Below, one piece after another: positions 1 through 64,000 of a DNA stretch of 64,000 nt. Location: positions 744,001 through 808,000 of the forward strand of contig QPMI01000005.1 in NCBI GenBank assembly GCA_004431415.1. The letters run 5' to 3'. The translations under genes were made by a program, and so were the position numbers. This DNA comes from Cyanophora paradoxa CCMP329. Its lineage: Eukaryota; Plantae; Glaucophyta. Position 1 is the first letter of the stretch. Each line of letters opens with the position of its first letter. Under the pieces are notes generated by a model. The model worked only from the letters and a program-made list of their open reading frames with translations, did not search any database and was not told the origin of the DNA.

Positions 1-15
1 CACCGTCGGGCACTA

Positions 16-306
16 AATTACCGCGGCATACTACTAGGCTAGGAAATTACCGCGTTATAATTATAAAACCCAGCCTCCGTGCATCATGATACATGCATTG
101 AGCTAAATAACGAGGTACCAAATTACCGCGTTATAAATTTGGAGGCTTGCGTGGGGCGGTAAATTGGGACTCTGGGAGGTTACGTGTACCGTATGACGCA
201 ACTTCCCAGCGGAGAATTATAGGCTTCATGCTACCGAATTTCCGAGCTATGTCAAGATTGCGGTGCGGTAATTTGTTATCGCGGTGATTAAGTGAGCGCG
301 GTAATT
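16..306. repeat. Cluster of AATTACCGCG motifs in inverted arrangement (possible MITE/foldback or transposon subterminal repeats)
   Basis: Forward copies at 16, 45, 121; reverse-complement-like copies at 156, 264, 280, 297. No TSD resolved; may be cut by the window edge. Confidence 0.35.
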
Positions 307-1094
307 AATATTCGAATCGCTGGAATTTGAATTGCGATGTCGGTCCATTGTCGGAGGCCCTGAATATCGATCGTGATTCATGAGGCTCGTAGCCTCGGCG
401 CCTCGGCCCGGATGATGGGCCGGATCCCGGAGTCGGCCGCGCGCGCGCCCGGCGCCCGCCGCCCGGATGCCCTTTTTTGTTTTTCTCCAACGTTCCGGGA
501 TGTCCGACGGTCCGGCGACGTCGACGGACCCGGCGGCGGTCCGCGGACGGCGGCGGACCGGCGACGGTCCGGCGGCGGACCGGCGCCGGCCTGTACCGTA
601 TACCGGGGACCGTCGGTCCGGCGTGACGGCGGCGTCGGACCGGGGTCGACCGGTCCGGCGGCTCCGGCCGCGACTCCGGCGCCGGCCTGTACCGAAGCTG
701 TACGGTGCTGTACCCGGTGACCGGGGTCGGGACCGTCCGGTACGTATGGGATCGAATCGTCGATCTCGGACTCTAATTCGGAAGAACTCCTAGTAGTTCA
801 CTCGGAACTTCGTCGTCGGAACTTCGGAAGTACTCACGAGCCTCGGCCCTCGGCGGAGTCACGACTCAACTACTAGGCTAGCGCTAGCTACTAGTATATA
901 GTACCAGACTACTACCAGTACTGGCAAGAGTCATGAATTACGATTCATGCCATGATGATCGATCTCCGAATCAGAGACTCCGATCACGAGACTCATGACT
1001 CTAGAGACGGTCGGACTCACGAGATCTACCGGGTACCGCCGTACCAGTACTACGGAGTCTACTGTCTACGGTAGCTATAAATCTAGATTCTAGA

Positions 1095-1242
1095 CTCCGA
1101 TCCCGAATCCCGATCGCGATTCCCGACTCCCGAGTCGGACTCGGGATAATCACTCGGATCAAATAATTCCCGAGTCCCGAGTCCGATCCCGATTCCCGAG
1201 TCCCGAGTCCCGACTCCCGAGTCCCGACTCCCGACTCCCGAG
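1095..1242. repeat. Degenerate heptamer tandem repeat (TCCCGAG/TCCCGAC)
   Basis: Direct reading, e.g. tcccgagtcccgagtcccgactcccgagtcccgactcccgactcccgag. Confidence 0.7.
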
Positions 1243-1659
1243 TATATACGTAGGGGCGCGCATTTCGAACAAAATTAAATCGCCTTGTTCAGTGTTCGTT
1301 CGTTCAGTAGCCCCCGACGCGGCCCCCCGTGCAGCCTACTGTGCAGGCCGTGTTCATTGTTCAGTGAACGGCGCACTGAACGCTGTTCGAACTGCGAGCT
1401 CCTCGCTTCGCCCCCCCCTCCCGTCTCGGAGAGCTTCTCGCGCTTCGCGCGATGTAAGGAAAGAGCCTTAGAGGTTGCTAAAACACATTACTTAGAGCCG
1501 AGTCAGAGGGCGAACTACCTGTTTCTGTCAACTTTCTGACGGTTTCCGTGCCGAAACTTCCCCGGAACTTGCCCCGGAATGTGCCGAAATTTCGAAGAGA
1601 CGTTGCGCTCCGAATTTCGAAGAGACGTTGCGCGCCGCAATGGAGGGGAGAATTCGAAG

Positions 1660-3297
1660 CTATGGCTCTTGAAGCGGGTCCTGCTGGGGGCCTTGCAATT
1701 GCTGCAGCTGGCTGCCGCGCCCGCGGCCTCGCCCCCGCCCCCGGCCGCCGAGCTCGAAGGAGGGCTCGAGCTGCTCCTGAGAGAGGGAGGGCCCGGGGCC
1801 CGGGGGGAGGGAGGCCTGCGGCTCCTGCCGGTGCGATATCGATGCCGATCCTTCTACTCCGGCGTGGCCGCCGCCGCGGCCGCCGCGGCCGCCCCGCTGC
1901 CCGCGCCGCCCGCCGCGGCTGCCGTCGACGGTGGAGCCCTCGTGCTGCTGCTGCTCCCGCTGCTCCTGCAGCTGCTGCGGCGCTGCCGTCGGCTCTGCGG
2001 ATGCAAAGCCGTCGCCCTGCTGCAATCTGCCCGTGCAAAAGAACGTGTCAGGCCTAGGCCCTCCGAGGCTCTAAAATGAAAACAATGTATGCAAGAAGCG
2101 GAGAGAAACCCGTACCCGCCACTGAGCTCGCGGTCGTGCCCCCAAGAGGCCTCAGCGCTAGGCCCTAAAAGCCCGCCCCGGCCTCCGCCCCGGCCGCCGC
2201 CGCCACCGCGGCCGCCCCGCTGCCTGCCGACGCTGCCGTCGCGATCAGAGCTCACCTGCTCCGCTGGCGCCGGCGCCGTCCCCGCGTCCTGCCGCCTCCG
2301 CCACTGCTGCTGAGGCGCCGGCGCCGGTGCCGGCGGACCCTGCTGTACATGTTGCCGCTGCACGCTCGCGCCCCCGCCTCGGCCGGCGCCGCGCTGCCCC
2401 AGCTGCCTGCCATGGCGGCCACGGCCGCCGCCGCTCTGCTGCGGCTGCGAAGGCGCAGCCTCCGCCTCGCCCAGCGAGATCACCCTCGAGCTCCCGCCCG
2501 CGTGGAGAGAGGCGCAGAAGACGGGCGGGCACGCGGTCTCCACCGGCGAGTTCGAGCGGAGCGTGGGCGTCGACGTCGCCGGCGGCGCACGCGCCTCCGT
2601 AGCCAGAGCGGAGGAGGAGGGAACGCGGTGGCGTCCCTGTGGCTTGTGATTGACGGAAGGCGGTGGTCGAATCGCGTCGGCGACAATAGCTGATGAGGAA
2701 GATGCTGGCGTGCTTTCAGGGGCCTTTCGCGCAGCGCTCTTGCCTCTGGGAGGTGCGGAACGGGCTGGAGCAGGGACCTCGTTGCCGGGCCCGGGCTCCT
2801 GATCGCGAGCAGCGCTAGCCTCGCCCTGCAGCTTAGAACGTGGAGGACTGATGGCTGGGGCGAGCTGGGCGGTCGCCTCGGCTCGCGCCGCGCTGCCGCT
2901 CGCAGCCGACGTCTCTGCTGCTGCGGTTCGCTTCTGCTGGAGGCCTAGCCCTAGGCCCAGGCCTGCTGGAGCCGACGATGCTTCAGAGAGCCCGGCCACG
3001 GGCGCGTCGACGTCGTTGGTCGACCCCGCGGCCGCCGGCGGAGCTGCGGCGACTGCGGGGCTGGATGCGTCGGCGGAGAGGGCGGGCCCGGACGGCGAGC
3101 CATCCGCTCCCACGACCAGCGGCCTCGCCTCGTTATGCTCTGCCTCGGCACGCGGAGGCGGCGTTGGCGGCGCAGGCGACTGCGGGGCGCTGGGTGTTGA
3201 AGGCCCGGGCTGGGCGGCCGTCGACGTTGACGTCAGCTGCAGCGTGCCGTCAATTACGGTCGAATTTGAAGGGCTTCCGAGGTTAAACTCATCATGC
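1660..3297 (-). CDS. Low-complexity Ala/Pro/Ser/Gln-rich exons, possibly the extended C-terminus of the helicase gene
   Basis: Acceptor CACGCGCAG near 3298 opens a long frame (ORF 1854..3113); second acceptor near 2027. Link to the upstream exon not resolved. Confidence 0.3.
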
Positions 3298-3380
3298 TGC
3301 GCGTGATGTCAGTGAATTAAATGAAGAGAGCAGATTAAAGGGCAGGCGAGCACCTGCGCCGGCTCCTCGCTTGGGCTCGA

Positions 3381-6300
3381 TTAGGAGAGGGCCCTGCGAC
3401 CGCGAGCGCACCCCTCGAACGGGGGCGCGGCACGGGCAGCAGCGGCGTCGGAGGGGGGCCCCAGGCCCCCGCCGGCGTCCTGGCCCCTCGGGGAGCTCGA
3501 GCTCGCCGCCCGGCTCGCCGCCGCGGCCGCCTCGGCAGAGCCGCCTTCTGCATTGCTCAGGGAAGGCAGAAAGCCCGGGCTGGACTTCGACGACAAAGGA
3601 GAAAAAGAAGAAGGGCCGTAGGGGTGGAAGCCGTACGGAGTGCCGTACGGGGAGGGCGGCTGCGAGCTCGAGGGCGGCCGGGCGGGAGGCAGCTGCAGGA
3701 ACGCGAGGGCGGGCGGCGCGGCTGGCACGTATACGGAAAACGTGGGGGTTGCTGCAGCTGCAGCTGAAAGGCCGCCGCTGCCGGCGGCCTGTGCGTGCAC
3801 CCGGCCCTCCATCTCCAGAGCGCCGGCGCCGGCGGACGGCGGAGAAGCTGGGGCGTGCGGGTGGAATCCGTAGGGAGTCCCGCCAGCAGCGACGAGCGGC
3901 GAGGGATACCCGTAGGCTGGAGTCGACGCTGCAGGCGGCGCCAAAGGTGCCAGCTGCAGCGGAGCCGCCGAGGAGGTCGGCGTCTGAATCTGCGTGCGGC
4001 CCGCAGAAGCCGAAGTCGCTGCCACGGCGGCGCCGGCAGCGGCGGCGGCCACAGGCTGCGGCGCCGGCGAGATCGGAGAAGTTGGCGCGAGCGGGTGGTA
4101 GCCGTAGGGTGTGCCGCCGCCGACGACGTGGGTCGAGAGAGGCGGCTGCTGGACCATTTGCGGCGGTGGCGGCGGCGGAGCAACTGCTGCAGCCGCCGAC
4201 GAAAGCTCAGCACTTGGCGCGGAAGAAGGCACTTCGACAGTCCGCGTTCGCTTTCGGGCGGCCCGCTGCGCTGTCGCGCGCTGCGGTTGCGCCGACGGAG
4301 AGGGCGAGGGCGCGGCGGCGACGGGAGCAGGACCCGCGAGACTTGTCCCGCCAAGCTGGACGGGCGCGGCGACGTCGGCGTCAGCGTCGGGCGATGCCTG
4401 TTCAGGGCGCTGAGCACAAAGCGTCGGGCGGGCAGTGTTTAGATAAAGCCGCACCGAAGATGATGGGCCCTCGCTTTGAGGAAAAGTCGAAATGGGCGCA
4501 GAAGAAGAAGGCAGAAACGCTGGCTTCGGGCTTGTGGATTCAGCTGCAGCTGGGGCCTGCGCAGCCGGCTGTGCACTGCCCTCGAGCTCCCCAGCCTCCA
4601 CCGCAGCTGCAGGCGCTGACGCCGCGTCCGCAGCTAAAGGCAAGTAGGGGAGCGGCGCCGCGGCTGATGGCTCGCCCTTGGGAGGAGACGAGTCGGCTGG
4701 CGCAGCGTTGGGTGTGGCCTCGAAGCTCGAAGTGGGGGGAGCGGCAGAGAGCGGCTGGGCGTCGCCGGCTTCTTCGCGGGGCGACGCCGCAGGATTCGGC
4801 ACCGGCTTCTTCTCGGCCAACTCTGCCGCCTCTGCCGCCGCTGGCGCCTCTGCCGCCTCTGCCACATCTGCCGCCTCTGCCGCCTCTGTCGCCTCTGCCG
4901 CCTCTGTCGCCTCTGCCGCCTCTGCCACATCTGCCGCCTCTGCCGCCTCTGCCGCCCCTGCCGCCTCTGGCGTCTCTGCCTCAGGCTCAGGACAAGCCCC
5001 CGAAGGCAATATGGCGTTGCCGGCTTCGCTGGGCGACGCTGCAGCTGTAGGATCCGGCGTCTTCTCGTTCTTGTAGATCGTCCTGATCTTCGACAGCTGC
5101 GCTCTCAGAACCGGGTCCCATCGTCGTACTGCAATGGCCTGCGCGAACGAAGCCGCCGCGTCGGCGATTCGGTCTTGCAGCACCATAGCGAAAGCGTACG
5201 CTGTCCACGCCTGGCGGGCGTGTTGCAGTAAGCCGCCGATCAATTCAATTGAGTAAATCGGAGCGAACCTTTCCTGACGGCCCTCTCTCAGAAGCCTGTA
5301 CATCAGAACGAGCCCAGAGTTCTATCGATCTCGTAGCGGTTGACAGAGCGTCGGCCCCCCGGAATTCCGCCGAAAGGCGGAGCGCCTCGCTCTGGGCGTC
5401 GATGGCCTCGGCGGCGGCCCCGCCGCCCTCGTGCAAGGCCGCCTCGTCCCGGAGCGCTGCCAGACGGGCGCGGTAGCTCGACGGGACCCGCTGCTGCCCG
5501 GCGCACACGAGGGCCTCCACCACCTCCGCGGCCCGGAGGGCGCAGCGCAGCCTCCCGGCCTCCTCCAGGGCGAATGCAAGCGTCGCCCAGGCCTGTCGAG
5601 CGTTCAGATATCTGTAGAGATTTGGCGAGGCTGAGAGCACGCGATGCTCGCACCTTGGCCTCGAATCCCCGCGCAAATCGCGACCCCGAGACCGCCAGCC
5701 TTGCCCAGCCGACGGCGTCGGGCCGGTGGAGGCTCAGCGCAACGAACGCTCCTCGCAGCGCAGCTTCAACGAACGATGACCACCAGTCGCGGAACGCTGT
5801 TCTGCTGTGATACTGAGGATCGCGTTCGTCTGCTTCCAGCTCGGCCAAGAGAGCGTCGGGCTTGTGGCACAAGTCGGACGTCGATCTGTCCTCCACCAAG
5901 TCTTTCAGAGCGGCGTAACAATCGACGAGATTGCTCAGCTTTGAAGCATGGATCGGGAGGACGTCCTCTGCAAGAGCAGCCGATGTCAATTCGAGGGGCC
6001 TGTGCCTCGGCCGCGCGATCGCGACACGGTCCCATTCGCTGGGACCGAGGAGCCGCCTCGCCAGATCGTTGAGCGGGTCATCGGCGACTGCTTTGTGCGC
6101 GAGTAGAATTATGTCTGCGGATCTCCGATCGCGTAGAGACTTTTGAGAAGCTTGCAATTGGACGAGGCGGCATCGAGCCTGCCGAATATTCAATCGTTAA
6201 CGTTTGGCTTGGCCCCGAAATTGCAGAACAGGGGAAGCATCGAGTACCAGTGACAGCAACCGCCCGATACTATATCGCGACGAATACACTCGGCGGTCCA

Positions 6301-9300
6301 ACTCGGTGTAGATATCGATTTCCCGTGTCGCAAAGTCTTTTGCCTTCGTGTAGTGAGCGGCTCCGCAAGCCGCTATCGCAGCCAGCCGTTGCAGACGGGC
6401 GACGGAAACGAGCAGCTCGTACGACGCTGCATCCAGCTCAGAGTCTTTGATGGCATTCCAGCGATCCTCTGCTGCTTTGCAACAGGCAGCATACAGCCCT
6501 TTGGGCAAACGTCCAAGCTCAACCATAGGCTCGAATCGGCTGATTTCCGACCGAACATCGACGACAGTAGGATCCTGCAGCCTTCTCGAGCCGTTCTTCT
6601 CAATCACGGATGTACGAAGATCCTCGACCTTTGGATATAATAGTAAGAATAAGAAAAGACAGCATAATAATCGAGCACACTTCTTCGAAAACTGTGCCGA
6701 CGTCGATTTCTGTTTTGAAAAGGTGTTCAACGGCCCCGCAAGCCCAGCGCTCCTGCTTGAACATGTTTGCCGTACGAGGAACTGCTTGACGCAGTAAGAG
6801 CCCTGCCTGCAACAAACAGATGTTTCTCTCTCTGGAGCTGATTGCCACGCGATTCCAAGTGACTCGCTCCAGCTGCTGCCTGACGTGGAACGCTGCCGAG
6901 GCGATGACGACGGCTGACTCCTCGTCAGGGAGGCGCAGCCCGCCCTGCAAAACACCCGCAAGTGCCGATACTCTTCTCAACAGACTCTTGTTCTCCATTG
7001 CAGCCGCATCGTGGATCGTGTTGCCCGAGGGAAAGAAGGGCGACATCCAGTGATCAGCGCCCTTCGATCCGCTGCAAGTGATTCGCAGGGAATCTGGCCG
7101 CATGATGATGCAGGCGACAAGTGCAGCCGCAGTCGAATCAATAGGTGCGATGGAGCTCAGGGCTTCCAGAGCGTCGTCGCAGCGGCTCTGATGGCGAAGA
7201 GTGCACGCACGAAGGATTTTGGCCTGCCATCGCCTTTCAGTAAATCGGAAACACGAAACATTTTCAAGCCAAGTACCTCTGCCAAGGCCTCAGAAAGCTC
7301 ATTTTTGCGTGAGCTATCGGTGGTCTGCAGTTCTTGCTCGATGCGCGTCTCGAGTCGATGAAGCAGGTCGCACGCTTGGTCAATCGCGCTTGTCAAGTCC
7401 CACGATCGCAGAGCGCATTTTACAACACCGACAATCGCCTGCAATGTAAGTAAGATCGTGTACGTATATGAATATGCAATTAAACATCGGATATCGAGAC
7501 CTACGTTGGCGACTCTCACGGTGGGTGGCACATTAGTAATCCAGAAATCAATGTGCCGTACACATAACGTGGAAAGCGTGCCCTGATCGCCAACAAACCA
7601 CTGGAGAGAATGGTCGTCCTTGATAGCGAATGATCGTTTCCAGAAATCGAGTGCTTTCTCAGCACAGCCAGCTACACCGTCAACGATGCCGGCTTGTTGT
7701 AAGCGATCCGCGGCCTGAGCCTCGAGAAGAGTAGCCGCCAACCGTAAAACCTCAAAATCTTCTTGCGGCATCTTGCTGAGAGCGACTTCCAGCGAAGTGC
7801 AGATTGTTCGGAGATCTGGATTGACTAAAGGCGTACTTGTCGCAAAGCCCCTTTCGATCAATAGCTTCACGCATACGTGCATCGCATCATGCGATCTATA
7901 AGAGATGTGATGTATACACTTGATCGCTTCATCGACTCGCGATGTGTCTTGGCTCAGAATTACGTTCGCAAGGAGAACTGAAGCCTGCAGACAACTCGTC
8001 GTAAGCTCGTGGCGCGCTAGATTAGACTCGCACGCGCACCGTATCCCATTCTCGCAAGTCCATGATTCGCATTTCGTCGGAAACTGGAGCTCGGTCGGCT
8101 TGCGTGTCCGAATATATGAGCGTGATTCGTGATTGAGTGATACGAACAGCCTCACGGGCTGCTTCTTCTGCTTCGCCAAAACTTCGCCGATCGAGAGCCA
8201 TTTGCGCCCGGCGCATAGCCACCGTGGCACATTTGCGGCGATGCAAGAGAACTTGCTGTACGACACACGAAGCCTCGCCTCCAAATCCACAAGGAGCTGC
8301 GGCTGATTGAACCGCTTCCATGGCTTCCGTGTGATGGCCTCCATGCAGAAAGAATAGGCTTCGTCGAATTTCTTCTGCTGCTTGAGGGCACAGACCAGCG
8401 ATTCATATGCCTGCAATGTTTAATCTGCGTCAGATGCGAATGAAAAGTGGATTCACAGAAGAATCTCGGACCCTCGCGACGGATCCAAAACAAGGCAAGC
8501 CCGTGGGTTTCCAGCTCGAAATCGCCAGACGGAAGACAGATTCTGCTGAAGAGGGATCGAGTTCCGCAGCTCGATGCCACAACTGCGTCGCGGCGTCGAC
8601 GCTGCATAGCTGTAAGTCGGAAGACACGGCTGCGGGATCCACGCTCATGAGGTGCCTGAGTTGTTCGTATATGTGCGATGCTGCACTGGAGTAGATTTGG
8701 CTGGCCTCCTTCGGATCGATTTTTAGCACCGGATCCGATGTGTCACGATAGAAGAGGGAGTCCTTAAGAGCTCGATAACGTCGTTTGAGTGCCTGCGGAC
8801 TTGCCAGGCGACGAGAGAAGTGTTCAGAGGCGAATATTTGAAGGACGAGATCGCCGGTTTCGAAGTATGCGTCGAACAGATCAGCAGCGATCTCCAAGGC
8901 CTCGTCAATTTGGCCCAGTTGAATGATGATTTGAGCCAGCAGCTCCGATGCTGACGCCTTCAACGCGTGCGTGCAGACATCACGGAGTCAATATCGATCA
9001 CTCCAAAAAAGAACACTCGATCGAATTGAACACACCGATTGCATATTCCAGAAGGACTCCTCGAGCTCGAGGCGCTGATCTTCATGATCAGGGAGAAAGA
9101 GCCGCAATTTGTCCCACTCGGCGACGGCAGCGCGCGCGTGCCGCTCGGCGATCTCGAGCCGCGAGTTGTCCAGAGCCTTCTGCGCTTGCTTCATGGCCTG
9201 CGCTGCGTGTCGGGCCATCGCGTGTCGTTCCTTCTCCAGGATCCTGTGGTCGTTCGGAAATGCCGCTAGCGCCTCGCGCAGCACGCGCTCGGCCTCTCCG

Positions 9301-12300
9301 TACTGTCCTGCCCTCTCAAAGGCAACCACGAGCGCCCAATACGCCTGCACCGATGCTCAGGAAACGCAAAGCAGCTACAGAAAGCATCGGAGAAAACTCT
9401 GAATCGTATCAACGCACGTCGGACACGATGACGTGTCGAATGGGATGGACCGTCGACGTTTTCAGCTGAAGCTCCGACCACAAAGCGACTGCGGCCTCCG
9501 CGCACTCAAGGACGTCGTTATTCGTCCACGCGCCGCAATGTTGATCGAGACCCACAAGGGCGGCCTGTTGTAGCAGCTCGGCCCGAATCGCGCCGCATTC
9601 CAGCTCCAACTCACGGAAGTCGTCCTCGTACCCGTAAAGGCTGGCTTCTGTGCTGACAGCCCGGCGAAAATCGGCTTCAAGGGCCTCCGCTGTGCTCTTG
9701 TAGAAGATCGGGGTCTTCAGTGGACGAACTTCGAGGACGGATCTGGACCACGCAAACGACCAAGACAGGCCCCCAACTGCGCGCGCCGTCTCCAGATCGC
9801 CCGCCCTATATATATATCCACGCCGCAATTTAGCACATGGTAAAACGAAAGAAGATGCGATCAAAGAACAGATAATATAATATGGCTCACCGCTCGTAGC
9901 AGTCGGCGGCCTCGTAAGCTTTTCCGATGCTCTTGTAACACACAGCGGCATCTTTGAAGTGCTGCCGCTGATCGTCGGTGTTCGTTTCCATTTCAGCGCA
10001 CTTTAAGTAGCATTCTGCCGCCCGTGACCTGCGAACAACAGCCGAAAATGGGCACAGGAGGGGCGCCAAGGGCCGGGAGGCCTTCGACACGCTAGGGACG
10101 AATCCGGCATGCGCACAGTGATTTTCGAATGGTTTCCGTCCCATCGAATTCGACTGTTGAGGACGGCGACCTGCTTTCGATCTCCCGGAATCGCTGTGCC
10201 ACGGATAGCAGCACGGCTTTTCTTTGCTGCACGTCTTGCGTGGGCATGGAATCTGCACAGAAAAACGTCGGCGAAATTATTTATTCTACTCTGCTTTTCA
10301 TTGCTTTGGAGCGCGCACCGGCTTTGGATAATTCGATCTCGGCCTCCGTGAACAAGGCCATGCACTCGTCGCCAGCGTTCCGGTACGCGCGCGCAGCCAT
10401 CTCGAGGTTGGTACGCTGGCCCCGCAGCTTCTCCGCGAGGCGCCACCAGTCCTGCGGCGTGTTGCCTCTGTCCCGCTCCCACATGACGCCTCTCTCCTCC
10501 CCTTCTTTGACTTTCTGATCGATATCATGGGTGGCCGGTCGGCGAGACAACAAAGTCTGCCTTGGAGAGCGCGCGAACCTCGACGACTCCCGCCTTGTCG
10601 AAGAGTTCAAACAGGGGCTTCCGCGCATCGGACTCGTCGAAGATCCTAAAAATGTATATATGAGAACCAAGTGATCATGAGTACTAGTACTGATGTATAA
10701 ATGTTCTTTAAGTTTAAGCTCGAAATGTGCACCAGACGGCGGATTTGGCGCGAGTGATCGCTGTGTACAGCTGCGCGATCGGACTCCATCAGCTGGAAGG
10801 ACATGTGCATGCGGGCGAAGAGCAGTCGTTCGATACCTGTTTCAGCTCTGCCGCCACGAGCCGGTTCGCAAGTGAATCGAAGACTGCGGTAGCAGAGGCA
10901 GGCTGCAGAAAACACCGCCGCACATTCAGAGCAGGCGCGCGGATTTGAAATCGAGTAAAATGTTTTGACGAACCCGCTCGTGTGCATCTCTGCCAGCTGC
11001 TTCATCCGCCTTTCTTAAAACGTAATCCTCGGCGGCGGCGGCTGCTGCCCGCCACGTCTTCATCGCGAGAGAAGAGTGTGCGAAGAAATTGAACCTGGGC
11101 GGGAGCGCCTCATGATCATGATTAAAATACCACAAATCGATTGGAATAAATTACTACTCACAGGAGAACGTCCTGGAATTCGAGGCCCTTCGCCTCTTCC
11201 ACTGTCAGAATGATGGCGTTGCCCAAGAGAGCGGTGAGCCGCCGGGTCGTCTCCTCCCTTCTCTGGGCGCGGACGACGACCACCTGGCGGAGATAAGGGG
11301 ACGCTGAGGGCGTGTAGCGCGAGGCGGACTCCTGGGCGGTGTGGCGGCCTTTCTATCTTAGGACGGCCTTTCTTTCTAGCGGCCTTTCATAATAAGAACC
11401 TGGTCGGCGCCGAGCGACCTCGTGCGGTCCACGGCCAGGTTCGCGAAGAGGAAAGAATTCAGACTGCCCTCGTCTTTTCCGAGCAGGAGCAATGGGGGCG
11501 GGCCGTCGGCCAACCCTGAAGCCTTTGTCAGAAACGAAGACGGCTCATGATCACGACCAAGCTCATGTTTAGCCCATGAACTTTGCCCAAAACCGTTGTT
11601 TATGATTATAATTAGCTCATGGTCACGACCAAGCGGGTACGAACCTGTGTCGCGGGGGAGGCGCTCATCGAGCTCCTTCGGGAACAGAGTCTGCAGCATA
11701 TCGACCGCAACTTGCGCGCATCGCAGGATCCCGTTGTGCGAGCGGTAGCTCTGCGTGGTGCATGTGTCAATACTGAATGTGCATTATGCGGTTTATATAC
11801 GTATAATTATTAGCGATCAGAATCCACGAACCAGAGACAGATGCGTTTGGTTGAACTTGCTCTTTTCCGCCGAACCGGGGAACAGTTCAAGGACCATGGA
11901 CTGCTGGTCGCAGAAGCGGAACGCAAGGCCGCGGGCCACCGTCTGCATCGTGTCTCCGTACAGGGCGAGGCCGCCGAGGTCCGCGGCGACGGTCGCCATG
12001 AGGCCGAGCTCCGCCCCCGTGAAGTCTTGTACCTGCGAACACGTAATTATAAGCTTTAATAATTTCCAATCACGACGGAGTGAACATCGCGCCTCGTCAA
12101 CGATGATCTCGTGCAGGTGTGGCCCTCGATAGCGACCCTTGATTCCTCGATAGACGTGATGCACGATGTCCTGCGAGGTTTTCAGGTTCACATATGCAGC
12201 AGGTTGTAATTAGATGCCTGCGCTATTTCTTATTACACTCAGGACGAATTTATTGATTTATGCAAAGGTCCACATGTTACCAATACTGGGGCTCTTAAGG

Positions 12301-15300
12301 TATTTAAATTGGGCAGCTGGCTAGCTTCCCACGTGCACGCAGTTAGGCGCATCTCAACGGACCGTCAGATCGTATCTGTACTTCTTTTCGCCCTCCTTCC
12401 ACTCGCGATACTTCTTGAAGATGCCGTAGACGGCCTCCCTCTGCCCGGGGCTCGCCACGCGGGACCGCGTCCGGCCCATGTCCTGGTACCTGCTCGGCAA
12501 GTTAATTATTATATGAATGAAGTAGACAGAAGTAGATTTATAGATAGATAGTTAGTTAGATAGATAGATAGATAGATAATAGTTGGGCCGTGACCGGCTG
12601 GGCCAGCCTGGGGCCTGACTGACGACAGCCCTAATCGCGTCCTGCCCATGTCCCGGTACCTTGGGAGGCTCACGTGGCCCCCGGGACAACACAGGCTCTC
12701 CGCGCTGCCTCTGAGGGCGAAAATCAGCGAAAGAATGTACGCAGAGATCGAAGATTGCTCACGAGATCAACGACATGAACTCGGTCCAGCAAAGCTGTGG
12801 GTGTATGTCCAAGCTTGCCCCGCTCCTCCCGCGGACCAGCTGGCCCCAGAATCTCTGCTCGAAGACGCTGTAGTCGACCTCCTCCTCGCCGGGCGGACGC
12901 GGGAAGAACGGGCGCTCGAGCGTCCCGTCGAGCAGCGCGAGCCATCTGCGGCCAGAGACTGATAGAAAAATTCGACAGAGCGAGCATTAGCGCGTCCAAC
13001 AAGTTCACGAAGACATGAACAGATCGCACTGAAGAGGGGGTACATGGCGTGAGACACCGCGGCGAGGGACGCCGCGTCACGGAGCTCTGGCTCGCCCGAT
13101 CCGATCAAGAGGTCGGCCCCGCGATCGCCCCGCGCCTCCTCGAGCTCCGGATCCCGCTCGTGCTCCGGGGCGAGAAGAATGTGCCTCGGCTCCTGCGAAC
13201 ACGGCGAGACGGTGAGTGAGACGGTACGTCGACGTACCGTCGACGCGGCGCAGAATGGAGCGAGACAGGCTCTAAATCGCGAGCGCTAGCGCACCAGAGA
13301 AGTCATGTCCCTGCGGACTTTGTCTAGCAGGAGGCCGCTCGTGGTGATGTACACGCAACGAAGATGGCCGGAAGGGAACAGAGGCCGCCCCTCGCCCGCG
13401 CTCGCTGACCAGTACGCGTGGTAGCGCGCCCACAGCCTGCGCAAACAGCAGGATTGAGGGCTGAAGACGCGATTCGATTAAGAGTTTATGAAAGAAAGGG
13501 CGGCAGCGCACCGCGCGACTGCACAGGCAGTCTTCCCAGTGCCCGACCTCCCCGCGACGGCGAGCGGACCGCCCGCGCAGATAATCTTGACCTCGTTCCT
13601 GTGAGAGAGAGTTGGAAAATTGTTGCTAGAATAAACGATCCAAGAGAGAAGCGTAATCGAAATCGCTCACTCGATTGCGTCCCGTTGGGCCGGCGTCAGG
13701 GCAGGATCAGCAGAGCGGCCGGAGAGAGCCGATCTCGCGAGATTCGCCGCGCGCTCTCTCACTTCCTTCAGCTCTACGAGATCTGTTCGCAACGATCAAT
13801 AAATTTTGCGGGCTAAATTGGGTCGCCATCCCCAATTCATAATATTCAGCGGAAATCGAATTACCTGCTAGGTGCTCTTTGGACGCAGCCGACGCCGCAC
13901 CAGTGCCCGGATCCAGAGCCGGCGCCTCGGCGATCGCCAGGGCCGCGGCCGCGGGGGGCGCCAGGGCGTCCAGGTCCAGCAGGTAGTCCAGGTCGACCGG
14001 GCCCGCCGCTGCCGCCGCCGCTGCATCCGGCTGCGCCGGCTCCGCGCCGCGCGCCAGCTGACGCGGATGCCGCTTGCGCCCCAGGACAGGGGGGCGGGAA
14101 GGCGGATCCGGAGGAGGCGTGTCCGTGCGCGCGTTCTTGCGCCTCCGGAAATCTTCGGAAATGTAGGCGATGAACCTCGGAACGTGATCGTGGTGGGAAA
14201 TGCCCCTGCCGTGGCATCGATATCGTAATCATGAGCTGCGATCGGCGCGGTTCCAGCTGCACGGTGCGCACCACAGAATGATGAAATCCCGCCAGCAGTT
14301 GTACAGGCTCGACCAGCCCCACACCTGAGGGGCCCCGAGAGTCAGACGCCGCGACGGCACTGAAGGGCAGCAGGGCAGGGGAAGGGGGTGGGGTGGAGGG
14401 GGGGGGGGGGGGGGGGGGCAGGGAGGGGAGGGAAGGGAAGGGGGGCAGGAGGCGGGAGGAGGAGGGGTGCGGAGCGGCATTAAGGAGAGGGGGACGGGGG
14501 AGAACGCGGGGGCCGGGGCGCCGGGGGCCGGGGGGGGGGGGGGGAGGAGGGGAGGGGGGCGCGGGAGGCGGTAAGGGGGTTAAGGGTAAGGGAGGGGAGG
14601 GGGCGCGGGGGCCGGGGTGACTAGGCGGGTATGCATATAAAAGCGATCTAGGGTATGCATTTAGGGGGCGCAGGGGCGGGTGCGGGAAGGGGGCGGGGTA
14701 CGGGAGAAAGTGGCGGAAGAGGGAAGGAGGGGGGGGTATGGGAACTGAGGTGAATAGGCGGGTATGCATATAGGCATATAGGGGGGTGAATAGGCCTGGG
14801 GTATGCATATAGGGGGCGCAGGGGTGGAGGCAGAAAGGAGGGGCGGGGGCGAGGGGGGGGGGGGCTGGGGGGGGGGAGAGCAGGGAGGGGAGGGAGGGGG
14901 CGGGCAGGAGGCGGGAGGAGGAGGTGTGCGGAATGGCGGAGAGGAGGAGGGGGGCGGGCGGGGGGGGGGGGCGGGGGTAGGGGAACTGGGGTGACTAGGC
15001 GGGTATGCATATAAGGGGCGCAGGGGCGGGGGCGGAGGCGGGGGGGGGTGGGGGTGGGCGGGGGGGGGGTGGGCGGGGAGGGGGGGCGGGGGAGGGGGAG
15101 GGGGGGCGCAGGGGGTTACCTCTTCCCAGAGGAGGTGGGTACCGCGAACTTCGTTGCCGCCGGGGATGTAGCTCTCGTAGAGAGCAAGTCCTTTTTCAAC
15201 CTGCGAGGCGCTCGGATGCAGAAAGGGCGCCCGCCATGGCCGGGGAGGGGCTTCTGCACACGTTCTTGAGGGGCTTCGCGCTGTTGTCGTGGGGCCGCTC

Positions 15301-15924
15301 CTCCCGTCCCTCGATGAACCAAGCAACAAGCTGAAGGGCCGAGCGCTGCACGTTCTGCGAGAAACGGGGCCAGCTTCTGAAGCAGAGCTGCGAGATCTTG
15401 ATCTCCCTGCGCATGCGATTGCCCGCGCGCGAATCGAAGGTTAGCGCACGCGCCGCGCGCGGCGTACGCACGCGCAAAGGCACGTACCAGAGGTGCCGGG
15501 TCCCCCCTTGCGCATCTGCCACCAGAAGCGCCTTCAGCTCCGTGACGATCGTTCCGAGGTCGACGTCGTCGTCGGCTCGAGCGAGCCGAGGCGCGTCCGG
15601 CGCGTCTGGAACTCTCTCTGCATCATCTGCTGGTTGGGCTGCTGAATCTGCTTCCGCCCGATCCGCGGCGTCCGCCCCGTCCGCGGCCGCGACGACGCGA
15701 GGAAGTGCGGGCAAGGCTCCCGTCGGATCGGCGCGCGAGCGCTGTCGTTGCAGATGCTCGACCGGGTCTACCATCGCTGCAGAAGCCGTAGCCGTCGCTG
15801 GAGAGGGGCCGGGCGCGTCGCTTTGAGCGGAGGCCGAAGCTGCAGCTGCGGGCGGCTGCGGCTCGTCTTTCGGCGCTACGGCCGACGGAAGACCCGGCCC
15901 TCGACCAAGCAAGCCCCTCCGCAT
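3381..15924 (-). CDS. TRANK1-like TPR-repeat / UvrD-like superfamily-1 helicase (multi-exon)
   Basis: Spliced motifs: Walker [12 protein letters not shown] (~13530-13555), [17 protein letters not shown], Walker B IIVDE|[42 protein letters not shown]|[17 protein letters not shown]|IFDE. TPR-like helices follow (e.g. [24 protein letters not shown]), then a low-complexity tail. These match the TRANK1 helicase family. Confidence 0.85.
4821..4982 (-). repeat. Coding 9-bp tandem repeat (GCCTCTGCC) giving (AAE)n
   Basis: ORF 3381..5303 reads [25 protein letters not shown]. Confidence 0.85.
14330..15115. repeat. G-rich intron with internal duplications (GGGTATGCATATA-containing units)
   Basis: gggtatgcat recurs at ~14627, 14651, 14760, 14799, 15001. 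Long G tracts and duplicated blocks at ~14440/14900. Confidence 0.7.
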
Positions 15925-16546
15925 CGTTTAGTGCTTGATCGGATGGTCGCTTGCCTCGAGGCAGCCGGAAATCCGTACCCAGATAGCGCCCTTTCTGCTG
16001 GGCTGCGCGAAATCGCATGCGAATTCGCGAATATTAATTCGAAGCGCAGCCGGCCGCCTCGATCGCGAGCTCGCGCCTGATATCTCGATTCGTGGTTCAG
16101 CTCCCCGCAAGCTAGCAACTTAACTAGTAAGCTTTAATTTATGATCCGACGCGTACGTCGCGCGCGCGTACGCATGTCGCAGACGTCTGACGCGCGCGCG
16201 CTCGGCCGCCGGTCTTAGCACTATGCGCTAGGACTTAGCACTCAGCTGTGCAGCGACAGCTGGCTATGATCATGAACTAAGCACGCGCCGGCGTATCGAC
16301 GACCGTCGGACATTAATCGGCATACAACATTGACCATCCGAAAGACAAAGCCGAGACTAGAACGCGGCCTGCGCCCTTGAGGCAGTACTAGGATCAGGGC
16401 CGGTCAGGCGCGCAACGGGTGACAACCACCAGGACGACTAGATCGAGACTAGACTAGATCTAGCTATAGATAAATATCGATGCTGAGCGCTGCGGCTGGG
16501 CTGGGCGGGGCGCTCGCGATCGGAAATGCGGAAAGGAAAGCTAGGC

Positions 16547-17721
16547 CTAGGGATTGGGCGTGGTTCGGCCCGTCGGGGAAGCGGTCGGAGAAGCCGACGG
16601 GGACATGCTACCCCGGCCGGACCCAGAGCTGGGTACAGCTAAGAGCCGCGAGCTGCGGTCCCGGGTACGCAGACGTAGGTACATCTGCTTGTACGTCTCC
16701 TCCAGCGGGTGCGTCCAGCTGCTCTCGTCCGTCTCCTCGTTGTCTGCGGGGCGGGGGTACCGCATCAGCGCCGGCGCAGGGGGTACGGGGGCGGCTCGGC
16801 GAGGGGGGGTGAATCACAGAAGTAGACGTTGCCGGCGTCGTCAAGATGCTCGGTCCATCCAGAGGGGACGGGGCAGAGAAGGGCCGCCTCTGCACGGGGC
16901 CCCGCGTCAGACCGAGCGAACCTGCGGCCCGGGGCGCCCGGCCGCCCGCACCTGCGATCCACATGATCGAAGCGTCCTTGCTGAGATCAAATCCGAGATG
17001 ATGCGCGTACATCGTGGCCTCCTGCGAGCCGCGTGCCGGAGCGCGGCACTCGATGCGCGGAACGAGACGGGCAGCGGGCGGCGGGCGGGCGGCGCGCGCA
17101 CGTCGTTAGTCGGTCGCTGCCGCCTTGTGTTTGCGATCCACGCCTCGAACTTCTTCTCGAGACGGTCCCTGAACTCCTCCACCTTCTCGGCGCTGAGAGG
17201 CGGCCGCGTCGCCTTCCGGTGCAACGCGATGCTGCCGCTCCCCGCGATGCTTCCGCTTCCGCCGCTCACTGCGAGCGGGACCGCGCCGCCATCCTCCGCG
17301 TTGAGCACCTCCTGCGGCGAGCGTGAGCGGCGCGCCAATCGCGAGACCGGGGCGCGAGATTCAAACCAGGATGTCCTCGTCGTCGAACGGGCCTGCGGGA
17401 GCGAGCCCGTCTCACGCGAGTGCACGCACGCTGGAAGACGAGTCGGCGCGTGCGCCGCGCACCTGGATCTACGGGCGCTGGTTGGGGCTCGTCGGCGGGC
17501 TCCTCCGGAATACGGACGGAGATGTCAACGGGGTTCGCAAGGATCTCATCGAGCACAGCGAGAGCAGGTGGCCTGCCCTTGAAGCTGCCCGACGCGCTGA
17601 AGCTCCTTCGCCGCCCACTCGCCGGGGTCGGCAGCGCGCCATTCGCCCCCGGCTCGGTCGACTGCGCTTTGGGAAGCGGAGGAAGCCGCCGCGGCAGCCG
17701 TCCCGCGGCTGGAGCCGACAT
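16547..17721 (-). CDS. CEP164 N-terminal-like WW-domain protein
   Basis: Spliced: MYAHHLGFDLSKDASIMWIA|EAALLCPVPSGWTEHLDDAGNVYF|YNEETDESSWTHPLEETYKQMY. This is a WW domain with the CEP164-type flanking helices, but short and lacking long coiled coils. Confidence 0.8.
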
Positions 17722-17788
17722 CTGGCGTTACGGGCCTGTTTTGCCCCTGTACCCGGAAGACCAGCAGCCCCTCGCGCGGCTGCGCCGG

Positions 17789-20501
17789 ATGGAGCCCCTC
17801 GAGCTCGGCGACCTCCCGGGCGATCTCGTAGCGGCGGTGCTCAGCCACCTCAGCAGGGACGAACTGGTCCGCATTGCTCGCAACGTCAGCAAGACTTGGA
17901 GAACGTGAGCGCGTGAGATCGCCCTCTGATCGCTCTGCTGACGCTCCGGGTACTTTTGCGGCCGATCGCAGGCTTGCGGCGTCGTCCGCGCTGTGGACGA
18001 CGATCCGCCTCGAAGAGCCGCTCCCGTGGGCTCGCTTAAGGGTCATCGTTGAGTGCGTGTTCCGTACGCGCGTGCTGCGTGCTGTTCGCGCTGCTCACGC
18101 CCCGCACCAGCGAGATCAACGCGGCGGGCGTGGATGTCGAGGAGATCGACCTCGGCTCCCTCAGCGAGGAGCTCTCCCTCGGGCACGTTGAGTTCTTGGG
18201 CGAGAAGCTTCCCGCGATCCAGCGCCTCTCGCTTCCGGCACCCGGAGCCGTGAGCGCCGCGCCCCGCGCGCTGCCGCCACGTGGCTCTTCATCCGCCTGA
18301 GCGGCGCGGCCGCAGGGAGTGCTCTCTGCGATCGTCCGCAGTTGGACGCGCCTCGTCGACCTCCACTTGACCATGGCGCGCATCCCTCCCGCATCCCCGC
18401 CCGCCTGCCTCCGCCCGCCGCACGCCGCCCGCCGCCCGCCCCGCGCTCAACCGCTCCCCGGCCACCGCAGCGCCGCACGGGCTGGCCGGGGGTAGAGGCG
18501 CTGAACGAGGTCTCGCGGCTCGGACCCCTCCAGCTCCGAGCCCTCGCCGGTGCGGCCTCCCCGCCGCGCCCGCCGTACCCCCCCCCCGGCTCCCCCGGCG
18601 GCCTGAATCCCGTACCCCAGTGGAGGCCCCTATGGACGGGCAGCAGGCGCAGCGCATCGTCCGCGCCGCTTCGACGACGCTTCGGGCGCTCTCCCTCACC
18701 GTCTCGGGGCACCTGGGCCTGGGCTGGGTGCGCGAGTTTTGAAACCGGACCCGCCCGGGCTCGAACCCGCGTGAGCCGAGCCGGCCCGCAGGTGGCCCCG
18801 CCCCCCATCGAGCTCTTCGTCGACCTCGACCTAGCCGAGCAGGTCCGTTCTGGTACCCCCGCGCTCCCGCCCCTACCCCTGATGATTCGATACCGTACCC
18901 CTCCGCAGCTCCCTTCCCTATCTCAGCTCTCCCTGCGCCTCGTGCGCCCCGCCGCCCACGTTCCCAACCTTGAGCGGTGCGACGTACCCCGCTCGCTCGC
19001 TCCATACCCCCCTTGACCCCCCCCCCCCCCAATCCGCAGCGTCTTCTCCCCCCGGGGGCTCACGCGCCTCTGCCTGGGGGGATTCCCCGTGCACGCGGCC
19101 CTCCTGGAGCAGCTACCCCCCGGCCTCAGGCGCGAGCCGCCCCTACCCCCCGCCGACTCCTCCCCCCTCCCCTTCTCACAGATTTGATCCAGGCACCTGG
19201 AGGTCGCCGCCACGGAGTCGCTCGTGCGGGCCGCGGTGCGGGGCCACATGGCGCTGGAGTCGGCCGCCCTCTCCTCCCCCTCCCTCGCCCGCGCCGACTT
19301 CGTGGGGTGCCCCCGCCTCGCCGCCCTCTCCCTGGTCCGCGCACCCCCCTCCGGGGGCCCCGGGGAGGGGGAGGAGTCTCTGGACGTCGCCCTGTCGTGC
19401 CTGCCGTCCCTCTCGGAGCTCTCCGTCCACGCCCGCCGCGCCCGGGTCGCCTGGGAGGGCCCCGACCCCGCCCCGCTCCGCTCCCTCTCCCTCCCGTACC
19501 CCCCGCCCACCCCGGTCCTGGCGGCCCACGGCCCGACCCTCCGGTGCCTGGCGGTGCGGGCCCCGCCGCCCGCCGCCGAGCGCGCCGCGGCGGAGGGCCC
19601 CGCCGGCCCCGCGGCGCTGGACGCCCGCACGGCGGCGCGGCTCTACGGGGGGTACGACGCGCTGGAGGGCGGGGAGGAGGAGGGCCGGCCCTTGGACCTG
19701 GAGGCTCTGCTGGCGGCGTGCCCGCGGCTGGAGGAGCTGAGCGTGGCGCACGCGGCGCTGGCGCCCGAGTCGGAGGACAGCGAGGCGGCCACGCGCGTCC
19801 GCGGGGCCCGCCGCCTGCGCGCCCTCTGCCTGCGCCACGTCGGTGCGCTCTCCGAGGCCCCTCCGCCTCTGCCTCTGCTGACTCGTCCCCAGACTTTGCG
19901 CGGCCGCTGGGGTCCGGACTGGCGCGGGCGGGCTCCGGTGGCTCGGGCGGCGGCGCCTTCGAGTTCCTCGACCTCCCCCGCCTCGAGGCGCGTACCCCTC
20001 TTCTTTCGCGTACCTCCCTCCCCTTACTGGCCCACCCCCCAGGAGGCGGAGATCGCGTACTGCTCGTTCGCGCCGGTGCGGTCGCGGCTGGCTGGGTGCC
20101 CCTCGCTGGCCAGAGTGCACCTCCGCTCGGCGGGGCAGCCGGCCGTGCTCCTGTGGCTCCTGGCGCAGCTCGGGGCCGGGGACTCGCTCCCGTCCCTGCG
20201 GGAAGTCTCCGCCTCGGGCCTGGGCCCCATCAACCGAGACCTTAGGTTCCTCCTCCGCTCGCGCCGCCTCGCGCCGCCCCGCCGGGGCGTGCCCCTGCCC
20301 CGCCCCGGCCTCCTCCCGCGGCCCCGCGCCGCCCTCACGCTCCTCCGCGCCCCCTCCGGCGGCTCGCCGCCGCCCTCGCCCGTGCACCTGCCGGACCAGC
20401 TCGCGGTCGCGGCGGGCAGCGCCGCCTGGGCGCTCTTCTCCCAGTTCGAGGGCGAGCCCTGCGGCCCCGCCCCGCAGGACGCGTGGTCCGACAGCGACTA
20501 A
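17789..20501 (+). CDS. F-box / leucine-rich repeat protein
   Basis: MEPLELGDLPGDLVAAVLSHLSRDELVRIARNVSKTWR..LW is an F-box. LRR-like segments follow (CPRLAALSL, LPSLSELSV, CPRLEELSV, LPSLREVSASGL). Last exon is ORF 19224..20501. Confidence 0.8.
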
Positions 20502-20586
20502 ACGCGAGTGGCGAGAGTTCAAAGACGCGGCGCAGGGGAGGGGAGGGCAGGAAGGGGGGTCTAGCGCTAGCGGGGGTACGGCGCGT

Positions 20587-21662
20587 CTAGGGGAGGTCGT
20601 TGCAGCCGTTCTGGGCGTGGAAGCGGTTGATGGAGTCCAGCGTGGGCGCCGCGAGCCTGCGGGCGGCGCGGTGAGCCTCGGAGCGGGGCGCGGGCATTCT
20701 GTAGGGGGCGGCCCGCAGGAGGCGGTGCGTCGCTGCTATTAAAAGTTTATGAAAAACGCTATTCAGCATCTTAAGACGATGTAGAATTCAATGTTTGGCG
20801 TATACGTACCGGGAGAACTCGTTCATGTCCGCGAGGGCCTCGCCCTGCTCGACGCCCATCTTCTTGCAGAGCGCCTCCTTCGACGGAACGGCGTGCACCG
20901 CGAGCTGCGCGGGGGCGCGTGCGTGCGTTACGGGCGAGCGGGACGGGGCGGGGCGGGGCGGGGCGGGCCCGGCGCACGCCGACGGCCTTGCGGATGACCC
21001 ACGGGTGGTGCGGCTCGAGCGCGCGCTTGTACGCGTCGCCGACGCACTGGTTGCTGGACATGCCGGGGTTCGCGAGGTTCGCGCAGAAGATCATCATGAA
21101 CTCCAAGAGCCTGCGGACGCGCGCCTGTTTCAGAGGGAGACGCGCTCCGGAGCGGGCCGTGCGGACCACCGCAGCCGGACCGAGTGCCGCGTGGCATTGC
21201 GTTTCTTGCTCCTGAACTCGCCCTCCCACCGGCCGTTTGCTTTCTCCCAGTTCATCATGCTCTGCATCGTGGTGAACTTGCCCGGGTTCTGGCTGTACGC
21301 GTCCCACACGGCCTGCGGGTCGGAGGCGCGGCCAGTGAGCGGCCACGAGAGCATCCTCGACCGCAGCTGCCGGGCGTGACGCCGCGGCGCCCGCAGGAGG
21401 CCAGAATGGCTCACCCCAGTCTTCTCCGTGATGTCCTTCTTGACGAAGCCGAAGGCGCTGCCGAGCATGTCTGGCGCAGATAACAGATTTACGTCGGCGG
21501 AGGCCCCGCGGGCGCGACGGCGGCGGGCGGCGCACCGAAGACCTTGCCGATTTCCCGCATGGCCGCCACGAACTCCACAAGCGGCACCTCGTCTCCACGC
21601 GGCTGTGCGGCGCGCATCTTCGCCACCAGCGCCTTCGTGCTGAACGGCGCGTCGTCGCCCAT
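20587..21662 (-). CDS. Glycolipid transfer protein family (GLTP/ACD11/CPTP-like)
   Basis: MLGSAFGFVKKDITEK, NATRHSVRLRW|..LEFMMIF, DAYKRALEPHHPWVIRKAV, AVPSKEAL, C-terminal NGCNDLP* are GLTP-fold signatures. Confidence 0.9.
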
Positions 21663-21837
21663 CTTCGCCTCGGCAAGAAAGCAGACCCAGTCCGAGCCGA
21701 GCCCGCGGCCCGCCTCGCGGGGTACAGGTAAAGGCTAGCCGAGGCCGAGAGCGGCGCCGGCGCAGAACGTTAACTCGAGGGCGGCAGCATATTCCCCACC
21801 AGACCGCTCGACCGCCGAGCAGCTGCAGGCTGCAGCG

Positions 21838-23752
21838 ATGGCTCGGGAGCGAACAGCGAAGCGCGCCCGCGTTGCGGAGCCGTCCGCCAGCGCCGCCGGC
21901 CCTTCAGGATTACTAGTAGCCAGCGGGCAGCAGTATCTGAATCCCTTCGCGCGCCTGCCGGACGCGCTGGTGCAAAAGATCTTCAGCGGGCTCGATGCTT
22001 TAGAAGCCTACGAGCGCTCGAAGCTGTGGGCGGTCGATCGGCGTTTCAGGAAGCTGCTGTCCGGCGTGTCGTGGAAGAGGATCTCCTTCGACGCCGTCAG
22101 CTGCAGCATCGAAGGCGATGAAGAGAGGGGGAACGACGAAGACAGCACAGAGGAGGCAATACAGCGGTCGGAGTGCTTTCAGAAGCAGCTGCAACGCTTC
22201 TCTGAGCGCCTTGGGAGCCGGCAGATGCTTGGCGTGCAGCGCATAGACATCTTGTCCGTGTTACATCTGCCTGATGCGATGGTGCCCTACGGCAATGGCG
22301 CCGCGTCCGACAAGCGGAAGGCGATGGAGCTTGCCGAGCGCACTGTGATTTGCATCACTGGTGCGCATGCGCGGGGCAGCGCTAGTCTCGATATGTCTTG
22401 ATTCCCATTCGCAGGCTTGCTCGCCGCCGCCGCGACAGCCGCGGCTCCTGTCGAGTCCGTGGCTCTTGAAGGTGATTGGTATTGGTGGACTGTCATCGGC
22501 CGTCCATCTATGAGCCTGAGAGCCGCGGCGGCATCGATGCTGTCGGCTCTTTCGCCAGCACATCTGAAGTCGATGACGGTATCTTGCCCGTCTCTAGCCG
22601 AGGCCTTCGTTTCCTTCGCGATCCAGGGTTCGCTCCCATCGCTCTAATGGCTCTGCACTTGCCGCTCGCTGATGTTGCGCCAAGGCTGCGCTCCATCTCT
22701 CCTCGAATTCGTCTGTAGATCCCAGCTTCCAAAACAGAGCATCGTATGCGTTGTTCTTCGGCCCTGCTCACCTCGCTCTAATTGTATTTCGCTGCGCAGG
22801 CGCGCCTGGTCGCGGCGTTCCCGGGGCTGCGCTCGCTGCAGCTGGACCTCGTGGACGGCGGGGCCCTGCAGGAGATCGCGGGCTGCGCGCAGCTGGAGGA
22901 GCTTCGCGCGCACGTCGCCTCGCCGGACCAGCGCATCGACGACGCGCTCGCGGCCATCGCGGCGGGCCCGTCCGCCGCGAAGCTGCGCACGCTCAGCCTC
23001 ACCACCGCTTCCCGGCACCCTCTCAGCGCACGCGGCCTCGCCTCCGTGCTGAGCTTCACCTCTCTCGAAGCGCTGTCCGCCTCGGTGCGTATACGTACCC
23101 GCGCCGCCGCGCTTGGGCCCTCCGCATATGATGATCCGCGGCGCAGGTCCAGGTGGACTGCGCTGCGCTCCTCCGGGACCTTGGCGGCCTGAAGCGTCTG
23201 AAGGCGCTGACTCTCGTCCTCGACGTGTCCGGTGCATCCGAAGCCGACGGGGCGGCGGCGCTCTTGCGCGCGGCCGCGGCGTTTCTCGGCAGCCGGGCGG
23301 AGCAGGGCCTCGAGAGCTGCAGGATTCGCGTCGACAACGGTTCCCGGAGCGGCCCGGTCGACGCCGCGGCCCTTCGCGAGCTTTTCGGGGCCTTCCCCTC
23401 CTCCGCCCCAGTAGTCGACTTCCGTCTAGACCGCCCCTTCCCGGCCGAGGCCCTCGCGGCGCTCGCCTCCCGCAGCGGGCCGCGGCTCCGGAGGCTCTAT
23501 CTCTTGTGTAGAATCACTTCTGCTGATGGCGACGACGCCATGCGCCACGTCGCCTCCTTTCGCGAGCTGCTAGCTCTTTCGCCGGAAAGGCACCCAGGGC
23601 TCTCGATCCGTTGCGATGTGTCTGCGCCGCAACGGTGTGTAGAGTCTGCCAGGCAGATCTTAGGGAACTGGTTCCGCAATTCTAAGGTAGTCCGACTTCA
23701 GTCTGTGTCTTCCTGGTGGCAATACTCTCAATTACCGATGCGCTTTTGGTAG
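21838..23752 (+). CDS. F-box / RNI-like LRR protein
   Basis: NPFARLPDALVQKIFSGL..LWAVDRRFRKLLSGVSWKRI is an F-box; then FPGLRSLQL, LKRLKALTL, LRRLYL repeats across GT-AG exons. Confidence 0.8.
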
Positions 23753-23915
23753 ATTTATATTTTATATAGTTCGTGTTCGACTAGAGAGTCATGGAATTAT
23801 ACGTGGTGCAGATAAACATGCAGCACATGTATATGCATGTAGCTATATAGGCGTCTCCAGCGTCCGGCTGGCTGGCTGCAGCTGAGCTTGAATTTGAACT
23901 CGGTGAAACCCAAGG

Positions 23916-26900
23916 TCACATACGGGCCTTTGCGAAGGGGGCGGCGGGGTGGTACCGCGCCGGGGCCGCCGCGGCGCCCGCGCCAGGGCCGGGCCCCCCG
24001 CGGCGTGCTGGGCGCCCGCCCGCGCCCTCCCCCCGCCGCGGCGCGAGGCCCGCGTCGCGGTCGAGCCGGGCGGGCGCCGGCGCCGGCGCCGGAGGGCGGT
24101 GCCGGCCCCGGCGGAGGAGCGCGCCCCTCGCGGCGGAAGCGGCGGCGGCGGTGCCGGTCTGGGCCGAGCCTCTCCTCCGCCCGCCGCCCTCCCGCCCCCG
24201 CCCCCGCCCGCGCCGGCGGCCGGCGCCGGCGCCGGCGGCTGCGGCCTCCGCTTCAGCTGCGCCGGGGCCGGCGGATCCCTGCCGCCCCCGCCCCGCGCCC
24301 CTCAGCACAGCGGCGTGGCGGAGTCCGCGGCCGAAGGCGCACCCGCTGGGGACGTCCACGTGGATGGTCCTGCGGGCCGGGGACGCGCCCCCAACCGCCC
24401 GCCTGTCCAGTATCGACGGCTGCTCCGCCTGCTTTGGCTTTGCAGGCGCGGCCGGCCGCGCCGCCTGAGCCCGGGCCCGGGCCGGGACCGGCGACTCGAC
24501 GCCTGCCCCGCGGGTGGGAAGCGAAGCGAGTTCGAAGCACTTATAATAATTAAGACTTTGGGCGGGCGCACCGGTGATGGAGCCAGCGAGGGAGCCCCGG
24601 CGCGGCTTCCAGAACTGAAGCGGCTCCGGCACCAGCACCGAGGCGGCGCGCCTGAGGGGGGATGAAGTCACCTCACCTGAAGGGGAGGAGAGGGGGGCGG
24701 GCTCACCTGAGCTTCGAGTCGGCCGCCGGCGTAAAGGACGAAGCCTCGATATCCGGCGTGATCTGAGCCCGCCCGGGGTCGATCCGGGGCCCGAAAAGAG
24801 GCGGGGGGAGGGGGAGGGGGGTACGGGCGCGCACCGAGTCGACGAGGTACTGGACCGTGTCGATGAACGACTGCGACGAAAGTAAGGCGGGGGGTACGAG
24901 CGCCGAGCACGCGAGGGAGAAGGGGGGTAGGGAGGTACGGGCCTGTCCGTAGTCGAAGTTCTGCCCCTGCTCGTCGCGGACCTGCAGACCCTCGGCTCGA
25001 ACCTATACGGCGGGGGAGGGGGGGGCGAGGGGGGTACAGCGCGCGCGCCTCGGCGGCGATCTCCCGGCGCAGGCGGAGCATCTTAGAGGCGACGTGCCCC
25101 GGCGTCTGCGCCCGCCTCGAGAGCGGGTTGCTGTGCGCCGCCGACTGCGAACGAAGGCGCGAACTTCAGACCCAGTAATAAACCCCCGGGCAGATTCGAA
25201 CCGGGGTCGGACCTTCAGGTCGAGCGCGATGAGGGTGCCGAAGTCGGCGTGACGCCCCTAGAACATTGATACATGTGCCGTGGTGTATCAATGCGACGTC
25301 CACTTTTGCAAAAAAAAAAAGTCGGCGTGACGCCCCAAATGCTTCCGAACCGCCCGGCGGAAGACCTGGGGGAAGGGGGGGAAGAGTGGGGGAGTAGGGC
25401 GAGGGTGCGGGGCGGGGGCGCGGGGTGTACCCAGGCATTGAAGCGGCGGGCGAGCCAGCCAAGGGAGAGGCTCACTGGGGCGCACGGGTCGGCGGGCGGG
25501 GGGCGGGGGCAAGGGGGGTACAGGCGCACCAGCGGCCCAAAGGGCTCCCCTGCAGGCGAGCGCGTCAGGCCGGCGGGGGCGACAGGGGCGGCGGGGGAGG
25601 GGGGGGGTAAGGCTTCACCAGTCAGCGACCATGCGCGGGAGAGAGTACTGCGGGCGGGCGCTCAGGTGAGCGGGGTGCGGCTGCAAGACTCAGGTGAGCG
25701 GGAGCGGACCGGGCGGTACTCGTCTCGGGGGTACTGGTCGTTCGCGCGGACCGTGATGGTCAGAACCTCCATCCCTGGCGGGCGACGTTGAGTTTCGTAC
25801 CCCCGAGAGTGGCTGGCGGAACGGGCGGCGTACCCGGTTCACAGGCGCTGGTGCGCTGCGACATGCCGAGCTCTGGGGAACCCGTGAGACGAGCATCACG
25901 GGGCGCGGCGGGGGGCAGAGAAGAAACGGGTACCCTCAATCGTCGAGAACGGGTACCGGTAGTCGTCTCCGTCGAAGTATATGCGTGCGCTGAAAGAGAC
26001 GCGCCGGCCTGCGGGGGCGGAATTTCGGAGGCGGCAGAAAGGGAGCCGGCGGGACTCGAACCGGCGACGAGGAAGTCAACCAGGCTGGCGGCCCCCGGGT
26101 TGGCGAAGTAGCGCCTGTAGTATGGCCGCGAAATCGTCCGCGCGGATTCGAAGTCGAAGTCCTCTGCAAGCGGCGGCGCGTCGGTTCAAGGCAGGGTGAT
26201 ATGGGGGGTAAAGCGATCGCGGGGGCGCACGGGAGTACAGCCACACGGAGAACATCAGGCGCTCAGCCTGCGGAGGACGGAGCGGGGTACCGCGTTGGCC
26301 GCGTTCGCAGGGGGTTGGGAGAAGGGGGGTACCGCTGCAGCGGCCTCGGAGACTTTCTGACAGAAGTCCTCCCCTCTGCAGAGGGCGACGGATACACGAA
26401 TGTAGCGGTACACCAAATCCTTCGGCTGGCCCTGGGTACGGGGCTGTTTGTGGGGCACGGGGGGTACGGGGTGCGGGGCGCGGGGCGGCTGCCTGGACGG
26501 CGGCGTCTGTGAGGGCGGGGCATGTGAAGTGCGGCGCCTCGAGCGGCCGGTCCGGCACGCTGCGCCCGCAATCCCGCTCAGGAATGGAGTAAAGCGCGTG
26601 TACCCCCCTGCCCGGGTACGGCCGGCGCGCCTGCAGGGGGCGATTCCGAAGTCCCGCCGAGTCAAGGGGCGGTTCGCCCTCAGCGGTCCCGTCTCCGTGA
26701 CCTGGGGGAGGGGGGGTACGCGATCGGCCGTAGGCGGAGGGCGAAGCGGGAGGGGGGTACCTCGGTGAACGTCACTGAGAAGAGGGTCGGATCGAGAAAC
26801 GGGTCCCCGGACTCTCCCTGGAGTGGAAGGGGGAAAGCTTCAGGGGGGAGGGGAGGGTGCACGTGGGGGCGGAAGGAGGCGAGGAGCTGAGGAGGGGTAC

Positions 26901-27475
26901 CTCGGCGCCGAGCGCGAGCTTCGCCTGCGCGTCAATGGGTACGGTGCGGTCGGCGGGCATGTTCTGCGGGGCGAGAGGTAAGCCCCAGGGGGTGCGCGGC
27001 TGCGAAGGAAAGGGGGGGTACCAGGAACGCCGTCGTCTTCTGGGGTAGCCCCTTTATGAAGTCGTTGAGGGTCCACCCGACAAACGCGAGGAGGCATACG
27101 ATGCAGACGAGGGAGAAGCACGCGCCGACGCGCGTCTTCACTGCGGCGACAGTCAGTCGGGCGCGAAAGATCGAGCGGCGCGCGCCGCGGCGCGGCGCGA
27201 GAGGCTAGGAAAGACAGAGCCGAGCACCCCCGACGTATCTGTATTCGGGAGAGAACTCGAAGATGTCGGCGCCCTTGAGACCGCGGCTCCAGCGGTTCGG
27301 CCGGAGCGTCCGCGCGTGCGCGGCGCGCGTCAGCTGCCATACGGTCCATACCGGGAGGGTTAAGGCGCGCGGCACGCCTGTGTTGCGGCTGGAGCTCGCA
27401 GACATCTGCCGACTGGACGCTGGATATCGATCCCGCGCCCGCGCCAGCGATCCGGAGCGTCCGCTGGGATCGCAT
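23916..27475 (-). CDS. Two-transmembrane protein with a large Cys-containing loop (ERGIC_N / ENaC-P2X-like topology); one exon interrupted by a retroposon
   Basis: GLKGADIFEFSPEYRY..VKTRVGACFSLVCIVCLLAFVGWTLNDF (TM1), loop exons with Cys, then STLSRMVADWGALWAAG..SLGWLARRFNAW (TM2) and a cytosolic tail. Start and end uncertain. Confidence 0.6.
25259..25320 (+). mobile_element. Short poly(A)-tailed retroposon (5'-truncated SINE/LINE 3' end), copy 1
   Basis: tagaacattgatacatgtgccgtggtgtatcaatgcgacgtccacttttgc(A)11 flanked by perfect TSD gtcggcgtgacgcccc (25243-25258 / 25321-25336; 18 bp if the adjacent AA is counted). Identical to 58591-58652 in reverse complement. Confidence 0.9.
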
Positions 27476-28004
27476 GGCGAGCCGCTCGTCGAACGCGTCG
27501 CCACCCGAGACGATCACCCCGTTTTGCCCCCCACCCCTCCCCCCCGACTCCCCCCCCCCGACTCCCCCCCCGACTCCCCCCCCCCCGACTCCCCTTTCCC
27601 CTCCTCCCGCCCGCAGCTCCTACACGTGCACCTGCCCCCCTTTCCCTTTGCCCCTACACAGCTACACAGCCGCGGCTGCAGCGGCTGCCCTCACGCGCCG
27701 CCGGGCCCGGGCCTGTCCCTGACCCTCGCCCCCCTCCCCTCCCCCTCCCCTCCCGCCCCACTCCCCCCCACTCCTCCCCCGGCCCGCAGCTCCTACACCT
27801 GCATCTGCCGCATCTACGCCCCTAAGCAGCTGCATACTCGAAGGTCATGGTACCTAACTATAGCCACTGAGCTGTAACGAAACGAAAAACTGAAAGAGAA
27901 GCTATAACGTTAACATTTTGCTGACGGCGAACTTCTCGGAATATTAATATTTCCGGAGTTCCCATGGCCAGCCTCTACAAAACAAACTGCCGAAAAAGAG
28001 ATTT

Positions 28005-28958
28005 TTATTGACGGCGCCCCGCAGAGCGCGCCGAGCGCGCCGAGCCGCCAGACCGCGGGCTCGCGCCTGGGGACGGGGTCCGGGAGCCGGCCGCCGAGGC
28101 GGGCGGCCGCAGGTCCGCGGCCCCGCGGGCCCCGCCCGGCGTCTCCACGACGAGGTCGAAGTGACGACCTCGGGCACTTTGTCGGGCGACGAATTCGAAG
28201 ACCGACGACGGGCGCGAGACGGCGATGGACGGGGCCGGCTTGAGCTGCTCAGCCTCTTCCTCGTCGTCGTCCTCGTCCGCGGCGATCGACGGGGCGGTCG
28301 GGACTCCGCTGGGCGACGTTGACGGCGGAAGTGCTGCCGGATCGGCGTTGCCGCTGGCCGGCGGCCTGCTAATGACGCGCCCTTCGGGGTCGCCTGGGGC
28401 CCCGCCGGCGCCGGCGCCGGGGCCCAAACCATCGGAGTCCCAGAGAGGCGGCACGCTGGCGGGCCGGTCGGTGAGCCTTGACGTCGCCGCCGCGGGGGCA
28501 CCCTCCGCCTCCCACTCCAGGGGGCGCCTCGCCCGGCCTTCAAGGTACCCGGGCCTGTCTGGCTCGAGCTGCTGTTCGTCGCCGTCACCGTCGTCGCCGC
28601 CGCCCCCGTCGCCGTCGCCGTCCAAGTTCGAGAAGATGGTCCCGGCGCTGGACTCTTCCCCGTTCGCATTCGTTTCGCCGTCCGCAGGTTTAGAGTCCGA
28701 TAGAAGGCTCAGCGGTGCAGCCATCCACGGCATAAGGATCCTCAGCTTTTCGAACACCTGATTCGAAATTCAACACATGCTTACCAAATGTGTGAAATGC
28801 CTACACAAAATTCTGAAAAGATGCGCACTCGTTCCTCGCAAAAGAAGAAGAGCAGTATGAGAATTGCGACGAAGGCAATATTGGAAATAAATCCGAGGGC
28901 GGCGATGAGGGACTTCTGCTCCTCCGAGAGCCCCGCGTCGGGGAAGAGGAAACTCCCG
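28005..28958 (-). pseudogene. Two-exon single-TM protein or orphan 3' gene fragment
   Basis: Exon 28958-28829 (..LIAALGFISNIAFVAILILLFFFCEER) joins through a 71-nt GT-AG intron to ORF 28757-28005. No clear upstream exons. A copy of its last ~22 codons lies at 29016-29082. Confidence 0.45.
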
Positions 28959-29323
28959 CTGCAAGGGGGGAGAATGAGAATGATATCGACGCCATATATA
29001 TATTGACGGTATTGCTATTGACGGCGCCCTGAGGAGCGCGCCGAGCGCGCCGAGTCGGCAGACCGGGGGCTCGCGCCTGGGGGGCCGCGATTGCCCGCGA
29101 AGCCCAATCCGATCGATTTTTCGGTTATAATTATATATGCGCGAGCCGCTGAGTAGTCTTTCCCGATTTCAGCTTCATGATAACATATATCTGCTGAATT
29201 TCACAATGTCACAGTGTTGTATTCTATGAGCTAAGATCGCTGAAAAGCTCTGAAACTCTGAAGCTCTAAATACGAGGGGCTTCTTAAAGCTTAAAGCACG
29301 GTTAGAGGTAATATGAAAGGCAA

Positions 29324-32300
29324 TTACAAGCTGCAGTCTTTGAGTAAGGCAAACGAAGCGCGCAGCTGCACTCTAAATACACAGGTCTTTACGCAGAGAT
29401 TACAGGTCCCACTCTTCAATCGGCGCCCGCCGCTCGATCGCGAGGGTTCAGGCGACGTCTTCGACGCGGCGATCACGAGGGTTCGGCAACCGGCGGGGCC
29501 CCTGGCGGCCCGCCTCCGTCCTCCGGCGCCCCCACTCGCGATCGGCGGCTCAGGCTCAGCAGCCGGCGCCCGCTGCGACGCGCCGCCCGCGCCCCCTCCA
29601 ACGTTGCCGAGCTCCCTAGCCAGGAGCAGCAGCTCGGGCTTGAGGGATTGAGGGCGTCGGCGTACGCGCCGCCTCCGGTCCGCCTCCGCCCGCTTCTGGC
29701 CCTCGAGCTCGAGCCATCTCGTTCCCCGGCCCGCTCCGCCGCCGCGCGCCCGCCGATCACTCGGCGGCTCAGCAGCCGGGGGGACCCTTGAGGGCCCACT
29801 TCTTGACGGTGGAGAGCAGCGTCTCCTTCAGGATCGGCTTCGTGATCTGCGCGGACGGCTCGCCCCGTGAGTTCAAACGAATAGATAAGAATGCTTGTCC
29901 TAGCCCAGCTGGGTTCTTCTAGACTGGACCACCTACGGAGCGTTCGCCCCACCGTAGGTGATTCTTCTCGAAAGCAAAATTCCTCTAGATTCAGAGTCGA
30001 GTGTAAGACGATTGAAGAGGACGCGTACGCACAACGAAGTCATGCCCACTAGCTTGTTACACTTGCCCATCTATTATAAGAAAGCCTGTTCTAGCCCAGA
30101 TCTAGTTGATTTCTTCAGATCGAGGTTCTATGAAGGCTTTGAATTTGGCGCACCACGAAGTCCATGCCGGCCTTGAGGCACTGGTTGTGGTCCTCCACGG
30201 AGGCGTGCGCTGCGCAGGGCGGGGCGCTCAGAAGGGGCGGGCCTCGGTGCAAGGGGCGGGGCGGGAGGCGGGGTGGGAGGCGGAGCGGGCGGGGGGCGCT
30301 GACCCGCCCCTGTGTGCGGCCTGTGAAGCCGGTGTGCTTCTAAGGCTTTCTAAAGGTCCGGGCGGGACGGGGCGGGATGGGGCGGGGCTGGGCGGGGCGG
30401 GGCGGGCGGGGGCACCGGTGAGGCCAACGATGGGCATGCGGGGCCGCCCCGACGCCTTCTCCCACGCCCGCACCTGCCCCGGGGGCCACCCGTGAGGTGC
30501 TGAGGCGGAGTGAAGACGGGCGGGCCCTCTTTCGGATCTAATCATGGAGAAGCTGTCACTAGGGGGCCGGCCGTGAGGCGCCGAGGCGGGCCGGCTGACG
30601 CGGACGCCTGGACGCCCGCACTCTCCAGGATCTAATCATAGAGGCACCGGGTATATACGTATGCCCCGCCCCCCTCCACCGGGCCCCGGGAGGGGTAGGG
30701 CGTGGACGCAGGGGCCGGCGAGGCGGCCCACTTTGCATGTACCCCCAAACGGGGCGGGCGGGCCGGGCCCGGATTCACGGATAGGAACTGGCGAAGGCCC
30801 CCGGGTCTGCTAGGCCGCGGGTCTGGAATCTAATATATAGCGGAGGCGGCCCGCTTTGGACCATTCCTACGCCCCCAGTTCGGCCGGCGCCCCGTCGAAC
30901 TCCGATGCGCACCTCCTCGGTCGCCATGTACCCGTCCTTCCGCGGCATCTGTACCCCCCGGCGTGAATCGAGAGGGAGGGGGGGATGGGGCGGGCGAGGG
31001 CGGCGAGGGGGCCACGTTCTTTACTTTCTAGAATCTCCCTCTAGAAGACCTCTCGGCTCCCAACGGCACTTATACAATACATACATGATACTTATAGAAT
31101 ACTTGGATCTAATACTGATAGGTCTGCACTTTCTAGAATCTTTCTCTTAGGAGACCTCTCTCTCCCGGCACCTGGCAGTCCATGAGGACGAGGGAGAAGG
31201 GGCGGTCGAGGGCCCCCAGCGCCGAGCGCTTGATCGCCTCCACGCCCTCCACCCCGTCCTGCGAGGGGGGCGGGACGCGTCGGAAGGGGCGGGCCGGGGG
31301 AAGGCGGAGAGGGGGGTGGTGGGGGGGCATCTATCGCATCTCTCTATCGAAGTATCTCATCACTCGCTCGCGGACCTCGGCGGCGGCGGTGGTGGCGCCG
31401 GCGCGCTCCAGCATCGTCTGCGCCACCCGCCGGTTCACCGCGTTGTCCTGCGCGGGGGCCACGTCGACCCGCGTTGGAGCCGGCCGGAGCGACCCGCGTT
31501 AGGGGGGCCGTGGCCGAACGGCCTTCTCTCCGGCGGTGGGAGGAGGAGGGGCGGGGCGGGCGGGGCGACGTCGACCGGCGTCAGAGCCGGCCGGAGCCGG
31601 GGCCGCCGCTCTAGCATCCGGCGCCTAGAGCCGCCTTGGGTGGCTAGGCCGGCAGGGCGGCGGGGGGCGGGGCGGGGCGACTCTCAACGACGAGGATCTA
31701 GCATCTAGCATCTGATAAAAGACGACGGATCTAGCCGGGGGTCTCTGGCATCTGATACATCTAGCATCGCGCCCTGATAAAAGGCCGGCGGGCCGGCGGG
31801 GCGGGGGGCGGGGCGGGGGAGGGACGCGGGGGCAGGGCGGGGGGGCGGGGCGGGGGGGGAGAGGGGGGGGGTACGCGGACCTCGACGACGAGGATGTGGA
31901 CGCCCTCGAGGTCCGCCCCGCCGCCCGCCCCCGCCCCGGACCTGCGCGCGCCGCCGCCGCCGCCGGTGAGAAACGAGACGAGAGGACGGGGTTGGGGGAC
32001 TAGGGCAGGGCGGGGCCCGGAGGCCCGTGCGCCGGGCCGGCTCTGTTCGGGCCATGCACGGCCCAGGCGGCCTAGCTCTGGGCCTAGGTCAAGCTCTAGA
32101 CTAGGCGGCGGCGACGGCGGAGAACGCGTTCCCCCGGGAGACATGTGCCATACAGGGCCCGGGACTAGGACTAGGCCCGGCTCGAGACTGGCTGGCTGCG
32201 CACCGGCCGTTGGAGTGCGCCGCGTGCGCGTGCGGCGGCTCCGAGGCGAGTGAGGGGGCGAGCGAGGCGGCGCGCTCCGCGGGCCGGAACGAGGCCGGGG

Positions 32301-35300
32301 GCGAGGCCGAGGCCGAGGGCGAGGGGGCGGGGGGGCCGCGCTCGCGGTCCGCTCCGAAGGATGCGGAGCGCTCCGAGGGCGGCGCGGAGAAGGAGCCGCT
32401 GGAGGGGATCGAGGGGGGCGGCAGGAAGCTGCGCCGGGGGGCGCCGCGCCGGGAGGTGAGGCGCGAGGCGAGGCGCGAGGCGAGCAGGGTCAAAAGGCGC
32501 GCGGCAGATGAGGGATCGATGTCTAGGCTTGTTAGACATGGCTCGTGGCAAGAATGCATCTAAGAGTCTCTTGCATCTGGGCCGGACCTGGAGGCGAGGC
32601 CGGCGGGCTCGGCAATCCTTTCTATTTCTCTAATACCAATTAGGCCTCCTTTGATGGAATGGGCCTCGCATCTCAGAGTCCCTAGTATCGGGGCGGGACC
32701 AGGCCCCCCTCTGCAGTTCTCTAACACCGATTCTCGATTCTTTCTCTCCTGTACCCTGGGCGGACCTGGAGGCGAGGCCGGCCGGCTCGGCGGGGGTGGG
32801 CGAGGCGGAGGCGAGGAAGCGGCGGAGGGGCTCGCAGTCCTCCCTGTCCCTGCGGGGGCGGGGGCGGCAGCAAGCGGATATTCAGTGTGGCTTCCTAAGA
32901 ATCCAGTTCTATGTCTTATAGCACGACCTATGTGTGCTAAAGCGAAATAGCATATAAGACCGGGTCATATAGAGGAGGCCCGGCCGGTCAGCGGGGCGGT
33001 GGCGGCCGCGGCCCGTCGGTCTATGCCGTTTATAAGCTTAAGCCTAAGGGGGCCCGCAGGGGCGTCAGCGGGGCGAGGGCGGCCGGGGCGGCCGGGCCGG
33101 GGCGGCGCTGGCGAGCGGGGCTAATCTAAGCCGGTTATAAGCCTACGCCTAAGCCTAAGTCAGCGGGTGGGGGCGGCCGGCTCGAAACATAGAGCCCGCG
33201 GGGGCCGAGGATCAATATTAGGATACATCTTAGGATCCCAGGATGAACGGCCTAGGGCGCCTATTATGAAGCGGGCGCACTGGAAGGAGGCCTGGGCTAG
33301 GATAAATACTACTAGAATGCTAGGATAAATCTTTGGAATTATCTCAGGATAAATATTAGGACGCTATAAGACCGGGTCATGTAAGGCATTAGAAGCGCAC
33401 TGGAAAGAGGCCTGGGCGGCGGCGAGGCGGTTGACGCGGGGCGAGGCCGGCCCGCTCCCCGACGAGCGCGGCGAGGCCGCCGGCCGCCCCTTCGGCGTCT
33501 CCTGCGCACGCGCGCAAAAGGGGGTGAGAGGCGCAGGTTCGAAGCGAAGAGCAGCGTGGGGACGGCCTATAAAGAGGCTTCAGGCCTAGGTGGCGGGACG
33601 GGGAAAGAAAGAGACGGGGCGGGTGGCCCACGAAGATGGCCTAAGAGAGGGGCGGGCGGAAACTGTGGACGGGCCAACGAAGGCGGGCTGCTGGGGCGGG
33701 GACGAACCGGTGAGACGCTGACGGCAGCGGAGGGCGTGAACGCAACCATCTGCGAACGAAGTGAAGGGGGGGGGGGGCGGTCAGAGGCTCAGTACAAAAA
33801 CAGAAAAGGCACCTATTAGAGGAAAAATAGATAAAACAAATAAAGTACCACTCAGTACTAGATCTAGGCTATGAACAATAGAAAGGGAACCTTCGGGAGG
33901 GCGACGGCGTCTTTCGCGTTTTAAAAGGAACGGCTTAGAAATAGCTTCAGGGCGCCAGCCCGTCCTATGACTCTATGATAAATCCTGAATCCTAGAATTA
34001 GGACGCTATAAGCCGTCCTCCAGGCATTAGTAATATAATAGAAAGGGAACCTTAGGGAGGGCGACGGCGTCTTTGGCGTTTTCGGCATTAGGAGCGACGA
34101 CGGAGACGTTGGAGGAGTCGACGTCGACGGCGAGCGGCGCCCGCGGGGAGGCGCCGCCCGCCAGGGGCGCCGAGGGCGAGGGCGAGGGCGAGGGCGGCGC
34201 CCCCGCCGGTTCGGCAGCCTCCGCCGCCGCCGCCGCCGCTCCTGCGAGCGGTGAGGGCTGGGCGCTCTCCGGCCTCCCGCCAAAGTCCACCTCGAACGTC
34301 CCGAAGGCCCTCTGAGGGTTTATTATTAGAGTTCATTTGAGCCCTGTGGAACTCTATGGAACCCATTCACCTCGCGCTCCTCGACGGCCACGGAGGAGGA
34401 GCAGCGGGAGCTGTTCTCCCCGAAGCCGTTCGGGCCCGGCGGGAGGGGCGAAGGAGCCTGCAGCGACGCGGCGACGCCTAGGCCTAGGCCTTGGGAGCCG
34501 GGGCTGGGCTGGGCCGGGCCGGGGCTGGGCGATTCGGCCGGGGGCGGCAGCAGCTCCACGGAGGGCAGCCGCGGCGGCGGCGGGCGGCCGCCGGCCACCA
34601 CCGCGTGCGGCGTGGACCCCGCGCTGTGGGCCGACGCGGCCGCGACGGCCGTGTCGAAGCTGATTCCCATCGACGGGGGGCTCGTCGGCGCCGACTGCGC
34701 CCCACCGTGCATGTGCGCGCCCGCCCCGACCTGAAAAGTTGGCTGGTTGGTCAAACACTCTTTGGAATGAGGTCATCAAGGTTAAGATGGATTAAGAGTC
34801 TATTAAGGGATGGCCTTCGTTCGTTCGTCAGAGGAGGCGTGTGAAAGGGGAAGGTTCCTGTGGGCGCGCGCGGGGGAGGGGAGGGGCGCACCGCGGCAAT
34901 CGTGCCCAGTCCAGTGGGAGAAGAGGAGATCCGGCACATGGCCTGCCCGCCCCCCCGCCAGATTAGATCAAATCAGATCAGATCAGATCAAATTAGATAA
35001 GATTAGACTAGATTAGATTAGATTAGATTAGATTAGATTAGATTAGATCAAATTAGATTAGATTAGATTAGATTAGATTTCCGTCCTCGCCCGCCCCATC
35101 TGACGGGCATGGCACATGGCCCGCCCGCCCGCCCGCCCGCCCGTCAGATGGGGCGGACGAAAACAGAAAGACAGCCACGTAAATCAACGAAAAACAATAG
35201 GCGGATAGGGGAAAGAAGCGATTTCCATAGAAGCTAAGCCCGCCCGCCCGCCGGCCCGCCCGCCCGGCCCGCCGGCCCGTCAGATGGGGCGGGCGAGGAC

Positions 35301-38300
35301 GGAAAGACGAGGCGGGTGAGGGTAAATCAACTACGAAGCTAAGCTATAGCCTCTAAATTTCCGGAAATTTCCTGAAGCTGTAGCTTTTTAAAGCTGTAGC
35401 TTCTTGAATTTCCTAGAAGGCCGCCTAGGCGTACGCCGCCTTGATCGGTAAGCTAGGGCGGCCCCCTCAAATTGTAGCCTTTAAGCGCACCTCGGCGTAG
35501 GCGGCTTTGATCGACGTGCTGCGGCGGAGGGCCTCGATGGCGCGGGGCGTCACGCCGTGCCGCGCGTGCAGGGGGCCCCGCGAGGCCGGGGAGGCCGAGC
35601 CGCGCCCCCGCAAGCCGGCCGAGTCGAGGGACTCGGGCTTGGGCGAGCCAGAGGCGGCGCGGGACGAGGCGGCGGAGGCGGAGGAGGGGAGGACGTTCAG
35701 CGGGGACGAGGGGAGGCGCGCCCGGCCCGTCCGCTCGACCGCGCCGGTGCCGGGGGCGGCGGCGGGGGCGGGGGCGGGGGCTGCGCGCTCCGCCCCGACG
35801 GCTGCGAGGATCCCGGGGAAGCCGGGCGCAGCGACCGGGGGCTCGGCGTGGCCGTCGATGTTGAGCTGTCGCCGTCGACGCAAAGTCAGGCGAGCCCCGC
35901 CTCTATGTAAGGAGAGATGGGAGCCTATTCGAAGCAGGCGAAGCAGCTTTGTTGAGATCTAGAGCGCTCCAGAAGCGCGGCGGGGGCGGATATCCGGCGG
36001 AAATCCGCGGTAGAACTCGGACCTGGGCGCGGGCGGCGTCCGCGAGCATCTCTAGGTCCTCTAAATCCTCTACGAATCAAAGGTTCTAATATCCATCTCA
36101 AGGCTCTCAATGTAGGAATCAAATATTAATGCTAGAAACTAGAGAAGCCCTCAGGGTCCTCTAGGGAATCTGCCGGAAACTCGGACCTGGGCGCGGGCGG
36201 CGTCCATGAACATGGAAAGGGCGAGAGATGGAAATGCGGGAAAACTAGAAACCAGAGACGGAAATGAAGAGGTTCTCTAGGCTCTCTAGGTTCTCTAGGT
36301 TCTCTAGGTTCTCTAGGTTCTCTAGGTTCTCTAGGCTCTCATGTCCATTCGGACCTGGGCGCGGGCGGCGTCCATGAGCATGGCGAGGGCGCGGTCCGTG
36401 GCGGCGGCGCCGCTGGCCCGCCGCTGGGGCGCCGCCGCCGCCGCCCGCGCCGCCGCCGACCCGCTCTCCGACCGCGCCGCGGGGCTGCGTATGCGCGCGT
36501 GCCGCGGAGCGAGTCAGCGGCGCTCTTCTAAAACCTGCTAAAACCTAGGACCGAGGCCTCCTTTAGGTCCCAGCGTTCCTAATAGCTCTTCTTTTGAAGA
36601 TGGACGCTCCCGATAGTCAGCGACGCGCGCTCTCGATGGGAAGACCTGAGAGTTAGGCTTCTACGACCTAAGAAGAAGAACCCAGGGCGCCATCGCCCCC
36701 GCTTATTTACTTTCCTTTGATTCCCGCCCCCGCTTATTTAGTGTAAGCTTCGAGGCCTTGGAAGATCTAGAGAGCCTCTGGGGCTTAGTTAGGTCCGGGC
36801 GCTTTGATTTCCGCCCCAGCTTATCGAGTTCCAGTTACAGCTTTCGCCTCCAGGCACGCGCACCTTGCAAGGCCTGGGTTCCTGCTGGGCGCCGCGTCGA
36901 GGAGGACCGGCTCCTCCCCCGGCCCCTCCTCCGCCCCCGCGAGCGCCTCCTCCTCGCCCCCCACCGCCGCCTCCAGCTCCTGTCGGATCAAATCAGATCC
37001 GATCCGATTCGGTGCGGTTGCGCTGTCTCGAAACGTTGAAATGCGTACCCGCTGCTCCTCTTCGCTGGCGGCGCCGCAGACGCCGCGCGCCGCGCGCGCG
37101 CGGCACCGCTTCAGCGCCTGAAGGAGCTTGCCTGCGAACGAAGAGAAGCGGTCAAGAGATCCGAGGCTAATAATAGCTCGAAGAAGCTAATTATAGGCGA
37201 CGCACTGTGCGTGATGGGCTTGCGGATGGGCAGCGCCCCGCGGACGGAGGAGCCGCCCACGCTTGATTGGCCGGAGGCGACGGGCGAAGAGCCGGATGGC
37301 GCGTGGGCCGACCCCGAGCTCGAGGTCCCGCCCCCGAACAGCGGCGGCTGCGTGCGCGGCCGTCAAATGGGAGACGAGAGATAGCTATAGGTCAGGCAGG
37401 TAAAAAGCTATCTCTCCATTCATCTACATTTAGACTAAAAGCGAGAGATAGCTTTAACATTTATCTCCATGAGTGTCAGGGTTGACGCCCCGTGGCCCCC
37501 ATTAGATAAGAAAGCCTTTTAGGGTCGGTGAATCGCATCGTATAGAGGAGTTTCTAGGTTGGCTATGACCGGATATGGTGTTTCTCTAGAAGGATCGTGG
37601 AAGGGAAACATCAAAGCGTCGAACTCGCCTCGAGGACGAAGACGGTGAGGCGGGAGCGGGCCATGGCGTCGACGAGGGCGCGCACCAGCCGCGGCTCCGC
37701 CTCCAGCGCCAGCCGGTCCGCCTGCCCCCGCCGGTAAGAAAGGGGAGGAGGGGGGAAGGGGCGAGGTGTGTATCGTGGGCCATGACGGGGCTAAGGAGGT
37801 GGAGGGGGGGAGCGGGCGAGGAGGCGAGGAGAAGGCGTCTAATTTCAGGCGACGGCAACAACGAGCAATAGAGGCCGCCGCGACAATAGAGGGGCGCACG
37901 AAGACGACGGCAAAGGCGCCTATACATCATCACCAGCGTCTAATTATAAGAACTAGGAATAGAAGGGCAAAGAACCAGGAATAACAATAAGAACTACTAG
38001 ATTAGAACCAGTTGATGATAAGGGGGCGCACGAAGACGACGGCGAAGGAGGGGGACTCGAGGGCGGCGGGCAGGCCCCGCTCGAAGCGGGCCAGCGCCGG
38101 CGCGAAGTCCTCGCACGCCGACGAGGACGAGGAGGCCTCCAGCGATTCGACGTACCCCGAGATCTGCGCTATTATTAGACCAGAAGAATAGAGCAGGGGG
38201 CGAGGCGCTTCGGGCCAGATTCAAGTATCTCTCGTTCAATTCTTTCAATTTAACTTTCAGGCGCACAGCGCCGAAGGAACTCTCGGAGCTTCTAGCAGGC

Positions 38301-41300
38301 AGGGAAGCACTAGAATCGATTCCTGATCTAACATAAAGAAGGCCCAGGGCTTGCTCACCAGGGCGGCGATCTCGGGGCGGGGGTGGAGGACGCTAGATTC
38401 ACTTCAGGCAAGATTAGGTTCCCTCCCTCCCTCCCTGTTAGGTTCTCCTGGTCTAAAAATAGCTCACCAGGGCGGCGATCTCGGGGCGGGGGTGGAGGAC
38501 GCTAGATTCACTTCAGGCAAGATTAGGTTCCCTCCCTCCCTCCCTATTAGGTTCTCCTGGTCTAAAAATAGCTCACCAGGGCGGCGATCTCGGGGCGGGG
38601 GTGGAGGACGCTAGATTCACTTCAGGCAAGATTAGGTTCCCTCCCTCCCTCCCTATTAGGTTCTCCTGGTCTAAAAATAGCTCACCAGGGCGGCGATCTC
38701 GGGGCGGGGGTGGAGGACGCTAGATTCACTTCAGGCAAGATTAGGTTCCCTCCCTCCCTCCCTATTAGGTTCTCCTGGTCTAAAAATAGCTCACCAGGGC
38801 GGCGATCTCGGGGCGGGGGTGGAGGACCAGGGCGCGGGCGCCGCGGAACTCGCGGGGTCGGCCGGGCCCCAGCGCCGCCTCCTCGATCCCCGACGGCCGC
38901 GGCGTCGTCGGCAGGCTGCGCTCGCGCGCGCAGGCACATCGGTCAGATATAGAGGCGCCTGACCAGGGCCGGGGCTCGGCTCGGCTCGGCGCCCGCTTCG
39001 AGTCCGATCTCATCTAATTCTAACCTATCCCTTGACCGAGGCGCCTGACCGAGGCGCCTAATTCTAATCTAATTCATCTAAGTCCGAGGCGCCTGACCAG
39101 GGCCGGGGCTCGGTTCGGTGCCCGCTACTATCTATTTCGATCCCATCTAATTCCAATCTATCCCTTGGGTCCTCCGCGCCGCACCTGGCGGCGAAGGAGG
39201 CGAGCTCCTCGCCGCTCGGGAGGCCGCACTTCGCCGTGAACCAGAAGGCGCTGCGGCGGGGGCGGGGGCGAGGGCGGGGGCACGCCGGGCGAGGTCGGAC
39301 CAGAAAAGGAGAGGGGCGAAGGGGGGGGGGGGGGGGGGGGCGGGGCGGACCTGCCGGCGCCCGGGGTGGAGTCGACGCCGATGGAGCCGTCCATCAGCGC
39401 CGCCAGCTCCTTCGAGATCGCCAGCTGCGCGGTCGAGGGGGAGGAGGAGAATGTCAGAGGGGAATGGATAGATAGGTGGGCGGCAGGTGCTCTTTGACTA
39501 ATCTGAGCTGGATATAGTAAAGGAGGCTCTCAGTCGACCGCGCGCCCCACGGGCGCAGCTGAGCCCCCCGGGGGGCCCGCGGCGAGATCGCGAGCTGCGC
39601 CCAGATGTCTCTCACTGTCGAGCACTCTAAATCTAGGGCTTCTATGTAATCTTCTGTCTTTATTATCATCATCAAACTCTTCAATATCAAGGGAGAGGGA
39701 TAGGTAAGCGGCGGGCGGGCGCCGGGGAGCCGTCTGCTCTATAATTCTCTCAGAGGGAGATAGGTGGGCGGCGGGCGCTGGAAAAGAACTGGTGGTTCCG
39801 AGATGGATGTCAGTGCAATGATTCTGGGCCTCTAGATTCTATGCCGTTGAAGACGTTTCTTACCATCGAGCTATATGTCGAATTTTTATGCCTTAGTATC
39901 AAGCTCTCTCTATAAAAAATCTTATCGCGTCTGGCGCACCCCGAGGCCGGTGCCCTGGAACTTGCGCGTGCTGCTCGTGTCCACCTGCGAGAAGCGGCGG
40001 AAAAGCTTCTCCTTCTCCTCGCTGCAGGGCGCCGCGTGAGGCGGGGGGGGGAAGGTAAGGGAGGGGTACGCACTCGCGGATGCCGAGGCCCGTGTCCCGT
40101 ACGACGAACTTGATCGTCACGTACTTGCGCCGCTCGTCCGTGGTGTTCCTGCAGGCACGCGGGCGGGCGGGCGGGCGGGGCGGTCGGTCAGGGCCGCCAG
40201 CGAGCGACGGGGGGACGAGGGCTCTAGCTCCAGCCCTAGCCTAGGGACCCGTTCTTCTAGAGCCGGGCGGGCGACGCGGGGCTTGCGGCCGAGGGGCGCA
40301 CCAGAAGATGCTGGCGACGCTGCGGCGCAACTAGACTAGGACCCCAAAGGAAGATTTAGATCTAGATCTCGACCCTCTAGACCAAGGGAGGACGCGGCGG
40401 GGCGCACCAGAAGATGCTGGCGACGCGGGGCGTCTGGTTCTCCGAGGGCGTCGGCGCCGGCTCCTCCCCCGCCGGCACCTGCGCGCCCCGGTTCAGGAAT
40501 GGCGGGAGAATAGCTGGAGTCCCGCCCCGCCCTTCTCAGTTTCCTCCAGTTCATAATCTCTCCGATATAAGGCGCCTTCCCAGCCTTCTGGCTTCTCTAA
40601 CTTCTTACTTCGCCTTTCTGGCTTCTTTAACTTCTCCAGCCGCTCGAAAAGGACGCGAGAGAGCGGGTGAGCGCACGACGGAGACGGAGACGGAGACGAA
40701 GCCGGTCTTCGTGAACTTGACCCCGTTCGCTGCGCGGGGCGCGTGAGGGGGAGGGCGCGGGGGAGGGAGCCGGGGCGCCGCGCAGCGGGCGTGGGGGAGG
40801 GGGCCGGGGCGGGGGCGGGGGCGGAGTCATGTTTAGGGAGCTAGCTCGTGAGAGGCGCGGCCGGCGCGGGCGCGGGGGACGGGAGAGCCGAGTCCAGCTC
40901 TGGCGGGGCGGGGCAAGGCGGGGCGCGCAAAGGAAGTTGAGGAGGGTCTGCCCACTAAAAGTTCGGGATCGACCAAAAATTCGGGATCGGCCAAAAGTTC
41001 GGGATCGAAGGAAGATATCGGGGACGGGCGGGGCGGGGCGGGGCGGGGCGCACAGAGGAAGTTGAGGAGGATCTGCCCGAGCCTGCGTCGCGGGGGAGGA
41101 AAAGCGGTCGGGCCGGCGAGGTCAGGTCAGCAGGGAGGGGCAGCAGGCCAGGGCCGGCCAGAGGGTGGGTGCTTTGAGGCGGATCGGGCGGGGCGGGCGG
41201 GGCGGGGCGGGCGGAGCGGGCCGCTTAGGGCGGGCCCAAAACCTGGCTTCTAATCTCTAGTTTCTAGTCCAAAGTCAGACGCCAGTCCTTCTCTCTGGGC

Positions 41301-44300
41301 GGTGCGGGGGGGGCGGGGGGGCGGGCGGACCGCTTGGGGTCGGCGTAGACGACGGGCGGGCAGTCCTTCGACGCGATCGAGAGCAGGTCTGCGGCGAGGC
41401 GCGCCCGCCCGGCGCGTCCAAGTCAGCCCGGCCCCGGCCCCGTCGTGCGACCATTTCTTTCCCGTTGGCAGGCGCGAGCGAGGCGGTCGCAAAGGGCGCA
41501 CCGAGGCCCTTCTCGCAGCTCTGCATGACCTGCGTGCAGGGAAAGGGTCGGTCGGCCGCGGATCTGGATCCGGACGGTGGAGGAAAGACCAGGCGCGACG
41601 TGTGTGGGCGGAGGATGCCTAGGCCAGGGGCCGGGGGCCGGGGCGGAGGCCTAGGCCTAGGCCTAGGTCTAGGCCTAGGAGGAGCGGGAGGGGGCCTAGG
41701 AGGAGGAGGCCTAGGCTAGGGGCGGGTCGGGGCGGGGCCGGGGCCGGGGGCGCACGACGCAGTCGAGGATGTTGGCGATCATGCGGTCGAGGCAAAAGAC
41801 CTCCGGCTGCAGCTCCAGCTTCCCCGCCTCGATCTGAGAGAGGAAAAGTTCGACGAAAAGTTCGGGATCGAAGAAAAGTTCGGGATCGAAGGGAGAGCGG
41901 GATCGAAAAAGTTCTGGAGGTGGGAAGGGTGGGGGGGGGGGGGGGGGGGTGGGGGGGGGGGGGGGGACCGGACTTGGAGAAGTCGAGGACGTCGTTGACG
42001 ATGGCCATCAGGCTCGTCCCGCAGCTGCCGCCAGGCAGCTGTCAGCCAAAGAAACCCGGGGGGCCGAAGGGAGGGGGCCGGCTGACCTGTGGACGATGGT
42101 CGCGTACTCGGCCTGGTCTGCGTCTGCAGGGCGCCGGCGCCGGTAAGCGGCGCGCCCTCTGGACGAAAGGCGCGCCCGCGAGGTGCGCGCATTTCTTTCT
42201 GCTCTCGAAAGACGTCGCCACTTCTAGAACGGAAGCTCGCCTAGCTAGAGCCCCCGCCACGCCCGCGATGGACCTAGTTCCCTCCTAGGCCCCCAGACAA
42301 GGCGCGTCCGTCCGTACGGCTCGAGGCTCATGATCAGGCTCCAGCGGCGCCGCGCGCACCGAGGTCCGTCTCGAGCAGGAGCTGGCTCATGCCGATGATC
42401 CCGTTCAGCGGCTGCGGCCCCCGCGCGTGAGCGGCGGGGGGGCGCGGGCGGGCGTGAAGAGGCACCGTGCGGATCTCTACGGGGGTCGGTGGGAGAGAGA
42501 GGCGCGAGAAGAGTAAGAAGATGCAAGAGCAAAAGGCCAAACAAAGAAAAGGCGGCCGGCCGCGAACCCTGCGGACAGAGGAGAGTAAGTGCGCGATCGA
42601 TCATAGCTCGCGCGACACAAAGAGGCGCACGTGGGAAATGTTGGCGAGCTGTGAATCGCGGCGGAAAGGGACGAAGCGAACTCGTCAGCCGAAACCGACA
42701 GGCAGACAAACAAGCAATCACAACAAGAACAATCTATGATGCTAACTGCAATTACAAGGGGGCGGATTATATGATATATAATGCTGTCTTATGTAATGCA
42801 GATCACGAATGCTGTATAAAAAGAGGGCGGACGAGCGGGGAGGGGCGGACGAAGGAGCGCTCGGCGGGCTATATTATCTATGATGCTATGTTATCTATAA
42901 TGCTGAATCTATAATGCTATATCTATAATGCTATATAAGGGCGGGCGGGGCGGGGCGGGGCGGACGAAGGAGCGCTTGGCGGCGTTGGAGGCCTGCGCCT
43001 CGCGCATCGAGGCCTGCACCGCCGCCTCCTGCTCCTTCGTCCGCGTCCTGCGGGGCGGGGAAGGGAGGCCCTGTCCGTCAGCCAAGCAAGACGCAAGATC
43101 TAGAGAACGGAGATCCTTGTAGCACAGGTTCGGCTGCGCTAAACGGCCCCAGGTCCATAGCATAGCGGCGTGGGAGCTAATGGGTCGCGCGCCAGCCAAA
43201 GACGAAGACGAGGAAGAGGAGGAGGAACGAGCGGGCTCCGCCGGAAGCCTATGCGTCTAACAGTCCGGACTGTTCCGGGGGCCTTTCAGCATCGACTAAA
43301 AGTTCAGGATCGAAGAAAGATATCGGGTGCGGGAAGAGGAAGGGCCCGGGCGCACAGGTCGCGGACGATGCCGGTGAACATCTTGCGGCCGTTCACGTGG
43401 AACTCGTTCATCGCCACCTGCGAAAAGAGGCTTCGATTGGGGATCGACTTAAAGGTCGGGATCGACGAAAAATTCGGGATCGACTCAAGGTTTCTTAAAG
43501 ATCCTAGCTTTTATCTAGCTCAAAGATCCTTTAAGATCCTAGCTTATGAGCTCGTTCATCGCCACCTGCGCCCGAGGCGGCGCGGTCGGCACACGTCCGA
43601 CGCGGCCCCGGCGGGGCGCCGCGAGGCGCCGCGCAAGCTACAGGCTCTGCATCCGTCTACGAGCATCGCCCAAGGCGGAGGCGTGGGCATCGTCTCACGA
43701 GCATCGCTCAAGGTTCCTTTCGGATTCTAGCCCCTTATTCGTCATATTCTTCTGTTTAGGGGGCAGACCTCGATGGGAGAGAGCTCGCCATTGGCGCGGC
43801 GTCTTTGGCTTCTAGCTTCACGATTCTAGCTTTAATTTAAGATCCTTTAAGATCCTAGCTTTAATTTAAGTTAAGATCGGACCTTTAAGATAGGATTTTC
43901 AAAGATCCTAGCTTTAAGATCTTTTAAGCTCCCTTTATATTCGGACCTCGATGGGGAAGAGCTCGCCGTCGGCGCGGCGGCCGACGAGCTCGCGGGAGGA
44001 GCCCGCGAGCGCCTCGAGGCGCGTCCCCTCGAGCCCCGGGACCAGCGCCGAGAGCGGGCGCCCCAGGATGCCCTGCGCCGCCGTCAGAACTTTTCGTCGA
44101 TCCCGAACTTTTGGTCGATCCCGAACTTCTAAGACGGCCAGGAGACGCGGGCAGCGAAGATGGCGGGGCGGGCGTCTAAATGGCGGCCAGAGGAGTCCGA
44201 GGTCAGAATACGCGAACAAACTTACGGGTCACGCAAGCTCGTGCAGTCAACGAGCGGGCGTCTTAATTAAACGACAGGCGGGGCATTCCGCGGAGGCGGG

Positions 44301-44594
44301 CGGCCCCCGGAGAGCGCGCGGCGCATTTTAAGGGCGGGGGCGTGCGCTTGCCTTGATGGCGATGCCGAAGGTGCGCTCGACGGCGGCGTTGGCCTGCGAG
44401 GCGACGTAGAAGTTCGGGATCGACGGAAAGTTCGGGATCGACGGAAAGTTCGGGATCGAAGGAAGGGCCGCCCCCGCACCTGCGAGACGACGTAGAAGGC
44501 GTCCGCCGTGATAATGCAGTCTGCGGGGGCGCGGAGGGGGCTTTGAGTTGGACGCTCGACGTTTGGTTCGAGGGGCTCGCGATCGTGTCATCTC

Positions 44595-44634
<40 letters not shown>

Positions 44635-47600
44635 GACGCGCGGCGAACGGATGGAATCAGGAGGCCTCGAAGATGAAATAATGTAATGTAATCTAGATAT
44701 CTCTAATGCAACCCAGTATCTGTGCCAAGCAATGCTTTATAGGCCCCAAAGAAAGGAAGGCGGGCGGGCGGACCCCAGGCGGCCTCGAGGATATAATAAT
44801 CTCATGTAACCTAGATATATATCTATTATGTAATCCAATATCTAATCGCTCTGATTGGAGTTAGAATCGCTCTAATTGATTATAAGGAAGGCGGGCGGGC
44901 GGACCCCAAGCGGCCTCGAGGATGGAGCGGTTGTGCTCCTCGCTCTCCCGCACCGCCGCCTCCGCCGCCTTCTGCCGCGACACGTCCTCCAGCGCGCAGA
45001 TGTAGTTCCGCGTGCCCCCGGTCGTCTGGAGGAGGAGGACAAGGATGAGACGGATGAGATAGAGAGAGACAAGCCAAGGACGGCCGAGTGTAGGAATGTA
45101 ACGGGAAGGGCGGTTGAGCAAGTTACAAGGTCGGTATGGAATATTTGTAGGGCTACTGGGGGATCATGAATTAAGTTATCTCGGGCCATCTCACTCTCAT
45201 AATCTTAGTACCATGCCCCAAGCATCGCACCATGAGGTCGGTGATGGAGACGGTGCAGGGGAACTTGGTGCCGTCGCGCCGCTCGGCGACGACCTCGCGC
45301 TGCTGGCCCACGACGCCGGGCGCCCCCACGCAGATCGCGCTGCCGGGCGGGGCGCGGCTGTCAGTCGATCCCGAACTTTCCGTCGATCCCGAACTTTTGG
45401 CCGATCCCGAACGTTTAGCGGGGCGGGGCGAGCAGGAGAGGAGGAGGGGGCCGTTAGTGTGAGGACGAAGCTTAAGGGGGAGAGAGGATAGTCGCCGCGG
45501 CTCTTCTCTCGCCCGGGCCCCATGCTGAAAGGCACCTGTAGAGGGCGCTGCCGAGTAGGGCGGCCGCCGGCTTGCCCACCAGCTCCGACCGCTTGTACCT
45601 GGCCCCGCCCGCCCACCGTCAGCCGTGGCCGCCCGCGCAGGCTGGAGCCCGCCAGTTTAGTTCATTCCCATAGCGATAGTTCGCTCGTTGTCTACAGGTT
45701 TCCGCGCGGCTGGAGCCGGCCAGATCTAGATCTCGGATGGATCCGCGCACTCGAAGATCTGCTCGGCGGCGCGGTTCATCATGAGGACCTCCCCCCTCGA
45801 GTCCACCACCGCGATCCCCACTGCAGAGTCCGCGGCCGTCAGCGGAGGGGAGGGGGAAACAGCGAGTAGGAAAGGCCACTTTCTCGTCGCCTTAGGGAAT
45901 TTTCACCCGCCGCTCTAATCTTTGGGTCATTATTATGTTTTTCAATCGCCTAGACGCGACCTCTAATAAGAGTTCTAATAAGAATTTCTCATTGGTATTT
46001 CTAATAAGAGTTCTAATAAGATCCCCACTGCGGAGTCCGCGGCCGTCAGCGTCGTCCGGCAGTGGGGGCCCCAGCTTGGGACCGTCAGCGGAGGGGGGGA
46101 CGGCGGGGAGGCCGGTGCTGGGCGCGCAGGAAGGGCGCCTTTCTAAATTCTATATTCTATACGTTCTACGTGCAATGCAGCCGCCTTGCTTCCAATGCAA
46201 TTCCAATCGCCTAGAAGCGATTCCTAGTAAATTAGAGCTCACCGTAGACGGCCTCCATGACGGAGCGGGTCTCCTGGCGGCTCTCCTCCAGCATCCGCTC
46301 GAAGTCGCGCTCGGGGTCCGCGCCATCGCCCCGCAGCTTCTCGTTCAGGAAGTCCCGGATAAAGTCTGGGCGAGAGAGAGATAGATAAATGGACGAGGAA
46401 AGGGTGGAGAGGCCCTCATAGTATACCTAGATAGGTAAAGATGACCCAAGGCCCTTATATAAACAGTAAAAGAGCGTTCAAATGGACGATGAAATGGATG
46501 TAGAAGCTAGAGTTCAACGACGAAGCTAGAGTTCAACGACGAAATGACCCAAGGCCCTCATAGAAACAGTATAACCCCCCGATCTCGTCGAGCTCCTCGG
46601 CGGGGAGCAATGCTAGAAGCTAGAATGCCACGATCTCTTTATCGAAAGCAAGAGTTCAACGATAAAACGACCCAAGGCCCTCATAGCTCCTGAAACAGCA
46701 GAGCGCACCGATCCTGTCGAGCTCCTCGGCGGGGAGCATGCAGAGCATGGAGAGGGTCAGCTCGCCCTCCTCTCGCAGCTCCGTCAGCACCGGGATGAAC
46801 ACCGCGACTGCGGGGGGCGGGCGGGCGGGCGGACGGGTTAAAGATACGGGATGAGATAGATGGAGAGATGGAGCGCGGACAGAAGACGAAGGCGACGGCC
46901 GAGTAGAGGACGAGGAGGAAGGTCTCTTGCGCCCCGATCGCCCGTCGCAGGTGCTCCAGGCTCTCCGACGAGAAGCTGCACGCGGGAGGGCGGGCGGCGT
47001 TAGAGACGTCGATGTCGGCAGGAGGATGCGGAAGAGTAATCACAAGAGGAAAGGGCGGGTGCGCGTTGCTTATGGATGGGAGCTAGCTAGCTGGCTAGGT
47101 GCGGAGACCGCGGAGCTAGACATGGAAAGCCAAGGAAGGAAGGACGAGGAAATGGAGGAGCCATCGCAGACAATTTTATTTCATTTAATTGAAGAAAATA
47201 TTCGAGATGGGAGGAGAGGCGGGCCGGGCGCACCGCTCGACGGTGAGGTCGAGCTGCTGGGAGAGGAGCCCGTTGTCGGCCTCCTCCACATGCCGGAAGT
47301 GCCCGCTCTCCGCGCTCTGCCGAGGCCGAACTGTTAGTCGATCCCGAACATTCGGTCGATCCCGAACATTCGGTCGATCCCGAACTAAGTGGGACGAAGG
47401 CCGAGGCCAAGGCCGGGGCCGAGGCGTGAGAGGCAGCGCGGGCGCTCAGCTGCTTAAGAGCAAGGGCGCCGAGAGCGCTCTGCCACAAGGCTACTATGCC
47501 GCGGGTTCGATCACGCGCTTTGGCGCGCACGAGGCGGTTGTTGGGTTCGGGATCACGCGCTTTGGCGCGCACGACGGTGAATCATCCTAAATAGAAGAAA

Positions 47601-50600
47601 GATAGATAGATCCCATCCATCCTTTAAGATCGCTTAAGATTAAGCTGAGGCGCGCGCACGAGGCGGTCGTCGGGCTCGGTGGCGAGTGCGAACGCCTCGT
47701 CGATGAAGCGTGTCATCGAGTGCTGCAGGCAGTACCTGCGCGCAGAAGTTCGGGATCGACGAAAAGTTCGGGATCGAAGTTCTAGAATGGTGCCCTATAG
47801 ATGCGTTCAGGTACTGCCAGGCGAGGGCGAACGCTTCGTGCCAGGCTCTGACATTCTGGCCCGATCGACGGCCATGGGGGGGAGAAAGGGCGCGGCGCAC
47901 GCGCGGCGGTAGTCATCGGGAGGCGCCTCGAAGTGCCCGTGGGCGCCCTTGCTCCCGTAGAACTTCCTGAAGGTCTCTGCGCCCCCGACCCCACCGCGTG
48001 AGCCTCTGCACTCCGAGAAGTGCTAGATAGTTCACAGCTATAGTTCGGTGATTTAAATGCGACGCGAGGCGCCAACGGATTCGGCAGGTGGGCGTAGTTG
48101 CGCACCGGGGTTTACAGCGGGGCTGGTGTACATCAGCGCCTCCAGGGCGTCGAAGTGCCGCCAGGTGGCTGCGCGCGCACGCGTGCGCCAGCTCAAACAA
48201 CTGACACTCCTTCTTACTAAAAATTAAGCGGGCGGACCGCCGGCGGACTAAGAGCTGAGAGCTTAAGAAACGGAGCTAAGAAAGCTCAAAAGCTAAAAAT
48301 CTAAGCCAAGGGCTAAGAGAAGAAGCTTTTCGGAAATAAAGCGGACCGCCTATGCCTTTCTTGGAGGATCCGTACGTGACGGAGTGGTGCAACGCCTCCA
48401 GTTCCGCTGCGGTGGAGAGGACGGCGGCCCGCGCCGCCCGCCGCTCGTCGCTGCGGCGCGCCGTGACCTGCGGCGCGGGCGCGGGGCGGGGCGGTGAGTG
48501 CCTCGAAGATATTTCGTCAAGCTTGTGCATGCAACGGCGCGCGCCGGTACAGATAGATGGCCTACAGACAGATAGAAAGAATGCATCTATAGATATCAAA
48601 ATGTTTAGAATTTGTGTCTTATGCTTAGGCGCACGAGCTGGAGGGAGAGGAGGTGGATGCGGCGGACGAGGACGCCGCGGCCGCCCGAGGCCGAGATCTC
48701 GTTCGCGATCCTGCGGCGCGCCCGGGCCCCCCCGCGGTGTCAACGGCGACACGTCGATGAGGCACAGAGAAGCCGAATGTGCTTAGCTAAGCAACTAAAG
48801 CCTAATGGATTTTGCGGCGTCAACGGCCTCGATGCCGCGCGCGGCCAGCAGCGCAATATTATAAATGTGCTATATGTTGCATTAAACTCTGCTTCAAGAT
48901 TCGCGAGCGCGGACCCGAGGCCGCGGTTGGTGATCCAGAAGGCGTGGGTGAGCATGAGCACGAGCGCGACGGAGATGGCGGCGATGCCGAGGAAGACCCG
49001 CCGGTAGTAGTGCTTCTCCTGCAAGGCAGTGGTCAGTTCGATAAGGACGGGCGACGCGAGGAAGGAAGAGCGACGCGTTAAGAAGGTATACGCTACAAGC
49101 TGAAGGTCAGTCAGTCAGTTAAATTTGCGACGCACGATGGCGACGGCTGAAGGGGAGTGCTTGCGGGGCCCGTCCCGCGCCTCGGCGCGCGCGGCGGCGG
49201 CGGCCGACTGCGCGGCGGCCGCGACGGAGGCGGCCGACGGGTTCGAGAGGCTCGCCAGGCACGCCAGGCCCGCGCCGTGGCTCGTGTCCAACCCGCTGCG
49301 CAGCAGCACCGGGCGCCGGGCGCCCGCCAGGCTCAGCCGCCGCCTTCTTTCTTTCCAAGGCTTTCGAGCGAGGAAAGGGTTCCTGACCTTCCGCTGACGG
49401 AGCCCGAGACGGAGAAGCGCATGCCGGCGGTCGCCTCCTCGTACTCGCTGTACTCCTGCATGAAGAAGACGAAAATCAGAACTTTCAAACAGAATGACCA
49501 TTTAATAATGAGAACTATAATATGATCCTATAAAAGGGCCATGTAAGACCTATGTACTCGCTGTACTCCTGTAAGTTGAGCCTTTAAGGAACGAACGAAC
49601 GAATCGAGTGCGTGGACAGCAAATTAAAGCAAGACTACGCCGCTCGAACCTCGATGAGCGAGGACTCCTCCTTGCGGATGCCCTCGATCAGGTTGCCCAT
49701 GCCTGCAAGCAAAAGACGGTCAAGCCAGAATCCAAAGGAGCTTGCAGAAACGTTTAACAGGGCAGAGGCGGCGTGGAAGCTAAGCGACCATAGAGAGACG
49801 ATTTCGGGATCGAAAAGAAGACTTCGGGATCGAAGAAAGGGCGCGCACTGGACTTCGGGATTGACGAGAAGACGTTGATGGCCATCTTGCGCTCGCGGTC
49901 CAGCCCCCGCATCACGGGCAGGATGATGATATCCTGCACGAAGAAGCCAATAATAAGAACCTTCAAACAAGAACCCATAAGACCGATACCCATTTAATGA
50001 TAAGACCTATAATAAAATCCTAGTGATAAGACCATTTAAGACATATGCAGACCTTGATGCCGACGACGAGCAGGAGGAGGAAGAGCGCGAGGGCCAGCTG
50101 CAGAAAGCGCAATTACTCATTAGAGACAGTTTAAAAGATACAACAGGAATCAATAATAATAAGGACCTGGAGGACGAGGCGGACACGGCCGGCGCCGACG
50201 TTGCTCCCGCAGAAGATGGACGTCGCGTTGGAGAATGCCCCGAACGCTGTCTCCGCGTTGTCGATCTGGTTGTCGCATTACAAAGTTCGATGAGACCGGA
50301 GCTGGTTTGTCGCGAGATCGTGCAAGAGTTCTATAAAATATAAAGCGAGAAGGTTTCTTATATATAGGTTTCGTTTATATATTAAGTGGCACCAGGTACG
50401 AAAAGTGCTCCGCGTAGTCCGCGGCGGCTGTCGCGTTCGTGGCGGCCTAATTCAAACGAAGTAAGAAACAAAGGAAGAAATGAACAAGAAGCTATAGGAA
50501 ATCATGAATTTGCCTGGGAGACGTCCAGGGCCTTGCGGGAGAGGCGGAGGCCGAAGTCCCAAAGAGAGCGGACGGCGGAGCCGTTGGCGGAGGTGGAGAG

Positions 50601-53600
50601 GGCGTCCCGCGTCGGGATCGTCGGCGCGTCCATGAACAGCTGCGCGCGGAATTCATGCACTGAGCGCTACGAATTCGGCCGGGAATCTGTTATTTATTCA
50701 CCGAGAGCTCTCTCTGCGAGAGGAGCGGGTTGTTGTGAAGCTGCGTGTGCAGCGTCTGCATTCGCTTCGCCACATCCTGCGGGCCCAAACCTCAGAACAA
50801 ACGCGAGACGGCCCGAGTTATCCCTTCTTCTTTGCGGGGCGCACGGCAAGTGCTCCGCGGGCGGCGTCCGCCGCCTCCTCGTCCCCGCGGGACACGGCCG
50901 AAGAGATCTCCAGAGCCAGCAGGGGCGCCTGGCATGGATTGCAGCAATTTATGTAAGAGAGGCTATAAGATTCGAATAATAATCAACAAGGACCTGCTGG
51001 GAGAGGCGGGCGCGCTCGACCGAGAAGCCGAGGGTTGTGACGGCCGACCGTGTGTTCTCCACGAGCGACCGGACGCTGGGAGCGGGGCGGGGCGCCGTCA
51101 AAACGAGCAGCTCTAACAAGCTCTTGTAGACTTGACGATAGACTCGATTGGGCTCAATAAAAGATAATGCTACCTCATAATAGACTTGGATATATATATA
51201 CAGATGGTATTGATAGAGATGTAGGCTCTTATAGACTTGGATAACAGATTCCATTGGACTCTAATAGGTTCTATTAAAGGGTACCTCATGTAGTAGACGA
51301 ATCCGAGGGAGAGGGCGACGACGAGGAGTCCGAGCGTGCGACGGAAGAGGCTGCCGGGCAGCGCGTAAGAAAGAAGGGGGAGGGAGGGATGGGGCGCGCT
51401 CTCCGGGGGCGGCGACGGCCGCTCGTATCTAGAAGTATCTATAGCTATAAAGTTTGATGAAGCCGGCTATAAAAGTATATTAAAGTCTGAAGCCGGCTAT
51501 ATAGAGAGTCTCTCTCGCCTGGTGACGGTAGAGCTGCTCGACGCGCGCTTGACGCGGGTCCGCAGCTCCCGCTGCTTCTGCGCCTGCAGGGCGAGCCGTT
51601 CGGGATCGACGAAAAGTTCGGGATCGACGAGAAGTTCGGGGTCGACAGACGGCGGCGGCGGCGCACCTCAACGGATAAGGAGATGGTGGCGGCCTGCTGT
51701 GCGTCGGACATCGACTCGCCAAAGTCGTCCGAGTCAGCTGCCCGAACGTACGCGTTCGACGTCCGACGTTCATTGTCAGTCCTTCGGGATCGACCAAAAG
51801 CTCGGGATCGAAGACGGGCGGACGGACCGAGGAGTAGGCCGGCGCGGGACGCGAACCCGTGCGAGTAGTGCGAGCGCGTGCCCGTGCTCTTGTGGCGCCG
51901 CCCCGCGGCGGCCGAGCGCACGAACCCGCCAGTGCCGCCGCCGCCGCCGCCGCCGCCCCTGGCGCCCGCCGGAGCGGCGGAGCCGGCGCCGTCGCGGTCG
52001 CGGTCCGGCCCGCCTTCCGCAAGGACGGCCCGCCCGAGCTTGTTGAGGCCGCCGGCCGCGCTGCGGCTCCCGCGGATCGCCGAGCGGATCGACTTCTCGG
52101 GCCCCGCCACCGATCCCTCCGCGCCGCCCCGCACGCTGTGGCCGGCGCCCTGCTGCCCGCCCCGCACGCTCGCCACCTGCGAGGCCCAAGCGTCGGAAAG
52201 GGAACGAGGGATACTAAAACGCTTCTCAGCCGAGAAGCCGGCTAAGCTTCATTGCTAGAAGACGTATCCATGTAAAAGGACGGGCTTATCTCATGAGACC
52301 CACGGCTTCTCTATCCACGAAGCGAAGCTTAGGCTTTCGCTCCCTCTTATAAATAGAGGTCGAGGGCGCACGTCTTCCTGCTCGTCGCCGTGCCCGTCGG
52401 GGCCCTCGCCCTTGGCCGGCTGCGCGTCCTCCGCCTCTCGAAGGTACCTGCAGAGGCGCCGGCGGGCGTGGCAGACTTCGTCAGGGGCGCGGCGCGGGCA
52501 GAAGGGGCCGAACGAGACCCCGTAGGACGGAGTTCTAGATTTCGGATCGCGCGACGCCCTTTCCAGCTCTCTCTAGTTCAACTGAAAGCCTCAACGCGCT
52601 CGTTGAGGACCTTATCGGCTCTACTTGAGCTCTAATAGACTTAAAGACATAGTCTCATAGCGCCCTAACGGATTTAAATGGTTTCGCACCACTCGGCGAG
52701 GGCGTCGTCCCAGGAGACGCGGGAGAGGAAGCGCGAGTAGGCCGCCATCAGCCGCTGCGGGCGGGGCCGGGGGCGCGCGCGCGCGTCAGATCACATCAGA
52801 TCAGATCAAATCAGAATTTGATCCGGTCCGGTCCGACACGGGTCGCACCCGGGAGCGGAAGCGGCCGAGGAGGCGCCGGTACTTGGAGTCTCCCCGCCGC
52901 CGGCTGTGCCCGATGCTCTCCGAGACCTGTGGGGAGGCGGTGAGGGGCGGAGGGCAGACGAAGGCCCAGTCTACCCAGTCTAACATTGCTGGCGGCTCTC
53001 ACGTGAATGTATCTATCGATACGGGCGGGGCGGGGCGGGGCGACGTGGGGATCCGAGGGGGGCCCGGAGGGACAGGGCGGGGCGGGGCGGGCGGGGCGGG
53101 GCGGGGCGGGGCGGGGCGGGGGCCGGTCTAGCAGCCGGTCTAGCAGCCGAGGTCTAGGGCGGGGCGCTCTTTCTGGATCTAAGGGGTGACGGCGGGGCGG
53201 GGCGGGGCGGGGCGGGGGCAAGGCGCTCTTTCTAGGGCGGGGCGCTCCTTTCTGGATCCAAGGGCGGGGCGGGGCGGGGCGGGGCGGGGCGGGGGGTCTA
53301 GAAGCCGGTCTAGCAGCCTTGACGGCGGGGCGGGGCGGGGGCGGGGCGCTCCTCTTGGACCTAAGGGCGGGTATCGGGCGGGGCGGGTCGGGCGGGACCT
53401 TCGCGAGGACGTGCGGGCGTGCTATGCTAGGGAGTTATCGGATGGGGCGGGGCGCTCCTCTTGGATCTAAGGGCGGGGCAGGGGCGGGTAGGGGCGGGGC
53501 GGGCGAGGCGGGCGATGCTGTGGGGGCGGGGCGGGGCGGGGCGGGGCGGGGCGGGGCGGGCGGGACCTTTGCGAGGACGTGCGGATCGAGGTCGTTGCGG

Positions 53601-56600
53601 AGGAGGGATTCCCAGAAGCTCCGGATCCGCGCCAGCGCCTGCCGGGCGGCGGGGCGCGAAGCGTGAGGCGCGAAAGGCGGTCCTATGCTAGAGCTAACAA
53701 AGAGGGGCGCCCTCGAACTACGGCTGCGCCAACGCCTGCCCAGGGGCACGGCGGGGCGAAGCACGAGGCGCGAGGGGCGGCCCTCAAAGCTGAGCTGGAG
53801 CCCGATGCGAGCTAGAGCCGAGGGTGGTGTGGGGAAAAAGAAGGGGGGGGGGGGGGGGGGGAGGGATGGAGGGGGGCGAAGAGAGTCTAGCCAAATCTAG
53901 AAGAGCCACCAAGCTTTCTCCCACTGGGTGAGCGTGAGGGGCGGTATTTTAAGCTCAGCGAGAGCCAAGGCGGCCCCTCCTTCTCCTTCCTTCTCTATAA
54001 TGATAATTATGATACCTCAGGGCCGCTGTTTGCAGGGCCGCACCTCGATGTGGACGCTCTTGGCGCCCTTGAACTCCTCCTGGAACGTCAGCGACGTTTC
54101 CCCAAGCATCTGGGGGGTACGCGGGCGTCAGGGGGGGGAACGAGGGGAGGAAGGAGGATGCTAGAGGGGCGTCTGGGGCGCGCGCAGCGGGCCCGGGGGC
54201 GAGAGGCGAGGGGAATGGGTGAAAGCTTAAGAGGGGGAGGGGGAGGGGGGGAGGGGTAGGGGGCGAGGGGGCGTCGCTCCGGCAATCCATTCTTTTCCTT
54301 AATGGAAGTCCATCGGCCCGGAGGCAGGAAGGGGGGGTTGGGCGCAGAGGGGTTTTTGAGGCGGGGGGGCGGAGAAAGGGGGGGGGGGGGAGGCCCGCCG
54401 ACCTGCTCGATCGCCTCGATGCGGCGCCGGTCGATGCAGTACATCCTGCGAACGAAGGTCGATGCGAACGAAGTGAGATATTGAGGGGGGGTGAGGGCGG
54501 GGCCTGCGTACCGGTAGCGGTAGGGGAACCACAGGGCGGAGGGCGAGAGCTTGCTCAGGTGCTGGATCAGCGTCGAGGGGTCCTTGGACCTGCAGGAGGA
54601 ATTGGAAAAGGGAATCAGAAAAGGATGACGGATTATCTGATTATCTGATTATCTGATCTTGGGCGACGCGGGGGAGCTTATCTAACTAGAAACGTTTAAG
54701 AAAGATATATTCCTCTATCCTAGAAGAAAAATACGTCTAATCTGACCTAAACCAGAGGATCCTTCTACACGCAAGTTGAGATCTAATCGAATCTGATCTG
54801 GGCGAATCCGATCTGATCTAAGAGCTCTAATCTGATCCATCCTACAGAACTGTTGGGGTAGATCTTATCTAATGTAATCTAATAAGTTAGCGCACCATAG
54901 GAGGAACTCGGCGTAGGCGACGCGGAGGAGCTGAGAGTCGGGGGAGCGCGCCAGCGCCCCCGCGAAGAGCCGCTCCGCCTCCTCCAGCTCTTCCCGCTGC
55001 CGGGGGGGTACGGGTCAGGGGGGGGGAGCTAGGGGGTCAGCATGGGGTCTAGCTAGAACGCATCTAGCTTAGAGCCTCGGGAGGGCGGCAGAAGCGGGGG
55101 GGCGGGGAATTGCGGTCGGCCGGGGGAACATTGGCGGAAGGTCTCAGCGGGCTCAGCTGGGGCGGGGGCGGGGCGGGGCGGGGCAGGCCCGGCCTTGGCG
55201 CGGACGTGCCCGGGCCACTGGGGCCCTAATAGATTTCATGATGAAGTCTCATAGTAATATTAATCCTAAGTGGTCTAGCAATCCTAAGTCTAGGTCTAGC
55301 CACTGTCTCGTCAGTCCAGACGGGTTCGGGCGGGGCGGGCGTACCTCGAACAGGGGCCGCATGTGGACCAGGACCTCAAAATCCCACACCCGCGACGTCT
55401 TCTCGTCCGGCGGCGGTGACACGCACACCCGCTCGAAGTGCCGCTGCAGCTCAGATCAGGTGGGGGGGGAGGGGGCGGGTGACTAAGATCACCTGAGCGA
55501 TGACGAAAGAGGCCCAGGCGACGAAGGGCAAGAGGAGGAGTACCCCCCACGGCACGGACTGCGAGGGCCCGGCCCGGGTCGGCGGGGGGATCGTTTGTTT
55601 TGGAGGGGGGTACGGGAGCGCGCACGGAGGACGAGATGATCTCAAAGCTCTGGGGGTACGGACGCGATTCACGGGCGGGGTGGCGAGGGGGAGGGGAATA
55701 GAGGGTACGGCGCACGGAGAGAAGGCTCACGAGAACCACCAGAACGCCCCCGAGGTAGGACGAGACCCTCTGGGGGTACGCGATTAGCACAACAAGGGGA
55801 AGGTGTGGTCAGGGGGGGTTACGGATGGGTACCACTTGGCAGAACCACATTACGGGCTCGGCTGCGCGGGGAGGGAAGGGTCACCCGGAGCGGGGGGGGC
55901 GGGGGGTGGGGGGGGGGGGGGGGGGGGACGGGAGGGGGAGGGGGCCGACGGGGTACACGCACTTAGACACATGACTTCGTGGACCGCAAGGGTGATCAGG
56001 ATGGGTACACAGAGCAACTGCCGCGTCGGGATGCTCATCTGGGGGTACGTGGTCGGCGAGGTGGGGATCAGAGGGGGTACGCGAGACGGGGCGGAGCGGG
56101 GAGGTGTGCAGACCTCGAGCTCGAAGCACGAGATGAGCACGAAGCAGACGCGGGATGTTTCCTGAGGGTTGGGGCGCAGACTGTAAGGGGACGGCGCGGA
56201 AGCGGGGGGGGGGAAAGGACAAGCGGGGCTCTAACGCCAGGCTCCTCGCAAGGAGGGCCGGCGGACTTCGCAAGGGGGGGAGGCGGCCGGCGGGGGGGGG
56301 GAGAGCGGGGGGGTACCTGCATAATCGCCCCCGACCAGGCCCGGTTGCGCAGCGAGGGGCCATCCAGCGAGGGGCTGTAGTCCAGGATGGACAGCAGGAG
56401 GATGCAGAGCGTGACGCCGACGGCCGACTGGCAGGGAAGAAAGGGGGCACAGGGTTAGGCGGGACGAACGGGGGGGGGGGGTCCGGCCGGGGTACGGGGC
56501 GCACGACGTAGTCGACGGCGCAGAAGATAGCGCCAAAGCCCGTGAAGGATTCGATCCGCGTCGAGCAGTACGCAACCTGCCGGGGGTACAAGGATTGGGG

Positions 56601-57597
56601 GGGGGAGGGAAGGAGGGGCGGGCGGCTCTAGGAACGGGCCCGGAGACTCTCGACCCCCACCTTTCCCCCCTTCCCCCACCCCCTTCTCCCCTACCCCCCC
56701 CCCTGACCTTCCGGAGGGCTTGGTGCTTGACGGCTACGGCGATGAGGGGCTTGAGCGTACGCCAGACGGTGCGGAACGACCAGACGAGCCAGAACGAGTC
56801 CTCGACGGGTACGCCCCTCTGCGGGGGGTACGCGATGTTAGACGCAAGCTCAAGACCGCAGAGCTAGCTTGCAAGGTTAGCTTCTCAACGGAAAGTCTAG
56901 GAGCACGTTGCGAGCGCGGCACCCGAAGCGAGCGCAGCTTAGATTCGTTCGCACCTTGAAGTGCTGGAGGATGGTGTGGCAGTGGAACAGGAACGCCGAG
57001 AGCAGCGCGAGGGGAAGGTAGGCGCCCAGCCACTCAGTGAAGCCGAAGCCGAAGACGAAGCGCGCCATGAAGCCTGCGTGACATCACGCACGCTCGGGAG
57101 GCGGTGCGATTCGATTCGATCGCAGATTCGATCCGTTCGCACCTTTCAGGTCCGTGAGCATAACCAGCATCGGGAAGAGTGTGAACTGCGGCGGCGCGGC
57201 GGCGCGTCGGCGCGGCGCGGGTCGGCGGGGGCGGGAGCGGGCGCGGGCGCGGGGCCTCGTTCAGAGCGCGGCTGCGTGCTGCGGCGAAGCCCTCGCACCT
57301 GAATGGATTCGAAGATGACGAGCCACTTCTTCTCCAGGCTGTCCGATCCGCCCTCGGAGAACGCCAGATCTAGAGCGCAGGGCCGCCGCGTGAGCGGAGA
57401 ACTAGCGCGAGGCGGCGAGGCGGCGAGGAGCGCGGGGCGTGGGGCGAACATGCGATGCGGAAGATGGAGAACTCGAGCCTCTTCCGGTAGGCCCGGAACT
57501 CGCTTAGCTGCGGGGCGGGCGAGGGGTCGGGCATGGTCGTCAGGCTGGACGTCGAGGGACGGAGTCTGACGGGCCGCGGCGGCCGTCGCGAACCCAT
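29324..57597 (-). CDS. Large membrane hybrid histidine kinase: TmcB/TmcC-like TM+TPR region, further TM segments, 2 PAS, HisKA, HATPase_c, degenerate receiver, receiver (dozens of short exons)
   Basis: N-terminal TM exons; EEAERLFAGALARSPDSQLLRVAYAEFL, IRSFWESLL, KYRRLLGRF, RLMAAYSRFL (TmcB-type TPR); PAS (GIAVVDSRGEVLMMNRAAEQIFEYKRSELVGK..RRDGTKFP; ANAAVERTFG..RRADGELFPIE); [123 protein letters not shown]. Most junctions checked are in-frame GT-AG. Start (57597 or 57534) and stop are approximate. Confidence 0.9.
34960..35079. repeat. (AGATT/AGATC)n pentanucleotide microsatellite in an intron
   Basis: Direct reading. Confidence 0.95.
36273..36338. repeat. (TCTCTAGGT)n 9-bp tandem repeat in an intron
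   Basis: About 7 copies read directly. Confidence 0.9.
38353..38827. repeat. 109-bp tandem repeat (4 full units plus the real exon end), each containing a splice donor
   Basis: Units start at 38353, 38462, 38571, 38680, 38789 and are nearly identical. Confidence 0.95.
40957..51811. repeat. Dispersed short arrays of an 18-bp unit (consensus GAAAAGTTCGGGATCGAC) in introns of the kinase gene
   Basis: Arrays at ~40957, 41843, 43297, 43438, 44409, 47746, 49802, 51598, 51783 (forward) and 44087, 45365, 47337 (reverse). Confidence 0.9.
44590..44634. repeat. (CT)n microsatellite
   Basis: Direct reading. Confidence 0.9.
53020..53565. repeat. (GGGGC)n-rich intron with internal duplications; G-quadruplex potential
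   Basis: Many ggggcggggcggggc runs interleaved with repeated ggatctaagg / tctagcagcc blocks. Confidence 0.75.
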
Positions 57598-58590
57598 TCT
57601 CTCCCCATCGCTTACTCCGCTCCTCGGCCCGAACGGCCGGAGCCTTGCCGTCAAGACTGCCGGCAGACGGGCTTCGCGTCAAGCCGGGGCGCCCGCTCTC
57701 CGACGCCGCGAACGTCCTCAATGTCGATGATGCTCGCCTACGACGCCAGAAAGACGCTCCGTCGCTGCGCCGGAGTGCCTCTCTCGAACACGCCTAAGTC
57801 CGCTCGAGTCCTGCTATTCGGCCCTACCGAGAGCACCGATCTTGCACGTCGCCACGTCGATCGATCAGCTCTGCTGCAGCTGCCTACAGGCTACGGCCTA
57901 CAGGCTACACTGGTACAGCTGCAGGCTAAGCTGATCGATGCCGATGCCGAGCTTTTTTCCTAGAACGCGTACCCCGCCTCAAGCCTCACCGTCCCTGACG
58001 CGACGGCCAATCGGATGGTTCGGACCTATCCGCGTTCGCCATAATACCGTAGTACGCGCCGATTACGCGGTATATGCAACCGTTAGGTTTTGCAACTTTT
58101 AGCAATTGCGTGACTTTGCGTCACCATCGGCGCCATCGCCGTCGATCAGTCTCTCGCCGTCAGTCTCGGCGTCAGATATCGATATCGATCAGCGGCGCGG
58201 CCGTCGGAAGTTTCGGAACTTCCAAGTTCCATCACTGATCAGTGATCGTGACGAATCACTGACGATCTTGTCTTCTGATCGCGACCTTCCGAAGTTCGGA
58301 AAAGTTCGCGATTTCAGTCTCGAGCTCCTAGGGGCCTCAGACTCAGGTCAGAGTCCTCACTGAGAGTCACTTCAACTCGCCGAAGCAAGCATGCAGCTCT
58401 GGCTGCAAGCTTAAGCTAAAGGCTGCAGCAGACTGCCAGCAGTGCTGCCTGCAGCTGCAGGCTGCATGCGCAGCTGCCAGCTGATCGTGATCGAAACCCT
58501 TAGTTCAGCCGGCGGATTCTCGAGTATTCTACCGTAGTACGACCTACCTCGCCTCCGAGGCTCCGCGAATTCCAAGCTTACAATTTTGAG

Positions 58591-58699
58591 TTTTTTTTTT
58601 TGCAAAAGTGGACGTCGCATTGATACACCACGGCACATGTATCAATGTTCTACGTGACGCGCCCTTCCGACTGGTCATCTATCTAGCCGAAGATGCTAG
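58591..58699 (-). mobile_element. Short poly(A)-tailed retroposon, copy 2 (47 nt longer at the 5' end)
   Basis: T11 followed by the reverse complement of copy 1, plus extra 5' sequence. TSD aagcttacaattttgag(tt) at 58574 and 58700. Confidence 0.9.
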
Positions 58700-59284
58700 A
58701 AGCTTACAATTTTGAGTTCAAATTGCGGTGCGCAGCGCCGCGCGCCGCGCCGCGAGATCTAGATCAAGGCGGCTGGGCTGCAACTTCTTAATACTGCCTT
58801 TTGTGCAGATTTGCGGCATCAGGAGTCCACCAATCACGAGGTTGGCAGTAGCTCGGTGCGCCTTGTATGCAGGGCTGGCTAGAGTGTCCCAGAGTCCGCC
58901 GCCGGCCGCGAGAGTGTCCGCCGCGATCGATCGCGAGTCCGACCCGGCGGCCGCACTGCGGCAGGGCCTCCGGATCCGGGACTCTCAGGCTTCCCAGCCC
59001 GCCCGCGGCCGGCCGGCGGCCGGACCTCCCCCGCCCGGGCCCAGGCCCGGGGGCCCGGGCCGCCCGGGCCGGATCTAGAGCGCGGGGATGGTAGGAGGAT
59101 CTAGGGGCCCGGGCCGGGATGACCGTCGGACAGTATGGAGGGAGCACGCCCTGTGACGGGCAGTTACAGGTGGAGCAGACCGATATCAAGAGAGCGCTAG
59201 CTGGGAGGGTGAGGGCGAGGGGGGCAGCGAGGGGTCGGGCGGGGTCGCGGGGTGAGCTGGCCATGGGGCGGGAAGGGTCGGGCA

Positions 59285-59375
59285 AGGCCGGGGGGTGGCC
59301 GAACTTCGGAAGCCGGGGGGATGGCCGAAGCCGAGGGGGCGACCGAAGCCAGGGGGTTGGCCGAAGCCGGGCGGG
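59285..59375. repeat. Degenerate ~18-bp tandem repeat (GGCCGAAGCCGGGGGG..)
   Basis: About 4-5 copies read directly. Confidence 0.7.
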
Positions 59376-60798
59376 GCGGATTCGGAGGGGGAATTCGAAG
59401 GGGGCAGCCGTGCGGGGCCACAGGGCAAGCTTAAGCTGCGTGCCCGTGCCCGATCGCCCGCCGACGCCCTCGAGCTTGCCGCACGGCCCTGCACTGCGAA
59501 ATGGGCGCGTCGACGTCGGACCCCACTGGGGAGTACACAGGTCCGTTCCCGCCACCCCCTCCCCCCGCAAAAAAAAGGAGCCGGGGAGGGGGCCGGGGGC
59601 AGGCGGGGGGGGGGGGGGGGGGGGGGGGGGGGCGTGGGGCGCGAGCGCTTGGGTTCGGGGGTGGGTAGAGCGTCAGCGGCGCGTTGATGTGATGGCGGGT
59701 GGGGTATACGTAGGGAATGGGCGTGTCCGTTTGGGAGAGGGGACGAGAGGGAGCGCAGGGCGTTGGGACGGACGGCTGGTTCGCATATGCATGGGGCGGC
59801 TGGACCCCGTCGCGATCGCCGGGGTCGGGAGGCCTAGGGCGCTTAAGCTTAATTATAAGCTAGAGCGCTTCCTGTTCTGAATTCTAAGGGATAGGAGCTA
59901 CGAGGATACGTATGAGGCAGATCCTCGCAGATACGACTACGGGATCCGCCCTCGCGATCGATCGGGATCGGCCGCCGCCTCGCGCCTCGACCGCTCCGGT
60001 CCTCCGGCCGAGGAGCGGAGCCACGCCGACGGCGGGCCCCGAGGCAGTTCGAACCCACGAGGATCCGGACGAACCTCAAGTCCATAATTATATAAGCTGC
60101 CCAGACCGTCGGACTGCCCAGCAAAGCTGGGGGGTACAGTCGACGGATACCGGTACCTCGTCCCAAGCTCGAGGCCAGCCACTGAGTCCTCAGGCCACCG
60201 TGGCACGCTTGGATATATATCCGAAGTTCGCCAGATTTTTCGCCAGCTTATAATTAGCCGTACGTTTGCGTTGCCGCCGCGCCGCGTCACGAGACTCCCT
60301 ATCATGATCACGATCAACGCTGAGGCGCCGCTAGCTGAAGTTCGAAATCCACTCAGTTTCGCGCGGCGCGTGCCGGCGCCGCGAATCCTACGGGCCGGCG
60401 CCGGGCCCCGACCCGCGGGCCGCGCGCCTCGGATTCCGGACTCGGAGCGACCCGTGTCCCGGCCTTCGCCATCCCATGATGGATGGTCCGACGGTCGCTT
60501 CGAATTCCAGTCACGGTCGAGAAACATACAAGCTAGAAACTTAAATCCTGAACTCAGTGACTTGGCGATTCTGCGATTCTGCTTATATATTGGATTCGGG
60601 GGCGTTCACGAGATTGCAGAACCAGATGTATTGCAAGGGGGGAAGGGGACCCCCTTGCTTCCCGTTCCCTCGCTTCAGCCAAAATTTTTCTATGAGGCCG
60701 TTTTCGAGGTCCAGTTTGCAACAAAAATGTGCCGAAATTCGGTTGCAGCGACACGTGTTTGTCGCTGCGGCCGTCCATGCAAAAAAAGGTTTTCGAGG

Positions 60799-60948
60799 GC
60801 GAAGACCAGTTTTCCTCGACTTGAAGCCTGGAAACCAACTTCTCTCTCATTCCGGTCTTCGAATTCCTTCCGCGCTTCTAGCGAAGACCAGTTTTCCTCG
60901 ACTTGAAGCCTGGAAACCAACTTCTCTCTCATTCCGGTCTTCGAATTC
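60799..60948. repeat. Direct duplication of a ~68-bp block with 82-bp period
   Basis: gcgaagaccagttttcctcgacttgaagcctggaaaccaacttctctctcattccggtcttcgaattc at 60799 and 60881. Confidence 0.9.
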
Positions 60949-62002
60949 ATTCCGCGGTTCTGCGCATGGAACCAGTTATCCCTATAGCTAGCTGTCTCCT
61001 GTAGATTTCGGCTTCCTCGCAGTGCGTCGCGTACGCCTTGCTCTTCGTTGCGCGGTTCTGCATGGAACCACTTCTCCCTATCTGTCTTGCTCGATCTCCT
61101 CTAGATTTCCACTTCCTCGCACTGCGCCGCGTACGCCGCACGGAATTACTTAAAAATTCTCCCTCGCAGTGCGCCGCGTACGCCGCACGGTACCCGTGCC
61201 GCCTGGACTACTTTTGACTGCATCAAGCTTAAGCTTGCCAAGTTGCACCGCAGCGCTAGCACGTGCACCGAAGCACGCGCAGCCCGTGGGCCGGACTCCG
61301 GGATTGGCCCGTACCGCGTAGCTTTTCCTCGCGATCCAGCGCTAGCCTCTGCCGCAGTGCTCGCAGCGCTAGCCGCATCGCTGCGCCGACCTCGTTGGCG
61401 CCCCGGCCGCTGTCCCTTCGCGCCGGGCGGTCTTGCGAGCTGACCAGCTCTTGCGAGCGCATCAGCGGCAAACCGATCGCGAGCGTTCGAGTTGCGAATA
61501 ACAAAGAGCGGCGCGTGTGCAGCTGCAGCGCGTGAACAGTGAGTAAGCGAGATCATTGCGTGCACGAGAATCCGGGCGTGAACTGAGCTTCGGCACTGAG
61601 CTTAAGCAAGAGAAAGCGCCTCAGCAGCCAACAAGAGAAAGCTAACATGCGACGAGGGCGCAAAGCTGCTGCAGAGCTGCCTGAAGGCATCGTTGAAGGC
61701 GAGAGCATACAGTTACAGTGTTGCAGCACTGGGGCTTGCAGCGGCGGTCTTTGTCTTCTTTGCCCAGCCGCATACACAGGTCGCTGCATCTGAAGACCAT
61801 ATTGCATACACAGGTCGCTGCAGCTGAGACCAGAGAAGTCCTCCCACAGGCTTATCGACGCCTGTTCCTCTGGCGGTACCCTCTCGTACTCTTTCATTAG
61901 ATCCCGATTCCCCCCTTGCACCCCCGGCGCGCCAAACGCGGCCGGGCCCCTATTATATTCTCTCTGCCGCGAGTGGCATTAATATTGCAGCTCAGCTTAT
62001 TA

Positions 62003-64000
62003 TTAAGCGCCTGCAGTAAGGAAAGCCGCGGCCTCGGGATCGTCGCAGAGGCCTAGGGCTCCGCCCTCGAGCTCGGCCGCCGCCTCCGCCTCGAACTCAT
62101 CCGCATCCGCGAGCTCGATCTCGATCTCGCGCGCGTCGTCCTCGACCTGGATTGCCATGGCCAGCTCGCACTCGTCAATCTGCGCATGCGCATCCCCATG
62201 CCAGCCCTTGGTAAGAGGATACGTGAACGCCAATACGTATACAAAGATAAGATTTAGAGAGCTCAAGGCTCGATAAAGATCAAATGTGCACGAATTCACA
62301 CAAGCTTGAGCACCTGCAGAAGCTCGGAGTCGAGCTCAGTAGCTGCCAGTGGCTTGGAAGCCATGGCCGCGCGCACATGCGTGGGCAAGACAGCGCCTGT
62401 AAGAGATGCATGTGTGAGGAAGACTTGAACCCATGTATATACGTATTTGCATGTAAACTGGCCCATGACTCACCGATGACTTCTAGCTCGCCAAAGTTTA
62501 AAACTCCGCCGCCGGGTTTCTCGATCCGGACCTTGTCTCCTGAGCGAATTCAAAGTTTGACCAGGGGACCAGCTGCAGCGTCAGAAACGTTTGTGTTTGT
62601 TTAAGGCCCGCCGCTGAAGCTCACCGTAAGCGACCCTCACACCGAGGGGAGACTGGGGTACGTGCTTGAACAGGTTCTTGTAGGCGCCATTGGTCCAGAA
62701 GCCCCAGGGCTTGTCGAGGGCAGCCGTCGTGAAATCGGGCTTGATCAGCCCCGAATCGTACACCTGCCCATGAAAGTGAGCGCAGGTCGACATTTCCATC
62801 AGAATTGCTAGAGGCAATATGAAGCTAGCGCAGAGGCAATGATGATGATATCTTGATTTCGCATTCATATTAGCGCCCATATTTCGCATTCATATTAGCG
62901 CACACCTAGATCTACATCTATGTATATATTTGTATCTCTTGATTTGCAGTTGATCCGGAATATTAATCCGCAGGGCCATAAGCACAGCGTTATAGGCTTT
63001 ATCGAGCCGGATGCGTGTACTACGGTACGTGTACGTGCCACTGCCCCGTCGTTGAACACAATGATCTTGAAGTCGTTGAGGCGTGTGCTGTAACCGTCAG
63101 TGCGCTGCACGTGAAAGACGGGTACATCGATCGTCAGGCGTCATTCAGATCCGGATTTTATATTTCGCAATCGTTAGCGCACATTGTAGATGTGGATCTC
63201 CTCGATTAGACAGTCCTTCTGCGAGCCAAGTAGTGTAATTATCTCAATCATAAAATCTTTCATGGTTAAATAAGGATTATAATCGAATGCGTGATCACGA
63301 TAACAGATCTAGACGACGCGCACCTGAAGGTTTACTTCGAGCCAGGTGTTAGAGGCGTCGTTACCGCTGTGGAAGGTGTTGTAGACCTTGCTCCCCGCCA
63401 AAACCCCGTAGTAGTCGCCGTGTAGCCCTTGTCCGTCTGAATTTAATTTCCGAGTGCGAGGATCATGATCAGACGGAGCGTCATGCACGTGTACATGTCT
63501 ATTTTCAAGGCCCTTATCTACCTGTAGCCATGTTTGCGTTGCTCTGTGTTGCAGAATCTATATCCGCGCGCGCGTACGTGCGCATTCGAAGTGAATTCGA
63601 ATTCGAAAAAAAAGAAAGCAAGACAACTAGTACTGATGATATGCATGATCATTAACTCGAATACGAATACGCACAGACGCTGGAAGAGGTGCATTGCTTC
63701 CCCCGTGCAAGGTTGACGCGCTCTGCGCGCGTGCGAATCAAGGGCGCCCGGCGGCGCTCGCCTGGCCATGCATATGGTTAGAGCTGCAGCTTCGGACGTG
63801 GCCGCACCGGAGCCAGCCACTCGCAATTCCGTCATCTGAAGGACCGTCTTCCCTGCGCGCCCGACCGTCAAGCAAACTCTCCGCAGGATTAATATTGTTT
63901 TCTAGCTATATATACGTCTACTGCGTGCGTGTGCGGCAGCTCACCGTCGCCGCCATATCCGGAGTTGTTGGCAATTAGTCTAACCTCGTCTCCTGTGATC
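62003..64000 (-). CDS. F-type lectin (fucolectin / FTP, F5/8-like) domain protein, 5' part outside the window
   Basis: Spliced: VNLARGKQCTSSSV..ANMATDG..TFHSGNDASNTWLEVNLQ..IEEIHIYN|RTDGYSTRLNDFKIIV..GDKVRIEKPGGGVLNFGELEVI. Contains the H..RxDxxxxR motif; acidic C-terminal exon is ORF 62003..62299. Confidence 0.8.

Follow-up and report, generated by a model that had tools for sequence, protein, structure and literature searches.

A single G at position 42568 in a large gene for a hybrid histidine kinase of Cyanophora paradoxa CCMP329 is probably a genuine exon of one nucleotide, lying between two short introns that would be recognised by intron definition and removed one after the other. The base would provide the first position of the glutamate codon adjoining the phospho-accepting histidine of the kinase. 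We analysed a 64,000-nt stretch of contig QPMI01000005.1 (assembly GCA_004431415.1, positions 744,001 to 808,000 of the forward strand), here called the window, and all positions given are positions in it.

Results

Gene structure around the H-box

The host gene is a large PAS-containing hybrid histidine kinase on the minus strand with very many short introns. Both the composition of the window (52-76% G+C) and the sizes of its introns match the figures published for Cyanophora paradoxa (67.6% G+C, 9.2 introns per gene, a mean intron of 86 bp, and a long-read assembly of ~100 Mb). Across the H-box the minus strand reads cacAG/CTCGCCAACATTTCCCAC/GTGCGC..(62 nt)..tccgcAG/G/GTTCGC..(91 nt)..cccgtAG/AGATCCGCACG/GTGCCT..(54 nt)..ccgcAG/CCGCTGAAC, i.e. 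exons of 18, 1 and 11 nt followed by the exon coding for PLNG, separated by introns of 62, 91 and 54 nt, each with GT-AG ends. For the 18-, 1- and 11-nt exons, an earlier sequence-only reading of this DNA had given exactly these coordinates, lengths and splice dinucleotides. The features are:

42966-43047, minus strand: exon A (...TRTKEQEAAVQASMREAQASNAAKRSF), coding for the coiled-coil directly before the H-box and ending ...AAKRSF; donor GTCCGC at 42965
42649-42965, minus strand: intron from exon A to the 18-nt exon, with a 33-nt, 94% copy of the end of exon A and its donor, and AT-rich 15-nt repeats
42631-42648, minus strand: 18-nt exon CTCGCCAACATTTCCCAC, coding for LANISH, the phospho-acceptor His being CAC; acceptor cacAG, donor GTGCGC (8.2 bits)
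42569-42630, minus strand: intron 1, 62 nt, GTGCGC...CCGCAG; CTTAC at 42589-42585, its A 18 nt before the AG, then a pyrimidine tract
42568, minus strand: lone G, the proposed 1-nt exon, base 1 of the Glu codon G/AG adjoining the phospho-His
42477-42567, minus strand: intron 2, 91 nt, GTTCGC...CCCGTAG; CTTAC at 42517-42513, 38 nt before the AG
42466-42476, minus strand: 11-nt exon AGATCCGCACG, coding for (E)IRT, between gtAG and GTGCCT
42412-42465, minus strand: intron 3, 54 nt, GTGCCT...CCGCAG; branch motif CTCAC 17 nt before the AG
42360-42411, minus strand: 52-nt exon, coding for PLNGIIGMSQLLLETDL plus G; donor GTGCGC

Downstream exons carry on the DHp and ATPase domains (DADQAEYATIVHRS, SCGTSLMAIVNDVLDFSK, IEAGKLELQPEVF..., RLGQILLNFL and SNGVKFTKTGFVSV). 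In HisKA domains the H-box has the pattern h-x-x-h-S-H-[ED]-[ILM]-[RK]-[TN]-P-L, with the second DHp helix after it; the motif and the downstream segments ...EYATIVHRS..., ...AIVNDVLDFSK and IEAGKLEL are legible in the sequence. Searching Pfam exon by exon gave matches to HisKA and HATPase_c that are weak because the exon pieces are so short; the PLNG exon, for instance, matches HisKA (PF00512) weakly over profile positions 15-31 (E=0.11). A search of representative proteins with the PAS exon returned only distant multi-PAS proteins at no more than 60% identity, so those libraries lack the product of this gene in either annotated or transcript-derived form. A word-based protein search with the stop-free stretch that holds exon A gave no candidate, and a bacterial-style ORF spanning the region had no record when looked up exactly. 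Among metagenome contigs, the exact 30-nt pattern of exon E had no match and a protein-pattern scan gave none that was confirmed.

Splice paths through the H-box

We enumerated all chains of GT or GC donors and AG acceptors that lead from 42648 to 42411 and keep the frame open. LANISHEIRT-PLNG is obtained by one path only, which runs through the lone G, a base standing directly between AG and GT (ccgcAG/G/GTTCGC, 42570-42562). When donor 42630 is instead joined to the first AG further downstream (42478-77), the product reads CAC-AGA-TCC-GCA-CGC-CGC-TGA, a frameshift with a stop after six codons; joined to the second (gtagAG/ATC), it reads LANISH-IRT in frame with the Glu gone. The enumeration thus confirms what had been proposed from the sequence, namely that the lone G gives LANISH-E-IRT-PLNG and that without it either the frame or the Glu is lost. 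The G is needed for the frame or the conserved motif, there being no other canonical path to the H-box.

It could nevertheless be that the lone G is not used at all and that a single intron begins at donor 42630 and ends at one of the AGs at 42478-42475, in which case the kinase would be frameshifted or Glu-less and this copy of the gene inactive, decaying or atypical. Both of these paths have GT..AG ends, but the Glu-less one needs a GAG acceptor 2 nt after the TAG.

Three further arrangements were rejected. A GC donor at 42626, leading to LANISH-VQIRT, has the sequence GCCTCT and scores -8.8 bits. A zero-nucleotide recursive splice site is ruled out by the one base between AG and GT. As to a [D1,2]/[A2,3] stwintron, removal of either intron first leaves a canonical intron with the G exonic, and the stwintron reading fails because losing the G too would shift the frame.

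Genomic sequence at the lone G

There is no sign, in two sets of DNA contigs, that a G was dropped in the assembly at the H-box. The two sets were assembled from short reads and date from different years, and one of them may be the assembly's own source. Record 6 of the first (X1, 2024) is identical to the window over 41979-42963, and record 13 of the second (X15, 2019) over 42007-42969, with 0 other letters and 0 gaps in either case. A G missing from the assembly had been named as the observation that would speak against the microexon; both sets match the window over 42007-42963.

The same contigs bear on the reading that the real genome carries an extra G (CACG/GTGCGC or TAG/GAGATCC), so that the window holds an error or a rare allele and the H-box is interrupted by an ordinary single intron of 153 nt. 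Such an error would be in keeping with the origin of the assembly, which is probably long-read based (PMC6704402), the Cyanophora paradoxa assembly being described there as PacBio with Illumina correction, and another junction of this gene, the DFSK junction beside long poly-C runs that is treated below, looks like an indel of this kind. Over the H-box, however, the short-read contigs of 2024 and 2019 both agree with the window and contain no indels, and we consider an extra G very improbable.

Strength of the splice signals and chance occurrence

Splice sites were scored with position weight matrices derived from the 15 donors and 15 acceptors annotated in the gene, leaving out the sites under test. 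The donor consensus GT[GC]CGC is found in 12 of the 15 annotated donors, CAG in all 15 acceptors (mostly as [CGT]GCAG), and CTNAY, as a branch motif, precedes 11 of 14 acceptors by 12-45 nt. Donor 42630 scores 8.2 bits. The acceptor before G 42568 reaches 10.4 bits, when the 15 true acceptors range from -3.9 to 12.4 bits in leave-one-out scoring and 3 of 234 decoy AGs score 10.4 bits or more; it ends in CGCAG, like most true acceptors, and has CTTAC 18 nt upstream. The intron upstream of the candidate exon has a branch site and a pyrimidine tract of its own, and the two introns, of 62 and 91 nt, are of workable size in a gene that also has one of 54 nt.

The sites of intron 2 are weaker. Its donor, GTTCGC, scores 2.1 bits, a value matched by 53 of 639 decoys, with 5 of the 15 true donors at or below 2.7 bits; the T at +3 is seen in none of the 15 training donors. 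Its acceptor is a TAG of 2.3 bits, against CAG in all 15 reference acceptors. Both sites are weak, yet inside the range of true sites. The two flanking introns, which the earlier reading had called normal in size, pyrimidine tracts and ends, both show the gene's usual signals (CTTAC, GT-AG), though the intron 2 sites score low.

While the weakness of intron 2 lends some weight to the G being unused, the spliceosome would then have to pass over a 3' site that comes first, has its own branch motif and is much the stronger (10.4 bits versus 2.3 and 1.2 bits). Since the branch site and AG of intron 1 are the first downstream of donor 42630 and among the best in the gene, intron 1 should be removed; once it is, G/GTTCGC...TAG/AGATCC is the sole productive continuation.

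The configuration itself is uncommon. AG-G-GTNCGC occurs 3 times in 128 kb (both strands), which amounts to ~0.4% per given 154-nt interval, and its presence just where a G is needed, expected by chance in less than 1% of cases, also argues against an unused G. In a 28-kb scan of the gene, 42568 is the sole 1-nt AG-N-G[TC] configuration that combines a branch motif with two scores above 2 bits; the gene's remaining AG-N-G[TC] sites either are normal exon ends or have poor acceptors.

Transcript evidence

Two runs from two studies (X18 and X19), which we guessed to be RNA, behave as RNA. Their depth covers exons only and is zero in the wholly intronic bins 42673-42839, 43675-43841 and 40502-40668. 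In both runs depth is also zero over 42506-42672 and positive in bin 42339-42505, and the RNA contig pieces stop matching the window exactly at 42966, beyond which they carry a further 68-83 letters that differ from the adjacent intron. As this depth pattern and these contig ends indicate, the transcript is spliced from exon A across the microexon region to the PLNG exon, without retention. Calculating the length of the microexon block from RNA contig sizes and unitig ends did not separate the models.

Elsewhere in the gene the RNA supports five junctions on the minus strand:

44351/44071
43945/43415
43355/43046
entry into 40474
40407/40147

All five fit G[TC]..AG when an alignment ambiguity of 1-4 nt is allowed, and one is GC-AG; the splicing machinery is thus conventional. 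That the gene is expressed and spliced, and that its kinase motifs and the 15 further junctions examined are all intact, stands against a decaying copy in which the G is skipped.

These junctions also bear on a reading in which the H-box is interrupted by a single non-canonical intron of 153 nt with GT..TA or TG..AG ends, and the G is the first or last base of the stretch. The finished mRNA, CAC-G-AGATCC, would be identical to that of the microexon model. In the genome GTA-GAG-ATC-CGC-ACG stands in frame, so that the Glu codon would run straight on into IRT were the cut made ahead of the G of the AG, and the same one-base offset would explain the DFSK junction. Against this, every junction of the gene that the RNA supports can be read as G[TC]..AG, and a non-canonical intron would leave a strong internal acceptor, a branch motif and a donor unexplained. 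We know of no spliceosomal mechanism for a one-base GT..TA or TG..AG offset, which counts further against this reading, and we give it hardly any credence.

A second junction that is one G short

Between DFSK and IEAGK the gene again lacks one G: ...GACTTCTCCAAG ends at 41973 and is followed by TCCGGTCCCC..., whose acceptor is ctctcAG/ATCGAG (41833). For this junction (41973/41833) we found no canonical in-frame or microexon solution that keeps DFSK-IEAGK. Its intron contains two long poly-C runs, has no branch motif and scores poorly. The donor side lies outside the coverage of the short-read contigs, and the unitigs, whether of DNA or of RNA, all stop at exactly 41834, as would be expected from a variant at 41835, e.g. 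another haplotype reading cagGATCGAG. The junction may therefore reflect a 1-nt indel of assembly or allelic origin; alternatively, this copy of the gene could carry real frameshifts. The missing G is a hint of 1-nt indels in this copy, be they allelic or due to the assembly. At site 43011 a single RNA run contains three synonymous forms, which means that several haplotypes or copies exist.

A junction of this kind, one G short and without a canonical solution, fits a copy that may carry 1-nt deletions, and possible real frameshifts are the reason why we leave sizeable weight on the lone G being unused. Taking the evidence on both sides together, we judge that reading unlikely.

Proposed order of intron removal

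Under the favoured reading, that of a 1-nt exon, G 42568 would be present in the mRNA and introns 1 and 2 would be spliced sequentially; both of these are predictions. Each of the two introns, of 62 and 91 nt, would be recognised by intron definition. The AG of intron 1 would occupy positions -3/-2 of the intron 2 donor and, because of this overlap of signals, the two introns could not be engaged together but would have to go one after another. Were intron 1 to leave first, the product ...CCCACG/GTTCGC would present a normal donor context; were intron 2 to leave first, ...ccgcAG/GAGATCC would present a normal acceptor context. Either order would yield CAC-GAG-ATC-CGC-ACG and with it the canonical H-box S-H-E-I-R-T-P-L-N-G. 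Such a scheme would combine intron definition with recursive splicing, as has been proposed for Arabidopsis APC11.

The sequence-only reading had gone one step further and suggested that skipping the G might act as an on/off switch for the kinase. Its structural part is the best-supported reading, there being one canonical path to the H-box, with the DNA confirmed and the usual signals in place. A transcript without the G would be frameshifted and soon meet a stop, but the switch is pure conjecture: neither the occurrence of skipping nor its regulation finds support in these data.

Discussion

Exons of one nucleotide are very rare, as the earlier reading had said, although they have already been described (PMC4674806, PMC12940212), and surveys of plant microexons include exons as short as 1-15 nt. 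The 1-nt exon of Arabidopsis thaliana APC11 (A333) has been proven by cDNA and by minigenes with base substitutions (Guo and Liu 2015, PMC4674806). The Cyanophora case resembles it in that the base lies between AG and GT with a branch point upstream, is needed for the frame, and stands in genomic sequence that has been rechecked; sequential removal of both introns, in an intron-definition and recursive-like manner, is proposed in both. They differ in the base (A in APC11, G here) and in the introns (~330 and 90 nt, versus 62 and 91 nt). A further difference is that the base would here belong to the codon of a catalytic motif and sit among exons of 18 and 11 nt, and whereas the APC11 exon was proven from mRNA, this one is proposed from genomic sequence.

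In the Fusarium P450 gene CYP621A, a 1-nt exon is supported by 20 orthologues and by SRA reads (Nelson and Syed 2026, PMC12940212). The reasoning is alike: in each case there is no other way to assemble the exon phase together with a conserved motif (PKG in Fusarium, SHE here), and the base forms part of a codon of that highly conserved motif. The AG/N/GT context reported there is also the same. The difference is one of evidence, with orthologues and reads in Fusarium and the sequence of one locus in Cyanophora.

Zero-nucleotide recursive splice sites (ratchet points) occur in long introns of Drosophila and vertebrates and leave nothing in the mRNA. They share with the present site an acceptor set against a donor inside one would-be intron, stepwise removal and regeneration of the 5' site; unlike them, it lies among introns of less than 100 nt and would leave one base behind. 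A further comparison is with the fungal [D1,2]/[A2,3] stwintrons and the 1-nt intron shift described through them (Fekete et al. 2017, PMC5587772), which bear on the sliding of intron positions by one base; there, two canonical introns with boundaries one G apart, in a stretch coding for a conserved peptide, are excised consecutively. In stwintrons, however, the shared G is part of the intron signals and is removed, whereas the introns here do not overlap and the G would stay.

If confirmed by cDNA, G 42568 would be among very few 1-nt exons and, going by the literature that we found, the first from beyond land plants and fungi. The codon that it would help to form is a catalytic one, for the Glu that adjoins the phospho-accepting His of an algal histidine kinase. 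Automatic annotation would break or truncate such a gene, which bears on the annotation of genomes with very dense short introns, and two introns one base apart in one gene would offer direct material on 1-nt shifts of intron position.

As to how this arrangement arose, introns 1 and 2 share two collinear blocks, TCTTTGTnTnGC and CTTACTCTyCTC, whose copies are 76 and 72 nt apart, and the window has no other copy of CTTACTCT on either of its strands. Globally aligned, the two introns score modestly above shuffled sequences, 18 of 500 shuffles reaching the same score. Speculatively, this points to an old tandem duplication of ~73 nt inside one ancestral intron, from which the second set of splice signals could have come. 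The internal signals of introns 1 and 2 could in part be by-products of this duplication, which counts against the 1-nt exon. A tentative extension, which we regard as conceivable though on balance doubtful, is that the H-box captures a 1-nt intron shift in progress: a ~73-nt duplication, itself part of a widespread copying of splice boundaries into introns in this genome, would have split one intron into a phase 0 and a phase 1 intron with an exonic G between them. Were this true, the genome may hold many exons of 1-4 nt made likewise, and boundary duplication would provide a general way for ultra-short exons and intron sliding to arise. In this gene, introns commonly contain a copy of the end and donor of the exon before them, e.g. 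42835-42867 against 42950-42982 (94%).

Two minor features of the donors may be added. The donor pattern of the gene resembles that of Emiliania huxleyi, where GC-AG introns dominate, and a CCCCG-rich motif, itself present thousands of times, follows many of the donors.

Shared blocks in the introns flanking the lone G

The two introns that flank the lone G at 42568, the proposed 1-nt exon completing the Glu codon of the H-box, have two collinear blocks in common. One is the branch-site block CTTACTCT, which in the whole window is confined to these two introns. The collinear blocks indicate that the H-box intron probably harbours an old tandem duplication of ~73 nt.

Block pairs shared by the 62-nt and 91-nt introns (minus-strand gene, collinear)
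42506-42517 / 42578-42589, first pair
42536-42547 / 42612-42623, second pair

A missing G at the DFSK/IEAGK junction

41833-41975, minus strand, junction ...VNDVLDFSK / IEAGKLEL..., one G short

Splicing here as AA|GTCCGG...ctctcAG|ATC deprives the Lys codon of its G, and no GT/GC..AG path at this junction restores DFSK-IEAGK. The intron has a low score, holds two long poly-C runs and lacks a CTNAY branch motif. The missing G may be a 1-nt indel, either in the assembly or allelic; alternatively, repeat units may be exonised, yielding an in-frame insertion of ~29 amino acids. In three runs, every DNA and RNA unitig breaks off precisely at 41834, which suggests a sequence variant at 41835.

Several haplotypes or copies are expressed

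Variant positions
43002 and 43011, in exon A, which encodes the coiled-coil just before the H-box
41795 and 41804, in exon 41756-41834

Within a single RNA run, 43011 is found as G, A and C, all synonymous, and two DNA runs show different pairs of forms at this position. Exon 41756-41834 also exists in a version with 7 differences over 79 nt. There are several expressed haplotypes or gene copies.

Repeated elements in the kinase gene

Many donors are directly followed by a CCCCG-rich motif (GT[GC]CGCCCCGCCCC...) with a genome copy number in the thousands; DNA contig depth is 5,000-43,000 in bins with the motif versus ~80 in other bins. In 'splice-junction echoes', the adjacent intron holds a near-copy either of the end of an exon together with its donor or of an acceptor and the beginning of its exon (in one example, 33 nt at 94% identity). 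Many introns also carry short tandem arrays of an 18-nt unit (TCGATCCCGAACTTTTCG and variants). Since the array at 44413-44470 adjoins an RNA-supported exon start (the piece begins at 44412) with no visible AG acceptor, it may be partly exonic. AT-rich 15-nt repeats (TATCTATAATGCTAT) lie in an otherwise GC-rich intron.

Repeated elements
about 40159-40180, 40796-40824, 41186-41215, 41749, 42943-42966, CCCCG-rich motif after donors
42835-42867 vs 42950-42982, splice-junction echo
40296-40323 vs 40400-40425, splice-junction echo
43545-43570 and 43770-43800, splice-junction echo
41840-41916, 40960-41010, 43300-43330, 43440-43500, 44090-44130, 44413-44470, arrays of the 18-nt unit
42731-42934, AT-rich 15-nt repeats, six copies
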